From: Patescibacteria group bacterium
GTDB taxonomy: Bacteria > Patescibacteriota > Minisyncoccia > Minisyncoccales > PEYH01
Direction of reading: 5' to 3'
DNA length: 64,000 nt
Assembly: GCA_018900835.1 (NCBI GenBank)
Contig: JAHIFQ010000015.1
Span: 50,301 to 114,300, forward strand
In this document: positions 1 through 64,000 of the stretch, piece by piece
Numbering within the stretch: position 1 is the first letter of the stretch
Layout of the letters: every line of letters begins with the position of its first letter
Made by a program: the position numbers and the translations under genes
The notes under the pieces: generated by a model
Seen by the model: the letters and a program-made list of their open reading frames with translations, nothing else
Database searches by the model: none
What the model was told of the DNA's origin: nothing

Positions 1-690
1 CCTAAAGGAACTGCAGTCAAGCTTACTATTTTCCGCGAGGGATGGAGTGATACTAAAGTATTTGAAATTTCAAGAGATGTGATAAAAATTCCTAATTTTC
101 AATGGGAAATTATTAATGGAGATATAGCAAAGATTAAAGTTTATCAATTTTCCAGCGGACTGGATTCTGATTTTTCAAAGATAGTTCCAAAGATTTTGGA
201 TTCTTCTGCGAAAAAAATTATTCTTGATTTGCGCAGTAATCCAGGAGGTCTTTTGTATGAAGCGCAGTTGATGGCTGGCTGGTTTTTGAATAAGGGTGAT
301 ATGGTTACCATTGAAAGCTTTGGAGAAGGTAGAGATGAGAAAGAGTATAGGGCAATTGGTAGCGGAGCTTTGTTTGAATATCCGACAGTTATACTTATCA
401 ACCAAGGAACAGCATCTGGCGCAGAAATTTTAGCAGCTGCTTTGAGAGATAATAGAGATGATGTAAAATTAATAGGAGAAAAGTCATTCGGCAAGGGCTC
501 TGTTCAGGAGCCAGTGGATTTGCGTGGAGGAGCTCTTCTCAAGGTTACAGTAGCTCACTGGCTTACTCCTAACAGAGAGATGATTAATGAGATTGGGCTT
601 ACCCCGGATATAGAAATAAAAATAACTGAAGATGACTATAAGGAAAACAGAGACCCACAATTAGATAAGGCGCTTGAGGAATTGAAATAA
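1..690 (+). CDS. C-terminal processing (S41) peptidase, 5'-partial (continues upstream of window)
   Basis: Frame 1 is open from nt 1. LDLRSNPGGLL motif and tail-specific protease catalytic-region architecture. Confidence 0.7.
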   Translation, partial: PKGTAVKLTIFREGWSDTKVFEISRDVIKIPNFQWEIINGDIAKIKVYQFSSGLDSDFSKIVPKILDSSAKKIILDLRSNPGGLLYEAQLMAGWFLNKGDMVTIESFGEGRDEKEYRAIGSGALFEYPTVILINQGTASGAEILAAALRDNRDDVKLIGEKSFGKGSVQEPVDLRGGALLKVTVAHWLTPNREMINEIGLTPDIEIKITEDDYKENRDPQLDKALEELK

Positions 691-721
691 TAATTAGGTT
701 TTAAAATAGCAGGATAGAAAT

Positions 722-1189
722 ATGAAAGTAATTCTACTCAAAGACATAGAAAATTTAGGCAAGAAATACGAGGTAAAATCCATTAAAAATGGCTATGCCA
801 GGAATTTTTTGATTCCAAATGGTTTAGCGAAGCTTGCAACCTCTTCAGCCATAACTGAACTCAAGGAGATAAAAAAGAAAGAAGAATTATTAGCAGAAAA
901 ACATTTGATTGAAACCCAGGAAATTGCTTCAAAGTTTGATGGTCAGGGAATTGAGTTTTTCGTCAAAACAGGGGAGGACGGACAATTATTTGAATCAATT
1001 ACGCCTTTGAAGATTTCTAAAAAATTATGCGAAATGGGGTTTGAAATAAAAAAAGACCAGATTATTCTGGAAAAGCCGATAAAAGAATTAGGAGAATTTC
1101 CTGTGAAAATAATGCTTGACCACCATTTGGAAGCCAAGATTACTCTTATTGTTGAGCCAGAATCACCAAGAGAGCCATCTGAAGAATAA
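722..1189 (+). CDS. rplI: 50S ribosomal protein L9
   Basis: MKVILLKDIENLGKKYEVKSIKNGYARNFLIPNGLA is a typical L9 N-terminus. ~150 aa. Confidence 0.9.
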   Translation: MKVILLKDIENLGKKYEVKSIKNGYARNFLIPNGLAKLATSSAITELKEIKKKEELLAEKHLIETQEIASKFDGQGIEFFVKTGEDGQLFESITPLKISKKLCEMGFEIKKDQIILEKPIKELGEFPVKIMLDHHLEAKITLIVEPESPREPSEE

Positions 1190-1462
1190 TTATTCCACAG
1201 ATACTACTTTTGCTCTTCGCTGGGTTCCGTTGAATCTTCTTATCCGTTTGGTTGAAAACTTAACCAAACCTTCTTTGTTTGCGTAGAGAGTGTCATCTTT
1301 CCCTTTTCCAACATTTTTACCAGGCACATATTTGGTTCCTCTTTGTCGTATAATAATCATTCCTGGCTTGACGCTTTGGTCGGCGTTAACCTTGACCCCT
1401 AAATATTTGGGCCTTGAATCTCTTCCTAAACTTGTTGAACCAGAAGATTTTGTTTTAGACAT
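1190..1462 (-). CDS. rpmA: 50S ribosomal protein L27
   Basis: [17 protein letters not shown]...IIIRQRGTK matches the L27 consensus. 90 aa. Confidence 0.9.
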
Positions 1463-1520
1463 ATTAGAAAAATTTAACGAGTAAACGAGTTTTAATTTTT
1501 CTTATACCCGCCTTGGGCGG

Positions 1521-1721
1521 GTGGCTAAATTAAAAATTAAACGAGAAAAATTAAAAACAAAAAACTATATTTGTATGCTATCAAAAATTGTTAAATTAGT
1601 CAATAAAAACAAAGATGTTATCTTGTTGGCTCTGATAATATTTTTGGCAAGTTTATTTATTTTTTCTCTGATTTGGATTTTCATAGAACTTGGGTCAAGC
1701 AAACCGATTGAGATATATTAA
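1521..1721 (+). CDS. small hydrophobic hypothetical protein (66 aa, 1 TM)
   Basis: ORF only; hydrophobic C-terminal half. GC hairpin cccgccttgggcggg lies just upstream (1508-1522). Confidence 0.2.
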   Translation: MAKLKIKREKLKTKNYICMLSKIVKLVNKNKDVILLALIIFLASLFIFSLIWIFIELGSSKPIEIY

Positions 1722-1730
1722 ATCCACTCA

Positions 1731-3053
1731 ATGCGCCTTAGGCGCATTTTGGTTGATAAAAATGCGCAAATATGCCAGAATTTAATCAATATGGATGATT
1801 TGTTTGATAAAAATTTAGAAGAGGCGTTAAGGAAAGATGCCCCTTTGGCAGACCGCATTAGGCCTGAGGATTTTGACTATTTTTTCGGCCAAGAAGAATT
1901 GGTAGGGGAAAGCAGTCCTTTGCGCCGGGCTATTCAAAATGATAATCTAACTTCTTTGATATTTTGGGGACCACCGGGTTCGGGCAAGACAACTTTGGCA
2001 AGGATAATCGCTAAAAAAACAAAAGCAGATTTTGTGAAATTTTCTGCTGTTGTTACTGGGATAAATGATGTTAGGAAGGCGATTGAAAAAGCTAGAGAAA
2101 GGTTAAAATTTAAAAGACAAAAAACAATCCTTTTTATTGACGAGATTCATCGTTTTAATAAAGCTCAACAGGACGCTTTTTTACCTTATGTAGAGGATGG
2201 CACGATTGTTTTGATAGGAGCTACAACAGAAAACCCTTCTTTTTCAGTGATATCACCGCTCTTATCCCGTTCAGCGGTCTATGTGTTAAAGCCATTATCA
2301 AGAGATGCGTTGAAAAGTATTTTATTGCAGGCCTTGAAAAATAAAGATAGGGGATTCGGCAATTCCGAGATAAAAGTTGAAGAAAAGGCGTTTGAACGAT
2401 TGATTAATTTTGCTGACGGAGATGCGCGGGTTGGATTAAATGGCTTGGAGTTTATAGTTAACCATTTGAAAGCGGAAAAAAAGAATATTATAAAAGCGGA
2501 TGAGGTTTCTGAAATATTAAAAGAACATGCTCTGCGTTATGACAAAAAAGGAGAAGAGCATTACAATATAATCTCTGCGTTTATAAAAAGTATGAGGGAT
2601 TCTGACCCAAATGGCGCGCTTTACTGGTTGGCGAGAATGGTGGAGTCAGGGGAAGACCCAAGATTTATTGCGCGTAGAATGGTAATTTTTGCTTCCGAAG
2701 ATATTGGCAACGCTGACCCGCAGGCGATACAAATGGCAACAGCTATTGCTCACGCTGTTGAATATGTGGGTTTTCCTGAAGCACAAATTAATTTAGCCCA
2801 TGGAGTGACTTATCTTGCCACTGCTCCTAAAAGCAATGCTTCTTACTCTGCTTTGTTAGAAGCAAAAGAAGATGCTAAAAAAGGCGCTTTTGGGGTACCT
2901 CTGTATTTGCGAAATGCAGTCACTAATTTGATGAAAAAAATTGGGTATGGAAAGGGTTATCAATATGCCCACAATGTACCGGGCAAAAAGCCAGAACAAA
3001 CTCATTTCCCAGAAGAAATAGGGGAAAAACAATATTACCATCCAGAAAAATAG
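1731..3053 (+). CDS. rarA: Replication-associated recombination protein A (AAA+ ATPase RarA/MgsA)
   Basis: Walker A GPPGSGKTTLARIIA, Walker B ILFIDEIHRFNK. ~440 aa with MgsA C-terminal domain. Confidence 0.85.
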   Translation: MRLRRILVDKNAQICQNLINMDDLFDKNLEEALRKDAPLADRIRPEDFDYFFGQEELVGESSPLRRAIQNDNLTSLIFWGPPGSGKTTLARIIAKKTKADFVKFSAVVTGINDVRKAIEKARERLKFKRQKTILFIDEIHRFNKAQQDAFLPYVEDGTIVLIGATTENPSFSVISPLLSRSAVYVLKPLSRDALKSILLQALKNKDRGFGNSEIKVEEKAFERLINFADGDARVGLNGLEFIVNHLKAEKKNIIKADEVSEILKEHALRYDKKGEEHYNIISAFIKSMRDSDPNGALYWLARMVESGEDPRFIARRMVIFASEDIGNADPQAIQMATAIAHAVEYVGFPEAQINLAHGVTYLATAPKSNASYSALLEAKEDAKKGAFGVPLYLRNAVTNLMKKIGYGKGYQYAHNVPGKKPEQTHFPEEIGEKQYYHPEK

Positions 3054-3121
3054 CATTCTTTTTTCTAAGGTGATAGAATATAATAAAGGTCAAAAGATAA
3101 TTAATAAATTACATTAAAAAA

Positions 3122-3571
3122 ATGATAAATAAATTATTGAAGAATCGTTTGTTTATGTTGTTTATTGTTATAATACTCTTAGCATCAGCAATCTTTATTG
3201 CTATTGATTTCATTTGTTGGCCTGAAAAAACAGTTTCACCAACAAGTAGCGAGAACTATATTTTCACCGAGGCAAATGAGGGTGCTGTTCAGGTTTCGGT
3301 TGGACATGAATTTGTAGTGTTGCTTGAAACAAACCCAACTACTGGCTTTCAGTGGGGATTACAGCTGGACCCTAATTATATTGATTTTAAGGGGAAAGAA
3401 TATATTGCAGATGAATCAGCAGAGGAAATAGTCGGAGCCGGAGGTCATGAAAAGTTTACATTTACAGCAATGACCATAGGCCAGTCAGAAATAATCTTTG
3501 CTTATACTAGGCCGTGGGAAAGCATAGAGCCGAAAAAGGTTATTACATACAGCATTGTCGCAGTTGAATAA
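3122..3571 (+). CDS. Chagasin-family (I42) cysteine-peptidase inhibitor, membrane-anchored
   Basis: N-terminal TM then NPTTGFQW (chagasin NPTTG motif) and a GAGG loop. ~110-aa inhibitor domain. Confidence 0.6.
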   Translation: MINKLLKNRLFMLFIVIILLASAIFIAIDFICWPEKTVSPTSSENYIFTEANEGAVQVSVGHEFVVLLETNPTTGFQWGLQLDPNYIDFKGKEYIADESAEEIVGAGGHEKFTFTAMTIGQSEIIFAYTRPWESIEPKKVITYSIVAVE

Positions 3572-3577
3572 TAATAT

Positions 3578-4171
3578 ATGGATAACCAATTTATTGATTT
3601 AGAATATCAGAGGACTAAAATTGTCCGATATTTGGACAGTTTGGATGATGAAGAGAGGAGAAGGGCATTTCGTGCAATGGATTTGGCAGAGGAACAGCAT
3701 GCCGGACAATTTCGTTCAAGCGGGATTTCTTACATCATTCATCCTATCCGCGTTGCCCTTATTTTAGTTGAAGAATTAGGGATAGATGATAATGATTTGC
3801 TATGTGCCGGTTTTTTGCATGATGTCATAGAAGACGGGGTCTTGACAGTTACACGTCTAAATAATCTATTCGGTCCGGAGGTTAGCCGTATTGTTGAAAA
3901 ATTAACGCGTTATAAGTCGGTGGGTGAGTCGGAAGAAGAAAAATTAGAAAATAAGAAAAGAAAAGCGCAGGAGATAAGCAAGGCGGACGAAAATGTGCGG
4001 ATAATAAAACTTTGCGATGTTTTGGATAACGCTCGGTCAAATAACTTTATTCCCGAAACATCTCTGGATTTCCATAAGATTTTCCGTTGGAAGGAAGAAA
4101 CAAAATCTTATCTTCCGATCGCCGAAAAAACAAATCAAAGGATTTATGAGTTATTAAATCAGCTTGAATAA
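3578..4171 (+). CDS. HD-domain (p)ppGpp hydrolase-like protein (SpoT/RelA HD domain only; small alarmone hydrolase)
   Basis: HAGQFRSSGISYIIHPIRVALIL...GFLHDVIEDG...IIKLCDVLDNAR matches the Rel/Spo HD-domain motifs. No synthetase domain. Confidence 0.7.
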   Translation: MDNQFIDLEYQRTKIVRYLDSLDDEERRRAFRAMDLAEEQHAGQFRSSGISYIIHPIRVALILVEELGIDDNDLLCAGFLHDVIEDGVLTVTRLNNLFGPEVSRIVEKLTRYKSVGESEEEKLENKKRKAQEISKADENVRIIKLCDVLDNARSNNFIPETSLDFHKIFRWKEETKSYLPIAEKTNQRIYELLNQLE

Positions 4172-4538
4172 TATTATGATAGAAGAATATCGTTTTGGGA
4201 AAATGATGATTGAAGGCGATGAATATAATTATGATGTGGAAGTTGACTGGGAGGGAGAGGTTTTGGAATGGACGAGAAAGAACAGTCATATAATAGATAA
4301 GGAAGATATAGAAAGGGCGCTGGAAAAAGAGCCAGAGATAATTGTTGTCGGCACTGGCGAGTCAGGAGTCGCGCAGGTGACAGAGGACGCAAAACAAAAG
4401 TGCAAGGAAGCCGGAGTGGAGCTGATAATAGATATCACTGAAGAAGCAGTAAAAACATTTAATGTAATCTGCGCAGAGTCATTGGAAGAAGATGGTGAGC
4501 AAGCGGAGGTCATAGGGCTTTTCCATTTGACCTGTTAA
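4164..4538 (+). CDS. Mth938-like domain protein (DUF498 family)
   Basis: IIVVGTGESG ... C-terminal FHLTC is characteristic of Mth938-like proteins. Overlaps upstream gene by 8 nt. Confidence 0.55.
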   Translation: MNNIMIEEYRFGKMMIEGDEYNYDVEVDWEGEVLEWTRKNSHIIDKEDIERALEKEPEIIVVGTGESGVAQVTEDAKQKCKEAGVELIIDITEEAVKTFNVICAESLEEDGEQAEVIGLFHLTC

Positions 4539-4593
4539 TCATTAAGCAATTTTAATATGAAGAAAATTATTTTTGAGATATTAATTTTACATT

Positions 4594-5367
4594 ATGTCTG
4601 ATTATTACAAAGCAAAAAGGGATTATAGGATTTTTAAGCCGGGACAGTCGGGAGCGTTTAAAGTGAGCCGTTCAAAAATTGGCTTATTTATGGAATGTCC
4701 AAGGTGTTTTTATATGGATTGTTGCTTGGGCGTAAGCCGTCCGCCGGGATTTCCTTTTACTCTAAACAGCGCAGTTGACAAGCTTTTGAAAAAAGAATTT
4801 GATGTCCATCGGATTGCCAAAACCAGCCATCCTTTAATGGAAGAATATGGGATTGACGCAGTGCCGTTTCAAGACAAGCGGATTGACGAGTGGCGGGATA
4901 CGAGGAGGGGGATTCAATATATCCACGAGCCGACAAATCTTTTGATAATGGGCGCAATTGATGATATCTGGGTTAATCCGCAGGGAGAACTGCATATTGT
5001 GGATTACAAGGCAACATCAAAAGCTGGAGAAATAACATTGGATGCAGAGTGGCAGATTGGGTATAAAAGACAGATGGAGGTCTATCAATGGCTTTTTAGA
5101 CGAAATGAATTTAGTGTTTCTGATACATCATATTTTGTTTATTGTAATGGGAAGACCGATACAGAGGCATTTGATAAAAAGATTGAGTTTGATATTTCAG
5201 TAATTCCATACAAAGGAGATGACGCTTGGGTAGAACAAGCTATTCATGATATTAAAGAATGCCTTGAAAAGGACGCGATTCCGGAAATGGCGTCTGATTG
5301 CGATTATTGCAGTTATAGAAAAGCAGCTGCTCAAGAAAGCTACAAGTTTTCAAAGAAAAATAAATGA
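4594..5367 (+). CDS. Cas4-like PD-(D/E)XK nuclease with Cys cluster (paralog A)
   Basis: N-terminal CPRCF..CC, motif II GAIDD, motif III IVDYK, QxxxY-like QIGYKRQMEVY, C-terminal CDYC. Confidence 0.55.
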   Translation: MSDYYKAKRDYRIFKPGQSGAFKVSRSKIGLFMECPRCFYMDCCLGVSRPPGFPFTLNSAVDKLLKKEFDVHRIAKTSHPLMEEYGIDAVPFQDKRIDEWRDTRRGIQYIHEPTNLLIMGAIDDIWVNPQGELHIVDYKATSKAGEITLDAEWQIGYKRQMEVYQWLFRRNEFSVSDTSYFVYCNGKTDTEAFDKKIEFDISVIPYKGDDAWVEQAIHDIKECLEKDAIPEMASDCDYCSYRKAAAQESYKFSKKNK

Positions 5368-6029
5368 TAAAGATTTCGCCTAATTCTTTGAATCTGTATT
5401 TTGAATGTCCGTTTTGTTTTTGGCTGGAAAAGAATAGGGGAATCAAAAGACCTGCGCCGTTTCCTTATGAGTTAAACTTGGCGGTTGACCAGGTTTTGAG
5501 GCGTGATTTTGACAAACATAGAGCAAAAGATAGAAAGCATCCTTTACTTGAAGCAAACAATATTCCTGCCAAGCTTTTTTCAAACCAAAAACTTTTGAAC
5601 GAATGGCGGAACAAGTCCAAGGGATTGGAATATTATGACGAAAAAACAGGGGCAGTCATTTTCGGAGTGCTTGATGATGTGTTGGATTTTGGGAAAGGGA
5701 AACTGGCGCCGTTTGATTATAAGTCAACAGGAAGCAGTGTGCCCAAGGTCTATGACAGGTTTCAGCTTCAGATGGATGTTTACACTTTTCTTTTGGAGAA
5801 GAACGGATACGCCACTCCAAGAAAAGGCGTTTTAGTATTTTATACTGTTGATAAGGACGATTCTTTTGATGACCGATTGCCGTTCAAAAAAGAGATTCAT
5901 ATTATTGATACTGACCCATCATATATTTTAAGAACATTCCGAGAAGCGATTAAGTTTTTGAAAAAACCTGCTCCATTGGCTCACAGCCCGGAATGCGAAT
6001 TCGGCAGGTGGGCCGAGCTTTTAAAATAA
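5364..6029 (+). CDS. Cas4-like PD-(D/E)XK nuclease (paralog B), overlaps paralog A by 4 nt
   Basis: CPFCF, RPAPFPYELNLAVD, GVLDDV, FDYKSTG, QLQMDVY. Clear paralog of 4594-5367. Confidence 0.55.
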   Translation: MIKISPNSLNLYFECPFCFWLEKNRGIKRPAPFPYELNLAVDQVLRRDFDKHRAKDRKHPLLEANNIPAKLFSNQKLLNEWRNKSKGLEYYDEKTGAVIFGVLDDVLDFGKGKLAPFDYKSTGSSVPKVYDRFQLQMDVYTFLLEKNGYATPRKGVLVFYTVDKDDSFDDRLPFKKEIHIIDTDPSYILRTFREAIKFLKKPAPLAHSPECEFGRWAELLK

Positions 6030-6043
6030 TCTTTAGAATCACA

Positions 6044-6070
6044 ATGTTTAGAGGTTCAACCTCTAAACAT
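6044..6070. repeat. Palindromic element family 2 (ATGTTTAGAGGTT-C-AACCTCTAAACAT), copy A
   Basis: Perfect 13+1+13 palindrome. Identical copies at 7433-7459 and 42206-42232. Confidence 0.85.
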
Positions 6071-6077
6071 CGAATGA

Positions 6078-6100
6078 TTTTGGAAACCAGGTTTCCAAAA
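6078..6100. repeat. Palindromic element family 3 (TTTTGGAAACC-A-GGTTTCCAAAA), adjacent to family-2 copy
   Basis: 11+1+11 palindrome. Second copy at 46657-46679. Confidence 0.8.
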
Positions 6101-6180
6101 TGGTGGTTTCCAGAATGGCAACAAAAACCATACTTGACACCATTTTTACCATTTTAATTATTTTAATTAAATATTAATAT

Positions 6181-6639
6181 ATGAAAACAAAAAGTAAAAT
6201 CATTATTCTAGTATTTACGTTAATTATTTTAATAATTGGGACAATTGTTTTTATAGAAGACTTTAAATATGAAAAACATGGTAATGGATGGAATGTCAGT
6301 CCGGCATTTGGAATAACAGAATTTTTATATAGAAAAATGTGTATCATCCAGAATGGGAGAGGAGTTAGCCTTGGATTTTCTGCTCGTTATTACTGTGATT
6401 TTATGTTTGAAGATGCTGGCAAAGAATGCATCAACCATGAACAATGTAAAGGAATATGTACTATGAGTAAAGAGGATGCTGAAATCTATTGCCCCGATTA
6501 TGCAAGTGCCATTTTTATTACAGAGCCTAATTGTGAGAATGCTAAAGGAATATGTTCCAAGTACCCTAGTCACGGATTTGGTGAGTCTATTTTAGTTAAC
6601 AATGGGTTTGTGACTAGAAACCTTTTAAATTATGATTAA
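6181..6639 (+). CDS. Cys-rich secreted/membrane-anchored hypothetical protein
   Basis: N-terminal hydrophobic segment and ≥10 Cys in the C-terminal 100 aa. Confidence 0.4.
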   Translation: MKTKSKIIILVFTLIILIIGTIVFIEDFKYEKHGNGWNVSPAFGITEFLYRKMCIIQNGRGVSLGFSARYYCDFMFEDAGKECINHEQCKGICTMSKEDAEIYCPDYASAIFITEPNCENAKGICSKYPSHGFGESILVNNGFVTRNLLNYD

Positions 6640-6798
6640 ATTGTCTTAGAAATAGATTAATTTAATTATTATGGAAGAAAAAATGGTGTTAACTCTGGTT
6701 TTTAACGCTATTTTTTAATAAATTGCGCCTCGGGAAAACCCGAGGAAAAACCATAATGTTTTTTTGAAATCTGAATAAGCTTAATCCGATAAAATATC

Positions 6799-7335
6799 AT
6801 GTTATCAATCATTATTTCATATATATTTTTTATAATCGCTCTAATATTTTTGTTGTCTCTTACGGTTTCCAGTTTTTCGATTGCTCCGTGGGTTCCTTGT
6901 AAAAAGAAGGACTTGGAGCGGATTAATCGTTTGGCCGGATTAAAATCCGGTGAGTTATTTTGTGAATTGGGCTGCGGTGATGGGCGAGTTTGTAGATATA
7001 TTGCCAAAAAGAATCCCGAATCACGAATAGTTGGCATTGAATTATCTCTGCCGATTTTTTTGTGGGCGAAATTGATAGAATTATTTTTTAAGTCAGATAA
7101 TATGAAAATAAAATTTGGCAATGCTCTTAAGTATAATCTTTCAGAAATGGATGTAATATATACTTATGCTTTAGTACAATCTATTAATGGTAAATTAAAA
7201 AATAAATTTGAGAAAGAAATGAAAAATGGGGCAAAAGTTTTGTCTTATGCCTTTATCATTAATGAGTGGAAAGGGAAGACATATTTTGATAGGCCTGATA
7301 GCAAAAGCTTGCCGATTTATATTTATGAATTTTAA
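6799..7335 (+). CDS. Class I SAM-dependent methyltransferase with N-terminal TM segment
   Basis: ELGCGDGRV glycine-rich SAM-binding motif I. Confidence 0.55.
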   Translation: MLSIIISYIFFIIALIFLLSLTVSSFSIAPWVPCKKKDLERINRLAGLKSGELFCELGCGDGRVCRYIAKKNPESRIVGIELSLPIFLWAKLIELFFKSDNMKIKFGNALKYNLSEMDVIYTYALVQSINGKLKNKFEKEMKNGAKVLSYAFIINEWKGKTYFDRPDSKSLPIYIYEF

Positions 7336-7431
7336 ATTGTTGTATGGAACCAAAAAACGCCCTCCCAGCGTCTTTGGACAAAGAACTATTTGAAAAAATC
7401 TCCGATAAAATCAGAGAAATATAATTGGCTC

Positions 7432-7460
7432 AATGTTTAGAGGTTCAACCTCTAAACATT
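7432..7460. repeat. Palindromic element family 2, copy B (plus partial direct repeat CTCTAAACAT at 7464-7473)
   Basis: Identical to 6043-6070 core. Confidence 0.85.
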
Positions 7461-7474
7461 TTTCTCTAAACATC

Positions 7475-7640
7475 TCGAGTCAGAGAAGGGTCAGAGGGTG
7501 AATGCATAGCATCCACCCTCATTAACACGCGCGTTGCGCCGAAGCGCAATTCAAAAGAACGGTTGAGTCGGTCATGCCTCTCCAGGCAGTGGTAGATTGA
7601 GAAAAATAGGACAAAGGAGTTTAGGGTGAGGCAGGGGACC
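7475..7640. ncRNA. GC-rich structured intergenic element (candidate ncRNA / cis-regulatory leader), identity unknown
   Basis: ~55% GC island in a ~35% GC intergenic region. On the minus strand it carries GAGGGTG..CACCCTC and GCGC-UUCG-GCGC stem-loops. No ORF. Confidence 0.3.
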
Positions 7641-7757
7641 GATTCAATTATATTTTAACTTATCAACAACATCTGTCAAGCGGAATAATCCACAATAATG
7701 ACCAATATATCTTTTTAGGTCATTTTTTGTTAGAATAAAGGAAATAATATTGGAATT

Positions 7758-9467
7758 ATGAAAAAAGCGCTTTTAACAGCAATTATTTTTGTTTCTCTGT
7801 TTGGAGCAGGTTTTGTGATGGCTTATGAGGCAATAGATAGTTTTGATGTGATTATTAAAGTTAATTCTGACAGCACTCTTAATATTGAAGAACAAATTAA
7901 ATATAATTTTGGACTTGCTGACAAACACGGCATTTACAGGGATATTCCTATAAAGTATCAGGCAAGGGGAGGAAATTATAATCTTAGAATTTCTGATATT
8001 GAAGTGGTCAATGAAAATGGGCAGCCATATAAATTTGCCATTTCCTCTGAAGGCGAATACAAGAGAATCAAAATTGGCGATGCAGACAAATATGTTACTG
8101 GGCAGAAGACATATATTATAAGATATAAGATTGGGAGGGCGATAAATTATTTTCAGGACTACGATGAAATCTATTGGAATGCCACAGGCAATGAATGGCA
8201 AGTGCCTATTTTAGAATCATCAGCAAAAGTGATTTTGCCGGAAGCAACTAATATTCAATCAATTAAGGCAGATTGTTTTGCCGGAGCAATTGGAAGCATA
8301 GAGAAATGTTCCAGCGTTATTATCTCATCAGAGCCATCAGGAATGATTGAGTTTTCCCAGACAGCGCTGTCCTCATATCAGGGCTTAACCATAGTTGTTG
8401 GGGTGCCGAAAGGAGTAATTACGCCACCTTCCAAGTTTTCTGGAGCAATAGAGTTTTTGCGAGATAATTTGATTTTATTCCTACCAATAGTAGTATTCAT
8501 TATTTTCTTCACTATCTGGTGGAAAAAAGGCAAAGACCCGAAAGGCAGAAAAACAATTATTGCTCAATATTATGCGCCTGATAACTTGACTCCCGCAGAA
8601 GTAGGAACAATTATTGACGAAAGGGTTCATAATAAAGATATTTCAGCAGAGATAATACATTTGGCGATTAAGGGATATTTAAAAATTAAACGGAATGAAA
8701 AAAAGATTTTATTCGCCAAATCAATTGATTATGAACTTATCAAACTCAAAGAAGATGATGGCTTGCAAAATGATTTTGACCAAAAATTGTTCAAAAGCAT
8801 CTTCAAGACAAAAAACGAAGTAAAGCTTTCTGATTTAAAGAAGGATTTTTTCAAAAGCGTTAAAGAAATCAGGGACTTGATTTACAAATCAGTTACAAAA
8901 AATGGCTATTTTGTAAGCCATCCGAATAAGGCGCGTATAAGTTATATTTCTATTGGCATTATTTTTCTTTTGCCCCTTATGTTCGGAGCTGGGCTTCTTA
9001 GCAAGTCCACAGTAGTTATCAGTTTGTTAATAACAGGTCTCTTAATAATGGTTTTTGGTTTGATTATGCCGAAAAGGACATTAAAAGGAGTTTTAGCCAA
9101 AGAACATATTTTGGGATTAAAGGACTATATAGAAACAGCAGAAAAAGAGAGGATTAAGTTTCATAATGCGCCTCAAAAAAATCCAGAATTATTTGAAAAA
9201 CTTTTGCCAATGGCAATGGTCTTAGGAGTAGAAAAGGAATGGGCAGTTCAATTTAAGGATATTTATCTTAACCAACCAAGCTGGTATGAGGGGCCAGTTG
9301 GTACTGGTTTTAACTCTATCATTTTTGTCGGAAATCTTAATTTTTTCGCATCAGCAGTTCGTGGGTCAATGGCTGCTCCGGGCGGGGCAGCAGGTGGAAA
9401 GAGCGGTTTTGGGGGAGGTGGTTTTTCAGGAGGCGGATTCGGTGGCGGAGGAGGTGGAAGTTGGTAA
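7758..9467 (+). CDS. DUF2207-like membrane protein with Gly-rich C-terminal tail
   Basis: Signal/TM at N-terminus, several TM helices in the middle, C-terminal GGGFSGGGFGGGGGGSW tail typical of DUF2207 proteins. Confidence 0.5.
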   Translation: MKKALLTAIIFVSLFGAGFVMAYEAIDSFDVIIKVNSDSTLNIEEQIKYNFGLADKHGIYRDIPIKYQARGGNYNLRISDIEVVNENGQPYKFAISSEGEYKRIKIGDADKYVTGQKTYIIRYKIGRAINYFQDYDEIYWNATGNEWQVPILESSAKVILPEATNIQSIKADCFAGAIGSIEKCSSVIISSEPSGMIEFSQTALSSYQGLTIVVGVPKGVITPPSKFSGAIEFLRDNLILFLPIVVFIIFFTIWWKKGKDPKGRKTIIAQYYAPDNLTPAEVGTIIDERVHNKDISAEIIHLAIKGYLKIKRNEKKILFAKSIDYELIKLKEDDGLQNDFDQKLFKSIFKTKNEVKLSDLKKDFFKSVKEIRDLIYKSVTKNGYFVSHPNKARISYISIGIIFLLPLMFGAGLLSKSTVVISLLITGLLIMVFGLIMPKRTLKGVLAKEHILGLKDYIETAEKERIKFHNAPQKNPELFEKLLPMAMVLGVEKEWAVQFKDIYLNQPSWYEGPVGTGFNSIIFVGNLNFFASAVRGSMAAPGGAAGGKSGFGGGGFSGGGFGGGGGGSW

Positions 9468-9475
9468 TAAAATAA

Positions 9476-10201
9476 ATGCGTATGTTAGATAATAATTTCA
9501 GGCAGTTTATAAAAGAGCAAATTGCTTTGCCGGAAAAGAAATGGAACAGCGTTTTTGTTGATTATATTCAAAAAAAACATCAGGAATTACATAGAGAAGT
9601 GGAGAATTTTTCTTCGGAGCAGAAGCTGGAAAAAGAATTCCAAAGATATCTTGAATGTCTCGATATCAGCAAAGATGATTTGATAGGTAAGCGCATTCTT
9701 GATTTAGGTTGCGGGGAAGGGGATTTTATTAAGCATTGTTTGGGGCAAGGGATAAGTAAAGAGGCCTATGGTTTGGATATTCTTATTGAGCCAGAGGAGA
9801 TAAATTCCGGCTATCGTCAATTTTTTCTAAAACACGATTTTGAGAAAGCAATTCCGCTTAAAGATTTTGACTATATTTTTTCAGTGTCAGCTATTGATGC
9901 TCCTTATTCTAAAGAAATAGACGGGAACTTAAGGGAAACAATAATTTTAGCATTGGTTGCCTTGAAGCACGAAGGGGAAATTAGGATTTTCTCTGTGCGC
10001 AAAGCTCCGCCATCTAGCGGTTTGACAGGAATTGATTTTTCCCGAAAAAAATGGATAGAGCTTTTAGATGATTTAAAAACGAAAAATTGGATTAACTATG
10101 AGCTAAGGCCGATTGATATTAGAGTGGCTGGCAACAAGCCGGATGTTTGGCTTGAAGAAGTTTTGATAATAAGAAAAGAGCTGGTGAAAATTGATTTTTA
10201 A
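9476..10201 (+). CDS. SAM-dependent methyltransferase
   Basis: ILDLGCGEGDF motif I. Confidence 0.5.
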   Translation: MRMLDNNFRQFIKEQIALPEKKWNSVFVDYIQKKHQELHREVENFSSEQKLEKEFQRYLECLDISKDDLIGKRILDLGCGEGDFIKHCLGQGISKEAYGLDILIEPEEINSGYRQFFLKHDFEKAIPLKDFDYIFSVSAIDAPYSKEIDGNLRETIILALVALKHEGEIRIFSVRKAPPSSGLTGIDFSRKKWIELLDDLKTKNWINYELRPIDIRVAGNKPDVWLEEVLIIRKELVKIDF

Positions 10202-10219
10202 AATAATTATCATAAAAAT

Positions 10220-10684
10220 ATGAAAATATATTTAATAATAATTCCATTAATTACTGTAATAGTTGCTTTGTCTGGAAGTTTTGTGACAAGCAGGGGAATG
10301 GATTGGTATAATCAGATTAACTTGCCTGCTTGGACCCCTTCTGGCGATATTATCGGAATCGCTTGGACCCTGATATTTATCCTTGCAACATATTCGGCTA
10401 TTTTATTTTGGAACAGGGGATTTAGAAATAAAAGATTTTGGATAGTCATTGCTTTATTCTTGCTCAATGGGGCGCTGAATGCTCTTTGGTCGTTTCTTTT
10501 CTTTGGGTTGCATTTTGTGGGCGCGTCTATTTTAGAAATGATAGCGCTTGAGACAACCATTATTTGTTTGATATTTCTAATCAAGCCAACTTCAAGATTG
10601 GCATCAATTTTATTATATCCCTATGCCATCTGGGTTGCTTTTGCAACATATTTGGCTTATTCTATTTTAATGCTTAATATGTAA
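10220..10684 (+). CDS. tspO: TspO/MBR family tryptophan-rich sensory protein
   Basis: ~150 aa, 5 TM helices, conserved LNALWSFLFF motif, Trp-rich. Confidence 0.75.
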   Translation: MKIYLIIIPLITVIVALSGSFVTSRGMDWYNQINLPAWTPSGDIIGIAWTLIFILATYSAILFWNRGFRNKRFWIVIALFLLNGALNALWSFLFFGLHFVGASILEMIALETTIICLIFLIKPTSRLASILLYPYAIWVAFATYLAYSILMLNM

Positions 10685-10697
10685 TTGATTTAATAAT

Positions 10698-11423
10698 ATG
10701 AAGAAAAACTTTCTAATTTCTTTAATTGTTCTTTTCTCTTTAATCATCATTGCCTTTATTGTTTGGGCAATATTGTCAATGAATTCTTTGAAGTGTGGAG
10801 AAAACAGAGCCAAGGAGATAGCGGCCAATTGGATTTTAGAGAATTCAATGACATATAAGTTTGATGGTTATGGTCTGGCGCTTGATAGCGTAGAGGATAT
10901 GGATTGTGATAAATGTTATGAGTTTTCGTTCTGGTTCAATGCTCGTCATTCCGGCTATGGCAACAGGATAAATATGGTTTTAGCTCAAATTATTACTCCG
11001 CATAAAATGGTAATTAAAATTAATCAATGCAAAATTATGGAAGCAATTACTGATGGTCAATTTGATGAAATTAAAAATGAGCCAATTATTCCTTCTTCGC
11101 TCGGGATAGAGATTTTAAAACAAGGACAAGGAGCGCAGGCAAAAACAGGGGATAAGATTAGCGTTAATTATTCTGGAAAGTTGTTAAATGGAGAGGAGTT
11201 TGATTCCAATTTTGGCAAGGACAGTCCTTTTGTCTTTACTCTCGGAGCAGGACAAGTTATTCAGGGTTGGGATTTTGGCCTGCTTGGTATGCAGATTGGA
11301 GAGAGGCGAAAAATCACAATCCCGTCGGACTTGGGTTATGGCAGCAGGGGCGCTGGCGCAGGACTTATTCCTCCTGATTCAACATTGATTTTTGAGGTTG
11401 AACTTTTAAACATTAATAATTAA
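10698..11423 (+). CDS. FKBP-type peptidyl-prolyl cis-trans isomerase, membrane-anchored
   Basis: C-terminal FKBP domain: FDSNFGKDSPFVFTLGAGQVIQGWDFGLLGMQIGERRKITIPSDLGYG. Confidence 0.85.
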   Translation: MKKNFLISLIVLFSLIIIAFIVWAILSMNSLKCGENRAKEIAANWILENSMTYKFDGYGLALDSVEDMDCDKCYEFSFWFNARHSGYGNRINMVLAQIITPHKMVIKINQCKIMEAITDGQFDEIKNEPIIPSSLGIEILKQGQGAQAKTGDKISVNYSGKLLNGEEFDSNFGKDSPFVFTLGAGQVIQGWDFGLLGMQIGERRKITIPSDLGYGSRGAGAGLIPPDSTLIFEVELLNINN

Positions 11424-11436
11424 TTTTTACAAAAAA

Positions 11437-12231
11437 ATGAGCGATAAAAATTTATTAATATTAGGAATAGCAGGCATAATTGCGATAATGGTTTTATCTT
11501 ATGTCTTATTCCCCGGAGCCAAGCGGTTTGTTGACGAAGATAGCAATGGGCTTAATATTGCTAATCAAGTAGGGACGAGCGATAAGATATTGACCACAGA
11601 GAATCAGGAGATTATAAAAGAAACGCCTATTTATACTGAAAACATTTCTTATCCCAAAATTGTAAATATGCAGGATATTAATGCGCAGGAGAAAACGAAT
11701 AAGGCCATAGAGGATTTTGTTCTTGAACGGGTAGCTAATTTTGAAGAGCAGATAATGTCAGAAGATGTTTTTGAAGATTTTCAGGATTATTTACAGATAC
11801 AGTATCTTGTTACTCTTTTAAACGAATCATTGGTTAGCATAAGTTTTTCAGCATCAGAAAATTTTGGCGGGGCGCACCCCAATAATTATGCAATAACTTT
11901 TAATTACGATATTACTGGCGCTAAGAAGGTTGAATTATGGGATATTTTCAAGAAAGGAGTGGATTATAAGGGAGTTATAAGCGAAATTTGCCAAGAGAAA
12001 CTATTGGTCCAATTCGGCGAGGATGAAGCGCTGGAATCGTGGATAAAAGAGGGGACAGAACCGAAAGAAGGAAGTTTTGAGAATTTTGTATTGACCAATG
12101 CTTCATTAGTAATTTCTTTTAATCCATACGAAGTCGGACCATATGCCATAGGAATCCAAACAGTAGAGATATTTTTCACTGACATAGAGCAGTATTTGGA
12201 TACACAGGGATTGTTGGTAGATTTGATATAA
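11437..12231 (+). CDS. Membrane-anchored hypothetical protein (possibly DUF3298/DUF4163-like)
   Basis: N-terminal TM. No diagnostic motif recognised. Confidence 0.35.
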   Translation: MSDKNLLILGIAGIIAIMVLSYVLFPGAKRFVDEDSNGLNIANQVGTSDKILTTENQEIIKETPIYTENISYPKIVNMQDINAQEKTNKAIEDFVLERVANFEEQIMSEDVFEDFQDYLQIQYLVTLLNESLVSISFSASENFGGAHPNNYAITFNYDITGAKKVELWDIFKKGVDYKGVISEICQEKLLVQFGEDEALESWIKEGTEPKEGSFENFVLTNASLVISFNPYEVGPYAIGIQTVEIFFTDIEQYLDTQGLLVDLI

Positions 12232-12277
12232 AGACAACTCAACTAAAAATCACAGATTATAAAATGCCAAGTTGCTA

Positions 12278-12306
12278 TTGACGCTTGGCGTTTTTAGTGT
12301 TATGAT
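12278..12306 (+). promoter_or_regulatory. Sigma70-like promoter TTGACG-17-TATGAT upstream of GGDEF gene
   Basis: -35 at 12278-12283, -10 at 12301-12306. RBS AAGGAGG at 12345-12351 then TTG start. Confidence 0.5.
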
Positions 12307-12358
12307 TTAGACATCCTTTGTGTATCTAAAAATCAGAGGACCATAAGGAGGTTGAACT

Positions 12359-13027
12359 TTGAAAATTGATAAGGTTATAGAAGAAGCGATATTGGGCGCA
12401 TTAAGAGACCCCGAACTTTTTAAAAAGATGTTTCGGGCGTTTTTGCAAAAACAAAAGCAGGTAGTTGAGGCGCTGTTTGCCTTGACGGACACAGAGCCGG
12501 AATTCGTAGAAGAAGAACCAATGTTGGGAGTGTTATTGTATGCGTTAGAGCATGGCGAAGACCTGTTCAATGACCCTTTAACAAGGGTCCGAGACGGACG
12601 GCTTTTCAGGGATGGGGTCTATGATAAGCTCATTGCTGAAGCCGAACGATACAAGCATCCGTTGAGCGTAGTAATCATTGATGTAGATGATTTTAAGGCC
12701 ATCAATGACACCTTCGGCCATTTGGCTGGAGATAGAGCGTTGGAACGAGTTGCTTCAATCCTTTCCAAGGAAGCGAAGCGTGGCATAGATATTGTTATTC
12801 GCCACGGCGGAGATGAGTTTTTGCTCATTCTTCCTCATACAGAGGCAACAGGCGCTGGAGTCCTGATGGGCCGAATAGAGAAAGTGTTATCAACGCTATC
12901 TCCGAGGGTCTCAATCAGCTTCGGAATTAATTCCTGGATTCCGGGAAGTGATTCGATTAGCCTGGGCGCGATGGTGAAGGCAGCAGATATGGCCATGTAT
13001 AAGCATAAGCAGGGCAAACGCACATAG
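12359..13027 (+). CDS. GGDEF-domain diguanylate cyclase (GC-rich, likely horizontally acquired)
   Basis: VIIDVDDFKAINDTFGHLAGD...RHGGDEFLLIL carries the GGDEF signature. ~50% GC versus ~35% in flanks. Confidence 0.8.
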   Translation: MKIDKVIEEAILGALRDPELFKKMFRAFLQKQKQVVEALFALTDTEPEFVEEEPMLGVLLYALEHGEDLFNDPLTRVRDGRLFRDGVYDKLIAEAERYKHPLSVVIIDVDDFKAINDTFGHLAGDRALERVASILSKEAKRGIDIVIRHGGDEFLLILPHTEATGAGVLMGRIEKVLSTLSPRVSISFGINSWIPGSDSISLGAMVKAADMAMYKHKQGKRT

Positions 13028-13044
13028 CGGTTCAACCCACACAC

Positions 13045-13079
13045 AATGCGGCGGAAGAGATTTTATCTCCCGCCGCATT
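13045..13079 (+). terminator. Rho-independent terminator hairpin (AATGCGGCGG...CCGCCGCATT + T-run)
   Basis: 10-bp perfect stem followed by ATTCTTTT. Confidence 0.6.
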
Positions 13080-13155
13080 ATTCTTTTACATATCTATATT
13101 ATGCGACATCACTAATAAAATAGGTGGTCGAGAGTAGTGGGGAATAAGTCATATT

Positions 13156-14091
13156 TTATCCGTGATATTTTCTATGTATTTCTTTTAAATGAGGTCTGGT
13201 GACATGGGTATAAATCTGGGTGGTGACAATATTCCTATGTCCCAAGAATTCTTGCACAACCCTTAAATCAACGCCTTTCATTAATAAGTCAGTGGCAAAG
13301 CTATGTCTTAATGTATGCGGAGTCGTGGTTATTGGTAATCCTGCCAGCACAACATATTTTTTTATTATCCGCTCAATTGTTCTAGTGGTAATCCTCCCTT
13401 GGACTTTTGGCCCCCTATAGGTCACAAACAAAGCTCTTTCTTTGTCTGCTCGTTTCACAAGATATTGTTGAAGCCAATCAATTGTTCTTTGTGACAGGAA
13501 AACTGTTCTTGGATGGCCTCCTTTGCCAACAATGCCAATTTCCAAGTCCTTTGTGGTCGGTTTAATAGTTATCTGGTCCCGATTAAGAGCAACTAATTCA
13601 GCAACCCTTAATCCAGTGGAAAATAGTGTTTCTAAAATTGTTCGGTCTCTTAATCCGTTTATGTCGTTTAAATTAGGGATTGCTAAGAGTTTTTCAACCT
13701 GTTCTAATGTAAGAAAATTAACAGTCCGCTCCTGTGATTGTTTGGTTAATTTTATTTTTTCCGGTGGCAGGGAAATGATGTCCTTATCAGCGAAATAGGT
13801 TAAGAGTGAACGCAGAGCGATTAAGTAGTAGTTTTGAGTATTTCGCTTAAGCGGTTTTTTGTCTTTTTTTAGGTATTGGCGCGATAAAAATGTCTTATAT
13901 TTGAAAATATGGTCAGGAGTCATTTGGTGGGGTTTAAGGTTTTCTAATTTGTTTATTTTTGACCATTCTAAGAATTTTTGTAAAAACCTAGAATAGTTTT
14001 CTTGCGACTTATATGCAAGTCCTTTTTCAATATCAGTCCAGTCCAAAAAATCATTTATATGTTTTATAATTGGTTTTTCTGAATTATGCAT
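13156..14091 (-). CDS. Tyrosine site-specific recombinase (XerC/XerD-like phage-integrase family)
   Basis: C-terminal HTLRHSFATDLLMKGVDLRVVQEFLGHRNIVTTQIYTH with R..H..R..Y catalytic residues. 311 aa. Confidence 0.85.
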   Translation of the reverse strand: MHNSEKPIIKHINDFLDWTDIEKGLAYKSQENYSRFLQKFLEWSKINKLENLKPHQMTPDHIFKYKTFLSRQYLKKDKKPLKRNTQNYYLIALRSLLTYFADKDIISLPPEKIKLTKQSQERTVNFLTLEQVEKLLAIPNLNDINGLRDRTILETLFSTGLRVAELVALNRDQITIKPTTKDLEIGIVGKGGHPRTVFLSQRTIDWLQQYLVKRADKERALFVTYRGPKVQGRITTRTIERIIKKYVVLAGLPITTTPHTLRHSFATDLLMKGVDLRVVQEFLGHRNIVTTQIYTHVTRPHLKEIHRKYHG

Positions 14092-14109
14092 ATGTGTTAT
14101 TTTTAAAAA

Positions 14110-14294
14110 TTATGATAGGGAAGTAATTTGCGACTCACAATCAATATAGAGCACATTTTGCGATGTCAGGGCGCCATATTTTGCGACGTTTTAATGAATG
14201 TCGCAAAATATGGCGAACCTTAACGGACAAGCATTGTCCGTTAAGGTATATTGTGCGACAACCATATATCTATAATAATCCCTTATGATAGGGG
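14110..14294. repeat. Repeat cluster upstream of recombinase gene
   Basis: 16-bp inverted repeat CGCCATATTTTGCGAC / GTCGCAAAATATGGCG (14172-14215). 13+3+13 palindrome CCTTAACGGACAA-GCA-TTGTCCGTTAAGG (14218-14246). TTGCGA(C) direct repeats. TATGATAGGG direct repeats at 14111 and 14285. Confidence 0.7.
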
Positions 14295-14355
14295 TTGTCA
14301 AGAAGCTTTATATCACTCCCCTTATAATTATCAGTTATTTTAAGTTCAAAGGGGA

Positions 14356-14718
14356 TTATTGTATTCTGATTTCTTGATTTAAATAATTATTCAAATCATA
14401 CCAGCTTTTATTAAACCATGGCTTTGCCTGAAGAGACCACCAAGCGCCAATTTTTTGCCCAATATTTTCAAAAAAGGACTTAAACCATCCATTCCCCTCT
14501 CCAAATCGCTTTATTGTTTCAAAAGTTCCTTTAAAGCTGTCTTTTATTTTTTGCCAGAATGACTGGGCATCTTCGCGACTTGGTGGAGACAAGCTTAACC
14601 CAGTAGTTGTTGCATTTTGGGCTGCTGACACGAAAGATACAAAATAAGCATTGCCGAATAATAATGCTGCGCAAAACAGCGCAAAAAGAGTAATTTTTAA
14701 ACCACACTCCCCTTTCAT
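14356..14718 (-). CDS. Secreted hypothetical protein (signal peptide)
   Basis: N-terminal hydrophobic signal-like segment. No motif recognised. Confidence 0.4.
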   Translation of the reverse strand: MKGECGLKITLFALFCAALLFGNAYFVSFVSAAQNATTTGLSLSPPSREDAQSFWQKIKDSFKGTFETIKRFGEGNGWFKSFFENIGQKIGAWWSLQAKPWFNKSWYDLNNYLNQEIRIQ

Positions 14719-14726
14719 ATTTAAAT

Positions 14727-16310
14727 TTATTCTAATTTTTCCTTTGCTTGTTTTAATCTTAGCAATGTTTTTTCTTTTCCCAAAATTTCTGCTATGGCAA
14801 ATGGCGGGGCTGAGGATTTTTTGCCAGAAAGAGCAACCCTAAAAGGCCATAAAAGATAGCCCTTATCCCCTTCTGGACCCATTTCTGTCGCCTTTTCCAC
14901 GAGGATTTCCTCAAGATTGTTTCTACCCCAATCATTGGGCTTTATCGCCTCTACGACCCCTTCTAGGGCATCTATTGCCTTCTTAGTGTCTGCCTTTGCC
15001 ATGTCTTTCCAGAATAGCAATTCCATCTGGTAATCCAATTCTTTTTTAAAGAAAAAATCAACCAATTCTGGCAGTTCAGATAAATATTTTAACCGTTCTT
15101 GATATAAGGCAATAATATTCTCCAGCGCAATTGGGTCTATTTTTTCCTTGGTTTCTGTTACCAGATATGTTTCCTCAATTTCTATTCCGCCTATGCCTGC
15201 CAAATGTCCACCTGTCTCAAAAATTGGCTGAATCAAATTTGCCTCTATTAAATAAGTGGTAGATAATTCCGTAAGCTTTTTTGGCGACTTGTTACGGATA
15301 TAAAAGCCGTTTATCCAATCAAGTTTTTGGATGTTAAAAACAGCGGATGATTTTTGACAGTGTTCTAAAGAAAATTCTTCTACCAAATGATTGATTGCGT
15401 ATATTTCTCTATCAGTATCAGGATTCCACCCCAAAAACGCCATAAAGTTTATCATTGCTTCTGACAAATATCCTTTCTCTCTATATTCATTTACCGACAC
15501 AGCCCCATGTCTCTTGCTCAATTTACTCCTGTCAGCCCCGAGAATAAGTGGCAAATGCGCGTAGTCGGGATGAGGCAATCCAAGAGCATCCTGTAAAAGA
15601 ATTTGTTTCGGCGTGTTTGAAATATGGTCTTCGCCCCTGATTACATGGCTGATTTTCATTTCATAATCATCAATCACCGCAGCCAAGTTATATAACGGCG
15701 TTTTGATGTCTTTAGCAATAGCCATATCTCCCAATAGAGCGCTGTTGAACTCTATTTTTCCTTTTATTAGGTCTTGAAAAACCACATTTTGAGCTGGAGT
15801 TCTGAATCTTATCACTGATGGCCTTCTCTCTTTTAGATATTGTTCAGCAGTTTCTTTTGGAATATCGCTGCATTTTCCGTCATACTTTGGCGCTTGCCCA
15901 ATACTCATCTGGTATTGGCGCTGGGCTTCTAAGTCCTCCTTACTGCAAAAACAGTAATAAGCAGTCCCCTGCTCCAACATTTTCTTAATATATGATTCGT
16001 AAATATCAATTCGTTCGCTTTGTCTATAAGGACCAAAATCCCCGATATATTCTTTAGCGTCATCAGGATTGACTCCTTCATCCCAAGGAATTTTTAGCCA
16101 TTTTAATCCCTCAAAAACATCGTCTTCATATTCTTTTTGAGAACGCTCTTTATCCGTGTCCTCTATGCGCAAAACAAAACTGCCATTGTATTTTTTGGCA
16201 AAAAGATAATTGAATAGCGCAGTCCTGGCTGTTCCAATATGTAAAAATCCTGTTGGCGAAGGCGCTATTCTTACTCTCGGATTTTCAATTTTTTTAGCAA
16301 TTGCTTCCAT
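14727..16310 (-). CDS. gltX: Glutamyl-tRNA synthetase
   Basis: Class I HIGH region SPTGFLHIGTARTALFNYLFA and KLSKR (KMSKS-like). Confidence 0.85.
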   Translation of the reverse strand: MEAIAKKIENPRVRIAPSPTGFLHIGTARTALFNYLFAKKYNGSFVLRIEDTDKERSQKEYEDDVFEGLKWLKIPWDEGVNPDDAKEYIGDFGPYRQSERIDIYESYIKKMLEQGTAYYCFCSKEDLEAQRQYQMSIGQAPKYDGKCSDIPKETAEQYLKERRPSVIRFRTPAQNVVFQDLIKGKIEFNSALLGDMAIAKDIKTPLYNLAAVIDDYEMKISHVIRGEDHISNTPKQILLQDALGLPHPDYAHLPLILGADRSKLSKRHGAVSVNEYREKGYLSEAMINFMAFLGWNPDTDREIYAINHLVEEFSLEHCQKSSAVFNIQKLDWINGFYIRNKSPKKLTELSTTYLIEANLIQPIFETGGHLAGIGGIEIEETYLVTETKEKIDPIALENIIALYQERLKYLSELPELVDFFFKKELDYQMELLFWKDMAKADTKKAIDALEGVVEAIKPNDWGRNNLEEILVEKATEMGPEGDKGYLLWPFRVALSGKKSSAPPFAIAEILGKEKTLLRLKQAKEKLE

Positions 16311-16334
16311 AGTTTCATTCTATTTGAATTATCG

Positions 16335-17489
16335 TTATTTTTCAAGCGCATCTGGATATAAGTATTTTGTCAAGTGTTCAGCGATCGTTTTTGCCGCATC
16401 TGGCTTAGCGAACCCCAGGGCTGCCTTGCTCATTGCCAGAAGTTTTTCCGGCTGTGAGAAGATAAGCATTATTTTCGAGAATAAAAGAGCTGGAGTAGGA
16501 TTTTTGGGCTCCATAATAATTGTAGCTCCAGTAGAAGCATAAGCATTGGCATTTTTCGCCTGATGGTCTTGAGATGATTCTGGCAAAGGAATAATGATGC
16601 TCGGCTTTCCTGTTGCAGCGATTTCAAAAATAGCGCCCGAGCCAGCCCTACTGATTATCAAATGAGCTGATTTGTACGCTTGTTTCATCTCGTCTTCTGT
16701 TAGGAAATCAAAAAGATGGTATCTTTTCGCCAATTGTTGTTCTTTGATTATTATGTCTGCCATTACTTTTGCTTCTTCGTAATTTTTTAATCCGCATTGA
16801 TGGATAATCTCAAAGTTTTTAAGCAAATCAGGAAGAGCAGTAAGAGCCAATTCGTTCATCTCCTTGGCTCCTTGCGACCCACCACATATAAATATCACTG
16901 GCTTATCTCCGGACAAATTAAATAATTTCTTACCCTCTTCCTTATTGCCTGAAAGCAAATCGCTTCTTATAGGATTGCCAACGCATAACACCTTGGACGG
17001 AATAACATTATCAATTTTCGTTTCTTGGAAAGATGTAAAAATAATTGTTGCTGTTTTGGCAAACAATCTTGTTGTTTTGCCAGGCACCATATCTGATTCA
17101 TGCAAAAACAAAGGGATTTTTAATGCTCTGGCAACGATATTGACTGGTACTGCCCCATAACCACCTTTGCTGAAAACAATATCAGGAGATATTATTCTGA
17201 CAAAAATAAAGGACTGGATAAATCCAATAGGAATTTTGAATATTAGGTCAATTATATTTTGAATAATGCTTTTTGGAGTGATATATCGTCTGATTTTCCC
17301 TGCCAAGATTGCTTTCATCTCAACATTTTCTTTTCTAAGAAGTTCCTGCGTGATTTTTCCATTAGGACCGATAAAATATATCTTGATTTTTTTATCCTTT
17401 AAAACAGGACTGTTTTTCAATTCTCTAATAATAGCGATTATCGGGAAAAGATGACCTCCAGTTCCTCCGCCAGTAAAGAGTATTTTCAT
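16335..17489 (-). CDS. murG: UDP-GlcNAc:undecaprenyl-PP-MurNAc-pentapeptide GlcNAc transferase
   Basis: MKILFTGGGTGGHLFP N-terminus. GT28 architecture. Confidence 0.85.
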   Translation of the reverse strand: MKILFTGGGTGGHLFPIIAIIRELKNSPVLKDKKIKIYFIGPNGKITQELLRKENVEMKAILAGKIRRYITPKSIIQNIIDLIFKIPIGFIQSFIFVRIISPDIVFSKGGYGAVPVNIVARALKIPLFLHESDMVPGKTTRLFAKTATIIFTSFQETKIDNVIPSKVLCVGNPIRSDLLSGNKEEGKKLFNLSGDKPVIFICGGSQGAKEMNELALTALPDLLKNFEIIHQCGLKNYEEAKVMADIIIKEQQLAKRYHLFDFLTEDEMKQAYKSAHLIISRAGSGAIFEIAATGKPSIIIPLPESSQDHQAKNANAYASTGATIIMEPKNPTPALLFSKIMLIFSQPEKLLAMSKAALGFAKPDAAKTIAEHLTKYLYPDALEK

Positions 17490-17507
17490 GTTTTTTAAAT
17501 TTTTAAT

Positions 17508-18617
17508 TTAAAAATTATTTTTAGGTTGTTTTGATATATTCAACAACAAACCGATTGCTATTAGTTCCATTACTAAATGAGAGCTTCCATAACTCACTAA
17601 TGGCAACGGAATTCCTGTGAGTGGCAAAATTCCTATCATAGCGCCGATATTAATAAATGCTTGGAGTGTTATCCAAAATGTAATACCTATCGCTATAAGC
17701 TTAAAAAATATTTCCGAAGATTGTTTTGCTATTTTAAAACCCTGCCAAGCAAATATCAAAAATAATGATATTAATATGATGGCTCCAATAAATCCTGTTT
17801 CCTCTGCAAATACAGCGAATATACTGTCAGTCATTGGAGCAGGAAGAAATCCAGATTTTTGAACGCTCAATCCAAGTCCCTGCCCTATTATGCTGCCAGA
17901 GCCAATAGCTATAAGCGCTTGTTTCATTTGGTACCCGATTCCTAATGGTTGGGCGTCAGGCCGCAGGAAAACCAAGAGCCGATTTAGTCGGTATGGCGCG
18001 GTCTTGATTAATATAGCCAAGGCCCCGATTCCAGACAAAATCAGCAACCCGGTTTGCCAAAAAGGGGTTTCAGCGCTGAAGTACATTACCAATGTAATCG
18101 CTGCGATTGTGGCTAATGTGCTGATGTCCGGCTGTTTGATTAATAGAACGCAGACAACAGTTAAAATTATTATGAATGGCAAAAACAATTGGACCCTTTT
18201 TTTATTTTGCTCCTTATGCTTAGTGAGCCAGGCAGCAAGATAGACAATAAAGATTAATTTTAATAATTCGGACGGCTGAATCGTAATTGGTCCCAAGGAG
18301 ACCCAACGGTTTGCCCCGCCTATTGGTACGCCGATTTTTGGCACGAATACAAGCATCATTAATATTATCACCCCGAAGAGCGCTGGCAGGGATATTTTTC
18401 TTAATGACTTTAAATTGATTTTATACGCCAGGAAGCCCAGTATAAGTCCTGGAAAATATCCGTATTTTATTTGGTGCATCAGGTATTGGAAAGAATTTCC
18501 ATAAACTTTTTGAGATACTGTTAAGGAAACGCTGGCAAGAATCGCAAATCCTAAAATCAATAAAAGAGAGATAGTGAGCGAAAGTATTAGGTCGGGCTTG
18601 TTTTTTTGTTTTTTCAT
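17508..18617 (-). CDS. ftsW: SEDS-family peptidoglycan polymerase/flippase (FtsW/RodA)
   Basis: ~10 TM helices. dcw-cluster position between murD and murG. Confidence 0.75.
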   Translation of the reverse strand: MKKQKNKPDLILSLTISLLLILGFAILASVSLTVSQKVYGNSFQYLMHQIKYGYFPGLILGFLAYKINLKSLRKISLPALFGVIILMMLVFVPKIGVPIGGANRWVSLGPITIQPSELLKLIFIVYLAAWLTKHKEQNKKRVQLFLPFIIILTVVCVLLIKQPDISTLATIAAITLVMYFSAETPFWQTGLLILSGIGALAILIKTAPYRLNRLLVFLRPDAQPLGIGYQMKQALIAIGSGSIIGQGLGLSVQKSGFLPAPMTDSIFAVFAEETGFIGAIILISLFLIFAWQGFKIAKQSSEIFFKLIAIGITFWITLQAFINIGAMIGILPLTGIPLPLVSYGSSHLVMELIAIGLLLNISKQPKNNF

Positions 18618-19981
18618 TTAGCGAATTGCTTAACGAATTTTTGAAATTGGTCTCCCCTGTCTTTATAGTCCTTGAATATTCCAAAACTTGCGCAACCCGG
18701 AGACAGCGCGCAGATTCCTTTTCTGGCAGTATGTTGATAGCATGCCTTGACCGCATCTCTCATATTATCTACAAGAATAAATTTTGGTTTTTCATCTGTT
18801 TCACCCATTGTTTCCATAATGGCTTGCTTGATTCTCTTGCCTGCGGGCGGAAAAACAATAATTGTTTTAATGCGGTGTTTGATAATTATTTTGGCTAATG
18901 AAGAGAAATTCAGTCCCCTTTCATGGCCTCCCAATATAATGGTCTGTGGGTTGATGGCTTTTATAGCGCTTATGGCAGCGATTGGCTCGGTTGCAAAGCT
19001 GTCGTCATAAAAAATAATTTCTTTAAATTTTCCTATTTTCTGTAAACAATGCTTTTGAGTTCTGTAATCAGATATTGATTTTTTGATTTTTGAAAAAGGA
19101 ATATTAAATAAGCGGGCAGCGCATATTGCAGACATTATATCATATATGAAATGTTCTCCTTGCAGATGAATATCCTTCACTTTTGTAACCTTTTTTCCTT
19201 GATAAAATATTGCCTCTTGATTAAAATAGCAGTCGTTTGAATCATCTTTGCCAAAAGTGATTTTTCTGGCTTTGGTTTTTTCTGCTAAAGTTTTCAACCG
19301 AGGAGAATCAGAATTGAAAATAAAAAAATCGTTTTTTTTCTGCCAAAGGGTAATATTCTTTTTTGCCGCAAAGTATTCTTCGGTGTCTTTGTAATAATCT
19401 AAATGCCCCTCATGAATATTTAAAAATATTGCGATATATGGACTCACTTTTATATCCTCTAATTGATGAGAAGATATTTCAAAAATAAATGTTTTTTTGG
19501 ATTTTCCGTCTTTAAAATAGTTTAAAACCGGCTTCCCGATGTTCCCGATAAGCTCTGCCTCATGATTGCTTTCTTCAAAAATTTTATAAAGCAAGCTCAC
19601 AGTAGTGCCCTTGCCTTTTGTGGCGGTTACGCCGATAGTTTGTTTTGAATAATTTTGTAGAAAAATATCAGTTTGAGAGGCGATAGTTTGATTATTAGAA
19701 ATATATGGGGCGAATATTTTTCTAGAGATGCCCGGGGTTTTGATTATAACATCATAATCCCCTATTGATTTCAAATAATTATTCCCTAAATGCAGCTTTG
19801 TATTCTCATCTTTCTTGATTTTTCTTTTCAGAGTTTTTGATAATTCTCTAAACTCTAATTTATCTGCTAAGCCAATAATTTTATCAGGAAAAATTTTCCG
19901 TAGAAACTTAAAACTTGACTCTCCTTCTCGGCCAAGCCCTAAAATCAGAATTTTTTTGTTTTCAAGCTGTGTTAGCTTCAT
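18614..19981 (-). CDS. murD: UDP-N-acetylmuramoylalanine--glutamate ligase
   Basis: ILGLGREGES N-terminus, GVTATKGKGTT P-loop. Mur ligase architecture. Confidence 0.8.
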   Translation of the reverse strand: MKLTQLENKKILILGLGREGESSFKFLRKIFPDKIIGLADKLEFRELSKTLKRKIKKDENTKLHLGNNYLKSIGDYDVIIKTPGISRKIFAPYISNNQTIASQTDIFLQNYSKQTIGVTATKGKGTTVSLLYKIFEESNHEAELIGNIGKPVLNYFKDGKSKKTFIFEISSHQLEDIKVSPYIAIFLNIHEGHLDYYKDTEEYFAAKKNITLWQKKNDFFIFNSDSPRLKTLAEKTKARKITFGKDDSNDCYFNQEAIFYQGKKVTKVKDIHLQGEHFIYDIMSAICAARLFNIPFSKIKKSISDYRTQKHCLQKIGKFKEIIFYDDSFATEPIAAISAIKAINPQTIILGGHERGLNFSSLAKIIIKHRIKTIIVFPPAGKRIKQAIMETMGETDEKPKFILVDNMRDAVKACYQHTARKGICALSPGCASFGIFKDYKDRGDQFQKFVKQFAK

Positions 19982-21234
19982 CTCTTTATTGTTTCGCTTA
20001 TTTTTTTCAGAACAATAGGTAGGTTGTGCCTTTCTTTTTCAATACAGGACTTAATTATTTTCTTTGATTCAGAGATTGTTCCCACGCATTCAAATGGCTT
20101 AAACGCTTTTTCCCCAATCAATTGCTCCATCAATGGGACAAGCTTTTTGTCTTCAAAAAGGTTTTTTCCAAATATTTTTATCATGTCTTTTTTTTCCACA
20201 AAAGCATAAAGAGCGCTGAACACAAATAGGCATTTTGCGCACTTCCCGCACCATCTCTTGGATGCGTTTTTTGTTTTATACGCATTATTGCAACTTAAAA
20301 AAAATGGGTGATATTGTTTTAATCCAGCAAATTTTTTGATAATCTCTATTTCTGACAACTTCCTCAATGGGCTGTAAATCTTAATATTTTTCAAAAGATA
20401 TTTTTTAGCGTAATTTTGCATCATTTTTTCAAATTCAGATGACTTTGACCATTGATGGTTTATCCATTTGCCTTGGTATTTTACATTTCCTTCGTCAGCG
20501 CTTTTTTCCCATGAAAAAGCAATAGTCCCGTAGTCAAATATTTCCGCCAAAAGGATAGACAAGAAAGAAAGAAACGCTGAAAAAGGCACATGGCCATTTA
20601 AGAGCCCTTTCTTGTTAAGGGCGAAGAGCTTGCTATCTAACTTTCTTTCAATAAAAATATTTTCTTTAAGCCGAGCGATTCTTATAATATCTTTTTGCGG
20701 TTTAATAGCATTGAGGACAAATGAGCCAATATTCTTTTTTTGTTTGTCAAGCATTTTTAGCGTTACTGGAGCGTCTTTTCCCCCGCCAATAGGAACCAGA
20801 ACCCTTTTATTATTCAGCTTTTTCTCTAATGGTTTGAATTGTGGTTTGTTTTTATTTACTATTATTTCTAAAAATTTTGGTTTTCTGAAATCAATTTTAT
20901 TTTCATAAAAATACTGGCCCATTCCATTGATAATGATTCTTTTTAAAAAAGTAATCTGTTGTTTATCAAGATTGCCTGCCTCAATCTTTATTATCGGAGA
21001 GCAGGTCAATTTCCAATAATTGAGCATTTCAATCAATCCAAGATGGAATACTAAATTATCAATATCTTTGAGTTCTGATTTCTCAATGTTCTTGATTATG
21101 ATTTCTGTCGTAAATTTCAAATCCGGGTTAATTGAAAAATTAAACCAGATTTTCAAATCTGTTCCGACTGTTTTATAGTCAAATCCCTTATAAACAAATT
21201 CTTTATGCTTTTTTTGGATTTCTCCGGCGTTCAT
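19978..21234 (-). CDS. Unknown PP-loop-like ATPase-fold protein with C-terminal Cys motif, translationally coupled to murD (candidate MurL-like glycopeptidyl-glutamate epimerase)
   Basis: VPIGGGKDAP (degenerate SGGxDS PP-loop), C-terminal CGKCAKC. 4-nt overlap with murD start inside the dcw cluster. Confidence 0.3.
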   Translation of the reverse strand: MNAGEIQKKHKEFVYKGFDYKTVGTDLKIWFNFSINPDLKFTTEIIIKNIEKSELKDIDNLVFHLGLIEMLNYWKLTCSPIIKIEAGNLDKQQITFLKRIIINGMGQYFYENKIDFRKPKFLEIIVNKNKPQFKPLEKKLNNKRVLVPIGGGKDAPVTLKMLDKQKKNIGSFVLNAIKPQKDIIRIARLKENIFIERKLDSKLFALNKKGLLNGHVPFSAFLSFLSILLAEIFDYGTIAFSWEKSADEGNVKYQGKWINHQWSKSSEFEKMMQNYAKKYLLKNIKIYSPLRKLSEIEIIKKFAGLKQYHPFFLSCNNAYKTKNASKRWCGKCAKCLFVFSALYAFVEKKDMIKIFGKNLFEDKKLVPLMEQLIGEKAFKPFECVGTISESKKIIKSCIEKERHNLPIVLKKISETIKR

Positions 21235-21368
21235 TTTGCCTTTTTATTTAGTTAACTATTTTTTAATTCTATCATTTTACCCCTAAATGTCTATTAAGAT
21301 TGATATTAAAATAGAATTGCCCCGACCTTGCGTCGGGGCAAAACTATTTTCGTAACTTAGATTACCGA

Positions 21369-21566
21369 TTAAATTCGGGTTACTTTCACCGCATTTTCTC
21401 CTTTTGGAGAATCAGCTTTTTCGAAAGATACTTTATCACCTTCTCTAAGCTCATCATAGCTTACGCCAACGAGCTCATTACCGTGAAAAAATAAATCTTT
21501 CTCTTCGCCTTCGATTGCAATGAATCCGAATCCCTTATCAGTAAGTTTTTTGATTGTTCCTTCCAT
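21369..21566 (-). CDS. Cold-shock protein (CspA family)
   Basis: KGFGFI (RNP1) and FFHGNEL (RNP2-like) motifs. 65 aa. Long A/T-rich 5'UTR 21567-21741. Confidence 0.85.
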   Translation of the reverse strand: MEGTIKKLTDKGFGFIAIEGEEKDLFFHGNELVGVSYDELREGDKVSFEKADSPKGENAVKVTRI

Positions 21567-21741
21567 ATAAGTAAAGATTAGATTAATTTATAATTTTTTA
21601 AGAGTTCATCCAAAAAGGATTCACTCTAAAGATTAGCGTCCTCAAGAAACTCGACGACTTTTCACTAGACAACTATACTTGTACGTACAGGATAGCACAG
21701 CAATTAAATCTTGTCAAATTTTTTACAAAGAAATACCCTTT

Positions 21742-22833
21742 TTAGCCCAGCAAACGGATGGCGACTCCGATAATGGCGGCAATTAGGCCGATGACCCAGA
21801 ACCTCATTGTGATTTTGTAATGTGGCCAGCCCTTAGCTTCAAAGTGATAATGAAGCGGAGCAGCCAGAAAAATTTTGCGTTTGAGAAATTTTTTTGATAA
21901 TTGTTGAAGTATAACTGAACCAGCTTCTGCCACTAAAAGAAGTCCAATAATCGGCAAAACCAAAACCGAATCAGTAAGAAAAGCTACGACCGTAAGGGCA
22001 GTGCAAAGCCCCATTGTCCCTGACTCTCCCATATAGAATCTGGCAGGAGGGATATTAAACCAGAGAAATGCGAGTAAAGCGCCTGCAACTACTGCGCAAA
22101 AAGCAGCGACATCTATCTGCCCTCTGAAAAGAGCAATAATAGCGTAAGCCCCAAAGATTGTTGAAAAACTGCTTCCAGCCAGACCGTCTATTCCATCTAT
22201 CACTCCCCCAGCATATACAGCCATCATTACAAACACGAAAAATGGAATATACCAAGCGCCTATTAATAATTCTCCATTTCCAGGGATGTGCAAACTTATC
22301 CATCCGAGCTTTGAGTAAAACCACCATCCGCCTATTAGCCCTATTAAAAAAACTGAACCTAAGCGGTATTTTAAACTTAATCCACCGCCAATGTATTTCC
22401 CTTTGCCCCTCACCTGAAGCAGGTCATCTACTAATCCAACGATTGATGCTGCTACCATTGCAAATAAAGGCAACCAGGTCTGGGAACGGCTTAAAAAATT
22501 TAATTTTTGGATAAATGTGCCGTTAAATTCAGTCAAAAGAAAAAATACAACTGCCAATATCGGCGGAATGGTCCAAATCAAAATTCCTCCCAACCGAGGA
22601 GTTTTTACTTCTTGGTCTGAATGAAATTTTTTAAATACAGGCATTTCTTTCCCATCAATAGATTTCTCCCTGCCTGTTTTTTTCCAAAGTTTGTACTTAT
22701 AAAGAAAGTGAGTAAGAAAAGGCGTCGCTAATATTGCGACGATAAAAGAGATGGCTCCTAATGTTAAAATTTTAAGCACACTAAATGTAAGGTCAGCATT
22801 CTGAAGGTTTTGAATTATGCTTATCCCTACCAT
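21742..22833 (-). CDS. mraY: Phospho-N-acetylmuramoyl-pentapeptide transferase
   Basis: Multi-TM. VDDLLQVRGK and MGESGTMGL (MGDxGS-like) motifs. Confidence 0.8.
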   Translation of the reverse strand: MVGISIIQNLQNADLTFSVLKILTLGAISFIVAILATPFLTHFLYKYKLWKKTGREKSIDGKEMPVFKKFHSDQEVKTPRLGGILIWTIPPILAVVFFLLTEFNGTFIQKLNFLSRSQTWLPLFAMVAASIVGLVDDLLQVRGKGKYIGGGLSLKYRLGSVFLIGLIGGWWFYSKLGWISLHIPGNGELLIGAWYIPFFVFVMMAVYAGGVIDGIDGLAGSSFSTIFGAYAIIALFRGQIDVAAFCAVVAGALLAFLWFNIPPARFYMGESGTMGLCTALTVVAFLTDSVLVLPIIGLLLVAEAGSVILQQLSKKFLKRKIFLAAPLHYHFEAKGWPHYKITMRFWVIGLIAAIIGVAIRLLG

Positions 22834-23840
22834 ACGAAAGCAGTATTAATCCAATTAATAATATTTTCCATATCCTTGAATCGGTCGCTTGACCCTAATA
22901 CTATATTTATAACATGCCCACCATTTTTCGGTTGAGGCATTATCACTAACAGGCATTGCCCGGCAATTGGAGTTTGCCCTGTTTTGGCTCCGAATGTATT
23001 GGGGAATTCGCTAAGTAATTTATTGGTGCTTATCGCTTCATGATGAACCCGTCCGTTAGCAAGAGTAATTGGGTATTTTGGGTTTCTAGTAATCTCAAAT
23101 ATTCTTGCTATCTCGGGATTCGTATCTGCTTCTTGAAGAATATGTCTTACCATCATTGCTAAATCATTCGCAGTTGAATAATTATATCCTCCTCCAAAAA
23201 AATCAGGGTCCAGACCAATCGGGTCTATAAAATGAGTGTATTTCAAGCCGATTTCCTTAACTTTTTTATTCATAAGATTGACAAACTGTTGTTCTCCCAT
23301 AATTTCTGCTAAAGCTCTGGCAGCATCGTTGCTTGATTCAATAAGAATTGAGTGAAGCAATTGGTCAACAGTGAATTTTTCACCCACCCAGAATCCGCCA
23401 ATAATTTCTTCAGTGTCAACAGCTCTTTGGGATATAACAACCTCTTGGTCAAGCTCATAATTCTGCAGAACAATATAGGCAGTGAGCAGTTTAGTCAAGC
23501 TGGCGATTGGCATTATTTCGTCAGGCGACTTATCAAATATCATTCGTGGGCTCCCAGAATCAGTCACTAAACTTATGGCTGATTTGGCTTTCAGTCCCTC
23601 CAATTCTCCTGTTTTCCAATTCCTAAACGGTTTTAAAAAAGAATAATCCACTGGCGCGCTCACCACGGCAGCAGTATAAATATCTTTCGTTTTTTTCCAA
23701 TAAAGATATTCATTGGCAATTTTTCCCAAAGCAATACTCCCTGAAATTGAGGCGAGCAATAATCCTCCTGCCACAATATTTTTGGTTTTTGGTAGGTTAA
23801 ACTTAAATTTTGCCTTTGGATACCAGGTTTCCAAATTCAT
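22827..23840 (-). CDS. D-alanyl-D-alanine carboxypeptidase (S11, PBP5-like)
   Basis: SxxK (ASLTK), SxN (SSND), KTG (AKTGQT) active-site triad motifs. Confidence 0.75.
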   Translation of the reverse strand: MNLETWYPKAKFKFNLPKTKNIVAGGLLLASISGSIALGKIANEYLYWKKTKDIYTAAVVSAPVDYSFLKPFRNWKTGELEGLKAKSAISLVTDSGSPRMIFDKSPDEIMPIASLTKLLTAYIVLQNYELDQEVVISQRAVDTEEIIGGFWVGEKFTVDQLLHSILIESSNDAARALAEIMGEQQFVNLMNKKVKEIGLKYTHFIDPIGLDPDFFGGGYNYSTANDLAMMVRHILQEADTNPEIARIFEITRNPKYPITLANGRVHHEAISTNKLLSEFPNTFGAKTGQTPIAGQCLLVIMPQPKNGGHVINIVLGSSDRFKDMENIINWINTAFVW

Positions 23841-23845
23841 TTGGT

Positions 23846-25273
23846 CTAATCTTTTTTTATTATTTTAATTCCGAGTTCTCTTAACTGGTTATCTGAAACA
23901 GAAGAAGGAGCGTCCATTACAGAGGTGATGCCAGAAGTAGCAGTTGGAAAAGCAACTGTTTCCCTGATGCTCTTTTCGTTGAGTATGGTTTGTAATAGCC
24001 GATCAAATCCCGCGGCAATTCCTCCATGAGGCGGAACGCCATATTCAAATGCTTCTAAAATGTGTCCGAACCTTTCTTCTACTGCTTCTGGTTTATGCCC
24101 CAAGACCTCAAATGTTTTCTTTAAAACTTCTCTCTCGTGGGTTCTTATTGAACCGCCCATTACTTCCACTCCATTTAATGCCAAGTCGTATTGTTTAGCA
24201 ATCAACCCAAGAACCTCTTTTCTTCCTTTTGGGCTCCTCAATTCCTCAACGCTCATTGTTTTGAATTTTTTAAGGTCTTCATCGCCAAGCGCAGTAAATG
24301 GGTGGTGGACTGCGTCGATTGAACCATCTTCAAGAACCTCAAACATTGGAAAGTCCAATACCCAACAAAAAGCTAATTCTCCACTCTCCTTATCTTTCCT
24401 TAAATCCGGTTTATCGCTTTTATATTTTTTCATCGCTTCTGCGTATGTGATTCTTGGGAAAGGTTTTTCTTGTATCTTTTTATTAAAAATATTTTCTGCT
24501 AAATCAATCATCATTTCTTCTATTAGGGCAAAAACATCTTCTTGTTCCACAAAACTCATTTCTATATCCATTTGCGTATGTTCAAATAACCGGTCAGCCC
24601 TTAAATCCTCGTCTCTAAACACATGGGGAAATTGGAAATATTTTTCAACACCAGCCACCATCAGTAATTGCTTATATTGCTGTGGGCTTTGAGGCAAGGC
24701 ATAAAATTTTCCTGACTGTAGGCGGGAAGGCACCAAAAAATCCCTTGCTCCTTCTGGCGTTGACTTAGTCAAAATCGGGGTTTCAATTTCAAGAAATCCC
24801 CTGTCACTCAAAAAGTTTCTCATAAAAATAGCTGTCTTTTGGCGGGCAATCAGATTGTTTTTCATTCGCTCTCTTCGCAAGTCAAGATACCTGTATTTTA
24901 ATCGCTTTTCTTCTTTAATTTCATAGCCATCATTGTCAATCGGGAAAGGCAGTGTTTTTGCTTCAGACAAAACATTGATTTCTTCGGCACATAATTCTAT
25001 TGCCCCTGTCTCAATATTCTTATTCTCGGTATTGCCTTCTCGTTTTTTGATTGTTCCAGTTATTTCAATCACCCATTCTGGCCTTAATTTTTTCGCTGTT
25101 TCTAAAATACTTCCGCTTAAGTTGGGCAAAAAAATCACCTGCAAAAGCCCAGACCTGTCCCGCAAATCAATAAAAATCAGTTTTCCGTGCGAACGGTATG
25201 TGTGAATCCATCCTGATACTTTCACTTTTTCGCCAATATGTTGCGAGGTCTCTGCAATAAGCGTCCTTTTCAT
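23846..25273 (-). CDS. aspS: Aspartyl-tRNA synthetase, compact (archaeal/non-discriminating-type, no GAD insertion)
   Basis: FLEIETPILTKSTPEGARDFLVPSR, FRDEDLRADR. N-terminal OB fold. 475 aa. Confidence 0.8.
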   Translation of the reverse strand: MKRTLIAETSQHIGEKVKVSGWIHTYRSHGKLIFIDLRDRSGLLQVIFLPNLSGSILETAKKLRPEWVIEITGTIKKREGNTENKNIETGAIELCAEEINVLSEAKTLPFPIDNDGYEIKEEKRLKYRYLDLRRERMKNNLIARQKTAIFMRNFLSDRGFLEIETPILTKSTPEGARDFLVPSRLQSGKFYALPQSPQQYKQLLMVAGVEKYFQFPHVFRDEDLRADRLFEHTQMDIEMSFVEQEDVFALIEEMMIDLAENIFNKKIQEKPFPRITYAEAMKKYKSDKPDLRKDKESGELAFCWVLDFPMFEVLEDGSIDAVHHPFTALGDEDLKKFKTMSVEELRSPKGRKEVLGLIAKQYDLALNGVEVMGGSIRTHEREVLKKTFEVLGHKPEAVEERFGHILEAFEYGVPPHGGIAAGFDRLLQTILNEKSIRETVAFPTATSGITSVMDAPSSVSDNQLRELGIKIIKKD

Positions 25274-25287
25274 ATTGATGTATTATA

Positions 25288-25647
25288 TTAAATTAATTTT
25301 TTAACTAATTCCACAAGTTCTGTCGGCGTATAATCGGTTTTTAGGAAATAATCAGTTGCGCCCAGTTCCTTGGCTTTCTGTCGATATTCCTTGCCTTCTA
25401 AATTAGAAAGAATGAGAACAGGGATTTTATTTCCGGACTTGCGTAATCTTTCCAGATACAAAAGACCATTTTCTGCTGGAAGAATGATGTCCAAAACCAT
25501 TAAATCAATATCTTCATTTTTTAAGATTTCATCCCCGTCTTTGGAGGTTATCGCAGTGATGACTGTTATGTCTTTTGTTTCCCGAAACTTAGTGACATAA
25601 ATATCTCTCGTCATCTTTTCATCCTCAACCAAAAGTATCTTCTTCAT
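25288..25647 (-). CDS. Stand-alone response-regulator receiver (CheY-like REC) domain protein
   Basis: LLVEDE...DLMVLDIILP...K architecture. 119 aa. Confidence 0.75.
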   Translation of the reverse strand: MKKILLVEDEKMTRDIYVTKFRETKDITVITAITSKDGDEILKNEDIDLMVLDIILPAENGLLYLERLRKSGNKIPVLILSNLEGKEYRQKAKELGATDYFLKTDYTPTELVELVKKLI

Positions 25648-25734
25648 ATTTTTGGACGCTCCCCCAAGCGTTTGCTAATGTTTATTTATTTTACACGAAA
25701 TCAAAAAAAACGCCAGTACAATTAAGCAATGATA

Positions 25735-25762
25735 TTGCGAAAATTAGGAGTTTTGCTATAAT
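25735..25762 (+). promoter_or_regulatory. Sigma70-like promoter TTGCGA-16-TGcTATAAT (extended -10) for valS
   Basis: -35 at 25735-25740, -10 at 25757-25762 with TG at -15/-14. TTG start at 25773. Confidence 0.5.
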
Positions 25763-25772
25763 TGAATTACTT

Positions 25773-28145
25773 TTGAAAAATATGCAGAAACAATATGATT
25801 TTAAAAAACAGGAACTGAAATGGCAAAAGTTCTGGGAAAAAGAGGGCTTATACAAATTTAATCCTAAAAAATCAGGCAAGATTTTTTCCATAGACACAGA
25901 CCCGCCTACTTTGAGCGGGAAAATGCATATTGGCCATGTTTCTTCATACACACACGAGGATATTATCGCCCGCTATCACAGGATGAAAGGAGAAAACGTC
26001 TTTTTTCCTTTTGGGGTTGATAATAATGGCCTGCCAACTGAAAAATTGGTTGAGTCTATTAATGGCGTTACTTTGTTTGAGGTTGGCAGGAAGAATTTTG
26101 TTCAGCTTTGCCAAAAAACGATTAGCAAGATTTTGCCGGAATTTGTCTCTGGTTGGAAAAGAATTGGCGCATCTTGTGATTTCTCAAACATTTACTCAAC
26201 CATTAGTCCAGAAGTACAGAAAATCAGCCAACAGCACTTTTTGGAACTTTTTAAACAAAATAGGATATACCAGAAAGAATCCCCTACTCTTTTCTGCCCG
26301 TCTTGCCAAACCGCCATTGCGCAGGCAGAACTTGAAGACAAGGAAAAGCAAACTATTTTTAATGATATATATTTTGAACTGGAAAACAAAAAGAAAATAA
26401 TAATTTCAACTACTCGGCCAGAGCTTTTGCCAAGCTGTGTTGCTCTTTTCGTTCATCCGCAAGACAAAAGATATATGGATTTAGTCGGAAAAACCGTTAT
26501 TGTCCCGCTTTTTAAGCAAAAAGTTAAAATTTTACAAGATAACAAAGTTGATAGAGAAAAAGGAAGCGGAATTGTAATGTGCTGCACATTTGGAGATACC
26601 GCTGATTTGGATTGGTATTTTAAACATAATTTACCTTTAAGAATATCAATTACCAAGCAGGGAGAACTTAATGAGCTTGCCAAAGAGTTTAAAGGATTTT
26701 CTGTAAAGTCAGCGCGCAAGATGATTATAGAAAAACTTAAAGAAAAGGGACTGCTGGCTTCCCAGAAGACCATCAATCATTCGGTTAATGTCCACGAGAG
26801 ATGCGGGACAGAAATAGAGATTCTGCCTACCAAGCAATGGTTCATAAAGTATCTTGATTTAAAGGAGCAGTTTTTAAAACAATCGGATAAATTGAATTGG
26901 TATCCCAAATATATGAAAATCCGATTGGATAATTGGATTAATGGCCTGCGTTGGGACTGGTGTATTTCAAGACAGAGATATTTTGGTATTCCAATACCAG
27001 CTTGGCATTGCAAAAAATGCGGAAAAGTTATTACAGCGTCAATCAATGACTTACCAGTTGACCCGCTTCACTCAAACCCTACAAAAAAGTGCAGCTGTGG
27101 GAGCAATGAATTTGTTCCAGAAACAGATGTTTTGGACACTTGGGCAACAAGTTCTCTTTCCCCGCAAATTGCCTTGTCTTTAGTAAAAGACAAGAAAACA
27201 AGAGAGAAAATATTTCCAATGTCTTTGAGGCCACAGGCACATGATATTATTAATTTTTGGTTATTTTATACACTTGCCCGTTCTTATCTGCATTACAAAA
27301 AACTTCCATGGCATGATGTTTTTATCTCTGGACATGTTCTTGATTCAAAAGGAGAAAAAATGTCTAAATCAAAAGGCAATACAATAGACCCTGAAACGAT
27401 TCTGGAAGAATATGGCACTGATGCTGTTCGCTATTGGGCAAGCCAAGCAGGAATGGGAGATGATTTTAGATTCAGCGAAGAGGAAATCCGACAAGGCAAA
27501 AGGACTGCTACCAAGATTTGGAATGCTTCCAGATTCGCGCTTATGCATTTGACAAATTATTCATTGAAAAGCAGTGATGCCAAAAATTTGGAAGATGAGG
27601 ATAAATGGATTCTCACAAAACTAAATACTACTGTTAAGGATTATGTTAGCAAAATGGATTCATATCAATATCCGAGAGCCAAGGAGATTATAGACAGCTT
27701 TTTCTGGAAGGATTTTTGCGATAATTATCTTGAAATTGTGAAAACAAGGGTTTATGAGCCGAAAAACGAGGAAACATTAAAAGCAGCACAATTTACGATT
27801 TATATCGTTGTCTTAGGAATATTAAAACTTTATGCGCCAATTATGCCTTTTGTAACAGAGGAAGTGTATCAGGATTATTTCAGAAAAACAGAAAAAACAA
27901 AAAGTATACATTTAACGCTTTTGCCGAATATAGAGAAACAGTTTAATTTCCCAACAGTTGCCAGCGATTTTGAAACAGCGGTTGATGCTATTGCCCAAAT
28001 CAGAAAATACAAATCAGAGAACCAACTCTCAATGAAGGCAGAGATTGAGTCGGTGTCAATAAAAGTCAAAAACAAAACAAAAATAAAAAAATACTTGCCC
28101 TTGATTAGCAAATTAATGTCAGTTAAGGCGATAAAATTAGTATAA
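25773..28145 (+). CDS. valS: Valyl-tRNA synthetase (compact)
   Basis: HIGH (KMHIGHVSSY), WCISRQRYFG, KMSKSKGN, KIWNASRFALMH (ValRS-type). 790 aa. Confidence 0.75.
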   Translation: MKNMQKQYDFKKQELKWQKFWEKEGLYKFNPKKSGKIFSIDTDPPTLSGKMHIGHVSSYTHEDIIARYHRMKGENVFFPFGVDNNGLPTEKLVESINGVTLFEVGRKNFVQLCQKTISKILPEFVSGWKRIGASCDFSNIYSTISPEVQKISQQHFLELFKQNRIYQKESPTLFCPSCQTAIAQAELEDKEKQTIFNDIYFELENKKKIIISTTRPELLPSCVALFVHPQDKRYMDLVGKTVIVPLFKQKVKILQDNKVDREKGSGIVMCCTFGDTADLDWYFKHNLPLRISITKQGELNELAKEFKGFSVKSARKMIIEKLKEKGLLASQKTINHSVNVHERCGTEIEILPTKQWFIKYLDLKEQFLKQSDKLNWYPKYMKIRLDNWINGLRWDWCISRQRYFGIPIPAWHCKKCGKVITASINDLPVDPLHSNPTKKCSCGSNEFVPETDVLDTWATSSLSPQIALSLVKDKKTREKIFPMSLRPQAHDIINFWLFYTLARSYLHYKKLPWHDVFISGHVLDSKGEKMSKSKGNTIDPETILEEYGTDAVRYWASQAGMGDDFRFSEEEIRQGKRTATKIWNASRFALMHLTNYSLKSSDAKNLEDEDKWILTKLNTTVKDYVSKMDSYQYPRAKEIIDSFFWKDFCDNYLEIVKTRVYEPKNEETLKAAQFTIYIVVLGILKLYAPIMPFVTEEVYQDYFRKTEKTKSIHLTLLPNIEKQFNFPTVASDFETAVDAIAQIRKYKSENQLSMKAEIESVSIKVKNKTKIKKYLPLISKLMSVKAIKLV

Positions 28146-28173
28146 TTTCCATATATTAATATTACAAAATAAA

Positions 28174-28199
28174 AACAGCGGAGGACCCGCTGTTTTTAT
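28174..28199. terminator. Bidirectional rho-independent terminator (AACAGCGG-loop-CCGCTGTT flanked by A- and T-runs)
   Basis: 8-bp GC stem, T-tract 28193-28199. Confidence 0.6.
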
Positions 28200-28305
28200 T
28201 ATTTCATCTTTTGATAATTCAGTATTTCATTTTCATTGATTGTTTGACAAGCGATAGGGTTTCTGTTGCTCTTTATTGATGTCTGTTGAGGAAATAAGGA
28301 TATAG

Positions 28306-28659
28306 TTAAAGTAGTTTTTTCCTGCCTTTTTGGATTTGTGCCACAAGTGGTTTGAGCGGAGATAAATCTTCTTTGATCGTTTTCCAAAGAACTTTTTTAT
28401 CCACGCCGAAATATTCGTGTACTAATTTATTGCGCATTCCGGTCATAATTTTCCATGGAATATCAGAATGTTGTTTTTTTATATCTGAAGGGATACGCCT
28501 TGCAGCCTCGCCTATTATTTCGAAGTTTCTAATAGTTGCGTCTACTGTCTTAAGGTCTTTTGAGAATTCGCTAAAATCTAATTTTTCCGTATATCTTTCT
28601 ATTTTTTCTATTGCCTCAAGAATATCATCAATATATACTTTATAATCCCTTTCAGACAT
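28306..28659 (-). CDS. hepT: HepT-like HEPN toxin (DUF86) of a type VII TA pair
   Basis: RNKLVHEY (Rx4-6H HEPN motif). Likely start at MSERDYK. Overlaps mntA stop by 8 nt. Confidence 0.7.
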   Translation of the reverse strand: MSERDYKVYIDDILEAIEKIERYTEKLDFSEFSKDLKTVDATIRNFEIIGEAARRIPSDIKKQHSDIPWKIMTGMRNKLVHEYFGVDKKVLWKTIKEDLSPLKPLVAQIQKGRKKLL

Positions 28660-28945
28660 AAACAGTTTCTTTAATGATTCCGTCCTTGATTCTGGATTTA
28701 AGCGCATCTTTCATTACTAAATCAACTTTTAGTTTTAGTTGTATTTTTAGATAATTTTCAAGCCCGATGAAGCTGAACAAACTGATTGGTTCCGAGAACT
28801 CTACTAAGAGATCTAAATCGCTAGATTTTTTCTGTTTATTTTTTACATAAGAGCCAAAAACACCGATTTTTTTTACTTTAAACTTGTCTTTTAAAATCGG
28901 CTCTAATTCTTTAAGGTTTTTTTGAATCTGAATAAGCTTAGCCAT
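28652..28945 (-). CDS. mntA: MNT-type nucleotidyltransferase antitoxin
   Basis: GVFGSYVKNKQKKSSDLDLLVEF (GSx9-13DxD NTase motif). 97 aa. Confidence 0.7.
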   Translation of the reverse strand: MAKLIQIQKNLKELEPILKDKFKVKKIGVFGSYVKNKQKKSSDLDLLVEFSEPISLFSFIGLENYLKIQLKLKVDLVMKDALKSRIKDGIIKETVYV

Positions 28946-28963
28946 ACTACTATTATAACTTAA

Positions 28964-29965
28964 TTAAAGGCGATAATCTATGCTCATTGCTTGTTTCACG
29001 AGCGCTAGTGTTTCTACTGCTCTTTTTTGGGTCTTTTTTCTCCCTTGTTCCAAAATCTCTTTTATCAAATTTGGTTTTTTGGCAAATTGGCTTCGCTTCT
29101 TGCGAATTGGGTCTAAAAATTCGTTCAACATCTCTGCCAACTGTTTTTTGCAGGCAACGCATCCGATTTTGCCTGTTTCGCATAAGGATTTAATGTCCAA
29201 AGCTTTTTCTGGGAAAAAAGCTAAATAATATTGATAAATATTACAAATTTCTGGTCTACCCGGGTCATCTATTCGTATTTTTTTAGTATCAGTAATTGCT
29301 TTCATCACTTTTTCTTCCACAATCTTGGGACTGTCAGATAAGAATATGGCATTGTTTCTTGATTTTGACATTTTCTGGCCATCTAATCCGGGTAAAGTTG
29401 GCGTTTGTCCGATTATTGCTTCTGGGACAGGAAACACTTTGCCGAATAAACGATTGAATGTTGTAGCGATTTCCCTCGTAATTTCAATATGTGGCAATTG
29501 GTCTTTGCCCACTGGTACTGCATCAGCTCTTACGCACAAGATATCAGCTGCCTGGGATACAGGATAACCAATAAATCCCAAACTCGCTTTTTTAGTGCCT
29601 GACGCTCTTATCTCGTCTTTGACGGTCGGGTTTCTCTCCACTCGCGCCATTGTTATCAGCATTGAAAACAAAAGTGTTAATTCCGCGATTTCCGGTATTT
29701 GGGATTGGATAAATATGGTTGATTTACTCGGGTCAATGCCAACAGATAAATAATCCAGCACAATTTCTTTGATGTTTTTTTCTATATTTTCAACCTTAGA
29801 CAATTGGTCTGATAGAACCTGATAATCAGCAATGATAAAATATGAGTCGTATTTGTCTTGAAGTTCCACTCTGTTTTTAAGCGAACCGACATAATGGCCA
29901 AGATGTAATGGTCCAGTCGGCCTATCCCCTGTTAAAATCGTTTTTTTCATAAAATTACTTGACAA
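28964..29965 (-). CDS. trpS: Tryptophanyl-tRNA synthetase
   Basis: ILTGDRPTGPLHLGHYVG (HIGH) and KMSKS (KMSKSRNNAI). 333 aa. Confidence 0.85.
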   Translation of the reverse strand: MSSNFMKKTILTGDRPTGPLHLGHYVGSLKNRVELQDKYDSYFIIADYQVLSDQLSKVENIEKNIKEIVLDYLSVGIDPSKSTIFIQSQIPEIAELTLLFSMLITMARVERNPTVKDEIRASGTKKASLGFIGYPVSQAADILCVRADAVPVGKDQLPHIEITREIATTFNRLFGKVFPVPEAIIGQTPTLPGLDGQKMSKSRNNAIFLSDSPKIVEEKVMKAITDTKKIRIDDPGRPEICNIYQYYLAFFPEKALDIKSLCETGKIGCVACKKQLAEMLNEFLDPIRKKRSQFAKKPNLIKEILEQGRKKTQKRAVETLALVKQAMSIDYRL

Positions 29966-29996
29966 ATTTTTATTTATTTATTAGGCTTATAACATT

Positions 29997-30205
29997 ACGG
30001 AGGTAGCTCAGGGGTAGAGCACTCTTCTAACACCGATTAAGGTAGCGCAATTCTAATCCACCAAGACTGTTGGTGCGAGAAAAGGATAAGCGAACCTAGC
30101 TTGATGTCTGGCAGTCACCATGAAGGACTGATAGTCCCAGCTCAAGTTCGGAAGAACAAGAGAGGCCCGGGATTCGAATTCTCGCCTCCGCACCAGCACA
30201 CTACT
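29997..30205 (+). tRNA. tRNA gene interrupted by a ~134-nt insertion at anticodon-loop position 37/38 (candidate intron). Apparent anticodon AAC/Val-like but junction ambiguous. CCA encoded.
   Basis: 5' half 29997-30032: acceptor ACGGAGG, U8A9, D-arm GCTC-AGGGGTA-GAGC, stem CTCTT, loop CTAACA. 3' half 30167-30205: C-AAGAG, AGGCC, T-arm CGGGA-TTCGAAT-TCTCG, acceptor CCTCCGC, A73, CCA. A1xC72 mismatch. Confidence 0.5.
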
Positions 30206-30210
30206 AAGAA

Positions 30211-30282
30211 GTGGCGATAGCTCGCTGGCAAGAGCACTCGGACATATCCGATAGATTGAAGGTTCAAATCCTTCTCGCCACT
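30211..30282 (+). tRNA. tRNA-like gene with aberrant anticodon arm (5-bp stem TCGGA/TCCGA around a 4-nt loop CATA). Possible pseudogene or non-canonical tRNA.
   Basis: Perfect acceptor GTGGCGA/TCGCCAC, T8A9, D-arm GCTC..GAGC, T-arm GAAGG-TTCAAAT-CCTTC. No canonical 7-nt anticodon loop can be drawn. Confidence 0.4.
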
Positions 30283-30324
30283 TCAGCGCATTACAAGGGA
30301 TCTCTATGAGATCCCTTTTCTCTT

Positions 30325-31167
30325 TTATTTAAACAACTTAATTTTTTCTTCTACTTTTTTCTGAACTGCTTCAATGACTTTCGGATAAACTTCGTATGGC
30401 TTAATTGTTTTCTTTTTTAACTCCTTTTGCAAGGCCTGCTTCCAAACAATTCGCAATTCAGTATTGATATTTATTTTAACAATTCCATTTTTAATGGCTT
30501 TCTTGATATCGTTCTCATCAGTCCCTGACCCCCCGTGCAGAACTAAAAATACTTTAATCTCTTTATTGATTTTTTTCAACAAATCAATATTAAGCCTTAT
30601 TTTATTCCGATATGTTCCGTGAACATTACCAATATTTATTGCCAATGAATCAATGCCAGTGGCTTTTACGAATTTCTTCGCCTTTTCTATATCCTCATAA
30701 AATGACTCTTTTGCCTTGAAGCTTTTTTTATGGGTTTCCGAGCTTCCTTTGATTGATTTTATCTCGCCCTCAACCAATACCCCTTTTCTATGCGCATATT
30801 CAACGACTTTTCTCGTTTGTTTTATATTCTCCTCGAATTTCAAACCAGACCCGTCAAAGTGAACAGAGTCATATCCGTATTGAATCGCCGTTTTAATGAT
30901 GTTTATGCTTTTCCCGTGGTCTAAATGCAGAAAAAGATTAGGGTAAGGTTTTCTAAAATTGTCCATAAATTTTCTGATTCCTTCTATGCCCAAAAAATCC
31001 GCCTCGCTTTCGCTGGTTCCAAGTATAACAGGGACATTTTTCTTCATTGCTGCCTTGACTATTCCATTAAATTGAACAATTGAGGAAAAATTGAATTGAC
31101 CTATCGCCCATTTCTCCTTATGAGCTTTCTGTAAAAAATATTTAAGAGAATTATTTTTAGAGCTCAT
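30325..31167 (-). CDS. fba: Class II fructose-bisphosphate aldolase
   Basis: Class II aldolase motifs: HLDHG, VLHGGSGT, ININTE. Confidence 0.8.
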   Translation of the reverse strand: MSSKNNSLKYFLQKAHKEKWAIGQFNFSSIVQFNGIVKAAMKKNVPVILGTSESEADFLGIEGIRKFMDNFRKPYPNLFLHLDHGKSINIIKTAIQYGYDSVHFDGSGLKFEENIKQTRKVVEYAHRKGVLVEGEIKSIKGSSETHKKSFKAKESFYEDIEKAKKFVKATGIDSLAINIGNVHGTYRNKIRLNIDLLKKINKEIKVFLVLHGGSGTDENDIKKAIKNGIVKININTELRIVWKQALQKELKKKTIKPYEVYPKVIEAVQKKVEEKIKLFK

Positions 31168-32101
31168 ATTTTTTGATTTTAATTTTCTGATACTTCTGAC
31201 CCTTTTTCAATAATCCGTCTTTTGCTCCCCATTCTTTGACACAAGCAACAGTATTTGCGCTTCCAAATTGGATTGCTTCTATCATGTTTTTCTTTTTTAT
31301 GAGCCATGCCACAAGGCCAGAACCAAAAGCGTCTCCTGCTCCAGTCAAATCAGAAATCTTACTTTTAAAAACATCCCCTTTATAAACAAATTTTCCGTCA
31401 AAAGCCATAAGTCCATTCTCCCCTCCTGTCACGAATAATCCCTTTAAAAATGGTTTGATTTCCCGGAATATATCCTCTGTCTTGCGGTTTCCAAAAAGCA
31501 TTTTTGTTTCTTTTTCATTAGTAAGCAGGATATCAATTTTTGGCAACAGGGCTTTAAAAGATTTTTTGTACATTTCAATTTGTTCTCTGCTAGGGTTGAT
31601 AGCCACCTTTATTTTATTCTTATGCGCAAAATCAATAATTTGTTTTGTCTTTTTGGCGCATTCGCCAGCAAGAGGGGCTAAATAAAACCAGTGCGCTTTC
31701 AATTTATCAAAATTAAAGTTTTTAGGGATATAATTTGAGGCATCCCTGTAAGCAAGAATGACCTTGCCCTTTTCTTTTTTACTAAGAATAACAGAATGAT
31801 TTGTGGTTTTATTGTTTAAAGAATTTAGAAATTCTGTTGATATTTTTCGTTTTTTCAAGTCCAAAAGCACAGAAAAACCAGCATAGTCCTTGCCAACGCT
31901 CCCACAAAAAGCGACTTTCAATCCTTGTAGGGCAAAAGTCGCTGCAGTATTAGTCCCTCCTCCGCCAGTGCGAATAATCAAATTTTCTACATCCATCTTA
32001 TCGCCCAATGGAAAGCAGAATTTCCGGTCAAAAAACTCCTTTGAAAAAACGAATATGTCTTCGCTGGCAGACCCAAATGTTATTACATCATATTTTTGCA
32101 T
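31157..32101 (-). CDS. PfkB-family carbohydrate kinase (ribokinase/phosphofructokinase-B-like)
   Basis: DLTGAGDAF PfkB signature 2. GG dipeptide near N-terminus. Confidence 0.7.
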   Translation of the reverse strand: MQKYDVITFGSASEDIFVFSKEFFDRKFCFPLGDKMDVENLIIRTGGGGTNTAATFALQGLKVAFCGSVGKDYAGFSVLLDLKKRKISTEFLNSLNNKTTNHSVILSKKEKGKVILAYRDASNYIPKNFNFDKLKAHWFYLAPLAGECAKKTKQIIDFAHKNKIKVAINPSREQIEMYKKSFKALLPKIDILLTNEKETKMLFGNRKTEDIFREIKPFLKGLFVTGGENGLMAFDGKFVYKGDVFKSKISDLTGAGDAFGSGLVAWLIKKKNMIEAIQFGSANTVACVKEWGAKDGLLKKGQKYQKIKIKKYEL

Positions 32102-32144
32102 AATCCTTATATTTATTCATAATCCTTTTTGCTTTTTTCTATTT

Positions 32145-32167
32145 CCGCCGAGATCGTTTCTCGGCGG
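32145..32167. repeat. REP palindrome (family 1: GCCGAGA-TCGTT-TCTCGGC), copy flanking RAYT 3' side
   Basis: CCGCCGAGATCGTTTCTCGGCGG. Same element at 32701-32719, 32928-32946 (reverse orientation) and 58837-58855. Confidence 0.85.
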
Positions 32168-32184
32168 ATTTCAGTTAGATTCTC

Positions 32185-32904
32185 CTATTCTATTACTACC
32201 TCTTCAAAATCAACTAATTCTTTTTTAAACTTAAGCCAATTATTAACAAATTCTCGGCAACCATCTGCACCTTCCATTATTTTCTCTAAAAATTCCCTAT
32301 TTGTCAAAGAAGGGAAATTTTTCTTTCCTAAATAATCTGGATAACTTGACCATTTATATTTATTTTCTAAAAAATCAATTGCCGCATCTATGTTTTCTAT
32401 TTGCACTCCTTTGTTTTTCCATTCCAGAATTATTAATGACATTGGATTTGTGTGTATATAAACAAACACAGTTTCTAATCGCTCTTCTGTCTCGATACGA
32501 ACTATCCTGTATCTTCCTTGAAAAAGATGTCCATTCCTCTCATATTTTTTATTATAGTAACCACTATAACCTGCTCCAATCTTATGCATTAATTTGCTGA
32601 TTCCGTTATCGCAAGTTTGTTTTATTAACAAATGAATATGATTTGGCATTAGGCAAAATGCCAAAATTTCTACCAAAAGTTTCCTTTTCTTTCTATTCTC
32701 GCCGAGATCGTTTCTCGGCAGAGATAGCGGAGATAAGTTTCTTCTATAATCTCTGGATACTGGATTTTCGTCGTTAAATTCAAAAAGGTTGTTTATCATT
32801 CGAAAATAATCTTTATCGCCACGAAAAAGGTCTATCCCCTCTATTGTTCGGGTGACGATATGATATATTTCTCCATTTACTATTTCAGGTCTTTTTGATG
32901 GCAT
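32185..32904 (-). mobile_element. REP-associated tyrosine transposase (RAYT; IS200/IS605 TnpA Y1 HuH family)
   Basis: HuH motif LMPNHIHLLI and catalytic Tyr region YSGYYNKKYERNGHLFQGRY. Flanked by REP palindromes. Carries one REP in-frame (LPRNDLGE). Confidence 0.75.
32701..32719. repeat. REP family 1 copy inside RAYT coding sequence (in-frame)
   Basis: GCCGAGATCGTTTCTCGGC. Confidence 0.85.
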
Positions 32905-32919
32905 TCATCTATTATTGAT

Positions 32920-35334
32920 TCAATCTTGCCGAGAAACGATCTCGGCAGATTGTTTTTTATCTTTTAAGCTTATCAGTGTTTTGACCACAGCGTCAGGGCT
33001 TAAAGACATTGATTCAATCCCCTCTTTTGCCAAAAATTCCGCGAAATCAGGAAATGTAGACGGCGCTTCTCCGCAAATGCCCACATATTTTTTCCTTGCC
33101 AAACATTTTTTTATCACTATTTTCAATGACTCCTTCACTGCCTCGTTTCTCTCGTCAGCAATATGCGCAATTTGGGCATTGTCCCTATCTATTCCCATTG
33201 TAAGCTGGGTCAAATCATTGGACCCAATGCTCATTCCGTCAAAAATATCCAAAAACTTATCAGCTAAAATTACATTAGACGGAATTTCACACATCACATA
33301 TATTTTCAATCCGTCCTTTTCTTGCTTAAGACCGAATTTCTTCATCAACTCAATTACCCTTGCTCCTTCTTCTGGAGTTCGGCAAAAAGGAACCATCACT
33401 GAAACATTTTTTAATCCGAATATATCTCTTACTCTTTTGATTGCTTCGCATTCCATTCCAAATGCAGGCGCATATTTTTCGTCATAATACCGCGAAGCGC
33501 CTCTCCAGCCAATCATTGGATTTTCTTCTATTGGCTCGTACTCTTTACCACCTATCAATTGAGCATACTCGTTTGTTTTAAAATCAGAAAATCTAACTAT
33601 CGCTTCTTGCGGATAAAAAGCAGCTGCAATTTGAGCAATGCCTTCTGCCAACTCCTTTACAAAATATTCCTTTTTGTCCTTATGCTCTACGGTTAATTCT
33701 TCAATTTGCTTTTTTAATTTTCCATCCCTTATTTTATTGAAATTATATAGCGCCATTGGGTGACATTTTATTTTCTGTGCGATAATAAATTCTTCTCGCG
33801 CCAAACCAACTCCATTTACTGGCAAAAAAGATGTCTTGAAAGCTAATTCTGGCGCTCCGATGTTGACGCTAATTTTTATTTTCGTTTTAGGCACTTTTTT
33901 AAGATTGTATACTTTGACTTCATAAGGAATCTTGCCAGCATAAATCCTGCCATTTAATCCTTGGGTGCAGTCAATTGTTATGTATTGTCCGTTCTTTAAA
34001 ATCTTAGTAGCTTTTTCTGTTCCCACAATACAAGGTATTCCTAATTCTCTGCTTACTATCGCTGCGTGTGCGGTCTTAGAGCCCTCGTCTGTTACAATTG
34101 CTGATGCCATTTGCATAACTGGAACCCAATCAGGGTCTGTCATCTTAGTAACCAGAATTTCTCCTTTCTTAAATTCGCTCATCTTCTTTACATCAGAAAC
34201 AATCCGCACTTTTCCTTCGCCGATTTTATCTCCAATAGCAATACCCTTGAGTATTGGCTCTACTTTGGCATGAATTGAATATTCTGTGTATGTTGTTTTC
34301 GTTTCCGAGCGATGAACTGTTTCTGGCCTTGATTGGACAATAAAAAGTTTTCCTGTTTTTCCATCTTTCGCCCATTCCAAATCCTGTGGCATCCATTTTT
34401 TATTTAACCCGGAATAATAATCTTCAATCGTGCATGCCCATTTCGCCAAAGTAACAATATCATTATCAGATAAAGAAAATTTTAATTGCTCTTCCTTTTT
34501 TACAGGAATTTCTTTTAGTCCGCCATTAACACTATAAATTAGTTTCTTCGTTTTCCTGCCAAGATTTTTGACAATTATGGATTTGTATCCTTCTTTGAGA
34601 GTTGGCTTGAAAACGAAAAATTCGTCAGGAGTTATTTGTCCTTTTACAATCATTTCTCCCACTCCCCAGATAGAATTAATTAATACCACATTAGGAAATC
34701 CTGTTTCCGTGTCCAATGTGAACATTACACCTGAAGAGCCGATTCCGGAATTGACCATTTTCTGCACACCAACGGATAAGGCAATCTGCAAATGGTCAAA
34801 ACCCTTCTCCTGCCTGTAAGCAATTGCTCTGTCTGTGAAAAGCGATGAAATACATTTTTTGACTGCTCTTAAAACCTCTTGTTCTCCTTTAATATTTAAA
34901 TATGTTTCCTGCTGACCAGCAAAACTGGCTGTTGGCAAGTCCTCTGCAGTTGCAGAGCTTCGCACAGCAACAACAACATCTTTCTCTTTGTATATTTGGC
35001 AGAGTTTTCTGTAATACTTAATAATCTTCCTTTCCAATTTTTTGGGGAGTTCCGCTCCTAAAATCAATTCCCGAGATTTCTTGCCAGTTTCCTGCAAGCT
35101 CTTGATATTATTGGGTTTAAAGTTTTTGAAAACTTTTTTTAATTGGTCATAAACGCCGGTCTCTTTTAAAAAGAGAAAATAGGCATGAGAGGTGAGCGCA
35201 AACCCATTCGGAATATTTATTCCTTCAGGAACCAAATGTCTAAACATTTCTCCAAGAGAAGCATTTTTTCCTCCGACTAAAGGAACATCCTTGATTCCAA
35301 CATTTTTAAACCAAACAATATATTTTTTAAGCAT
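32920..35334 (-). CDS. ppsA: Phosphoenolpyruvate synthase (PEP-utilising enzyme)
   Basis: N-terminal VGGKNASLGEM, phospho-His region TSHAAIVSRELGIPCIVG, C-terminal PEP-utilisers TIM barrel. 804 aa. Confidence 0.8.
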   Translation of the reverse strand: MLKKYIVWFKNVGIKDVPLVGGKNASLGEMFRHLVPEGINIPNGFALTSHAYFLFLKETGVYDQLKKVFKNFKPNNIKSLQETGKKSRELILGAELPKKLERKIIKYYRKLCQIYKEKDVVVAVRSSATAEDLPTASFAGQQETYLNIKGEQEVLRAVKKCISSLFTDRAIAYRQEKGFDHLQIALSVGVQKMVNSGIGSSGVMFTLDTETGFPNVVLINSIWGVGEMIVKGQITPDEFFVFKPTLKEGYKSIIVKNLGRKTKKLIYSVNGGLKEIPVKKEEQLKFSLSDNDIVTLAKWACTIEDYYSGLNKKWMPQDLEWAKDGKTGKLFIVQSRPETVHRSETKTTYTEYSIHAKVEPILKGIAIGDKIGEGKVRIVSDVKKMSEFKKGEILVTKMTDPDWVPVMQMASAIVTDEGSKTAHAAIVSRELGIPCIVGTEKATKILKNGQYITIDCTQGLNGRIYAGKIPYEVKVYNLKKVPKTKIKISVNIGAPELAFKTSFLPVNGVGLAREEFIIAQKIKCHPMALYNFNKIRDGKLKKQIEELTVEHKDKKEYFVKELAEGIAQIAAAFYPQEAIVRFSDFKTNEYAQLIGGKEYEPIEENPMIGWRGASRYYDEKYAPAFGMECEAIKRVRDIFGLKNVSVMVPFCRTPEEGARVIELMKKFGLKQEKDGLKIYVMCEIPSNVILADKFLDIFDGMSIGSNDLTQLTMGIDRDNAQIAHIADERNEAVKESLKIVIKKCLARKKYVGICGEAPSTFPDFAEFLAKEGIESMSLSPDAVVKTLISLKDKKQSAEIVSRQD
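32928..32946. repeat. REP family 1 copy (reverse orientation) forming the last codons of ppsA (…SAEIVSRQD*)
   Basis: GCCGAGAAACGATCTCGGC. ppsA stop codon lies 6 nt beyond. Confidence 0.85.
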
Positions 35335-35343
35335 AGATAATTA

Positions 35344-36714
35344 TTAATTACTGATTAATGATTTTATCGCAATCACTGCCCTTCGCGGGTCAGGATAATT
35401 CGGGATATGATTCTTTTCCAAAATTTTCACTGCTGGCTCGGTTAATTCACCTCCTATAAAAGCAGCAACAATCGGTTTTTGGGGCCATTTCTTTTGCGCC
35501 TCTATTATAATTTTAGCATTTTTAATTGGTTCAGTCATTGTTTGCGGAGTTTGAATTACAATTAAACCATTAATATCTTTTTGAGCCATGATCGCGCTTA
35601 TAGCAATTTCGTATCTGTTAGAAAGCGCATCCCCGACTATATCCATTGGATTGCTTTTAGAATATCCGGGGTGCATTAGTTTTGAATTCTCTATTTTTTT
35701 TAATGTTGCCTGATTTGGTTTAGGCAAATTTATTCCAAATTGATAGCAATAATCAGCAGCAAGGATTCCAGCCCCTCCGCCATTAGTTATGATAGCAATT
35801 CCATTTTTGCATTTTGCATGCCATGATAATACCTTGGCAATATCTAAAAGTTCTTCTATAGAGGAGACCTCTATAAGTCCAGCTTGTTTAAAAGCAACAG
35901 AATATATTTGGCTCTCTCCTGCCAAAGCGCCAGTATGTGAAGAAACCGCTTTTTTTGAATTAGGATTTTTTCCTCCTTTCAAGATTAAAACTGGTTTCTT
36001 TATGGCTGTTTCTTTTGCTGCTTCAAAAAATTGTCTGCCGTTTTTCAGTCCCTCTAAATACAGGGCGATTACCTTTGTTTTTGAGTCGTTTTTCGCCCAA
36101 TTCAAAAAGTCCACCAAATTCAGGCCAGCTTCATTTCCATAAGATATTATGGCAGAAAAACCCCAGGACTTGCCATTTGAGGCATCAATAATAGCGTCTA
36201 TAAGAGCCCCTGATTGGGATATAAGGGCGATGTTGCCTTTGCTCGGGGTTAGCGGCGCAAAGGAGGCATTGAGCCCTGTACAAGGCCTTAAAATGCCCAA
36301 GCAATTAGGGCCCACAAACGCTGTGTTGGCGCGGGTTAAGGCCTGTTTTACCTTATCCTGTAAAACAGCACCTTTTGTGCCTGTTTCAGCAAATCCAGAA
36401 GAGATAATAATGACTGATTTTACCTTTTTTTGAATGCATTGTTCTGTTACTTTCAACACGACTTGGGCTGGCACAGCGATTACTGCCAAGTCAATCTCTC
36501 CTTTTATTTCCAAAACAGAAGGCAATGTTTTAATGCCAAAAACTTTTTTCCTGTTGGGGTTTACTAAAAAGATTTTTCTCCTCGCCCCGGCTTTGGCGGA
36601 TGTCTCTTTTCCTGATAATAGATTTTTCACCAATCCCCTGCCCACCGAGCCAATTTTGTCGGTTGCACCGATAACAGCGATTGTTTTTGGATTGAAAAGA
36701 TAATTTAATTTCAT
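35344..36714 (-). CDS. Acetyl-CoA synthetase (ADP-forming) alpha subunit (CoA-binding + ligase-CoA domains)
   Basis: TIAVIGATDKIGSVG CoA-binding Rossmann fold. Succinyl-CoA-synthetase-like domains. 456 aa. Confidence 0.7.
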   Translation of the reverse strand: MKLNYLFNPKTIAVIGATDKIGSVGRGLVKNLLSGKETSAKAGARRKIFLVNPNRKKVFGIKTLPSVLEIKGEIDLAVIAVPAQVVLKVTEQCIQKKVKSVIIISSGFAETGTKGAVLQDKVKQALTRANTAFVGPNCLGILRPCTGLNASFAPLTPSKGNIALISQSGALIDAIIDASNGKSWGFSAIISYGNEAGLNLVDFLNWAKNDSKTKVIALYLEGLKNGRQFFEAAKETAIKKPVLILKGGKNPNSKKAVSSHTGALAGESQIYSVAFKQAGLIEVSSIEELLDIAKVLSWHAKCKNGIAIITNGGGAGILAADYCYQFGINLPKPNQATLKKIENSKLMHPGYSKSNPMDIVGDALSNRYEIAISAIMAQKDINGLIVIQTPQTMTEPIKNAKIIIEAQKKWPQKPIVAAFIGGELTEPAVKILEKNHIPNYPDPRRAVIAIKSLISN

Positions 36715-37337
36715 AAGATAATTTTTGCATCAATAACCATTGCCCCTTTCTTGTTCGCTATTACAGGATTCAGGTCAATTTCCTTGATTCTTTGTTCTCT
36801 TGAAATCATCAAAGAAAGTGATAATAAAATCTCCTCTAATTTTAGGAGATTAACCAACTCTCTATTCCTATATCCCTTAAGAATTTTATTTCCTTGAATT
36901 TCGCTTATCATTTCTTTCGCCTCTTTCTTGTTAATGGGCGCGAGTCGGAACGAAATATCTTTCAATATTTCTACAAATATTCCGCCAAGACCGAAAGCCA
37001 CTACTGGCCCGAAAACAGAATCTCTTTTGGCGCCAATGATAATTTGCTCTCCAAAAATCATTTTCTGAATAATAATTTCGGTTTTTTTGGCTTTAGCGAT
37101 TTTCTCAATTTTTACCCACGAAGTTAATAAATCCTTTTCATTTTTAATATCTATAATCACTCCCCAAATATCTGTCTTATGGATTATTTTCGGAGAAAAA
37201 ATTTTTAAAACCACTGGAAATTCATTCTGTTTTGAAAACAAAATTGCCTCCTTAACGGTTTTAACAATCTTGGCCTTAACTTGCGGAATTTTGTATTTCG
37301 CAAGCAGTTTTTTTGTTTCTTCAAGTCCCAGAAGCAT
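36711..37337 (-). CDS. Acetyl-CoA synthetase (ADP-forming) beta subunit (ATP-grasp)
   Basis: ATP-grasp_5-like. 4-nt overlap with alpha subunit. Confidence 0.65.
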   Translation of the reverse strand: MLLGLEETKKLLAKYKIPQVKAKIVKTVKEAILFSKQNEFPVVLKIFSPKIIHKTDIWGVIIDIKNEKDLLTSWVKIEKIAKAKKTEIIIQKMIFGEQIIIGAKRDSVFGPVVAFGLGGIFVEILKDISFRLAPINKKEAKEMISEIQGNKILKGYRNRELVNLLKLEEILLSLSLMISREQRIKEIDLNPVIANKKGAMVIDAKIIL

Positions 37338-37445
37338 ATTTTAATTCAAGAGTATATTAATTTCTTTAATTGTATCTCATATTTCCAAAAATGAAAACAA
37401 AACCGCAAAATTAGCGGTTTTGTTTTTGTGTAATATAAATATAAT

Positions 37446-37631
37446 TTAGGAAATCTTTTCTTTTTTTCTTTTTTTGTTTTCGGATTCTATGAATTTATGT
37501 TTTTCTAAAAATTTTAAAATGGGAGCTCCGCATTTTTCACAAAGTTCAACTATACGAAAAAACCCGACTCCAGCGGTCACCGGTGTTCCTTTAATTTGCT
37601 TTTTACATATGTCACATTTGATTATTCTCAT
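37446..37631 (-). CDS. Small zinc-ribbon protein (CxxC…CxxC), coupled to gapA
   Basis: CDICKK…CEKCG. 4-nt overlap with gapA stop. Confidence 0.4.
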   Translation of the reverse strand: MRIIKCDICKKQIKGTPVTAGVGFFRIVELCEKCGAPILKFLEKHKFIESENKKRKKEKIS

Positions 37632-38590
37632 AATTTTTTTCCCACAAGCTCCGCAAATTCGGCTAATCGAGCTGCGTAGGCATATTCATTATCATACCAA
37701 GCAATCACTTTTACCAAATTCTCATTAACTTTTGTAGATAAAGAATCAATAATTGCAGAATAAGGGTTTCCTTTGAAATCCATTGAAACCAACGGCTCAT
37801 CTTCAACCGCTAAAATATTCTTTAACTCTTTTTTAGCAGCTGATTTGAAAACAGAATTGACATCCTTTGCTGTTGTCTTTTTATCCACAAGGCAAACAAA
37901 ATCAATCAGAGAAACTGTTGTAGTTGGCACTCTTATTGCCATACCATCCAACTTGCCTTTCATATTTGGCATAATTTTGCAAATTGCATTTGTTGCTCCT
38001 GTTGTAGTAGGAATCATATTCATTCCCGCAGTCCTTGCTCTTCTTAAATCATTATGAACTAAATCAAGTATTCTTTGGTCATTGGTATAACTGTGGACAG
38101 TTGTCATAAAGCCCTTTTGAATACCAAAATTGTCATCCAGAACCTTAACAACTGGAGCCAAACAATTAGTAGTACAGGAACCCATATCAACAATATCTTC
38201 ATCTCCTAAAGCATCGTCGTTCACTCCCATAACATAACCCTTGATATCATCTGTTTTGGCAGGAGCGGAAATAATTACTTTTTTAGCGCCTGCTTTTATG
38301 TGTTTTGAGGCGAGTTCTCTTGTCTTAAAAGCGCCCGTGCATTCCAAAACAATATCAACGCCCAAATCCTTCCAAGGAAGTTTTTCTGGGTCTGGTTCAG
38401 AAAAAAACTTGGCTTCCACTTTTTTGTCATAGATTCCGTAAGAAGAATCATACTTAAAAAGATGAAGCAAAGTTTCTCGGTCTGCCAAGTCATTTATAGC
38501 AACGACCTCAATGTTTAAATCGCTTTGCAGAATATGGCGCAAAGTAAGTCGGCCAATTCTTCCAAAGCCGTTTATAGCTATTTTTACCAT
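37628..38590 (-). CDS. gapA: Glyceraldehyde-3-phosphate dehydrogenase
   Basis: KIAINGFGRIGR and SCTTNCLAP active-site motifs. Likely start at MVKIAING. Upstream in-frame Mets lie inside a hairpin. Confidence 0.85.
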   Translation of the reverse strand: MVKIAINGFGRIGRLTLRHILQSDLNIEVVAINDLADRETLLHLFKYDSSYGIYDKKVEAKFFSEPDPEKLPWKDLGVDIVLECTGAFKTRELASKHIKAGAKKVIISAPAKTDDIKGYVMGVNDDALGDEDIVDMGSCTTNCLAPVVKVLDDNFGIQKGFMTTVHSYTNDQRILDLVHNDLRRARTAGMNMIPTTTGATNAICKIMPNMKGKLDGMAIRVPTTTVSLIDFVCLVDKKTTAKDVNSVFKSAAKKELKNILAVEDEPLVSMDFKGNPYSAIIDSLSTKVNENLVKVIAWYDNEYAYAARLAEFAELVGKKL

Positions 38591-38639
38591 GGGCGTTTTT
38601 ACGAGACCCGGCCTCATCAACGAGGCCGGGTCTCGTTGA

Positions 38640-38879
38640 TTAATCTTTAAGGCGGAGTAACTCCATTATTTTTTGCTTATCAAAACCAATCACAATCTCA
38701 TCATCAATTTCTGTTACAGGCACTGCCATTTTGCCTGTTTTTTCAAAGATATAGTTTTGCGCCTCCTCATTGTCGCTCACATCAATAACTTCAAACTTTA
38801 CACCCTTCTCATATAGGAATTGTTTCAATATCTCGCAATAAGGACAACTTGGAGTTGAATATATCTTCACAATAGCCAT
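38640..38879 (-). CDS. Glutaredoxin-like protein (CPYC active site)
   Basis: IYSTPSCPYCEILKQFL. 79 aa. Confidence 0.75.
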   Translation of the reverse strand: MAIVKIYSTPSCPYCEILKQFLYEKGVKFEVIDVSDNEEAQNYIFEKTGKMAVPVTEIDDEIVIGFDKQKIMELLRLKD

Positions 38880-38908
38880 AACAAATAATTAATAATTATT
38901 TATCATTT

Positions 38909-39919
38909 TTATTCACAGCTTCCTGGGTCAACCGCATTCCCGGTTTCATCTATTATTTGACTGCATTCATCAGGAGCATTATTAAAGGCAGAACAAATAG
39001 CATTTTTGTAGTCCTCTGCGCCTCTGGCGCCATCATAAATTATTCCATTGATGACTATGGTTGGAGAACCCGCTATCTTATCTGTCTCCAAACCTTTATG
39101 ACTAGCTGGATTTTGCACAGAATATTGCTGGCTTGTAAGCTCGCTCTCGTGCGCCAATATATCTGTTGCTTCATTCAGCTCGCATCGCTTAATCCTATCC
39201 ACATCAACCCCTGCTCCTCTGGCGATTGATTCCCATTTGCTATCAACATCCTGATAAGTCGCTTGGTCATTAATCGCTTCAATAAAATTCCACAATTTAT
39301 CTGGCTGATATTTCTGGACGCATAATTCTCTTATTCCCTGATTTAACTCCTGAATTCCATGCATTGAACAATACTGTTCTTCTTTATCATAGCAATAGTC
39401 GGGAAAATTATAACCTTGATCTTTACTATAAAGGATATAATGAAGCTGTATGTCCACCTTGTCCCCCAAAAGCTTGGCAACAGGACTCATCAGAGCTTCT
39501 GCCTGATTGCCATAAGGGCAAAATGACATCACAAACAAACCAACTTCCGGCTTGTCTGTTTGGGTGAGCTCCTTTTCTTCAGGAGGATTCATATCAAAAG
39601 AATTGAGAAATAAAATTTTTCCGTCTTTTGTGACATAGACCTTTTCGTTCTGTCCCATAACATCAAATCTTATTTCATAAACGCCGTTCTTTTCATCGCT
39701 CCCAGTCAAAGTAAATTCCGTGCCCGGAGAAGCTAAATTTTCTTCAATGTAGGTAATTGCTTTCTGCGCCGCATCATCCTTAGTCAATTCTCCGCTTACT
39801 CCTGTGCTATTATTGAAAGTTAGGGCGCCAGGAACGAAATTCTGATACAGCAAAATCGCTAACAAGATTGCCGAAATTCCTCCCAAAAAGATAGTTGATG
39901 ACCCCTTTTCTTTGTCCAT
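38909..39919 (-). CDS. Secreted Cys-rich protein, possibly thioredoxin/DsbA-like fold
   Basis: N-terminal TM/signal. VMSFCPYG and multiple C-terminal Cys pairs. Confidence 0.35.
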   Translation of the reverse strand: MDKEKGSSTIFLGGISAILLAILLYQNFVPGALTFNNSTGVSGELTKDDAAQKAITYIEENLASPGTEFTLTGSDEKNGVYEIRFDVMGQNEKVYVTKDGKILFLNSFDMNPPEEKELTQTDKPEVGLFVMSFCPYGNQAEALMSPVAKLLGDKVDIQLHYILYSKDQGYNFPDYCYDKEEQYCSMHGIQELNQGIRELCVQKYQPDKLWNFIEAINDQATYQDVDSKWESIARGAGVDVDRIKRCELNEATDILAHESELTSQQYSVQNPASHKGLETDKIAGSPTIVINGIIYDGARGAEDYKNAICSAFNNAPDECSQIIDETGNAVDPGSCE

Positions 39920-39986
39920 AGTATTAACAGTTAATGATTATTAATTAATTGTCGGTTAATTGTAATTGATAATTTTAACACAATAC

Positions 39987-40745
39987 CTAATTTTTGAAAA
40001 CCTTTCCTTGATTAATCACCTCTTTGGTGGCTTGCTTAATCTTTTGCGAATCGCCGAGATAGTAATGCTGAATCGGTTTTAGATTTTCATCCAATTCATA
40101 AACAAGCGGGATGCCAGTGGGGATATTTAATTTCGGGATTTCTTCGGGAGAGATATTATCAAGATGTCTTATCAATGCTCTCAAGCTGTTCCCATGCGCG
40201 CAGATTAAAACCTTTTTTCCTGATTTAATCGCTGGAATTATTTTCTCTTCCCAATACGGGAGCAATCTTTTCTCTGTATCTTTAAGCGATTCAGCTAAAG
40301 GGATTTCTTCTTCTTTAAGGTCTTGGTACAAAGGGTCTTTGCCTGGATATCTTTCATCCTCTTCTGTGATGGCTGGCGGTCTTTGGTCATAGCTTCTTCT
40401 CCATAACAGAACTTGTTTTTCTCCATATTTTTCAGCTGTATCCGCCTTGTTTAAGCCCTGCAATGCGCCGTAATGCCTTTCATTTAAACGCCAGGACTTT
40501 TCCACAGGCATATTTTCCAAACCCATCTCTGCCAAAACAATCTCCAATGTTTTAGTTGCCTTTTTCAAAACTGATGTGAATGCCATATCAAAAAAATATT
40601 CTTCTTGCTTAAGGATTTTTCCTGCCTCAATCGCTTCTTGCTCGCCTTTTTCTGTTAGACCAACATCAGTCCATCCGGTAAAGCGATTTTCCTTATTCCA
40701 AACACTTTCCCCATGCCTTAATAAAACCAATTTATACATTTTCAT
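39987..40745 (-). CDS. gpmA: 2,3-bisphosphoglycerate-dependent phosphoglycerate mutase
   Basis: [22 protein letters not shown] (RHGE phosphohistidine motif). Confidence 0.85.
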
Positions 40746-40772
40746 CGATAAATTTAAGAGTAAATCATTCTA

Positions 40773-41408
40773 TTATTCTATTATTACATCGTCAACGGAA
40801 TAAAGAAATTGAGAACTGTCAATCATCAGATTATATATGTCTATATACTGATTGTCTAAAAGCGTAATTTCTAAATAGCCGTTTTCCACGGGCACAATGA
40901 CATCTGTAATGATATCCCCTGCCTTGAATCCCATAGACGCATCGCGGAGATATTCTGTTTTATACTGCGGAACTTCTACCTCTAAATCGCCGACCATAAT
41001 TTTGTCTAAAACAACATTTTTGTCCTCATCTGTCTTGCGAAAAGGAACAATAATTTCCTCATATTGCTGAATTGTCCGGAAATTAATAGCAAACATCAAA
41101 TCCTTTGCCATAGTAATACTACAATCATTGGCCTTCAGGGCTTCAACTTTTTCCTTGGGTCCGAACACTATGGTCTTGGCGCATTTATCATTTGCCCAGA
41201 TTTCAGGATACTTTATTTCATACCCATACTCTTCATTGGTATATGTCTGCCAATTTGTAATATCTTCTACTATTGGCGCTGGTGTTGGATTTGGTGATAG
41301 AGTTTCTCCCTCTGGCCAAAACTGCCAAATTAAGAAAGCTGTAACAATAATTCCGAAAACAAAGACAAGATACAAAATGTTTTTACTTTTCATTTTCTTT
41401 TTCTTCAA
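40773..41408 (-). CDS. Membrane-anchored hypothetical protein, paralog of 42590-43231
   Basis: WQFW TM anchor, Pro/Thr linker, TNEEYGYEIKYPEIW motif shared with the paralog. Confidence 0.45.
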   Translation of the reverse strand: MKKKKMKSKNILYLVFVFGIIVTAFLIWQFWPEGETLSPNPTPAPIVEDITNWQTYTNEEYGYEIKYPEIWANDKCAKTIVFGPKEKVEALKANDCSITMAKDLMFAINFRTIQQYEEIIVPFRKTDEDKNVVLDKIMVGDLEVEVPQYKTEYLRDASMGFKAGDIITDVIVPVENGYLEITLLDNQYIDIYNLMIDSSQFLYSVDDVIIE

Positions 41409-42609
41409 TTAATAATAATCTATTATACTTTGCCAGTCGTTCAGGCATAACTGGCGCGCCTGATTTAATGAAATCAGCGCCAACCCCGATTGCAAAGTCA
41501 GCAATGAAATCATCCATTGTTTCTCCTGAACGATGAGAAACCATTATTTTCCATTGATGCGCTTTTGCCAATTTTATTGCCTCTATTGCTTCGCTAACTG
41601 TTCCTATTTGATTTACTTTAATAATTACTCCGTTGCAAGCTGTTTTTTCAATCGCTTCTTGTATTCTCAATGGATTTGTGACCAATAAATCATCCCCGAT
41701 AATTGTCATCTTACTCCCCATCTTATTATAAATCCCTTGAAATCCCTGCCAATCATCTTCTGCAAAAGGATCTTCAAAACCAATAATAGGATATTTTACA
41801 ATCAAATTATTATAAAATTCAAGCAATGCGCTTCTGCTGAAAGGCAGGCCTTCAAGCTGATAATTTTCTCCATCTTGGAAATGAGTGGCAGCACAATCAA
41901 GAAGAAATCCAACTTCTTTTTTATTAAACCCAGCTTTAACCACCGCTTCTTGCAAAAAATCCAATGCTTCAATAGTAGAGGGAATCATCGGAGCAAATCC
42001 TCCTTCATCCCCTATCGGAAGTTTATCAAACTTCCTGCTTAAAATTCCTTTTAGTGATTGATAAATATCTTTTGCTGACTGAAAATTTTCTGAAAAACTA
42101 TTCATTTGGGGAACAATCATAAACTCTTGAATATCTAAATCATTATTAGCGTGAGCTCCCCCATTGATGATATTAAAACAAGCTAAAGGCATCTTAAAAT
42201 TTTCAATGTTTAGAGGTTCAACCTCTAAACATTGGGAGATGTGTTTGTAGAGAGGGATGTTTTTAGTTTGAGCGCCGAGCTTGGAAATTGCCATTGAGAC
42301 CCCGACAATTGCGTTGCCACCAAGCACCGATTTATCAGCTGTTCCATCAATCTCAAGCATTAAATTATCTATTTCTTTTTGATTTGTTGGGTCCTTGCCA
42401 ATTAATTGCGGGGCAATGATTTCATTTACATTTTTAATCGCTTTTGGAACATCTATGACTTTTGCTTCCAGCTTACCAGTGGAAGCGCCAGAAGGAACCC
42501 CTGCTTTAACAGAAAAATCAGAGGTTTCTGCTATAACCTCTATTGTCGGATTCTTTCGCGAATCCAATATTATCTGCGCTGTAATTGATTTAATCTTCAC
42601 CATTTTCAT
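41383..42609 (-). CDS. eno: Enolase, carrying an in-frame palindromic-element insertion
   Basis: SITAQIILDSRKNPTIEV N-terminus, NIINGGAHA, KVNQIGTVSEAIEA. Likely start MVKIKSI. Confidence 0.85.
   Translation of the reverse strand: MKMVKIKSITAQIILDSRKNPTIEVIAETSDFSVKAGVPSGASTGKLEAKVIDVPKAIKNVNEIIAPQLIGKDPTNQKEIDNLMLEIDGTADKSVLGGNAIVGVSMAISKLGAQTKNIPLYKHISQCLEVEPLNIENFKMPLACFNIINGGAHANNDLDIQEFMIVPQMNSFSENFQSAKDIYQSLKGILSRKFDKLPIGDEGGFAPMIPSTIEALDFLQEAVVKAGFNKKEVGFLLDCAATHFQDGENYQLEGLPFSRSALLEFYNNLIVKYPIIGFEDPFAEDDWQGFQGIYNKMGSKMTIIGDDLLVTNPLRIQEAIEKTACNGVIIKVNQIGTVSEAIEAIKLAKAHQWKIMVSHRSGETMDDFIADFAIGVGADFIKSGAPVMPERLAKYNRLLLIEEKENEK
42204..42234. repeat. Palindromic element family 2, copy C, in-frame inside eno (encodes ~QCLEVEPLNIE)
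   Basis: CAATGTTTAGAGGTTCAACCTCTAAACATTG (15+1+15). Confidence 0.85.
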
Positions 42610-43231
42610 TAATAAACTTAAATGTGGAAAGGATTTGTTCAAATGTATTAAGCTCCGGACTACAGTTTGGATAATAACTAATTTCAATTATATTAATGTC
42701 TTTTTTGAATAACACGATTATATTATCGTTGGGATATCCTCCTATTTGGTAAAATTTTAAAGCTTCTTGGTCACTAACGATTGTTTTTTCGAGTTGCGCT
42801 TCTTTAGAATTGAAATAAGATTTACCGCTTTCTTGATGCACATCGGTCCCAAATTCAGCCTCAGTAGAATTATCTGCGAACCACTCTTCTAAACTCTTAT
42901 TTAATGGGTTTGACTTAATATAAATAATAAACTCGCATCCTCCAGATGGATTCTCTTTGTATTCTTCGTTTCTAAAAAGAACATAGTCAGATTTTTCGCT
43001 GATATAATAAAAGTTCGGATACCTTATCTCATATCCATATTCCTCGTTTCTGTATGTCTCCCAATCCGTGGTTTCGTCAATGGGCGGAGTTGATGTTGGT
43101 GTAGTTGCGGACACTGGTGGTGTTGGGGACGGTATTTCTTCTCCTGGCCCTGACCAGAACTGCCAGACCAAAATTCCGCCGATGATTACGACAAAAAGAC
43201 AAATGATTAAAATGCCGATAGGTTTAATCAT
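42590..43231 (-). CDS. Membrane-anchored hypothetical protein, paralog of 40773-41408
   Basis: WQFW, PTPPVSATTPTSTPP linker, RNEEYGYEIRYPNFY. Confidence 0.45.
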   Translation of the reverse strand: MIKPIGILIICLFVVIIGGILVWQFWSGPGEEIPSPTPPVSATTPTSTPPIDETTDWETYRNEEYGYEIRYPNFYYISEKSDYVLFRNEEYKENPSGGCEFIIYIKSNPLNKSLEEWFADNSTEAEFGTDVHQESGKSYFNSKEAQLEKTIVSDQEALKFYQIGGYPNDNIIVLFKKDINIIEISYYPNCSPELNTFEQILSTFKFINENGED

Positions 43232-43267
43232 ATTATTATTGATTATTGATAAATGATTATTTATTAA

Positions 43268-44200
43268 TTATTTATTCAAGTCGCGGAGATAATCATAAAC
43301 AGAAAGCGCTGCCTTGGCGCCTTCTCCTGCAGCAATAACAATTTGATTGTATTTCACATCCGTGACATCCCCGGCGGAGAACAGTCCTGGTGTTTTTGTC
43401 TGGCAGGTCTTGGGGTCAATAACAATCTCGTCTTTCTCATTGAAATCAACCATTTCTTTAATAAACGAAGTGGCTGGCTGAGTGCCGACTGACACAAAAA
43501 CCCCTTCCACATTAAGATTTTTCTTTTGTTTGCTTTTCACATCCTGATAAGTTATCTTTTCAACCTTATTCCCTCCTTCAATGCTTTTAAGCGCAGATGA
43601 AGTAAGAATTTCAATTTTCTCATTATTCCGCGCTCTTTCCTGTTCCAATTCATCCGCAGCCAATTTGTCTTGAAATTCAAGCAAATAAACCTTGGAAGCG
43701 TAATTGGTCAACTCTATCGCTGCCTTAACCCCAGAGTTGCCTCCGCCAATAACAGCCACTGGCTTGTCTTTGAAAAACGGAGCGTCACAGGTTGTGCAAT
43801 AAGTTACGCCCTTACTGATAAACTCTTTTTCTCCCGGAACTTCAAGCGGTCTTGGGTCTGCTCCTGTGGCAATAATCACAGAAAGAGAAATAAATCGGTC
43901 GCCTTTTTTGGTAATAAGTTCAAAAATTTGATTTTCCTTATCAATCTTGATAACTTCGTCGTCAATGATTTTCGCTCCATATTTTTTAATATGGTCTTCA
44001 AATTTCTTAGCCAAATCCATTCCATTAATATCAGGCATACCCGGATAATTTTCCACAGACACTGCCCACTTCATTTGTCCTTGAAAATCCTTGGAAATAA
44101 TCAATGTTCTTAATTTCTTCCTTAGAGCGTAAATACCGGCAGTGACGCCTGCCGGACCTCCACCGATAATTATTAAATCATATAAAACCTGATTTTCCAT
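43268..44200 (-). CDS. trxB: Thioredoxin-disulfide reductase-like FAD/NAD(P)-binding flavoprotein
   Basis: DLIIIGGGPAGVTAG FAD motif, CTTC redox pair, second GGGNSG NADPH motif. Confidence 0.7.
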   Translation of the reverse strand: MENQVLYDLIIIGGGPAGVTAGIYALRKKLRTLIISKDFQGQMKWAVSVENYPGMPDINGMDLAKKFEDHIKKYGAKIIDDEVIKIDKENQIFELITKKGDRFISLSVIIATGADPRPLEVPGEKEFISKGVTYCTTCDAPFFKDKPVAVIGGGNSGVKAAIELTNYASKVYLLEFQDKLAADELEQERARNNEKIEILTSSALKSIEGGNKVEKITYQDVKSKQKKNLNVEGVFVSVGTQPATSFIKEMVDFNEKDEIVIDPKTCQTKTPGLFSAGDVTDVKYNQIVIAAGEGAKAALSVYDYLRDLNK

Positions 44201-44202
44201 AT

Positions 44203-45090
44203 TTAAATTAAATTATTTTCTTTTGCGAATTTTTTAAGTTCCGCTCCGTAGCGCGGGTCTTTTAAGGTCAAATAAAGGTCGGTTTTCAGCCAAGCCATTT
44301 TGTTCCCGCACTCAAGCCATTTTCCCTCAAATTCATAGCCATATATGCTTTTGCCTGCTTGAAGCATTTTGTCAAAAGTATCAGCCAAAATAATCTCCTG
44401 TTTTTCATTGGGTTTGGCTATTTTTAGAAAATCAAAGACCTCTGGAGTTAATATATATTTCCCAACAATAGCCAAGTCAGACGGTTCTTCGCCTGGTTTG
44501 GGTTTTTCAACAATTTTCTTTACCTTATAAACCCGGTTAGCGATTTTTTCCACTTGGACTACTCCGTATGAAGGAAGTAATTCTTTCGGCAGACGGCAAA
44601 GCGCTAAAACTGGTCTTTGGCAGGTTGCGTAAACATTTATAAGCTGCTGTAAGCAAGGAACATCTGAATCAACTATGTCGTCGCCAAAAAGCACTCCGAC
44701 TGGCTCTTTTCTTATTTTCGGAAGCGCCTGTAATATAGCATGCCCATCGCCCAACGGCCTCTCTTGTATTACTGAAGAAAATGTTATGCCTTTAATCAGT
44801 TCTTCTAATCCCTCCAAAGCGTCAATTGCTTCTGTTTTTTTTCTGCTGTGAAGAATCTTTTTTAATGATATTGGAGAATTCTTAAAATAATCAAGAATAA
44901 TTTTTTTGTCTTTGTTGGTTACGAAAATTATTTCTTCAATTCCTGACGCTTTTGCCTCTTCAACAATAAACTGTATTGCTGGCATATCAACAACTGGCCA
45001 AATTTCTTTTGGCATTATTGTTGATAACGGTAAAAACCGTGTGCCTAATCCTGCAATCGGCAGAATCGCTTTTTTAATTTCGCTGTTCAT
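44203..45090 (-). CDS. galU: UTP--glucose-1-phosphate uridylyltransferase
   Basis: KAILPIAGLGTRFLPLSTIMPKEIWPVVD. Confidence 0.75.
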   Translation of the reverse strand: MNSEIKKAILPIAGLGTRFLPLSTIMPKEIWPVVDMPAIQFIVEEAKASGIEEIIFVTNKDKKIILDYFKNSPISLKKILHSRKKTEAIDALEGLEELIKGITFSSVIQERPLGDGHAILQALPKIRKEPVGVLFGDDIVDSDVPCLQQLINVYATCQRPVLALCRLPKELLPSYGVVQVEKIANRVYKVKKIVEKPKPGEEPSDLAIVGKYILTPEVFDFLKIAKPNEKQEIILADTFDKMLQAGKSIYGYEFEGKWLECGNKMAWLKTDLYLTLKDPRYGAELKKFAKENNLI

Positions 45091-45143
45091 ATGTTCATAA
45101 AAGATAATTATTTATAAATTACAGAGGTCAGTCCTTTATTATG

Positions 45144-46553
45144 TTATCGATTATTGACCTTGCGGAGGAATGCTGGAATTTCCCACTTATTTTCTTCTTC
45201 AAGCATCTTTTTTTCATCATCAACCGCCTGCTTCTGCAAATCCAAAGCATTCCTGCGAATATTTGTCTTTTTGACAATCTGAAGCTTTTTAACCTTGTTC
45301 TTCTTTTTTATTATTTTTGGCTTCTCTTCTTTGTTGTCTGGTGCCTGTGGTATTTTTACTTCCTCTAATTTTTCCTTAGGTTTAGCGATACTTGCTTCAG
45401 AGGGCATTTTTTCTTCTTCCTTTTTCTGCTCCGACTCATTAATCGCCCCTGCTTTGATTTCATCTTTCTGTTTTCTTATTATTTTCTTTTTTGGCTTGGG
45501 CTTTTCCTTTGCGCCGCAACCAACAGCCATTAAAGTAATTTTTAATTTTCCTTGATGTTGAGCGTCCTGCATTACTCCAAAAATGATTTTTGCCTGCGGG
45601 TTATAGGCCTCAATTTTTTTGCAGATTTCCTCAACTTCGCTCATCTTCATATCTTTGGAGCCCACGATGTTGAATAGCATTCTTTCAACCCCTGAAATAT
45701 CATAATTCATCAAAGGATTATTTAAAACCGCTTCTGCCACCTTTTCTGCTCTGCTTGCGCCGCTGAACTCTTGCGAATTGAGATAAGTTAATTGGCCTTC
45801 TTTTTCTAATACAGCCCTAAAATCGGAAAAATCAAGATTAATCAGACCAGGGAGATACAATGTTTCAATAAAGCCCTCTAAAATCTCGACTAATGCATTA
45901 TTCATCACTGACAATGACTTATGAATCGGTGTTTTTTCGTCAATAATTTTAAAAATCCTTTGGTTTGGAATTATGGTAAAAGCATTTATGTTCTGCTTTA
46001 TTTTCTCAAGAGAAGCCCTAGCTATTCTTCCCCTTTCATTGCCTTCAAATGCGAAAGGCATGGTAAATATCCCGAGTGATAAAATACTCAAACTCTTAGC
46101 AATTTCCGCAAACACTGGCGTTGCCCCAGAGCCAGTTCCTCCACCTAAGCAGGAAATGAATATACAAAAATCACAATTTTTTAAAAGTTTCTCTATTGAT
46201 TTCTTATCTTGTAAAGCGGATTTTTCTCCAAGTTCAATATTCATTCCACAGCCAAGCCCTCTTGTTATCTCCTTGCCGAAATAAAAAGCTCCTGCTTGTT
46301 TAGGAACCATTTTGATTGCTTGATAATCAACATTAGCAACAATGAACTTAATCTTGTTTAAGTGAGGCAATTTTTTTCTGTATATTGTTTTGGCGATTTC
46401 TCCAACAATGGAACCGCCTCCCCCGCCAATTCCAATTATACCTATCCTTGGATGGAAAAATGTTTCCTGTTTCAGCTTCTTAGGCACGACACCCACAACC
46501 TTGGCCTTTGCTCTAATTTTGGATTTTTCGTTTTGGATTTTGGATTTGGACAT
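45144..46553 (-). CDS. ftsZ: Cell division GTPase FtsZ
   Basis: IGIGGGGGSIVGEIA tubulin signature, GGGTGSGA. Lys/Glu-rich C-terminal tail. Confidence 0.85.
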   Translation of the reverse strand: MSKSKIQNEKSKIRAKAKVVGVVPKKLKQETFFHPRIGIIGIGGGGGSIVGEIAKTIYRKKLPHLNKIKFIVANVDYQAIKMVPKQAGAFYFGKEITRGLGCGMNIELGEKSALQDKKSIEKLLKNCDFCIFISCLGGGTGSGATPVFAEIAKSLSILSLGIFTMPFAFEGNERGRIARASLEKIKQNINAFTIIPNQRIFKIIDEKTPIHKSLSVMNNALVEILEGFIETLYLPGLINLDFSDFRAVLEKEGQLTYLNSQEFSGASRAEKVAEAVLNNPLMNYDISGVERMLFNIVGSKDMKMSEVEEICKKIEAYNPQAKIIFGVMQDAQHQGKLKITLMAVGCGAKEKPKPKKKIIRKQKDEIKAGAINESEQKKEEEKMPSEASIAKPKEKLEEVKIPQAPDNKEEKPKIIKKKNKVKKLQIVKKTNIRRNALDLQKQAVDDEKKMLEEENKWEIPAFLRKVNNR

Positions 46554-46656
46554 TTATTTGGACATTTATTTGGATTTTGGGATTTGAAATTTCTATCTTC
46601 AATTTAACCCTAAAAATCAATTCAGTCAATGTTGTAGGCCAATTCGAGAAACCCAT

Positions 46657-46679
46657 TTTGGAAACCTGGTTTCCAAAAG
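46657..46679. repeat. Palindromic element family 3 copy (with degenerate family-2 remnant CAATGTTGTAGG at 46627-46638)
   Basis: TTTTGGAAACC-T-GGTTTCCAAAA. Confidence 0.75.
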
Positions 46680-46682
46680 ATA

Positions 46683-47927
46683 TTAAATAAGGACTTTTTG
46701 CTTGATGAGATTCTTTTTTTCCAGTTCAGAGAAAATTCTGACTTTTCCGAACACGCCATCATAACCCGGTTCAATATTCACCCTTCCTTGTCTTGCCCTT
46801 ATTATTCCTTCGGCGATATGAATTGAAGCAATGTTTTCCAAATCGCTTTGCTCAACATTAAGCAGGATATTAAATTCATTTTTAAACTCGTTTATCAGTT
46901 TGTCATATTCAATAACAACTTTCTTCGCGCTTACTCCGCAACCAAGGGCTTCAGCAATAACCTCTTTCAGTGGAATCAAGCTCTTGAATGGGACAGCTCC
47001 TTTAGGAATGAATCCTTCTTCTTTGTCAGATAGTTTGCTTATCCGGTTCACAACCCCAAGAGTAAGTGGCTTTCCGCAGACAGGGCAAACATTATTGTAT
47101 TTTTTTGATTCTATTGGGGACAAAGAAATTTCGCAAGCCCTATGCCCGTCATAATGGTATTTTCCCTCTTCAGGGAAAAACTCAATGGTGTAGAGAAATT
47201 TTTTAGGGTCCTTGGATTTAATCGCTTCAATAATTCCGGCATAACTCAAATCCGTGTCAAAAACATTTGCCTCTCTGCCTAATTTTTCCGGCGAATGAGC
47301 GTCAGAATTTGAAATCAAAGCCACTCGCCTGCCATCAGGAATCCTCCATATCATTGAAGGGTCAGCAGACAGGCCTGTTTCTAAGGCGAAAATGTATTTA
47401 GAATAATCGTCAAAACATTCTTCTATTGAATCAAATCCTGATTTTGAGCCAAAAATAGCAAACCACGGAGTCATACAATGAGCTGGCACAAAAAGGCAAT
47501 TCTCATCCGCTTCCAATACAATTTTTAAAAGTTCTTTTGAATTTAATCCCAAAATAGGCCTTCCATCTGAATGAATATTTCCTATTTTTGAAAGCGTCTT
47601 ATTGATCTTCTCAACTGCTTCCAGCGAAGGAGCAAAAATAATATTATGGACTTTTCGCACCTTTTCCTTATATGAATAAATACAGCTTATTTCCGAACTT
47701 AATAAAAAACGAATCTCATCTTGAGATTTTTTTAACTTAAACAGACCTTGCTCTGCTGGTTCTAATTTTTCTTCAATTTCTTTAATCCATTCAGGATGAG
47801 TAAAGTCCCCTGTGCCAACAACCCGTATCCCCTTAATTTTAGCTGATTCAGCAATATGCTCTAAATCCGCGCTTGGAGAAGTGGCGCGAGAGTATTTTGA
47901 GTGGATATGGAGGTCAGCTATAAACAT
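46683..47927 (-). CDS. PHP-domain metal-dependent phosphoesterase, endonuclease Q-like (TIGR00375-like) with C-terminal Cys cluster
   Basis: MFIADLHIHSKYSRATS PHP motif I. C-terminal NNVCPVCGKPL. Confidence 0.4.
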   Translation of the reverse strand: MFIADLHIHSKYSRATSPSADLEHIAESAKIKGIRVVGTGDFTHPEWIKEIEEKLEPAEQGLFKLKKSQDEIRFLLSSEISCIYSYKEKVRKVHNIIFAPSLEAVEKINKTLSKIGNIHSDGRPILGLNSKELLKIVLEADENCLFVPAHCMTPWFAIFGSKSGFDSIEECFDDYSKYIFALETGLSADPSMIWRIPDGRRVALISNSDAHSPEKLGREANVFDTDLSYAGIIEAIKSKDPKKFLYTIEFFPEEGKYHYDGHRACEISLSPIESKKYNNVCPVCGKPLTLGVVNRISKLSDKEEGFIPKGAVPFKSLIPLKEVIAEALGCGVSAKKVVIEYDKLINEFKNEFNILLNVEQSDLENIASIHIAEGIIRARQGRVNIEPGYDGVFGKVRIFSELEKKNLIKQKVLI

Positions 47928-48009
47928 AGAATATGAATTTCTAATTTTTAATTTTTAATCAATGATTTAATGACTTAATGTTTCAAAATTCAAAATTCAA
48001 AATTGTAAA

Positions 48010-48564
48010 TTATAATTCAATCTCTTTGCTTATTTCCTTCATCGCATCTAAAGAAATCTTTACAAACTCTTCCAGCGACAGTCCGAGAAGCAGTTCACAT
48101 TTTCCAATTATCTCTCGGTTAGCTCCTCTGGCAAACGCCTTTTCCTTAAATCTATTCAGCACATTTTCCGTGGTAAGCTCTTTGATATTTTTTGACGGAA
48201 GAACCAAGGTAGAGGCAACAATTAATCCGCTTATCGGGTCGCAGACAAACAATGCTTTTGCCATAAGCCCTTCTGGCGCGATAGAGTGCGCTTCATTATG
48301 CGTTTTAACTGCCTCACAGATTTCTTCGCCGAAGCCCAAGTTCTTGAGCATTTCTGCGCCAATTAAAGAGTGCTTTAGCGGAGCGTCTTTTGTCTTTTCA
48401 TAATCAATATCATGCAACAATCCAGCAATCCCCCATTTTTCAGAATCTCCGCCCAATCGCTTGGCAAGCCCTCGCATAATCGCTTCAACTGCCAAACAAT
48501 GCTTGAGAAGATTGTTGTTAAACAAATTCTCTTTTAATAATTTATGCGCTTCCTCTCTGTTCAT
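48010..48564 (-). CDS. HD-domain phosphohydrolase (YqeK/HDIG-like)
   Basis: H…HD motif: HCLAVE … GLLHDIDYEKT. Confidence 0.55.
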   Translation of the reverse strand: MNREEAHKLLKENLFNNNLLKHCLAVEAIMRGLAKRLGGDSEKWGIAGLLHDIDYEKTKDAPLKHSLIGAEMLKNLGFGEEICEAVKTHNEAHSIAPEGLMAKALFVCDPISGLIVASTLVLPSKNIKELTTENVLNRFKEKAFARGANREIIGKCELLLGLSLEEFVKISLDAMKEISKEIEL

Positions 48565-49343
48565 AATAATGACTGGATAATTTTTGTTTTTGGATAATTT
48601 TCTATTTGTTTAAGATGGCTCTTGTTGCACCATTCCCAAAGCCGTTTAGCGCCGATAAACCCATCAATATCGTGATTAAAATCCTTCAATTCCTTAAACT
48701 CAAACTCCCCTCTTGCTGGCGAAAATTTATGATAGCAACTTGTCTTGCCTCCTCTAATTAAAATTTTTCCTCCTTTTACTCTTTTCTTTGCTCCACAAAA
48801 CTTACATTCCTCAAATTGGTCTAATCGAAGAATCCATCTTGTTTTTGCCATCCTTTTTGAAGGAACGGATTTGTTATAGGCGCCCATATATGCGGCAAGT
48901 TGCAAGGAATATTCGTCCCAAATGCCAGAACCGGTCTTAATATCTAAGACACCCAAAACACCTTTAATTTCAACTAATGCATCAAGAGTGCCTGCATACC
49001 GGTCTTCTAAATCATAAACCTTTCTTTCTACATCATTTTGGACATCCAAAATTTTTGCCTTGTACTCTTTTTTCCATTTTTTAAACGCTTGAATTGACGG
49101 AATAATTATCGGGTCAACTTCATATTCCTCCCCAGTTAAAAATTTTTCCACTGCCTGATGTGTAGCTGTCCCCCAACTGGCTGCATTATCAAGTGTTTGT
49201 TGCGCTGCCATAAAATTTGGCTGTTGGGCATAGTACCTTAAAAGCCCGGGCTTAAAGACCACATTCGTGATGCTCGTTACTCTTGGCAACCAATAACTCT
49301 CTATATCATATCCGTTTTTTTCTTTGAATTCCTGTAGGGACAC
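48561..49343 (-). CDS. PD-(D/E)XK-family nuclease with C-terminal zinc-ribbon-like Cys pairs
   Basis: GTLDALVEIKG, VLDIKTG, QLAAY (QxxxY), CKFCG…CYHK. Confidence 0.5.
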   Translation of the reverse strand: MSLQEFKEKNGYDIESYWLPRVTSITNVVFKPGLLRYYAQQPNFMAAQQTLDNAASWGTATHQAVEKFLTGEEYEVDPIIIPSIQAFKKWKKEYKAKILDVQNDVERKVYDLEDRYAGTLDALVEIKGVLGVLDIKTGSGIWDEYSLQLAAYMGAYNKSVPSKRMAKTRWILRLDQFEECKFCGAKKRVKGGKILIRGGKTSCYHKFSPARGEFEFKELKDFNHDIDGFIGAKRLWEWCNKSHLKQIENYPKTKIIQSLL

Positions 49344-49444
49344 GTTCCTTCGCTTCGCTCAGTCAAGCGCAAAGTGCAAAACGCAAAATGCAAAACTGCG
49401 AAGCAAAAATTAAAAATTAAAAACAAAAAATAAAAAAGAAAAAT

Positions 49445-49738
49445 TTAATCTTTTTTCTTGATGATGATTTTATAAACATTGTCCAGAAAATCTCCGCCTG
49501 CGTAGCCGACCACAAAAGCAATGGAAGCGGAAAAACCAATGGTCAAAATATCGTTGCTGATATTATTGATTGCTATCGCGCACAATGTTCCCACTATTCC
49601 TGATAAAAACATCATTGAAAAAAAATAAGGCAGATTAAAGCCAACATTTTTATATGAATACTGGTGCTTAATATAGCCCATTAATCCGCGCACCACTCCC
49701 CCTCCAAACCCAGCAATGATAATTAAAAAATAATCCAT
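49445..49738 (-). CDS. Small membrane protein (3 TM), hypothetical
   Basis: Hydrophobic. No motif recognised. Confidence 0.4.
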   Translation of the reverse strand: MDYFLIIIAGFGGGVVRGLMGYIKHQYSYKNVGFNLPYFFSMMFLSGIVGTLCAIAINNISNDILTIGFSASIAFVVGYAGGDFLDNVYKIIIKKKD

Positions 49739-49835
49739 AATCGATGGTGTTAATTATTAGAATATCTTATCATGGTTTCTCAAAAAGAAAAACCGCCGAC
49801 TATTCTGTTTCCAAAGATTCAGAAATTGTCGGCAG

Positions 49836-50090
49836 TCAGATGAGGCGGAGTTGGCCTCTTTCTCGCGAGTATGCAATCGCTGCTGCTCGCCTGAAGGCGC
49901 TTGTAGGGATTTTGTACGACATGTTCCTTTTGCCACTATCTGCGCTACTTGCGACAGAGACAGGCCTAAGCTTCCTCCCCCACGGCTTCCAAAAGGTGAC
50001 GGTTACAGGATAGGGGTTTTTATAGACCTCCATCTTGATGAGAATGCCTTCTTCCGTTTTATCAACAGATAAAACATCAGATAATGCCAT
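49836..50090 (-). CDS. GC-rich small protein (84 aa from ATG) with consensus promoter, strong SD and terminator
   Basis: AAGGAGG-7nt-ATG. ~52% GC. Terminator GCCGAC…GTCGGC+T-run at ~49790-49835. Several overlapping ORFs on both strands typical of a GC-rich insert. Confidence 0.5.
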   Translation of the reverse strand: MALSDVLSVDKTEEGILIKMEVYKNPYPVTVTFWKPWGRKLRPVSVASSADSGKRNMSYKIPTSAFRRAAAIAYSRERGQLRLI

Positions 50091-50143
50091 GACGATCACC
50101 TCCTTCTGGATTTTTCCAGATATAGTCCCAATGATCTGTCTTC

Positions 50144-50171
50144 ATTATACACCCAAAATCCCCATTGTCAA
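50144..50171 (-). promoter_or_regulatory. Near-consensus sigma70 promoter TTGACA-16-TATAAT (minus strand) driving the 84-aa gene
   Basis: Plus-strand TGTCAA at 50166-50171 and ATTATA at 50144-50149. Confidence 0.6.
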
Positions 50172-50173
50172 CC

Positions 50174-50202
50174 AAAATTACGAGGCCAGGCCTCGTAATT
50201 TT
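50174..50202. terminator. 14+1+14 perfect palindrome AAAATTACGAGGCC-A-GGCCTCGTAATTTT, terminator of upstream operon
   Basis: Immediately 3' of the stop of 50208-50831. A/T runs on both sides. Confidence 0.6.
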
Positions 50203-50207
50203 ATCTC

Positions 50208-50831
50208 TTATCTTAATGGTTTTTTGAAAAGATGTTTAGGATAAATTCTTTTAAGGAAATCTGTAAAGTCCTGCATTTCTTTTCTATAAGCTATTAATTT
50301 TTCTTGCGCTTTTTCTTCATTAAGCCCCTTAAAAACTTCTGCTCCGTTGCTCTCGATCTCAAAGCCATAACCAACTCCTCTGAATCCGAGCATATCTTCA
50401 AAATCACTTTTTCTTTCTCTATAAAAAAGGTTCAATAAATCTATAAGCTGTCCTTTCATTGCCATGCTTTGAGCTGTGACCCTTTCTCTAATCTCCTCAT
50501 TGTCATACCAGTCCTCGATTTCAGGGGTTTCGGGCTGAACCATAATCCCAGGGGTAAGCCTTGCGCCTTCTTCCAAGTGCCCCTCACAAGATTGAGTGGT
50601 TTTTATATCAAAGGCGTTAAACATAACTACTGCTTCTTTGATTCCTTCGTCAATCGGCATTCCGAGTTTATCCGTCATTTTATCAATCTTCTCTCTGATG
50701 CCTTTTAGTTCCTTATCAGCTTCTTTTTGCTCGTGTTCTCCTAATTCTTCCTTGGTCATTGTAAGTTCAGGCTTGCCGTCGTCTCTGCTGCTCACACCCT
50801 CATATTGTGGTTTTTCTAGACTTCTTGGCAT
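50208..50831 (-). CDS. Hypothetical protein, last gene of ATPase operon
   Basis: ORF only. Acidic N-terminus. Confidence 0.4.
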   Translation of the reverse strand: MPRSLEKPQYEGVSSRDDGKPELTMTKEELGEHEQKEADKELKGIREKIDKMTDKLGMPIDEGIKEAVVMFNAFDIKTTQSCEGHLEEGARLTPGIMVQPETPEIEDWYDNEEIRERVTAQSMAMKGQLIDLLNLFYRERKSDFEDMLGFRGVGYGFEIESNGAEVFKGLNEEKAQEKLIAYRKEMQDFTDFLKRIYPKHLFKKPLR

Positions 50832-50890
50832 AAATATTATTTAATTATCCTCGTGTAATTTATTAAAATAATTATTTAATTTAATATTTC

Positions 50891-53317
50891 TTATAAGTTT
50901 GACCTTTTAGCAATCTCTCTTTCCACTAAACTTTTTAATTTCCCGTATTTTAAACTGGAGATCTTTTTTATGGACTCCACCTGTTTTAAATTACCATCTT
51001 TCGGCTTATAGGTCATAAACTTGAATGCATTAGAAACCTTACCGTCAATTAACATTTTAATTACTAAATTGAAATTATCTAAATTAACAAGGTCAAATCG
51101 TGAAAACTCTGGTTCAAACTGTTTTTCTAAAAGTTCTGCATCATCAGCGCTAATCCTGTATGCCCCTATCGTCCCCACATTACCAAGCACAGCGTCTCTA
51201 ATCTTATCTTCTAATTGAGGGATATATTGATGCGCTAAAATAAGGTTTAGCCGATATTTCCGGGCTTCGGAAAGAATAGTGGTGATGCTGTCAGTGGTAA
51301 AATTCTGGAACTCATCAATATAAAGGTAGAAATCAGCTCTCTCCTCTTGTTTAACCCTTGCCCTTTTCATTGCTGCCATCTGCATCTTGGAAACCAATAT
51401 TAAACCAAGTAAGGAACTATTTACTTCGCCTGTTAGTCCCTTGGATAAATTAGCTAAAAATATCTTCTTTCCATCCATGATTTCCCCCAAATCAAAGCCA
51501 GAGTGAGATTGCCCTATTATGTTTCTCATCATCTCGTTCTCAATAAAGCGACCGACCTTAGAGACAACATAGCCCAGCATATCTGAACGAGTGGCTCCTG
51601 TTGTTTGTTTCCATTCTTTCAACCAGAAATTTTTTACTATTGGGTCTTCAACCTTCATTAATTTCTTTTGCATAAAGTCATCATCTGTGAACATCCTCGG
51701 AATCTCCACCAAAGTTCCTGGGTTATCTTTATCAGCCATTAGGGCTAACATCGCATTTCTCATATAGTGTTCAAACATCGGACCGATTATTTCTGGCGGA
51801 AAAAGTTTGTGAAAAATAGCAATCATTTCTTGAACAGCAAAATCTTTCTGTTCCGGAGTATCGTATTCAAGCATATTAAGTCCAATAGGCCTTTCCATAT
51901 CAGATGGCTCGAATAGCACCACATCATCTACTCTTTCTTTAGGAATGTTGGCTAAAGTGGCTTCAATAAGCTCACCATGAGGGTCTATTATTCCAAGGCC
52001 TTCGCCATTAAGAATGTCTTGGCGAATCATCTCCTGTAATAAACTGGTTTTGCCGGTTCCGGTTTGTCCGACAAGATAGAAATGGCGACGCCTGTCTTCC
52101 CTGGTTGAAAAATATATATCTTTTTCCTCGCCCCTGAAAGTGACTTGCCCAATCAGATTTAATCCCTTGTCCGGGAGCTCGCTTGGCGGAGCAGCCACCC
52201 CCGACTTAGCTGTTTTGATATAGGGGGTTTCAATATAATGAGTGGGAAAATGATAAATACTAGCTAACTCTTCAATATTGAGAATATTTCCTTGAATAGG
52301 ACTAAAGTTTCTAAAACTAAAATCATAAATGAGCTTCTTCAGCCGCTTCTTTTTGGCCATTACAACATCAAAGCCATTCATAGAATAAAGAGAGAACTGT
52401 CCGAATGCTCCTCGAAGATGGCCTAAAATTTCTTCAGCCCTTATCTGGGTCTCGGCTGCAGCCATCAACCTTATATTCACATCAAAAACCTGTTTTTGAA
52501 CTTTGCTCTGGATGGCCTCAATAATTTTTTCATCTACTGGCAGTTCTTTTTTATTGTCTTGTTCTGGTTTATTTTTTTTCTGGCCAGTGATAATACTGTT
52601 CAATTCAAATAAAAATTCCACCAACCAAGAGCGGGAGGATTCTGCGATAGCCAACTTGATAGGTTTTCCTTCTCGGATATTACCCAATATCTTATCGCCA
52701 ACCTTGGACCATTTCTTTTTGGTAAACGGTCTTATAACCACCTGCACTGCCGCGCCTTCATCGTGGCGAATCTTGCTTAGGGTATTGGTTATTGTGGCTA
52801 ATGCGTCTTTCTCTAAATTCTTATAAGTGCTAATCGGGAAAAAAGAAGGACCAGATAATTTCAAATAACAACCAGCTGTAGCGCCGGCAGGTTCAAATAT
52901 AGTATAGTCCTGGGGCACTTTTTCCACCAAAGCCCTTGAATAAACTCCTTGAACATACTTCTCAAACGCTGTTTCTAAAAATGTAGGGACTGCGACATAA
53001 AAAGATATATCTGACCCTCCAATTTGAGAAGCTATTTCAAAAGCCATTCTTGGCGGTCCGTAAACAGTTCTTTTCCAAAAATTCGGTGTTTTCAAAGATA
53101 AAAAGGTGCTGAAAATCTGCTCCATTTGGGCAATCAATACTTCTTCTCCTTGCTCTATCATTTCCTCTTTCTTAAATTCGTATTTTGGCATAGTCACTAA
53201 AAAAAGAGCCATATCAAAGCTCTCTAAAAGTCGCCCTTTATTCTTTATCTTATTATAGAAAAACATTCCGACTCCTAACGCGATTATGGCTAAAATAAAT
53301 ATTATTAGAAAAACCAT
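50891..53317 (-). CDS. Membrane-anchored FtsK/HerA-superfamily ATPase, VirD4/TraG (type IV coupling protein)-like
   Basis: N-terminal TM. Walker A LVGQTGTGKTSLL, Walker B YLYIDEFQNF, RKYRLNLILAHQYIPQL resembling the T4CP hhQSxxQL motif. 808 aa. Confidence 0.45.
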   Translation of the reverse strand: MVFLIIFILAIIALGVGMFFYNKIKNKGRLLESFDMALFLVTMPKYEFKKEEMIEQGEEVLIAQMEQIFSTFLSLKTPNFWKRTVYGPPRMAFEIASQIGGSDISFYVAVPTFLETAFEKYVQGVYSRALVEKVPQDYTIFEPAGATAGCYLKLSGPSFFPISTYKNLEKDALATITNTLSKIRHDEGAAVQVVIRPFTKKKWSKVGDKILGNIREGKPIKLAIAESSRSWLVEFLFELNSIITGQKKNKPEQDNKKELPVDEKIIEAIQSKVQKQVFDVNIRLMAAAETQIRAEEILGHLRGAFGQFSLYSMNGFDVVMAKKKRLKKLIYDFSFRNFSPIQGNILNIEELASIYHFPTHYIETPYIKTAKSGVAAPPSELPDKGLNLIGQVTFRGEEKDIYFSTREDRRRHFYLVGQTGTGKTSLLQEMIRQDILNGEGLGIIDPHGELIEATLANIPKERVDDVVLFEPSDMERPIGLNMLEYDTPEQKDFAVQEMIAIFHKLFPPEIIGPMFEHYMRNAMLALMADKDNPGTLVEIPRMFTDDDFMQKKLMKVEDPIVKNFWLKEWKQTTGATRSDMLGYVVSKVGRFIENEMMRNIIGQSHSGFDLGEIMDGKKIFLANLSKGLTGEVNSSLLGLILVSKMQMAAMKRARVKQEERADFYLYIDEFQNFTTDSITTILSEARKYRLNLILAHQYIPQLEDKIRDAVLGNVGTIGAYRISADDAELLEKQFEPEFSRFDLVNLDNFNLVIKMLIDGKVSNAFKFMTYKPKDGNLKQVESIKKISSLKYGKLKSLVEREIAKRSNL

Positions 53318-53322
53318 ATCAT

Positions 53323-53736
53323 TTACTTGGTAATTTTTTTATAAAAACCATCCTTGATTAGTAAATCATGAAAAATGTCAAGCATATAAGCGTCATCCAT
53401 TGCCCGAGCAGTTGCAACTGCAAAAGGAATTCCCTTTGTTTGCGCCAAGCCGAAAAGGCCCCTTAGCTTACCCTCTGCATCAAGCTTCTTGATATCCTGC
53501 GCTTTCTCCTCGGCTTCATCCTGCAATTGCGGAGTTGACTCTATTAATTCTATTTCTTCTTCCAATTTTGCCATTATTGCCTTTTCTTCTTCCGGAGAAA
53601 TCTTCTCTTTCTTTCCTTTTTCTATCTCCCTCTCAGCGGTCTCTATTTGTTCCGATTCAAAATCCTCGGCTAAACGCCTTTTAATTTCTTCTATATCACT
53701 AACTTTGCCCTCTCTTTTTTCAGGAATTTTCTCCAT
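53323..53736 (-). CDS. Acidic (Glu-rich) hypothetical protein
   Basis: ORF. 4-nt gap to ATPase gene. Confidence 0.35.
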   Translation of the reverse strand: MEKIPEKREGKVSDIEEIKRRLAEDFESEQIETAEREIEKGKKEKISPEEEKAIMAKLEEEIELIESTPQLQDEAEEKAQDIKKLDAEGKLRGLFGLAQTKGIPFAVATARAMDDAYMLDIFHDLLIKDGFYKKITK

Positions 53737-54142
53737 AAATTTAACAGCTTATAAACTATTCCTGCTCTCCTCCTTTTTCCTGTTCTGCCTGTCTCTTAAC
53801 GACGCCTTCATTAAAAATCTTCAACACGACTTTATTCTTACTTTATACCATTAAAACCCTGGAGTCAATAATCCTATTAAGCCCCTGTCCCTAAGTCCAT
53901 CTCTCACGCCTTCTGAATCAAAAAACTTAGACCCTCTTTCTTTTATGTCTGCCAAGATGCTCTCTGCGCTCATTTTCTCTTCCCTCGTCACCTCTTGACT
54001 GACATCTTTATCCAAAAATCGGAGCTTCTTTATCTGGATTAAATTGTTCTCTGTTTCTCATAATATGTGAATAATATGATTAAAAAATATAATTATTTAT
54101 CTGTAAGTACTCGCTTCCCGAGCACTTGTTCAACAAGAAACC

Positions 54143-54499
54143 TTACGCGCTGGACATCAGTTTTATTCCGAGTCCTGCAATTTTGCCTCCACCCAATATT
54201 AATATCCAGGCAAAGATAGACCAACTTATCAAGTTCATTAATTTGAACAAAATCCCCGGAGGAAAAATCTTTGTCAATTGGTCGCTTATTGTCTGCTCCA
54301 CCTGCTTTTGAATATCCTGCGCGCTCGTTGTGCTTAATGAACCATCCTTGTCTAATCCAAAATCAATCTCATCAGAACGGAACACCTGCGGAAGCGCCTG
54401 ATTGCCTTTAAAAATATTATACGATGAATACAAACCCCAAGAGATAATAAGGAGGCCTAATATCAAAAGAATAATTCCAATAATTTTATTGCCTACCAT
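54143..54499 (-). CDS. Small 2-TM membrane protein (pilin/VirB2-like topology, speculative)
   Basis: Hydrophobic segments at ~5-25 and ~85-110. Confidence 0.3.
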   Translation of the reverse strand: MVGNKIIGIILLILGLLIISWGLYSSYNIFKGNQALPQVFRSDEIDFGLDKDGSLSTTSAQDIQKQVEQTISDQLTKIFPPGILFKLMNLISWSIFAWILILGGGKIAGLGIKLMSSA

Positions 54500-54533
54500 A
54501 ATTTTGATTTAATAAATGATTAATAATAAATAA

Positions 54534-57500
54534 TTAGCCCGATTTGCGGAACTCGCAAATGTTTTTAAAGTCGCAGGATTGGCATTGCCAACCCGGAGCT
54601 GCCTTGAAATCGCTATTCTCAATCTTTTCAATTTTACATAAGACCTCTTGCTTGAATTTCTCTCTCTCTCGCTCATTGCTTTGAAAGGTAATTTTTTCGT
54701 TGTTCTGAAGATAATAATAACTTAAATATTCCGGCATTTTGCCAAAAATCTGTTCTCCTGCCAGTTGGTAAATAAGCAATTGTTCTTTCTCATCTTTCGT
54801 GAGCTTATCTTTGCCTTTGCCTGTTTTGTAATCAATTATTTCAAGTTCTCCATCAGGTAATTCATCAACTCTGTCTATTTTGCCTTTTATGCTATTATCC
54901 TTAATTTTCAAGAAAAAATCCAATTCTAAACATGGCTTACTATTCAAAGATAAAATCTTTGGCTGTTCTTTGAGAAATTTTTCCAAAAAATCTTTTAAAG
55001 TATCTTTCCCTAATTTAAAATATTCCTGCTTCTGTTTTTTATCCTCATACCACTCATCAATCCAATTTCTTTCATAAAAAACAATCATCTTCTTAAATTG
55101 CTCGGAAAAATCAATCTCTTTCTTAGCGCTTGGTTGAGCCGAGTTTTTGAAAAGCCCTTCTTGATTTTCTTCTTTGTTTTCAAGATAATCTCCTAAAAAT
55201 TGGCGTAAAGTATTGTGTATTGTTTTTCCAAAACTGAAAAATGCTGTGCCGATTCGCGGAATCTTTAAAATGTGGGAAAACTTGTACTGTAGGGGACATT
55301 TATCAAAAGCAGCGAATTGAGAATAGGAAAAATGCGGAGGGATATTATATTTTGTTCTTCTCTTCTCTTTTGTTTCTACTTGTCCTGATTCTAATGATAC
55401 TTTCTCTCCAGTTTGCTCTTCTGGCTTTTTAAAATTTATCTCTTCTAAAAATCTAGATAATTTTTTCTTTCGCGCTCCTCCATAATCATCCGCCGAGGTA
55501 AAGAACAGCCCTTTTTTCGCCCGAGTCATTGCTACATAAAACAATCTTCTTTCTTCCTGTAAATGGACATCTCCGCTCGGCACAATCTCTTTCACCAATT
55601 TACATGGAATTTCTATCGCCTCCTTTCTTTCATTGGTTGGAAATCTCCTATCCACAAGATTGATTATAAAAACGAATTTGAATTCAAGTCCTTTGGCAGA
55701 ATGTATGGTCATTATTTTCACCGCATCAGGACCCTTCTCTATATCCATTTCCAACGACCCGGCTTCCCCTGATTCAAGCTCCATATTCATTGCCATCATA
55801 AAATTGGCAAGGGTTGGCTCTGGGTTGCTTTCTTCAAATGATTTTATCTTTTTATAAAATTGGGTTATCAAATTAATATCCCTCTCGCTCTCCTGTTTTA
55901 CCATTTCCTTTAAATATCCTGAATCGTTCAAAAAAGCGAGAAAAACATCCCCTATGCTTTTCTCCCTTATCAATTTAGAATGTTTTTTAATCAAATCCAT
56001 TAGAAATCCAATTTTCTGTACTGTGTTTTTTGAAATCCCTGACACCAAAGGCAAATCCTGCAATGTTTCGTATGTTGATTGGGTTTTTTTCTTGCTGAAT
56101 TGATTTATTTTAACCAATTCTTCAATCCCCACTTCAAACAATGGCAAACTCAAAAGCCGATTCAAGGCAGAACTTTCATGATAATTATCAAGTAATCTGA
56201 AATAGGAAACAATGTCTAAAATAACTGGCTGGGAGTAAAGTCCTTTTGAAGCCAAAAATTCGTATGGAATTCTTTGTCTTTCTAATTCTTTGAAAAATGG
56301 AGTTGCCGAATCATTCGCCCTTACCAACACAACAAAATCAGAAAAACTTGTCTCTTTGTCTTTACGCATAATTTCAGTAATTTTCTTTGCAACGCCCTCT
56401 GCTTCTCTTCCAAGGGTTGCGAAATGAAGATGCTCAATCAGTCCCGCTGAATCATCTTTGGCTCTTAACTTTTTATCTATCTTTTTAAACGAGGAAAGCT
56501 CAATACCTTTTTCCTTTGCCTCAACAGCAATTTCTTTATCTTGATTCAATTGGTATTCAAGCCGATTTGGATTATTCAACTGGATAAAATTATACGCTAA
56601 ATCAAGAATATTCTGGGTTGAACGATAATTCTCCACAAGGATTATTTCTTTTGACTCTGGAAAGTCCTTTTTGAATTGCAGGACATTATTGAAAGACGCA
56701 CCCATGAAGCGAAACACACTTTGGTCATCGTCTGCGCAAACAGTAAGATTATTTTTCGGCTTAGCCAAAATTTTAATCAACTCATATTGCGCCCAATTAG
56801 TATCTTGAAACTCATCAATCAAAATATATTTAAATTGGCTTCTATATTTTTTCAAAATAGTTGGCCTCTCCTTAAATAATTTCAAGCAATAATTTATCAA
56901 ATCCCCGAAGTCCAAAGCATTGTTTTCCAAAAGCAAGCGTTGGTAAATATGATAAGCGTTAGCCAGTTCGCTTATTCTCTGCTGTTCTATTTCTATTTCT
57001 TTTTGGGATTTTTTTTCTTTTTTATCCATTACTCTACTCCCGAAAATACCATCATCAAAATTCCTCTTAATATCATCTGCGTATTGGAGATAATCCTCTG
57101 GAAAAATAGCTTCGTCTTTGCACTTGGCAAAATGATTAATCAAAGAATGAATAAATTTTGAAGGATTCCCAAGAGGACGGTAATAATCAAGATTAAATTT
57201 ATCTAAATTTTGCCTCACTAAAACCCAGCCCCCTGTTTGGTCAAGCAATTTGAAATTAGTAGGCAAGCCAATGTCTAATCCATGCTCTTTTAAAACTCTT
57301 TCGCAAAAAGAATGGAAAGTGGAAATCCAAAGGTCTAAATAACCAAAAGGCAAAAGCCGGTCAACTCTTTCCTCCATCTCGCCTGCTGCTTTTTCAGTGA
57401 ATGACAGCGCTAAAATTTCCTGTGATTCTGCTAATTTGTTCTCTATTAAATTGGCTATGCAACGAGTGATTACTGTGGTCTTGCCAGTTCCTGCTCCTGC

Positions 57501-57608
57501 AACAATTAAAAGAGGCCCTTTGTTATGCAAAACCGCGTCTTTCTGCTCTGGGTTCAATTGCTCAAGATATTTTGATTTTTTGTTTTCAAGAGGCATATTA
57601 TTGCTCAA
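54534..57608 (-). CDS. UvrD/PcrA-like SF1 helicase fused to C-terminal Cas4/AddB-like PD-(D/E)XK Fe-S nuclease
   Basis: Walker A AGAGTGKTTVITR, YILIDEFQDTN, helicase motifs through VMTIHSAKGLEF. C-terminal EIIDYKTGK, QLLIYQ, C-x18-CQSC-x5-C. Confidence 0.7.
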   Translation of the reverse strand: MSNNMPLENKKSKYLEQLNPEQKDAVLHNKGPLLIVAGAGTGKTTVITRCIANLIENKLAESQEILALSFTEKAAGEMEERVDRLLPFGYLDLWISTFHSFCERVLKEHGLDIGLPTNFKLLDQTGGWVLVRQNLDKFNLDYYRPLGNPSKFIHSLINHFAKCKDEAIFPEDYLQYADDIKRNFDDGIFGSRVMDKKEKKSQKEIEIEQQRISELANAYHIYQRLLLENNALDFGDLINYCLKLFKERPTILKKYRSQFKYILIDEFQDTNWAQYELIKILAKPKNNLTVCADDDQSVFRFMGASFNNVLQFKKDFPESKEIILVENYRSTQNILDLAYNFIQLNNPNRLEYQLNQDKEIAVEAKEKGIELSSFKKIDKKLRAKDDSAGLIEHLHFATLGREAEGVAKKITEIMRKDKETSFSDFVVLVRANDSATPFFKELERQRIPYEFLASKGLYSQPVILDIVSYFRLLDNYHESSALNRLLSLPLFEVGIEELVKINQFSKKKTQSTYETLQDLPLVSGISKNTVQKIGFLMDLIKKHSKLIREKSIGDVFLAFLNDSGYLKEMVKQESERDINLITQFYKKIKSFEESNPEPTLANFMMAMNMELESGEAGSLEMDIEKGPDAVKIMTIHSAKGLEFKFVFIINLVDRRFPTNERKEAIEIPCKLVKEIVPSGDVHLQEERRLFYVAMTRAKKGLFFTSADDYGGARKKKLSRFLEEINFKKPEEQTGEKVSLESGQVETKEKRRTKYNIPPHFSYSQFAAFDKCPLQYKFSHILKIPRIGTAFFSFGKTIHNTLRQFLGDYLENKEENQEGLFKNSAQPSAKKEIDFSEQFKKMIVFYERNWIDEWYEDKKQKQEYFKLGKDTLKDFLEKFLKEQPKILSLNSKPCLELDFFLKIKDNSIKGKIDRVDELPDGELEIIDYKTGKGKDKLTKDEKEQLLIYQLAGEQIFGKMPEYLSYYYLQNNEKITFQSNEREREKFKQEVLCKIEKIENSDFKAAPGWQCQSCDFKNICEFRKSG

Positions 57609-57700
57609 TATTACCTCAATTTCCCTTATGTTTCAATCAAAAAAAGTAGCGCTGCAGACCGGATGTCTGACAGCGCCATAGCAACCTCTTGCGCAGGCCT

Positions 57701-57955
57701 TCATGAGGATTTTGCGAGGAGAATCGTCTCCACGAGATCAACAATCTTCTTGAGCGTGGTACATTCTTGAGCCTGCTCATCAGGGAGATAGATAGAGAGC
57801 TCATCTTCAATCTCCATGATGATTTCAACCGCATCCAATGAATCAGCGCCGAGATTTTCTCTCAAGTCGTCTGAATCTCCTGGCTCCTCTGTGAGATACA
57901 GTTGAGCCATAACGATTCCCACAACTTTTTTTCGGATATCTTCTCTGGTCATCAC
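57701..57955 (-). CDS. acpP: Acyl carrier protein
   Basis: LGADSLDAVEI phosphopantetheine-attachment motif. 84 aa. Confidence 0.8.
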   Translation of the reverse strand: MMTREDIRKKVVGIVMAQLYLTEEPGDSDDLRENLGADSLDAVEIIMEIEDELSIYLPDEQAQECTTLKKIVDLVETILLAKSS

Positions 57956-58020
57956 TCACCTCCTTGGCCAATGGTCCTTGTTCTGTTTATACCCTAAAAC
58001 AATTTTGATAATCTGTCAAA

Positions 58021-59220
58021 TTAAATTCTTTTGCTTTTTATTTTATCCCTTATCCCCTCAAGCTTGGTTTCCAAAAAGAAAAGATTGTGTATTGTTAAAA
58101 GTTTTCCAGCCAACATCTCTTTTGCCCTGAAAAGGAAATTAATTTGGGCGATTGTATATTTTTGGCAAACAGGACATTCACAGTTCTTGTCAATTGGTTC
58201 AAACTTATTCTTCAGCTTTCCAGCATCAAGATTCAAATATCCTTTTGAAGTCATTGCTGTACCGTGCCTTGCAATTCTGGTTGGTAAGGCGCAATCAAAT
58301 AAATCAATTCCCAATTTGACAATTTCTTCCAAAACATCCAAGTCCCCTATGCCCAAAAGATGATGAGGTCTCTGCCAGTCAATGTCCTCATTGACCCATG
58401 ATATTGTTTTGTACATATCTTTTTTGCTTTTGCCCAATGCTCCGCCAATAGCAATTCCGAAAACAGGCAAATCATTTACAAATTTGGTTGATTGTTCGCG
58501 TAAGTCCTTAAAAACTCCGCCCTGAATAATACCAAAAATCTGTTGATTAGATTTATTGCCTCCCACGCCTGAGTTGGAAGCTGTTTTTAAAAACCTTTTA
58601 AACCATTGATGGCTTATTTCCATTTCTTTTTCCGCTTCTTTACGGCTATCCATTGGACTGCCACAAACATCTAAAAGATAAATAAAATCAGCCCCCAATT
58701 GCTTTTGAATTTTAAAAGAAAGTTCTGGCGTAAGCAAAATTTCCCTTCCATCTCTTGGGGATTTAAACCTTGCTCCTCTCTGGCTGATTTTCAAAAGATT
58801 TTTTCCTTTTTTGCGTAAAGCAGAATTTTCTTTCTGCCGAGAAACGATCTCGGCGGATTTTTCTTGAGGAAAAATAGAACCGATTTTCCCCAAACCAAAC
58901 TCGCTTCCTTTGCCTAAAGAAAAAACCTGAAAACCGCCGGAATCAGTAAAAATCGGTTTATCAAAATTAAAAAATTTGTGGAGCCCGCCAATCTGCTCAA
59001 CCTCGTTCGCCCTATCCAAGTCTAAAAAATGGAATGTATTAGTAATTTGGCATTGGGCTTTTGTTTGCTGTGTTTCCCCTGAACTCAAACCGCCTTTAAT
59101 CACGCCCAAAGTTGCCACTGGAATAAATGCTGGTGTTTTTATCTTGCCGTGGGGCGTAATAATCTCTCCAATCCGCGCCCTGCTCTTTTTTGATTTCTCC
59201 TGTATTTCAAATTTGAACAT
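58021..59220 (-). CDS. tgt: Queuine tRNA-ribosyltransferase, with in-frame REP insertion
   Basis: TPHGKIKTPAFIPVAT, DSGGFQVFSLG, LLGIGDLD, zinc site CECPVCQ. ~30-aa insertion containing SAEIVSRQ. Confidence 0.8.
   Translation of the reverse strand: MFKFEIQEKSKKSRARIGEIITPHGKIKTPAFIPVATLGVIKGGLSSGETQQTKAQCQITNTFHFLDLDRANEVEQIGGLHKFFNFDKPIFTDSGGFQVFSLGKGSEFGLGKIGSIFPQEKSAEIVSRQKENSALRKKGKNLLKISQRGARFKSPRDGREILLTPELSFKIQKQLGADFIYLLDVCGSPMDSRKEAEKEMEISHQWFKRFLKTASNSGVGGNKSNQQIFGIIQGGVFKDLREQSTKFVNDLPVFGIAIGGALGKSKKDMYKTISWVNEDIDWQRPHHLLGIGDLDVLEEIVKLGIDLFDCALPTRIARHGTAMTSKGYLNLDAGKLKNKFEPIDKNCECPVCQKYTIAQINFLFRAKEMLAGKLLTIHNLFFLETKLEGIRDKIKSKRI
58837..58855. repeat. REP family 1 copy in-frame inside tgt
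   Basis: GCCGAGAAACGATCTCGGC encodes AEIVSRQ on the minus strand. Confidence 0.85.
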
Positions 59221-59264
59221 AGAACTATTGACAAATTAAATCTCATGATATAGGATAATAATAT

Positions 59265-59480
59265 CACAGCGGGAATCGATATGGGAGTTGCGGCGCTCGG
59301 AAGAACAGCGCTTGCGGGGTAGGCACTCGCTTAGCCGAATCTGGCAGGGGTTACGGCACCTCTTAAATAAAGCTGGCACACACAAGGAGCCAATGAGGCA
59401 CCACACCGAGTCGGAGAGTATCCGGCCAACACCCATACCCGCTGCATCCGCGTCACCCTTTACAGGTTGGCGCGTTTTCT
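59265..59480 (+). ncRNA. GC-rich structured element, candidate ncRNA of unknown class
   Basis: ~58% GC. Stems GCGCU-CGGAAGAAC-AGCGC, CGCGTCACC…GGTTGGCGCG then TTTTCTTTT. Upstream TTGACA…TATAGG. ORF 59288-59536 judged spurious. Confidence 0.3.
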
Positions 59481-59487
59481 TTTATCT

Positions 59488-59520
59488 GAATTTCTTTTTT
59501 TCTAAATCTCTGACTTCTTT
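59488..59520. repeat. 33-bp direct repeat, copy 1 (duplicate of the last 11 codons of metalloprotease gene 59730-60107)
   Basis: GAATTTCTTTTTTTCTAAATCTCTGACTTCTTT, identical to 59746-59778. Followed by CAT (relic start codon on minus strand). Confidence 0.85.
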
Positions 59521-59587
59521 CTTAAACATTTTTTAAATGTGGATAACTGTTATTGACAAAAAACTGATTAATGATAAGGTATAAATA

Positions 59588-59690
59588 GTGCTTGTGGGCG
59601 TAAGCCCCGTTCAGCTAAGGTTTTCCTAAGCTGAAGGCAAGCACTACGAAGAAGCTGATACACATCGGCTTTTTTGTTTTTTATTGATCC
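59588..59690 (+). ncRNA. Compact candidate sRNA with intrinsic terminator
   Basis: Closing stem AGTGCTTG/CAAGCACT enclosing GGGC-GUAA-GCCC (GNRA tetraloop) and an 11-bp hairpin TTCAGCTAAGG/CCTAAGCTGAA. Terminator AGCTGAT-ACAC-ATCGGCT+TTTTTTGTTTTTT. Upstream TTGACA (59553) and TATAAAT (59580) with non-canonical spacing. Confidence 0.4.
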
Positions 59691-59729
59691 TCTATCCCCT
59701 TGTCCGCTAATTGTCTGCATAATATAAAA

Positions 59730-60107
59730 TTATTTGAATTTCTTTTTTTCTAAATCTCTGACTTCTTTTTCACTCATCCCGAAATGGTGGGCAATCTCGT
59801 GCCAAACAGTTCGCTTAACTTTTTCTTTTATTTCCTCTGGGGTTTTGGCAACTGTTTCAATACTACCCTGAAACAATGTAATCTTATCAGGCAAGACATT
59901 AGCGTAAAATGCTCCTCTTTTGGTTTGCGGAATACCCTGATACAAACCGAAAAGCAAACCGCCTGTTGGCACTCTCGCCTGCCTTAACTGCTCTGGAGAT
60001 GGCCAGTCCTCAACCAAAATATCCACATTTTTCATTTTGTCTCTGAATTTCTCTGGAATTTCCGCTATCCCCTGCCTCACTAATTCTTCAAAATCTTCCT
60101 GCCTCAT
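59730..60107 (-). CDS. Minimal zinc metallopeptidase (Zincin_1/DUF1025-like, HExxH)
   Basis: C-terminal HEIAHHFGM. ~125 aa. Confidence 0.55.
   Translation of the reverse strand: MRQEDFEELVRQGIAEIPEKFRDKMKNVDILVEDWPSPEQLRQARVPTGGLLFGLYQGIPQTKRGAFYANVLPDKITLFQGSIETVAKTPEEIKEKVKRTVWHEIAHHFGMSEKEVRDLEKKKFK
59746..59778. repeat. 33-bp direct repeat, copy 2 (genuine 3' end of metalloprotease CDS)
   Basis: Identical to 59488-59520. Confidence 0.85.
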
Positions 60108-60214
60108 ATTTATTTTATATTTTACATCTCATCTCTCATATTTCTTCGGTAATTCTAACCCAAATCCTTCCAAAAAGCAAAAATAGAAATTAATTTCTAC
60201 ATAGTTCTGTCGTA

Positions 60215-60275
60215 GCCAACATCTAATAAAAAATATCCGTGGGCGCCTCGAAAGTGAGGGAGGATACCTCAAGGC
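60215..60275. repeat. Large GC-rich hairpin (17-bp perfect arms AAATATCCGTGGGCGCC / GGCGCCCACGGATATTT, 25-nt loop containing GAGGGAGG)
   Basis: Seen directly in an AT-rich intergenic region upstream of the metalloprotease gene. Confidence 0.6.
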
Positions 60276-60577
60276 GCCCACGGATATTTCTTTTATGTTC
60301 TATTGGTTAAACAATCAAATAAACAAAAAACGCAAAGCCGAAGCTTGCGTCCAGAGACATTATCCCGGGAGTGATTTTATCAAATGACCTCCTCTTGCTT
60401 TTGTTTGTTGATAATAATGAAAAGTACTCCTTTGATTCGTATCATATATTGTATTGTATCTCCAAAACCAGTCAAGAAAGTTATCCACAACCATTCTGAA
60501 TTCTAATTTAAGTAAACAATCGCAAGAAAAACCCGGCCTCTTTTGAGTCCGGGTTTCATTGCTTTATAAAAAAATGC

Positions 60578-61369
60578 TCATTCTATCGTTTTATCAAAAA
60601 TATCCAAATAATCAATATTTTTGTCATCCAAAAGAAAGGGTTTTAATTTTTTCTTAAAATCCTTGATGTTTAATTTTACTTTTCTTTTATAAACATCAGT
60701 TAATTTTTCAAACAATTCTTTCTCTGTTTTAACTTTCATCTCAGAAAAAAGTTTTGGATGAGGTTTAACCCTATAAGACAGGAGCCAAGCAATATCGTAA
60801 AAATCTCTTGGCTGAATATCTTTTCTAGTGAGGGCGGCTCGAATCTTTTGAGATAAAAGAAAGCTTTTTGTGTTTGTAATAACAGGCCGAAGAAAGCCAA
60901 ATCTTTTTAAAATAACGACTTCCGTCTCTGGTCTGGTCTTTGGTGTAGTGTAATTAATTTTAACATTTAATTTTTCATTCTTATCGGTGGTAATTCCTAA
61001 ATCAAAAAGCAATTTGGGGAATTTAAAACTCCCAATTCCAGAATTATTTGTTTTCTTAAAATTGAATTCCGCTTCAAGATTCTCCTTTTTGAACTCCGAG
61101 GATATTTCCTTGAACAGCGACCTTATTTTCTCGTGAGAAAGACCTAAATTATCAAAATCTAAATCCTCGGAAAATCTATCTATATTCCTTAAAATTCTTA
61201 AACTAGTTTCTCCAATAAAAGAGAGCTTTTCCGATTTTGGCTGGTTATAGAGATGATAAATCGTCTTACATTGGAGATATTCTCTAATTAAAGCCCTTTT
61301 CTTTGTCTCGGGAACCTCTAAGCTTTTGCCTTCTTCTAAAATTGTTTGCCACAAAAATTCACTAATCAT
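60578..61369 (-). CDS. abiEii: AbiEii/AbiGii-family nucleotidyltransferase toxin (type IV TA / abortive infection)
   Basis: FIGETSLRILRNIDRFSEDLDF matches the GGTAL..R.S.DLD AbiEii motif. Confidence 0.6.
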   Translation of the reverse strand: MISEFLWQTILEEGKSLEVPETKKRALIREYLQCKTIYHLYNQPKSEKLSFIGETSLRILRNIDRFSEDLDFDNLGLSHEKIRSLFKEISSEFKKENLEAEFNFKKTNNSGIGSFKFPKLLFDLGITTDKNEKLNVKINYTTPKTRPETEVVILKRFGFLRPVITNTKSFLLSQKIRAALTRKDIQPRDFYDIAWLLSYRVKPHPKLFSEMKVKTEKELFEKLTDVYKRKVKLNIKDFKKKLKPFLLDDKNIDYLDIFDKTIE

Positions 61370-61995
61370 TTTTTATATTCTTTAAATAAGTTTTCCATAG
61401 ATAAATGGAATTTTTTGTTATTTGAAGAAACTAATTTTTGCCACTTCTTTAAATCGCTCCATTTGAAATCCTCGCCAATATCCAGACGCATTTCCTTAAA
61501 ACAATTCTTCGGATCAAAACCCTTTCCGAAGCTTCGTAGATATAAAAAATCAAATAGCGCTTTCTCCGGGACCGCTATCCTATAAGAGTATGGGGAATCA
61601 GCGTCTACCTTTCTATGACCAAAGAAAAGTTCTGGTTTGATATGACGATAAATAAATAAACCGTAGTTCTCCGTTTTGATTGTTAATGTTTTCTTAAGAG
61701 AGATAGAAGTGGTGGCAAAAGGAATATCTGGAATAATCCCATAATAATTTAAAGCGGTTTCGCAAGAGATATAAGAAGGAAAGAAAAAATCAGCCAAAAC
61801 TAAAACATCTTTTATCTGATAATCGCTAAATTTATAAATCCCTCTTTTCAATCTTTCCAGATGCCCTCTTTTTGTCCAGACGCTCAATTGGAAAATTATG
61901 GTTCTCCTATTTTCATTGGCGAACCATTTAAAAATATCATCTAATCTAAAAATAGGATAATCTTGTAATTTTTTCTTTAATTCAAAATAGGTCAT
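61366..61995 (-). CDS. abiEi: AbiEi-family antitoxin-like protein (N-terminal wHTH)
   Basis: 4-nt overlap upstream of AbiEii gene. ~200 aa with N-terminal basic wHTH-like region. Confidence 0.45.
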   Translation of the reverse strand: MTYFELKKKLQDYPIFRLDDIFKWFANENRRTIIFQLSVWTKRGHLERLKRGIYKFSDYQIKDVLVLADFFFPSYISCETALNYYGIIPDIPFATTSISLKKTLTIKTENYGLFIYRHIKPELFFGHRKVDADSPYSYRIAVPEKALFDFLYLRSFGKGFDPKNCFKEMRLDIGEDFKWSDLKKWQKLVSSNNKKFHLSMENLFKEYKK

Positions 61996-62054
61996 TTCTG
62001 AAAGTTATACTTTTTTATAACTAATAGAATTATATCTATTGTGTCAATATTAAA

Positions 62055-62714
62055 CTAATTTTGGCTCTTTTTCTCCCTGATTCTAACCAAAAAATCCCCA
62101 ATAACATCTTGGGCATAGACGATTTGACTTAACCAAGAGAGAAAAATCCCTGTGATAATCAATGAAAAGCCCAAATAAAGGGAAATCCCGTCAGCTCCTC
62201 TTAATTGCGAAATGGTTAATACTGTGAAACCGGATAAATAAAAAAGAAACTTGATTCTTCCCAAAATATTCGGCTCTGGAAGCTTCACTCTTCGGTCAAG
62301 CAAAATCCAGAGGCCGTAAATAACCAATAGTATCTCCGGCAAAACGATATGCAGTATTAAATTGGGAGCGATAATGCTTTTGGAAAATAAATACCACAAA
62401 ACCCCCACAGCTAAAACTTTATCAGCAACAGGGTCAAAAACTTTTCCAAAATTAGTAATCTGATTTCTTTTTCTAGCTAATGACCCATCTATTAAATCTC
62501 CCAAAAACCCGGCTATTATTAGAAAAAGAACTAGACCTGTTCCGACTATTTTGGGGAAATAAAGAAGCCATGAAAAAGAAAAACGAATAGCTGTGATATG
62601 GTTTGGCCTTAACCAATAAGGGACAAATCCCAAGAACTTTATTAAAAAATCATCCCTTATTCGGGTTTCCGCAATTGTCCATCGCTTTATTGTTGAAAAA
62701 CAATCATTAAACAT
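62055..62714 (-). CDS. CDP-alcohol phosphatidyltransferase (PgsA-like)
   Basis: DLIDGSLARKRNQITNFGKVFDPVADK (D-x2-DG-x2-AR…G-x3-D-x3-D). Multi-TM. Confidence 0.75.
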   Translation of the reverse strand: MFNDCFSTIKRWTIAETRIRDDFLIKFLGFVPYWLRPNHITAIRFSFSWLLYFPKIVGTGLVLFLIIAGFLGDLIDGSLARKRNQITNFGKVFDPVADKVLAVGVLWYLFSKSIIAPNLILHIVLPEILLVIYGLWILLDRRVKLPEPNILGRIKFLFYLSGFTVLTISQLRGADGISLYLGFSLIITGIFLSWLSQIVYAQDVIGDFLVRIREKKSQN

Positions 62715-62767
62715 AGCAACCCTGATTTTTTCTTAAATCATTGGCCATTGTTGTCGCTTCCGACAAT

Positions 62768-63397
62768 TCAGGCATATTTATTATAATCCAAACTTTTTAA
62801 GATTGATTTTCTTAATTGGGCTATTTTATAGTCAGAAAGATTGAGTTCAGGCACTGCTCTCTGTAAAGAAACTATTTTTATCAATTCTTGGCCTAACTCC
62901 TGTAAATTATATTTTTTAATAATGCTTTTATATCTCTTCCAATCAATTATGCCAATGGATAGAAGCGAAAAAATATCAATCAAGTCCTTTTTGCCTTTAT
63001 TGCTGCCTTGCCGCGAGGAAAAAGCATAAAGTTTTAACACAAGTAACGCTTCCGGCATTGGCACTGAAAATCCTTCAACATTGTGCGAATAATTTGATAT
63101 TATGTCTTCAACGGGAATCGCTATTTCAGAAAAATGAGGAAGATAAATATCAATATCTATGTCTTCATTCTTTATCTCGTATTTTTTAAGCCGTTCGTTC
63201 TTAAAAATTTCAAACTTTCGTTTCAGCACCGCTAATTGGTCATAGTCAATAATAATATCAATGTCCTTTGATTTCAAATTTTTAGCATAAATAAAAATCG
63301 CCCAACCGCCAATGAGAATAAAATTAAATTTGCCCTTCAATTCTTGAAGAATCTTGAAACTCTTTTCGGTTATTAAATCGTGATAAAACTCAGGCAT
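62768..63397 (-). CDS. Pol-beta-superfamily nucleotidyltransferase-fold protein (possible toxin or antitoxin of a second NTase/HTH pair)
   Basis: ILIGGWAIFIY…SKDIDIIID (hGGxA…DhDh NTase motif). Confidence 0.4.
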   Translation of the reverse strand: MPEFYHDLITEKSFKILQELKGKFNFILIGGWAIFIYAKNLKSKDIDIIIDYDQLAVLKRKFEIFKNERLKKYEIKNEDIDIDIYLPHFSEIAIPVEDIISNYSHNVEGFSVPMPEALLVLKLYAFSSRQGSNKGKKDLIDIFSLLSIGIIDWKRYKSIIKKYNLQELGQELIKIVSLQRAVPELNLSDYKIAQLRKSILKSLDYNKYA

Positions 63398-63420
63398 AAT
63401 TTATATTTTTTACATTACAT

Positions 63421-64000
63421 TTATGAATGGAAGAGCTTTTGTTTTAAAGCATTTAAAAAATCTTTAGCATACCATTCCGGTAAATTCCACAAATCAACAA
63501 ATGTTTGGCAATCTGGCGTTATTTTGCCAAAATTCTCTTGCCATTCGTCAGATGATATGACTATAAGATTAGTTGTCCCTTTTTTGAATGGAAAGCGGGA
63601 TTTTATATCAGCCAATTTCTCTTTTTCAGAATAAACATAGACCTTATCATAATCAGCAGGAGCGTCTTTGTATTTTTTTAAATAAGCCGTAAAAGCGCCG
63701 AACATTATATGAGGAGGCATTTCGCCTTCTATGTTCTTTACATTCTTATCTATGTGGGTTTGATAAATAATATCCTTTTGTAGGTTGCGGAAAGTAGCCC
63801 ACAAATAAAGCCATTTTTCCACATCAACAACTTTAAATCCCCTGCCTCCTGTTTCAATACAACCAGAATTGCGAGGAACCTTTAAAGCATTAAAAACCGT
63901 ACTCAAGGAAAATTTATACTTTTGAGCTATTTGTTTTTGGGTAAATTCAAATCTCTTGTTTTCTATGGCTTGAGATAGAATTTCCCGCCAAATTATTTCC
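63421..64000 (-). CDS. HTH DNA-binding protein, 5'-partial (continues beyond window end)
   Basis: Frame open to window edge. FTQKQIAQKYKFSLSTVFNAL classic helix-turn-helix. Track start MSTVF is internal. Confidence 0.5.
   Translation of the reverse strand, partial: EIIWREILSQAIENKRFEFTQKQIAQKYKFSLSTVFNALKVPRNSGCIETGGRGFKVVDVEKWLYLWATFRNLQKDIIYQTHIDKNVKNIEGEMPPHIMFGAFTAYLKKYKDAPADYDKVYVYSEKEKLADIKSRFPFKKGTTNLIVISSDEWQENFGKITPDCQTFVDLWNLPEWYAKDFLNALKQKLFHS

Follow-up and report, generated by a model that had tools for sequence, protein, structure and literature searches.

A repeat-flanked small RNA gene is the surviving half of a widespread RNA–protein cassette of Patescibacteria

A duplicated gene end and its origin

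In the stretch of patescibacterial DNA considered here (64,000 nucleotides, 'the window'), the 3′ end of a metalloprotease gene is present twice, and a unit with the features of a small RNA gene lies between the two copies. The question that this raises is whether the unit inserted itself at the gene end, with the repeats as its target duplication or att sites, as the original prediction had it, or whether the repeats have a different history and the unit a different nature. The protease gene (59730–60107, minus strand; Zincin_1 metallopeptidase, Pfam PF06262, E = 1.2e-28) and the tgt gene for queuine tRNA-ribosyltransferase (58021–59220, minus strand; Pfam PF01702, E = 2.9e-108) are the conserved flanks of a hotspot. 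A repeat search aligns 59482–59529 with 59730–59777, 43 of the 48 nt (90%) being identical, and the exact core consists of the 34 nt TGAATTTCTTTTTTTCTAAATCTCTGACTTCTTT, at 59487–59520 and again at 59735–59768. It is the longest exact direct repeat across the 64-kb window, in which some 8e-11 such pairs would be expected by chance. The repeat of 33 bp proposed earlier is, to this extent, genuine and exact over 34 nt, though its second copy had been placed (at 59746–59778) 10 nt too high. Eleven codons are indeed shared without change, namely codons −2 to −12 and not the final 11 of the gene: the last codon is AAA (Lys) in the functional gene, the relic having AGA (Arg) instead. Copy 2 (59730–59777, minus strand) is the functional protease 3′ end, with AAA as its last codon as in the relative L003, and copy 1 (59482–59520, minus strand) is a displaced relic of that end, comprising codons −12 to −1 and a TAA. 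Homology with L003 identifies the nucleotides fused to this relic (59521–59529, minus strand) as a relic of tgt, its first three codons, ATGTTTAAG; the ATG at 59527–59529, correctly recognised from the start as a relic start codon, is the first of the three and matches the tgt start in relatives.

Protease homologues of 91%, 87%, 75% and 73% identity were traced to contigs, and in all the traced relatives (L002–L006, L214, L216) protease and tgt are neighbours on one strand. What lies between them varies, with five states of the spacer: empty, occupied by an RNA of ~200 nt, by AbiE, by the cassette described below plus AbiE, and the window's own. L216 has just 40 bp with a hairpin only, L214/L215 a structured RNA of ~200 nt on the opposite strand, L002 an AbiEi/AbiEii pair, and L003–L006, in this order, a 159-aa ORF, the small-RNA unit, a 50-nt relic of the tgt 5′ end, AbiE and then tgt. 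In the relatives the repeat (the protease 3′ end) is present only once, and the unit is missing from L216, L214/L215 and L002, the comparison of orthologous loci thereby bearing out that the unit is an addition.

The window's spacer contains a further RNA gene, RNA1 (59228–59478, plus strand), with a promoter (59228–59256, scoring 10/12), a G+C-rich structured transcript of ~215 nt (about 59262–59478, fold z = −3.1) and a terminator. Rfam has no match to it (E ≤ 10 over 59200–59720), and nhmmer, run against all fetched loci, gave no homologue apart from its positional counterpart in L214/L215. The RNA there agrees with RNA1 in size, strand and position, has a fold z of −6.0 and has 32 predicted pairs in common with it, 15 of them compensatory, and RNA1 is probably a resident gene of the protease–tgt spacer. 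Repeat copy 1 adjoins the RNA1 terminator; the order protease stop, A-rich run, RNA terminator is also that of L214, whose protease, like copy 1, has a C-terminal Arg.

The 197 bp between the window repeats correspond to L003 4836–5032 at 88% identity (protease 83%, tgt 77%). The copy of this unit in L003–L006 is without the flanking 34-nt repeat, and is bounded by the 159-aa gene and the 50-nt tgt relic. On the promoter side the homology between window and L003 reaches CTTAAACAT, which on the other strand is ATGTTTAAG, the first three tgt codons; the tgt relic is longer in L003, where 50 nt of the tgt 5′ end follow from the 9-mer, and the real tgt genes start ATGTTTAAG in L003 and ATGTTTAAA in L002. 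On the terminator side it reaches the last 11 codons of the 159-aa ORF. Judged by these alignments, copy 1 is a recombination scar, in which three tgt codons are fused to a displaced protease 3′ end, and because it is a tgt/protease chimera it would be neither an att site nor a target-site duplication. The 248-bp 'element' is what decay has left of a two-gene cassette, which arrived with pieces of the genes that used to adjoin it.

From the arrangements alone we infer a recombination history in which the ancestral spacer would have been of the L214 kind, with RNA1 between protease and tgt. L003-like donor DNA (protease, ORF159, RNA, tgt) would have recombined into this L214-type spacer, with one crossover homologous and inside the protease gene, and the other illegitimate, joining donor tgt codon 3 to recipient protease codon −13. 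The old protease end would have been left behind as copy 1 and the new end supplied as copy 2; the final residues are ..FR* in copy 1, as in L214, and ..FK* in copy 2, as in L003, an Arg/Lys difference of one nucleotide. Where tgt and protease sequences meet in the window, there is no visible microhomology. Integration of a circular copy by a single crossover of Campbell type would have had the same outcome, and the cassette's protein gene would have been lost after import.

The competing idea, that a small autonomous integrative or transposable sRNA element inserted at the protease 3′ end and made a target duplication or att repeats in doing so, can appeal to the exact 34-nt repeats that bracket the unit, to the relatives with one repeat copy and without the unit, to the direct repeats that also flank a few other copies of the cassette, and to the large serine recombinase genes that some cassettes adjoin. 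It is nevertheless quite improbable. No recombinase or transposase ORF is present between or beside the repeats, and the repeat search gave no terminal inverted repeats at the insert ends. In L003–L006 the unit has other flanking sequences and no repeat, and neither a staggered cut nor an att crossover would yield the chimera of copy 1. The duplications flanking other cassettes are pieces of local neighbour genes and vary from 18 to 36 nt, with no fixed length, and across more than 100 other loci what accompanies the RNA is a protein gene, not fixed ends. Of the insertion originally proposed, the absence of the unit and the single-copy repeat in relatives hold good, but the self-contained element and the att or target duplication do not.

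Integrative islands that target tRNA and tmRNA genes hit the 3′ end of the gene and carry a replacement copy of it, and here likewise the gene end is restored by the insert, with the displaced end kept as a direct repeat. However, there is no integrase here, the repeat is chimeric with tgt codons, and it does not accompany the unit in other genomes. The protease–tgt locus behaves like a 'minimal mobile element' hotspot, gene content varying between the same flanks. In the minimal mobile elements of Neisseria different cassettes are likewise found between conserved genes, without mobility genes, and their exchange is generally attributed to recombination within the genes on either side (PMC3787668). 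For the present locus the relics would fit homologous exchange in the flanks after DNA uptake, with the differences that natural transformation is an assumption here and that one end of the exchange would have been illegitimate, as a result of which cassettes are stacked and gene-end scars left. L003 itself has such scars (the tgt relic beside AbiE and, beside a MNT/HEPN pair, 51 nt from inside the protease gene together with upstream sequence), and gene-end relics are also present around the RNA–ORF159 cassette in L198 and L124. The locus shows how the stacking of cassettes at a hotspot makes gene-end scars that are easily mistaken for att or target-site duplications.

The small RNA and its family

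The small RNA of about 90–96 nt is encoded by 59587–59682 on the plus strand, as are the elements of its fold. The segment 59585–59685 folds at −47.6 kcal/mol (z = −6.9), and none of 200 shuffles was as stable. Its three-way junction spans 59588–59644 and in the predicted fold is made up of a closing stem, P1 (59588–59595/59637–59644), a 4-bp stem, P2, with a GUAA loop (59596–59599/59604–59607), a CG between P2 and P3 (59608–59609), and P3, an 11-position hairpin with one A–A mismatch (59610–59620/59625–59635). After a linker comes the terminator hairpin, which read by eye is 59652–59671 with a U tract to 59682, and which a terminator scan gives as 59646–59677. The scan thus agrees with the intrinsic terminator postulated earlier, as do the fold and more than 100 homologues with the structured transcript, in which a GNRA-capped stem and the 11-position hairpin had been seen within a closing stem. 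The promoter (59553–59580, plus strand) consists of TTGACA at 59553–59558, a 16-nt spacer and TAAGGT at 59575–59580. It aligns with the TTGACA...TAnnnT promoters of more than 100 homologues, which precede the RNA by ~7 nt (in L211, for comparison, TTGACT-17-TATAGT), and on that positional agreement the suggested promoter can be retained, though a simple promoter scan did not flag it.

A comparison with known families had been suggested for this RNA. Rfam yields no relevant match over 57000–62000 (E ≤ 1) or over 59200–59720 (E ≤ 10), its release 15 gathering threshold being reached in the window only by a tRNA elsewhere; no family matches the sRNA, yet by its own covariance model the RNA is genuine. 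There are no tandem repeats within 59200–59800, and the homologues too consist of one unit each. On inspection by eye the conserved motifs of SRP RNA, 6S RNA, hammerhead and other ribozymes, and group II intron domain V are absent. An RNA-guided or bridge-RNA-type system was also set aside, the small RNA being without a variable segment able to match the flanks.

A first covariance model, built from the window and L003 sequences, gives the window RNA 117 bits but had no match near 80 more distant protease genes from GTDB species representatives, among which the closest protease does not exceed 69% identity; the RNA is in none of them. A 20-nt pattern for the core of the RNA matched at least 120 metagenome stretches and two viral contigs, and ~100 of these matches are the same type of gene, with promoter, ~7 nt spacing, junction, linker and terminator. 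The family consensus is GUGCYUG-UGGGCGNAAGCCCCGUUCAGCUAAGG-loop-CCUAAGCUGAAGRCARGCAC, followed by the linker AACAAAG and then the terminator, the nearly invariant core, U-GGGC-GNRA-GCCC-CG-UUCAG...CUGAA-GR, being inside a covarying closing stem. There are 102 covariance-model matches, with 34.7–120 bits. When the 102 sequences are aligned, 96.4% of cells are paired and 21 of the 30 pairs have compensatory changes; not one of 500 shuffles reaches the family's values for pairing and covariation, and slid controls drop to 26–47% paired. All four helices are supported by covariation, the invariance of P2 in the pattern-collected set being forced by the search pattern itself. The exact 20-mer is nevertheless present in all six of the loci that were found through the protein (L003, L209, L211, L212, L217 and L218).

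The nine substitutions that distinguish the window RNA from that of L003 are all either outside pairs or pairing-preserving. It is the junction that is the invariant part of the RNA, with the terminator covarying freely, and the core is highly conserved across lineages. The family is without a variable 'seed' region. The segment 59587–59682 encodes a member of a large, undescribed small-RNA family, and the literature yielded no Patescibacteria sRNA or toxin–antitoxin (TA) module of such a kind.

The cassette and its protein

The RNA and the gene for a protein, ORF159, form a compact cassette of about 0.75 kb, convergent in 84 loci and tandem in 8, to which about 14 orphan RNAs can be added. 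In the convergent loci ORF159 stops a few bases past the U tract of the RNA, and in L211 the shared hairpin is predicted to terminate transcription on either strand, a dual use that would account for the A-rich linker being conserved. In the tandem loci (e.g. L212) promoter, RNA, terminator and ORF follow one another on one strand; antisense overlap between RNA and ORF is absent there, and the conserved junction itself must therefore matter. Most loci were gathered through the RNA pattern, so that the statement that the protein is never without the RNA relates to the six protein-first loci only. The cassette is found between fusA and tuf, after dnaX, between efp and recA and, in another case, directly after a large serine recombinase and next to restriction genes. 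More generally, cassettes occur beside AbiE and MNT/HEPN cassettes and recombinases, with a distribution that is patchy and a location that varies even among close relatives. L092 and L096 have divergent second RNA copies, of the same architecture and different sequence, beside divergent proteins, the cassettes being in tandem.

The prevalence of convergent loci with a common hairpin (84) gives some ground for considering control of type I-like, cis-antisense character, in which the RNA would act on ORF159 mRNA via the ~30-nt 3′ overlap, leaving the RNA of the window as a functionless relic. TxpA/RatA and BsrG/SR4 of Bacillus subtilis are 3′-overlapping type I TA pairs, and they too have convergent genes whose transcripts overlap at a common terminator. 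Such control is, however, very improbable for the present cassette. The 8 same-strand loci are without any overlap and keep the identical junction, and it is this junction, outside the overlap, rather than the overlapping terminator that is invariant. A type I toxin is a small hydrophobic peptide, whereas ORF159 is a soluble protein of about 157 aa and not a small membrane peptide.

In the window, 59681–59720 (minus strand) is a remnant of an ORF159-family gene, consisting of ATG, one extra base (C), the last 11 codons (RQLADKGIEDQ) and the stop. It matches L003 4836–4871, the end of the intact 159-aa gene, and has the C-terminus typical of the family. By this alignment a deletion has removed the protein gene of the window cassette except for its ATG and last 11 codons, and has made the window RNA an orphan. 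No member of the ORF159 family is present elsewhere in the window. The same kind of remnant, with the final ORF159 codons preserved, accompanies at least eight other orphan RNAs. What lies between the repeats is the RNA partner left over from a two-gene RNA–protein cassette that has not been described before and is widespread in Patescibacteria.

Members of the ORF159 family are soluble proteins of ~157 aa (152–165) with an alpha/beta fold, a charged acidic tail and the C-terminal signature ...FWSVMP...GIEDE*, of which the GIEDE* end is seen in 84 loci. The family comprises at least 921 clusters and at least 1017 representatives at 50% identity, all of them unannotated and all from Patescibacteria; the five protein-found homologues other than that of L003 are only 54–58% identical to it. 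By sequence ORF159 has no match in Pfam, NCBIfam, PADLOC, PHROGs or the PDB, and its structural model no Foldseek match in the PDB with E < 0.1. The fold resembles no known toxin or nuclease, and similarity to ToxN/AbiQ-type endoribonucleases is absent in PADLOC, PDB-sequence and Foldseek PDB comparisons.

A likeness does emerge to LPD3 (Pfam PF18798), a domain without known function in polyvalent proteins of phages and plasmids (Iyer et al. 2017, PMC5512222). The four top BFVD matches of the AF2 model (pLDDT 82) are LPD3 proteins, with probabilities of 0.97–1.0, and against the whole Pfam LPD3 model two distant ORF159 members reach 26.0 and 23.3 bits, near its gathering cut-off of 27. On the strength of the model, the predicted fold of ORF159 resembles that of LPD3. 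There are differences: ORF159 scores remain under the Pfam cut-off and the core family is unmatched, its best E against LPD3 being 0.065; LPD3 proteins are polyvalent proteins of phages and plasmids, whereas ORF159 is a solo cellular protein, with no relative found in IMG/VR; and ORF159 has an RNA partner, while none is reported, or was found in the literature, for LPD3.

What the pair may do

The best explanation of the whole, and one that we regard as reasonably probable, is that the window holds the orphaned RNA of an RNA–ORF159 cassette, with the repeat originating as a scar and the pair having a TA-like function. The more specific suggestion, that the pair works like a type III TA or an abortive-infection module, is tentative, though a real possibility. 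In such a module the structured RNA would bind and restrain ORF159, some phages would carry the RNA core as a decoy, and the orphan RNA of the window would be a harmless leftover antidote or would keep a function of its own. The type III systems ToxIN, CptIN and TenpIN likewise pair a protein with a structured non-coding RNA, their order of promoter, RNA, terminator and protein gene is that of the 8 tandem loci here, though 84 are convergent, and their distribution is likewise patchy and mobile among defence and TA genes. On the other hand, the type III antitoxin is a tandem array of 34–36-nt repeats and the RNA here a single three-way junction; ORF159, here the putative RNA-binding toxin, shows no similarity to the type III toxin ToxN/AbiQ. 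With repeat arrays and a ToxN-type toxin both absent, the RNA–ORF159 pair would not be a member of the type III family.

Given that the junction is invariant and that the tandem loci have no overlap, it is probably the folded RNA that is recognised, with ORF159 as the simplest candidate for the recognising protein. Several features fit a pair with an RNA antidote better than the alternatives do. ORF159 has been lost repeatedly with the RNA retained, the RNA is present in every protein-anchored locus (n = 6), paralogous cassettes have diverged in both partners, the cassettes are associated with TA or defence cassettes and with recombinases, and some phages have the RNA core alone.

Some of the same observations can be read otherwise. 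The RNA could be a trans-acting or protein-sequestering regulator unconnected with conflict, with ORF159 as its chaperone or processing partner and the orphan RNA still at work. The extreme conservation of the core across lineages would suit this, as would the recurrence of orphan RNAs, the structural integrity and promoter of the one in the window, and the reuse of the core in tmRNA and mRNA leaders. Such a role is rather unlikely, given the patchy distribution and variable location even in close relatives, the divergent paralogous cassettes in tandem (L092, L096), the position of the cassette beside AbiE, MNT/HEPN cassettes and recombinases, and an RNA in which no variable 'seed' region is found.

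Patescibacteria account for a large share of bacterial diversity, are nearly uncultured and have few described non-coding RNAs. Against this background the gains are an RNA family with strong covariation that Rfam does not contain, about a thousand unannotated protein clusters tied to the RNA, the link of ORF159 to the phage LPD3 domain, and phage-borne copies of the RNA core, which together amount to a definable, testable RNA–protein conflict module.

Outside the cassette, the core occurs inside the tmRNA of L087, and it was from this that the idea of a tmRNA or two-piece tmRNA identity for the window RNA arose; the small RNA is without a T-arm and ARAGORN finds neither type in the window. 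The core is also at the 5′ end of phage mRNAs in L088 and L110. The antidote model does not obviously predict the core in tmRNA (L087) or in the phage mRNA leaders (L088, L110).

The leader contexts bring to mind a riboswitch-like aptamer, in which the junction would sense a metabolite, as a 5′ leader in the tandem loci and phages and as a stand-alone sensor elsewhere. In its favour are the compactness of the junction and the invariance of its nucleotides, the 8 loci in which aptamer, terminator and ORF follow in that order, and a closing stem that in L123 extends over the Shine-Dalgarno sequence. Yet 84 copies lack a gene downstream that they could control, an alternative, anti-terminating pairing is not apparent, the genes downstream of the core in leader contexts are mutually unrelated, and sequence conservation extends to the helices, as is more usual where a protein recognises the RNA, so that sensing of this kind is extremely improbable.

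The analysis also raises the possibility, which is speculative and on balance doubtful, that the RNA and its LPD3-like protein form a new class of TA or anti-phage system, with an antidote RNA that would be non-repetitive and that phages would counter with copies of the core; if so, there would be a first functional handle on LPD3, as an RNA-binding or RNA-targeting domain. The core is present without the protein in L088, a phage contig that encodes a terminase, and in L136, which has a phage-type exonuclease. With its covarying closing stem, and again without ORF159, it is present in the phage-like contigs L110, L123, L136, L139 and L169. Phage PhiTE escapes via a pseudo-ToxI, and the lone RNA core borne by phages recalls that.

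Direct repeats and the mobility of the cassette

The cassette, that is the three-way-junction RNA together with the gene for its LPD3-like partner, ORF159, is flanked in several of the compared loci by direct repeats of 18-36 nt, as in L198 (3638/4403), L124 (1507/2661), L168 (43/1331), L138 and L150, and in these the repeats run on into diverged duplications of the 5′ or 3′ end of the neighboring gene. In L150, two paralogous genes bracket the cassette. Repeats of 18-36 nt are almost absent from inverted-orientation controls. At four other loci, L218 (3422-5471), L093, L131 and L182, a gene for a large serine recombinase lies directly 5′ of ORF159 in the same orientation, 10-170 nt away from it; L218 also has a Phage_CRI replication gene and genes for restriction–modification close by. 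Integrative elements may therefore carry some of the cassettes.

Scars and AbiE genes around the protease gene

A second instance of cassette insertion leaving a gene scar is that of the MNT/HEPN pair in the related locus L003. Protease-derived relics directly precede this pair, one from the protease upstream region (2743-2778) and the other an internal protease fragment (2814-2864; 90% identity over 51 nt), and the intact protease gene comes after it. In L003, as in L002, an AbiE pair unrelated to that of the window is placed between protease and tgt; the window's own pair, made up of an AbiEii toxin gene (Pfam PF08843) and, overlapping it on the upstream side, a gene for a 209-aa partner, presumably AbiEi (60578-61995, minus strand), is on the opposite side of the protease gene from the tgt spacer. 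Downstream of tgt in L002, an intein (Pfam Intein_splicing; 8056-8387) is present in a UvrD-like helicase of 1395 aa, whereas the window's UvrD-like helicase, of 1024 aa, is without it.

Other candidate transcripts near the protease gene

Between the protease relic and tgt, the plus strand of the window carries RNA1 (59228-59478), a G+C-rich structured RNA of ~215 nt with a promoter and its own terminator, for which there was no Rfam match. A counterpart equal in size, strand and position (L214 3880-4095, minus strand) is present in the compared loci L214/L215, with a fold z of -6.0; blocks such as GCUCGC..GCCGAAU are common to both, and of the 32 predicted pairs that they have in common, 15 are compensatory. 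The spacer 5′ of the protease gene (60228-60292 and ~60328-60475) has a hairpin with 24-bp arms that are 92% complementary. A minus-strand promoter-like site there, TTGACT-16-TACAAT, and a terminator ~110 nt further on look like another small transcript or leader, which could encode a 21-aa peptide, MIRIKGVLFIIINKQKQEEVI; the region is only weakly similar to other loci. Elsewhere in the window, a perfect palindrome of 30-31 nt, CAATGTTTAGAGGTTCAACCTCTAAACAT, has three intergenic copies (6042-6072, 7431-7461 and 42204-42234) and looks like a REP-type repeat.

Divergent cassettes and a core within tmRNA

Second, divergent RNA–protein cassettes are in tandem with the canonical one in L092 (1527-1627) and L096 (2425-2520). 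Their RNAs keep the three-way architecture with changed P2 and P3 sequences, and since the partner protein is divergent too, co-evolving cognate pairs are suggested. A different type of occurrence is within a tmRNA gene (771-1121; Rfam, 49.5 bits) of an IMG/VR contig, L087, immediately followed by a tRNA gene. There the tmRNA part usual for pseudoknots is taken up by the junction core in shortened form (988-1030), GAGG-UGGGCGCAAGCCCCGUUCAG-CGCAAA-CUGAAGA-ACCUC.
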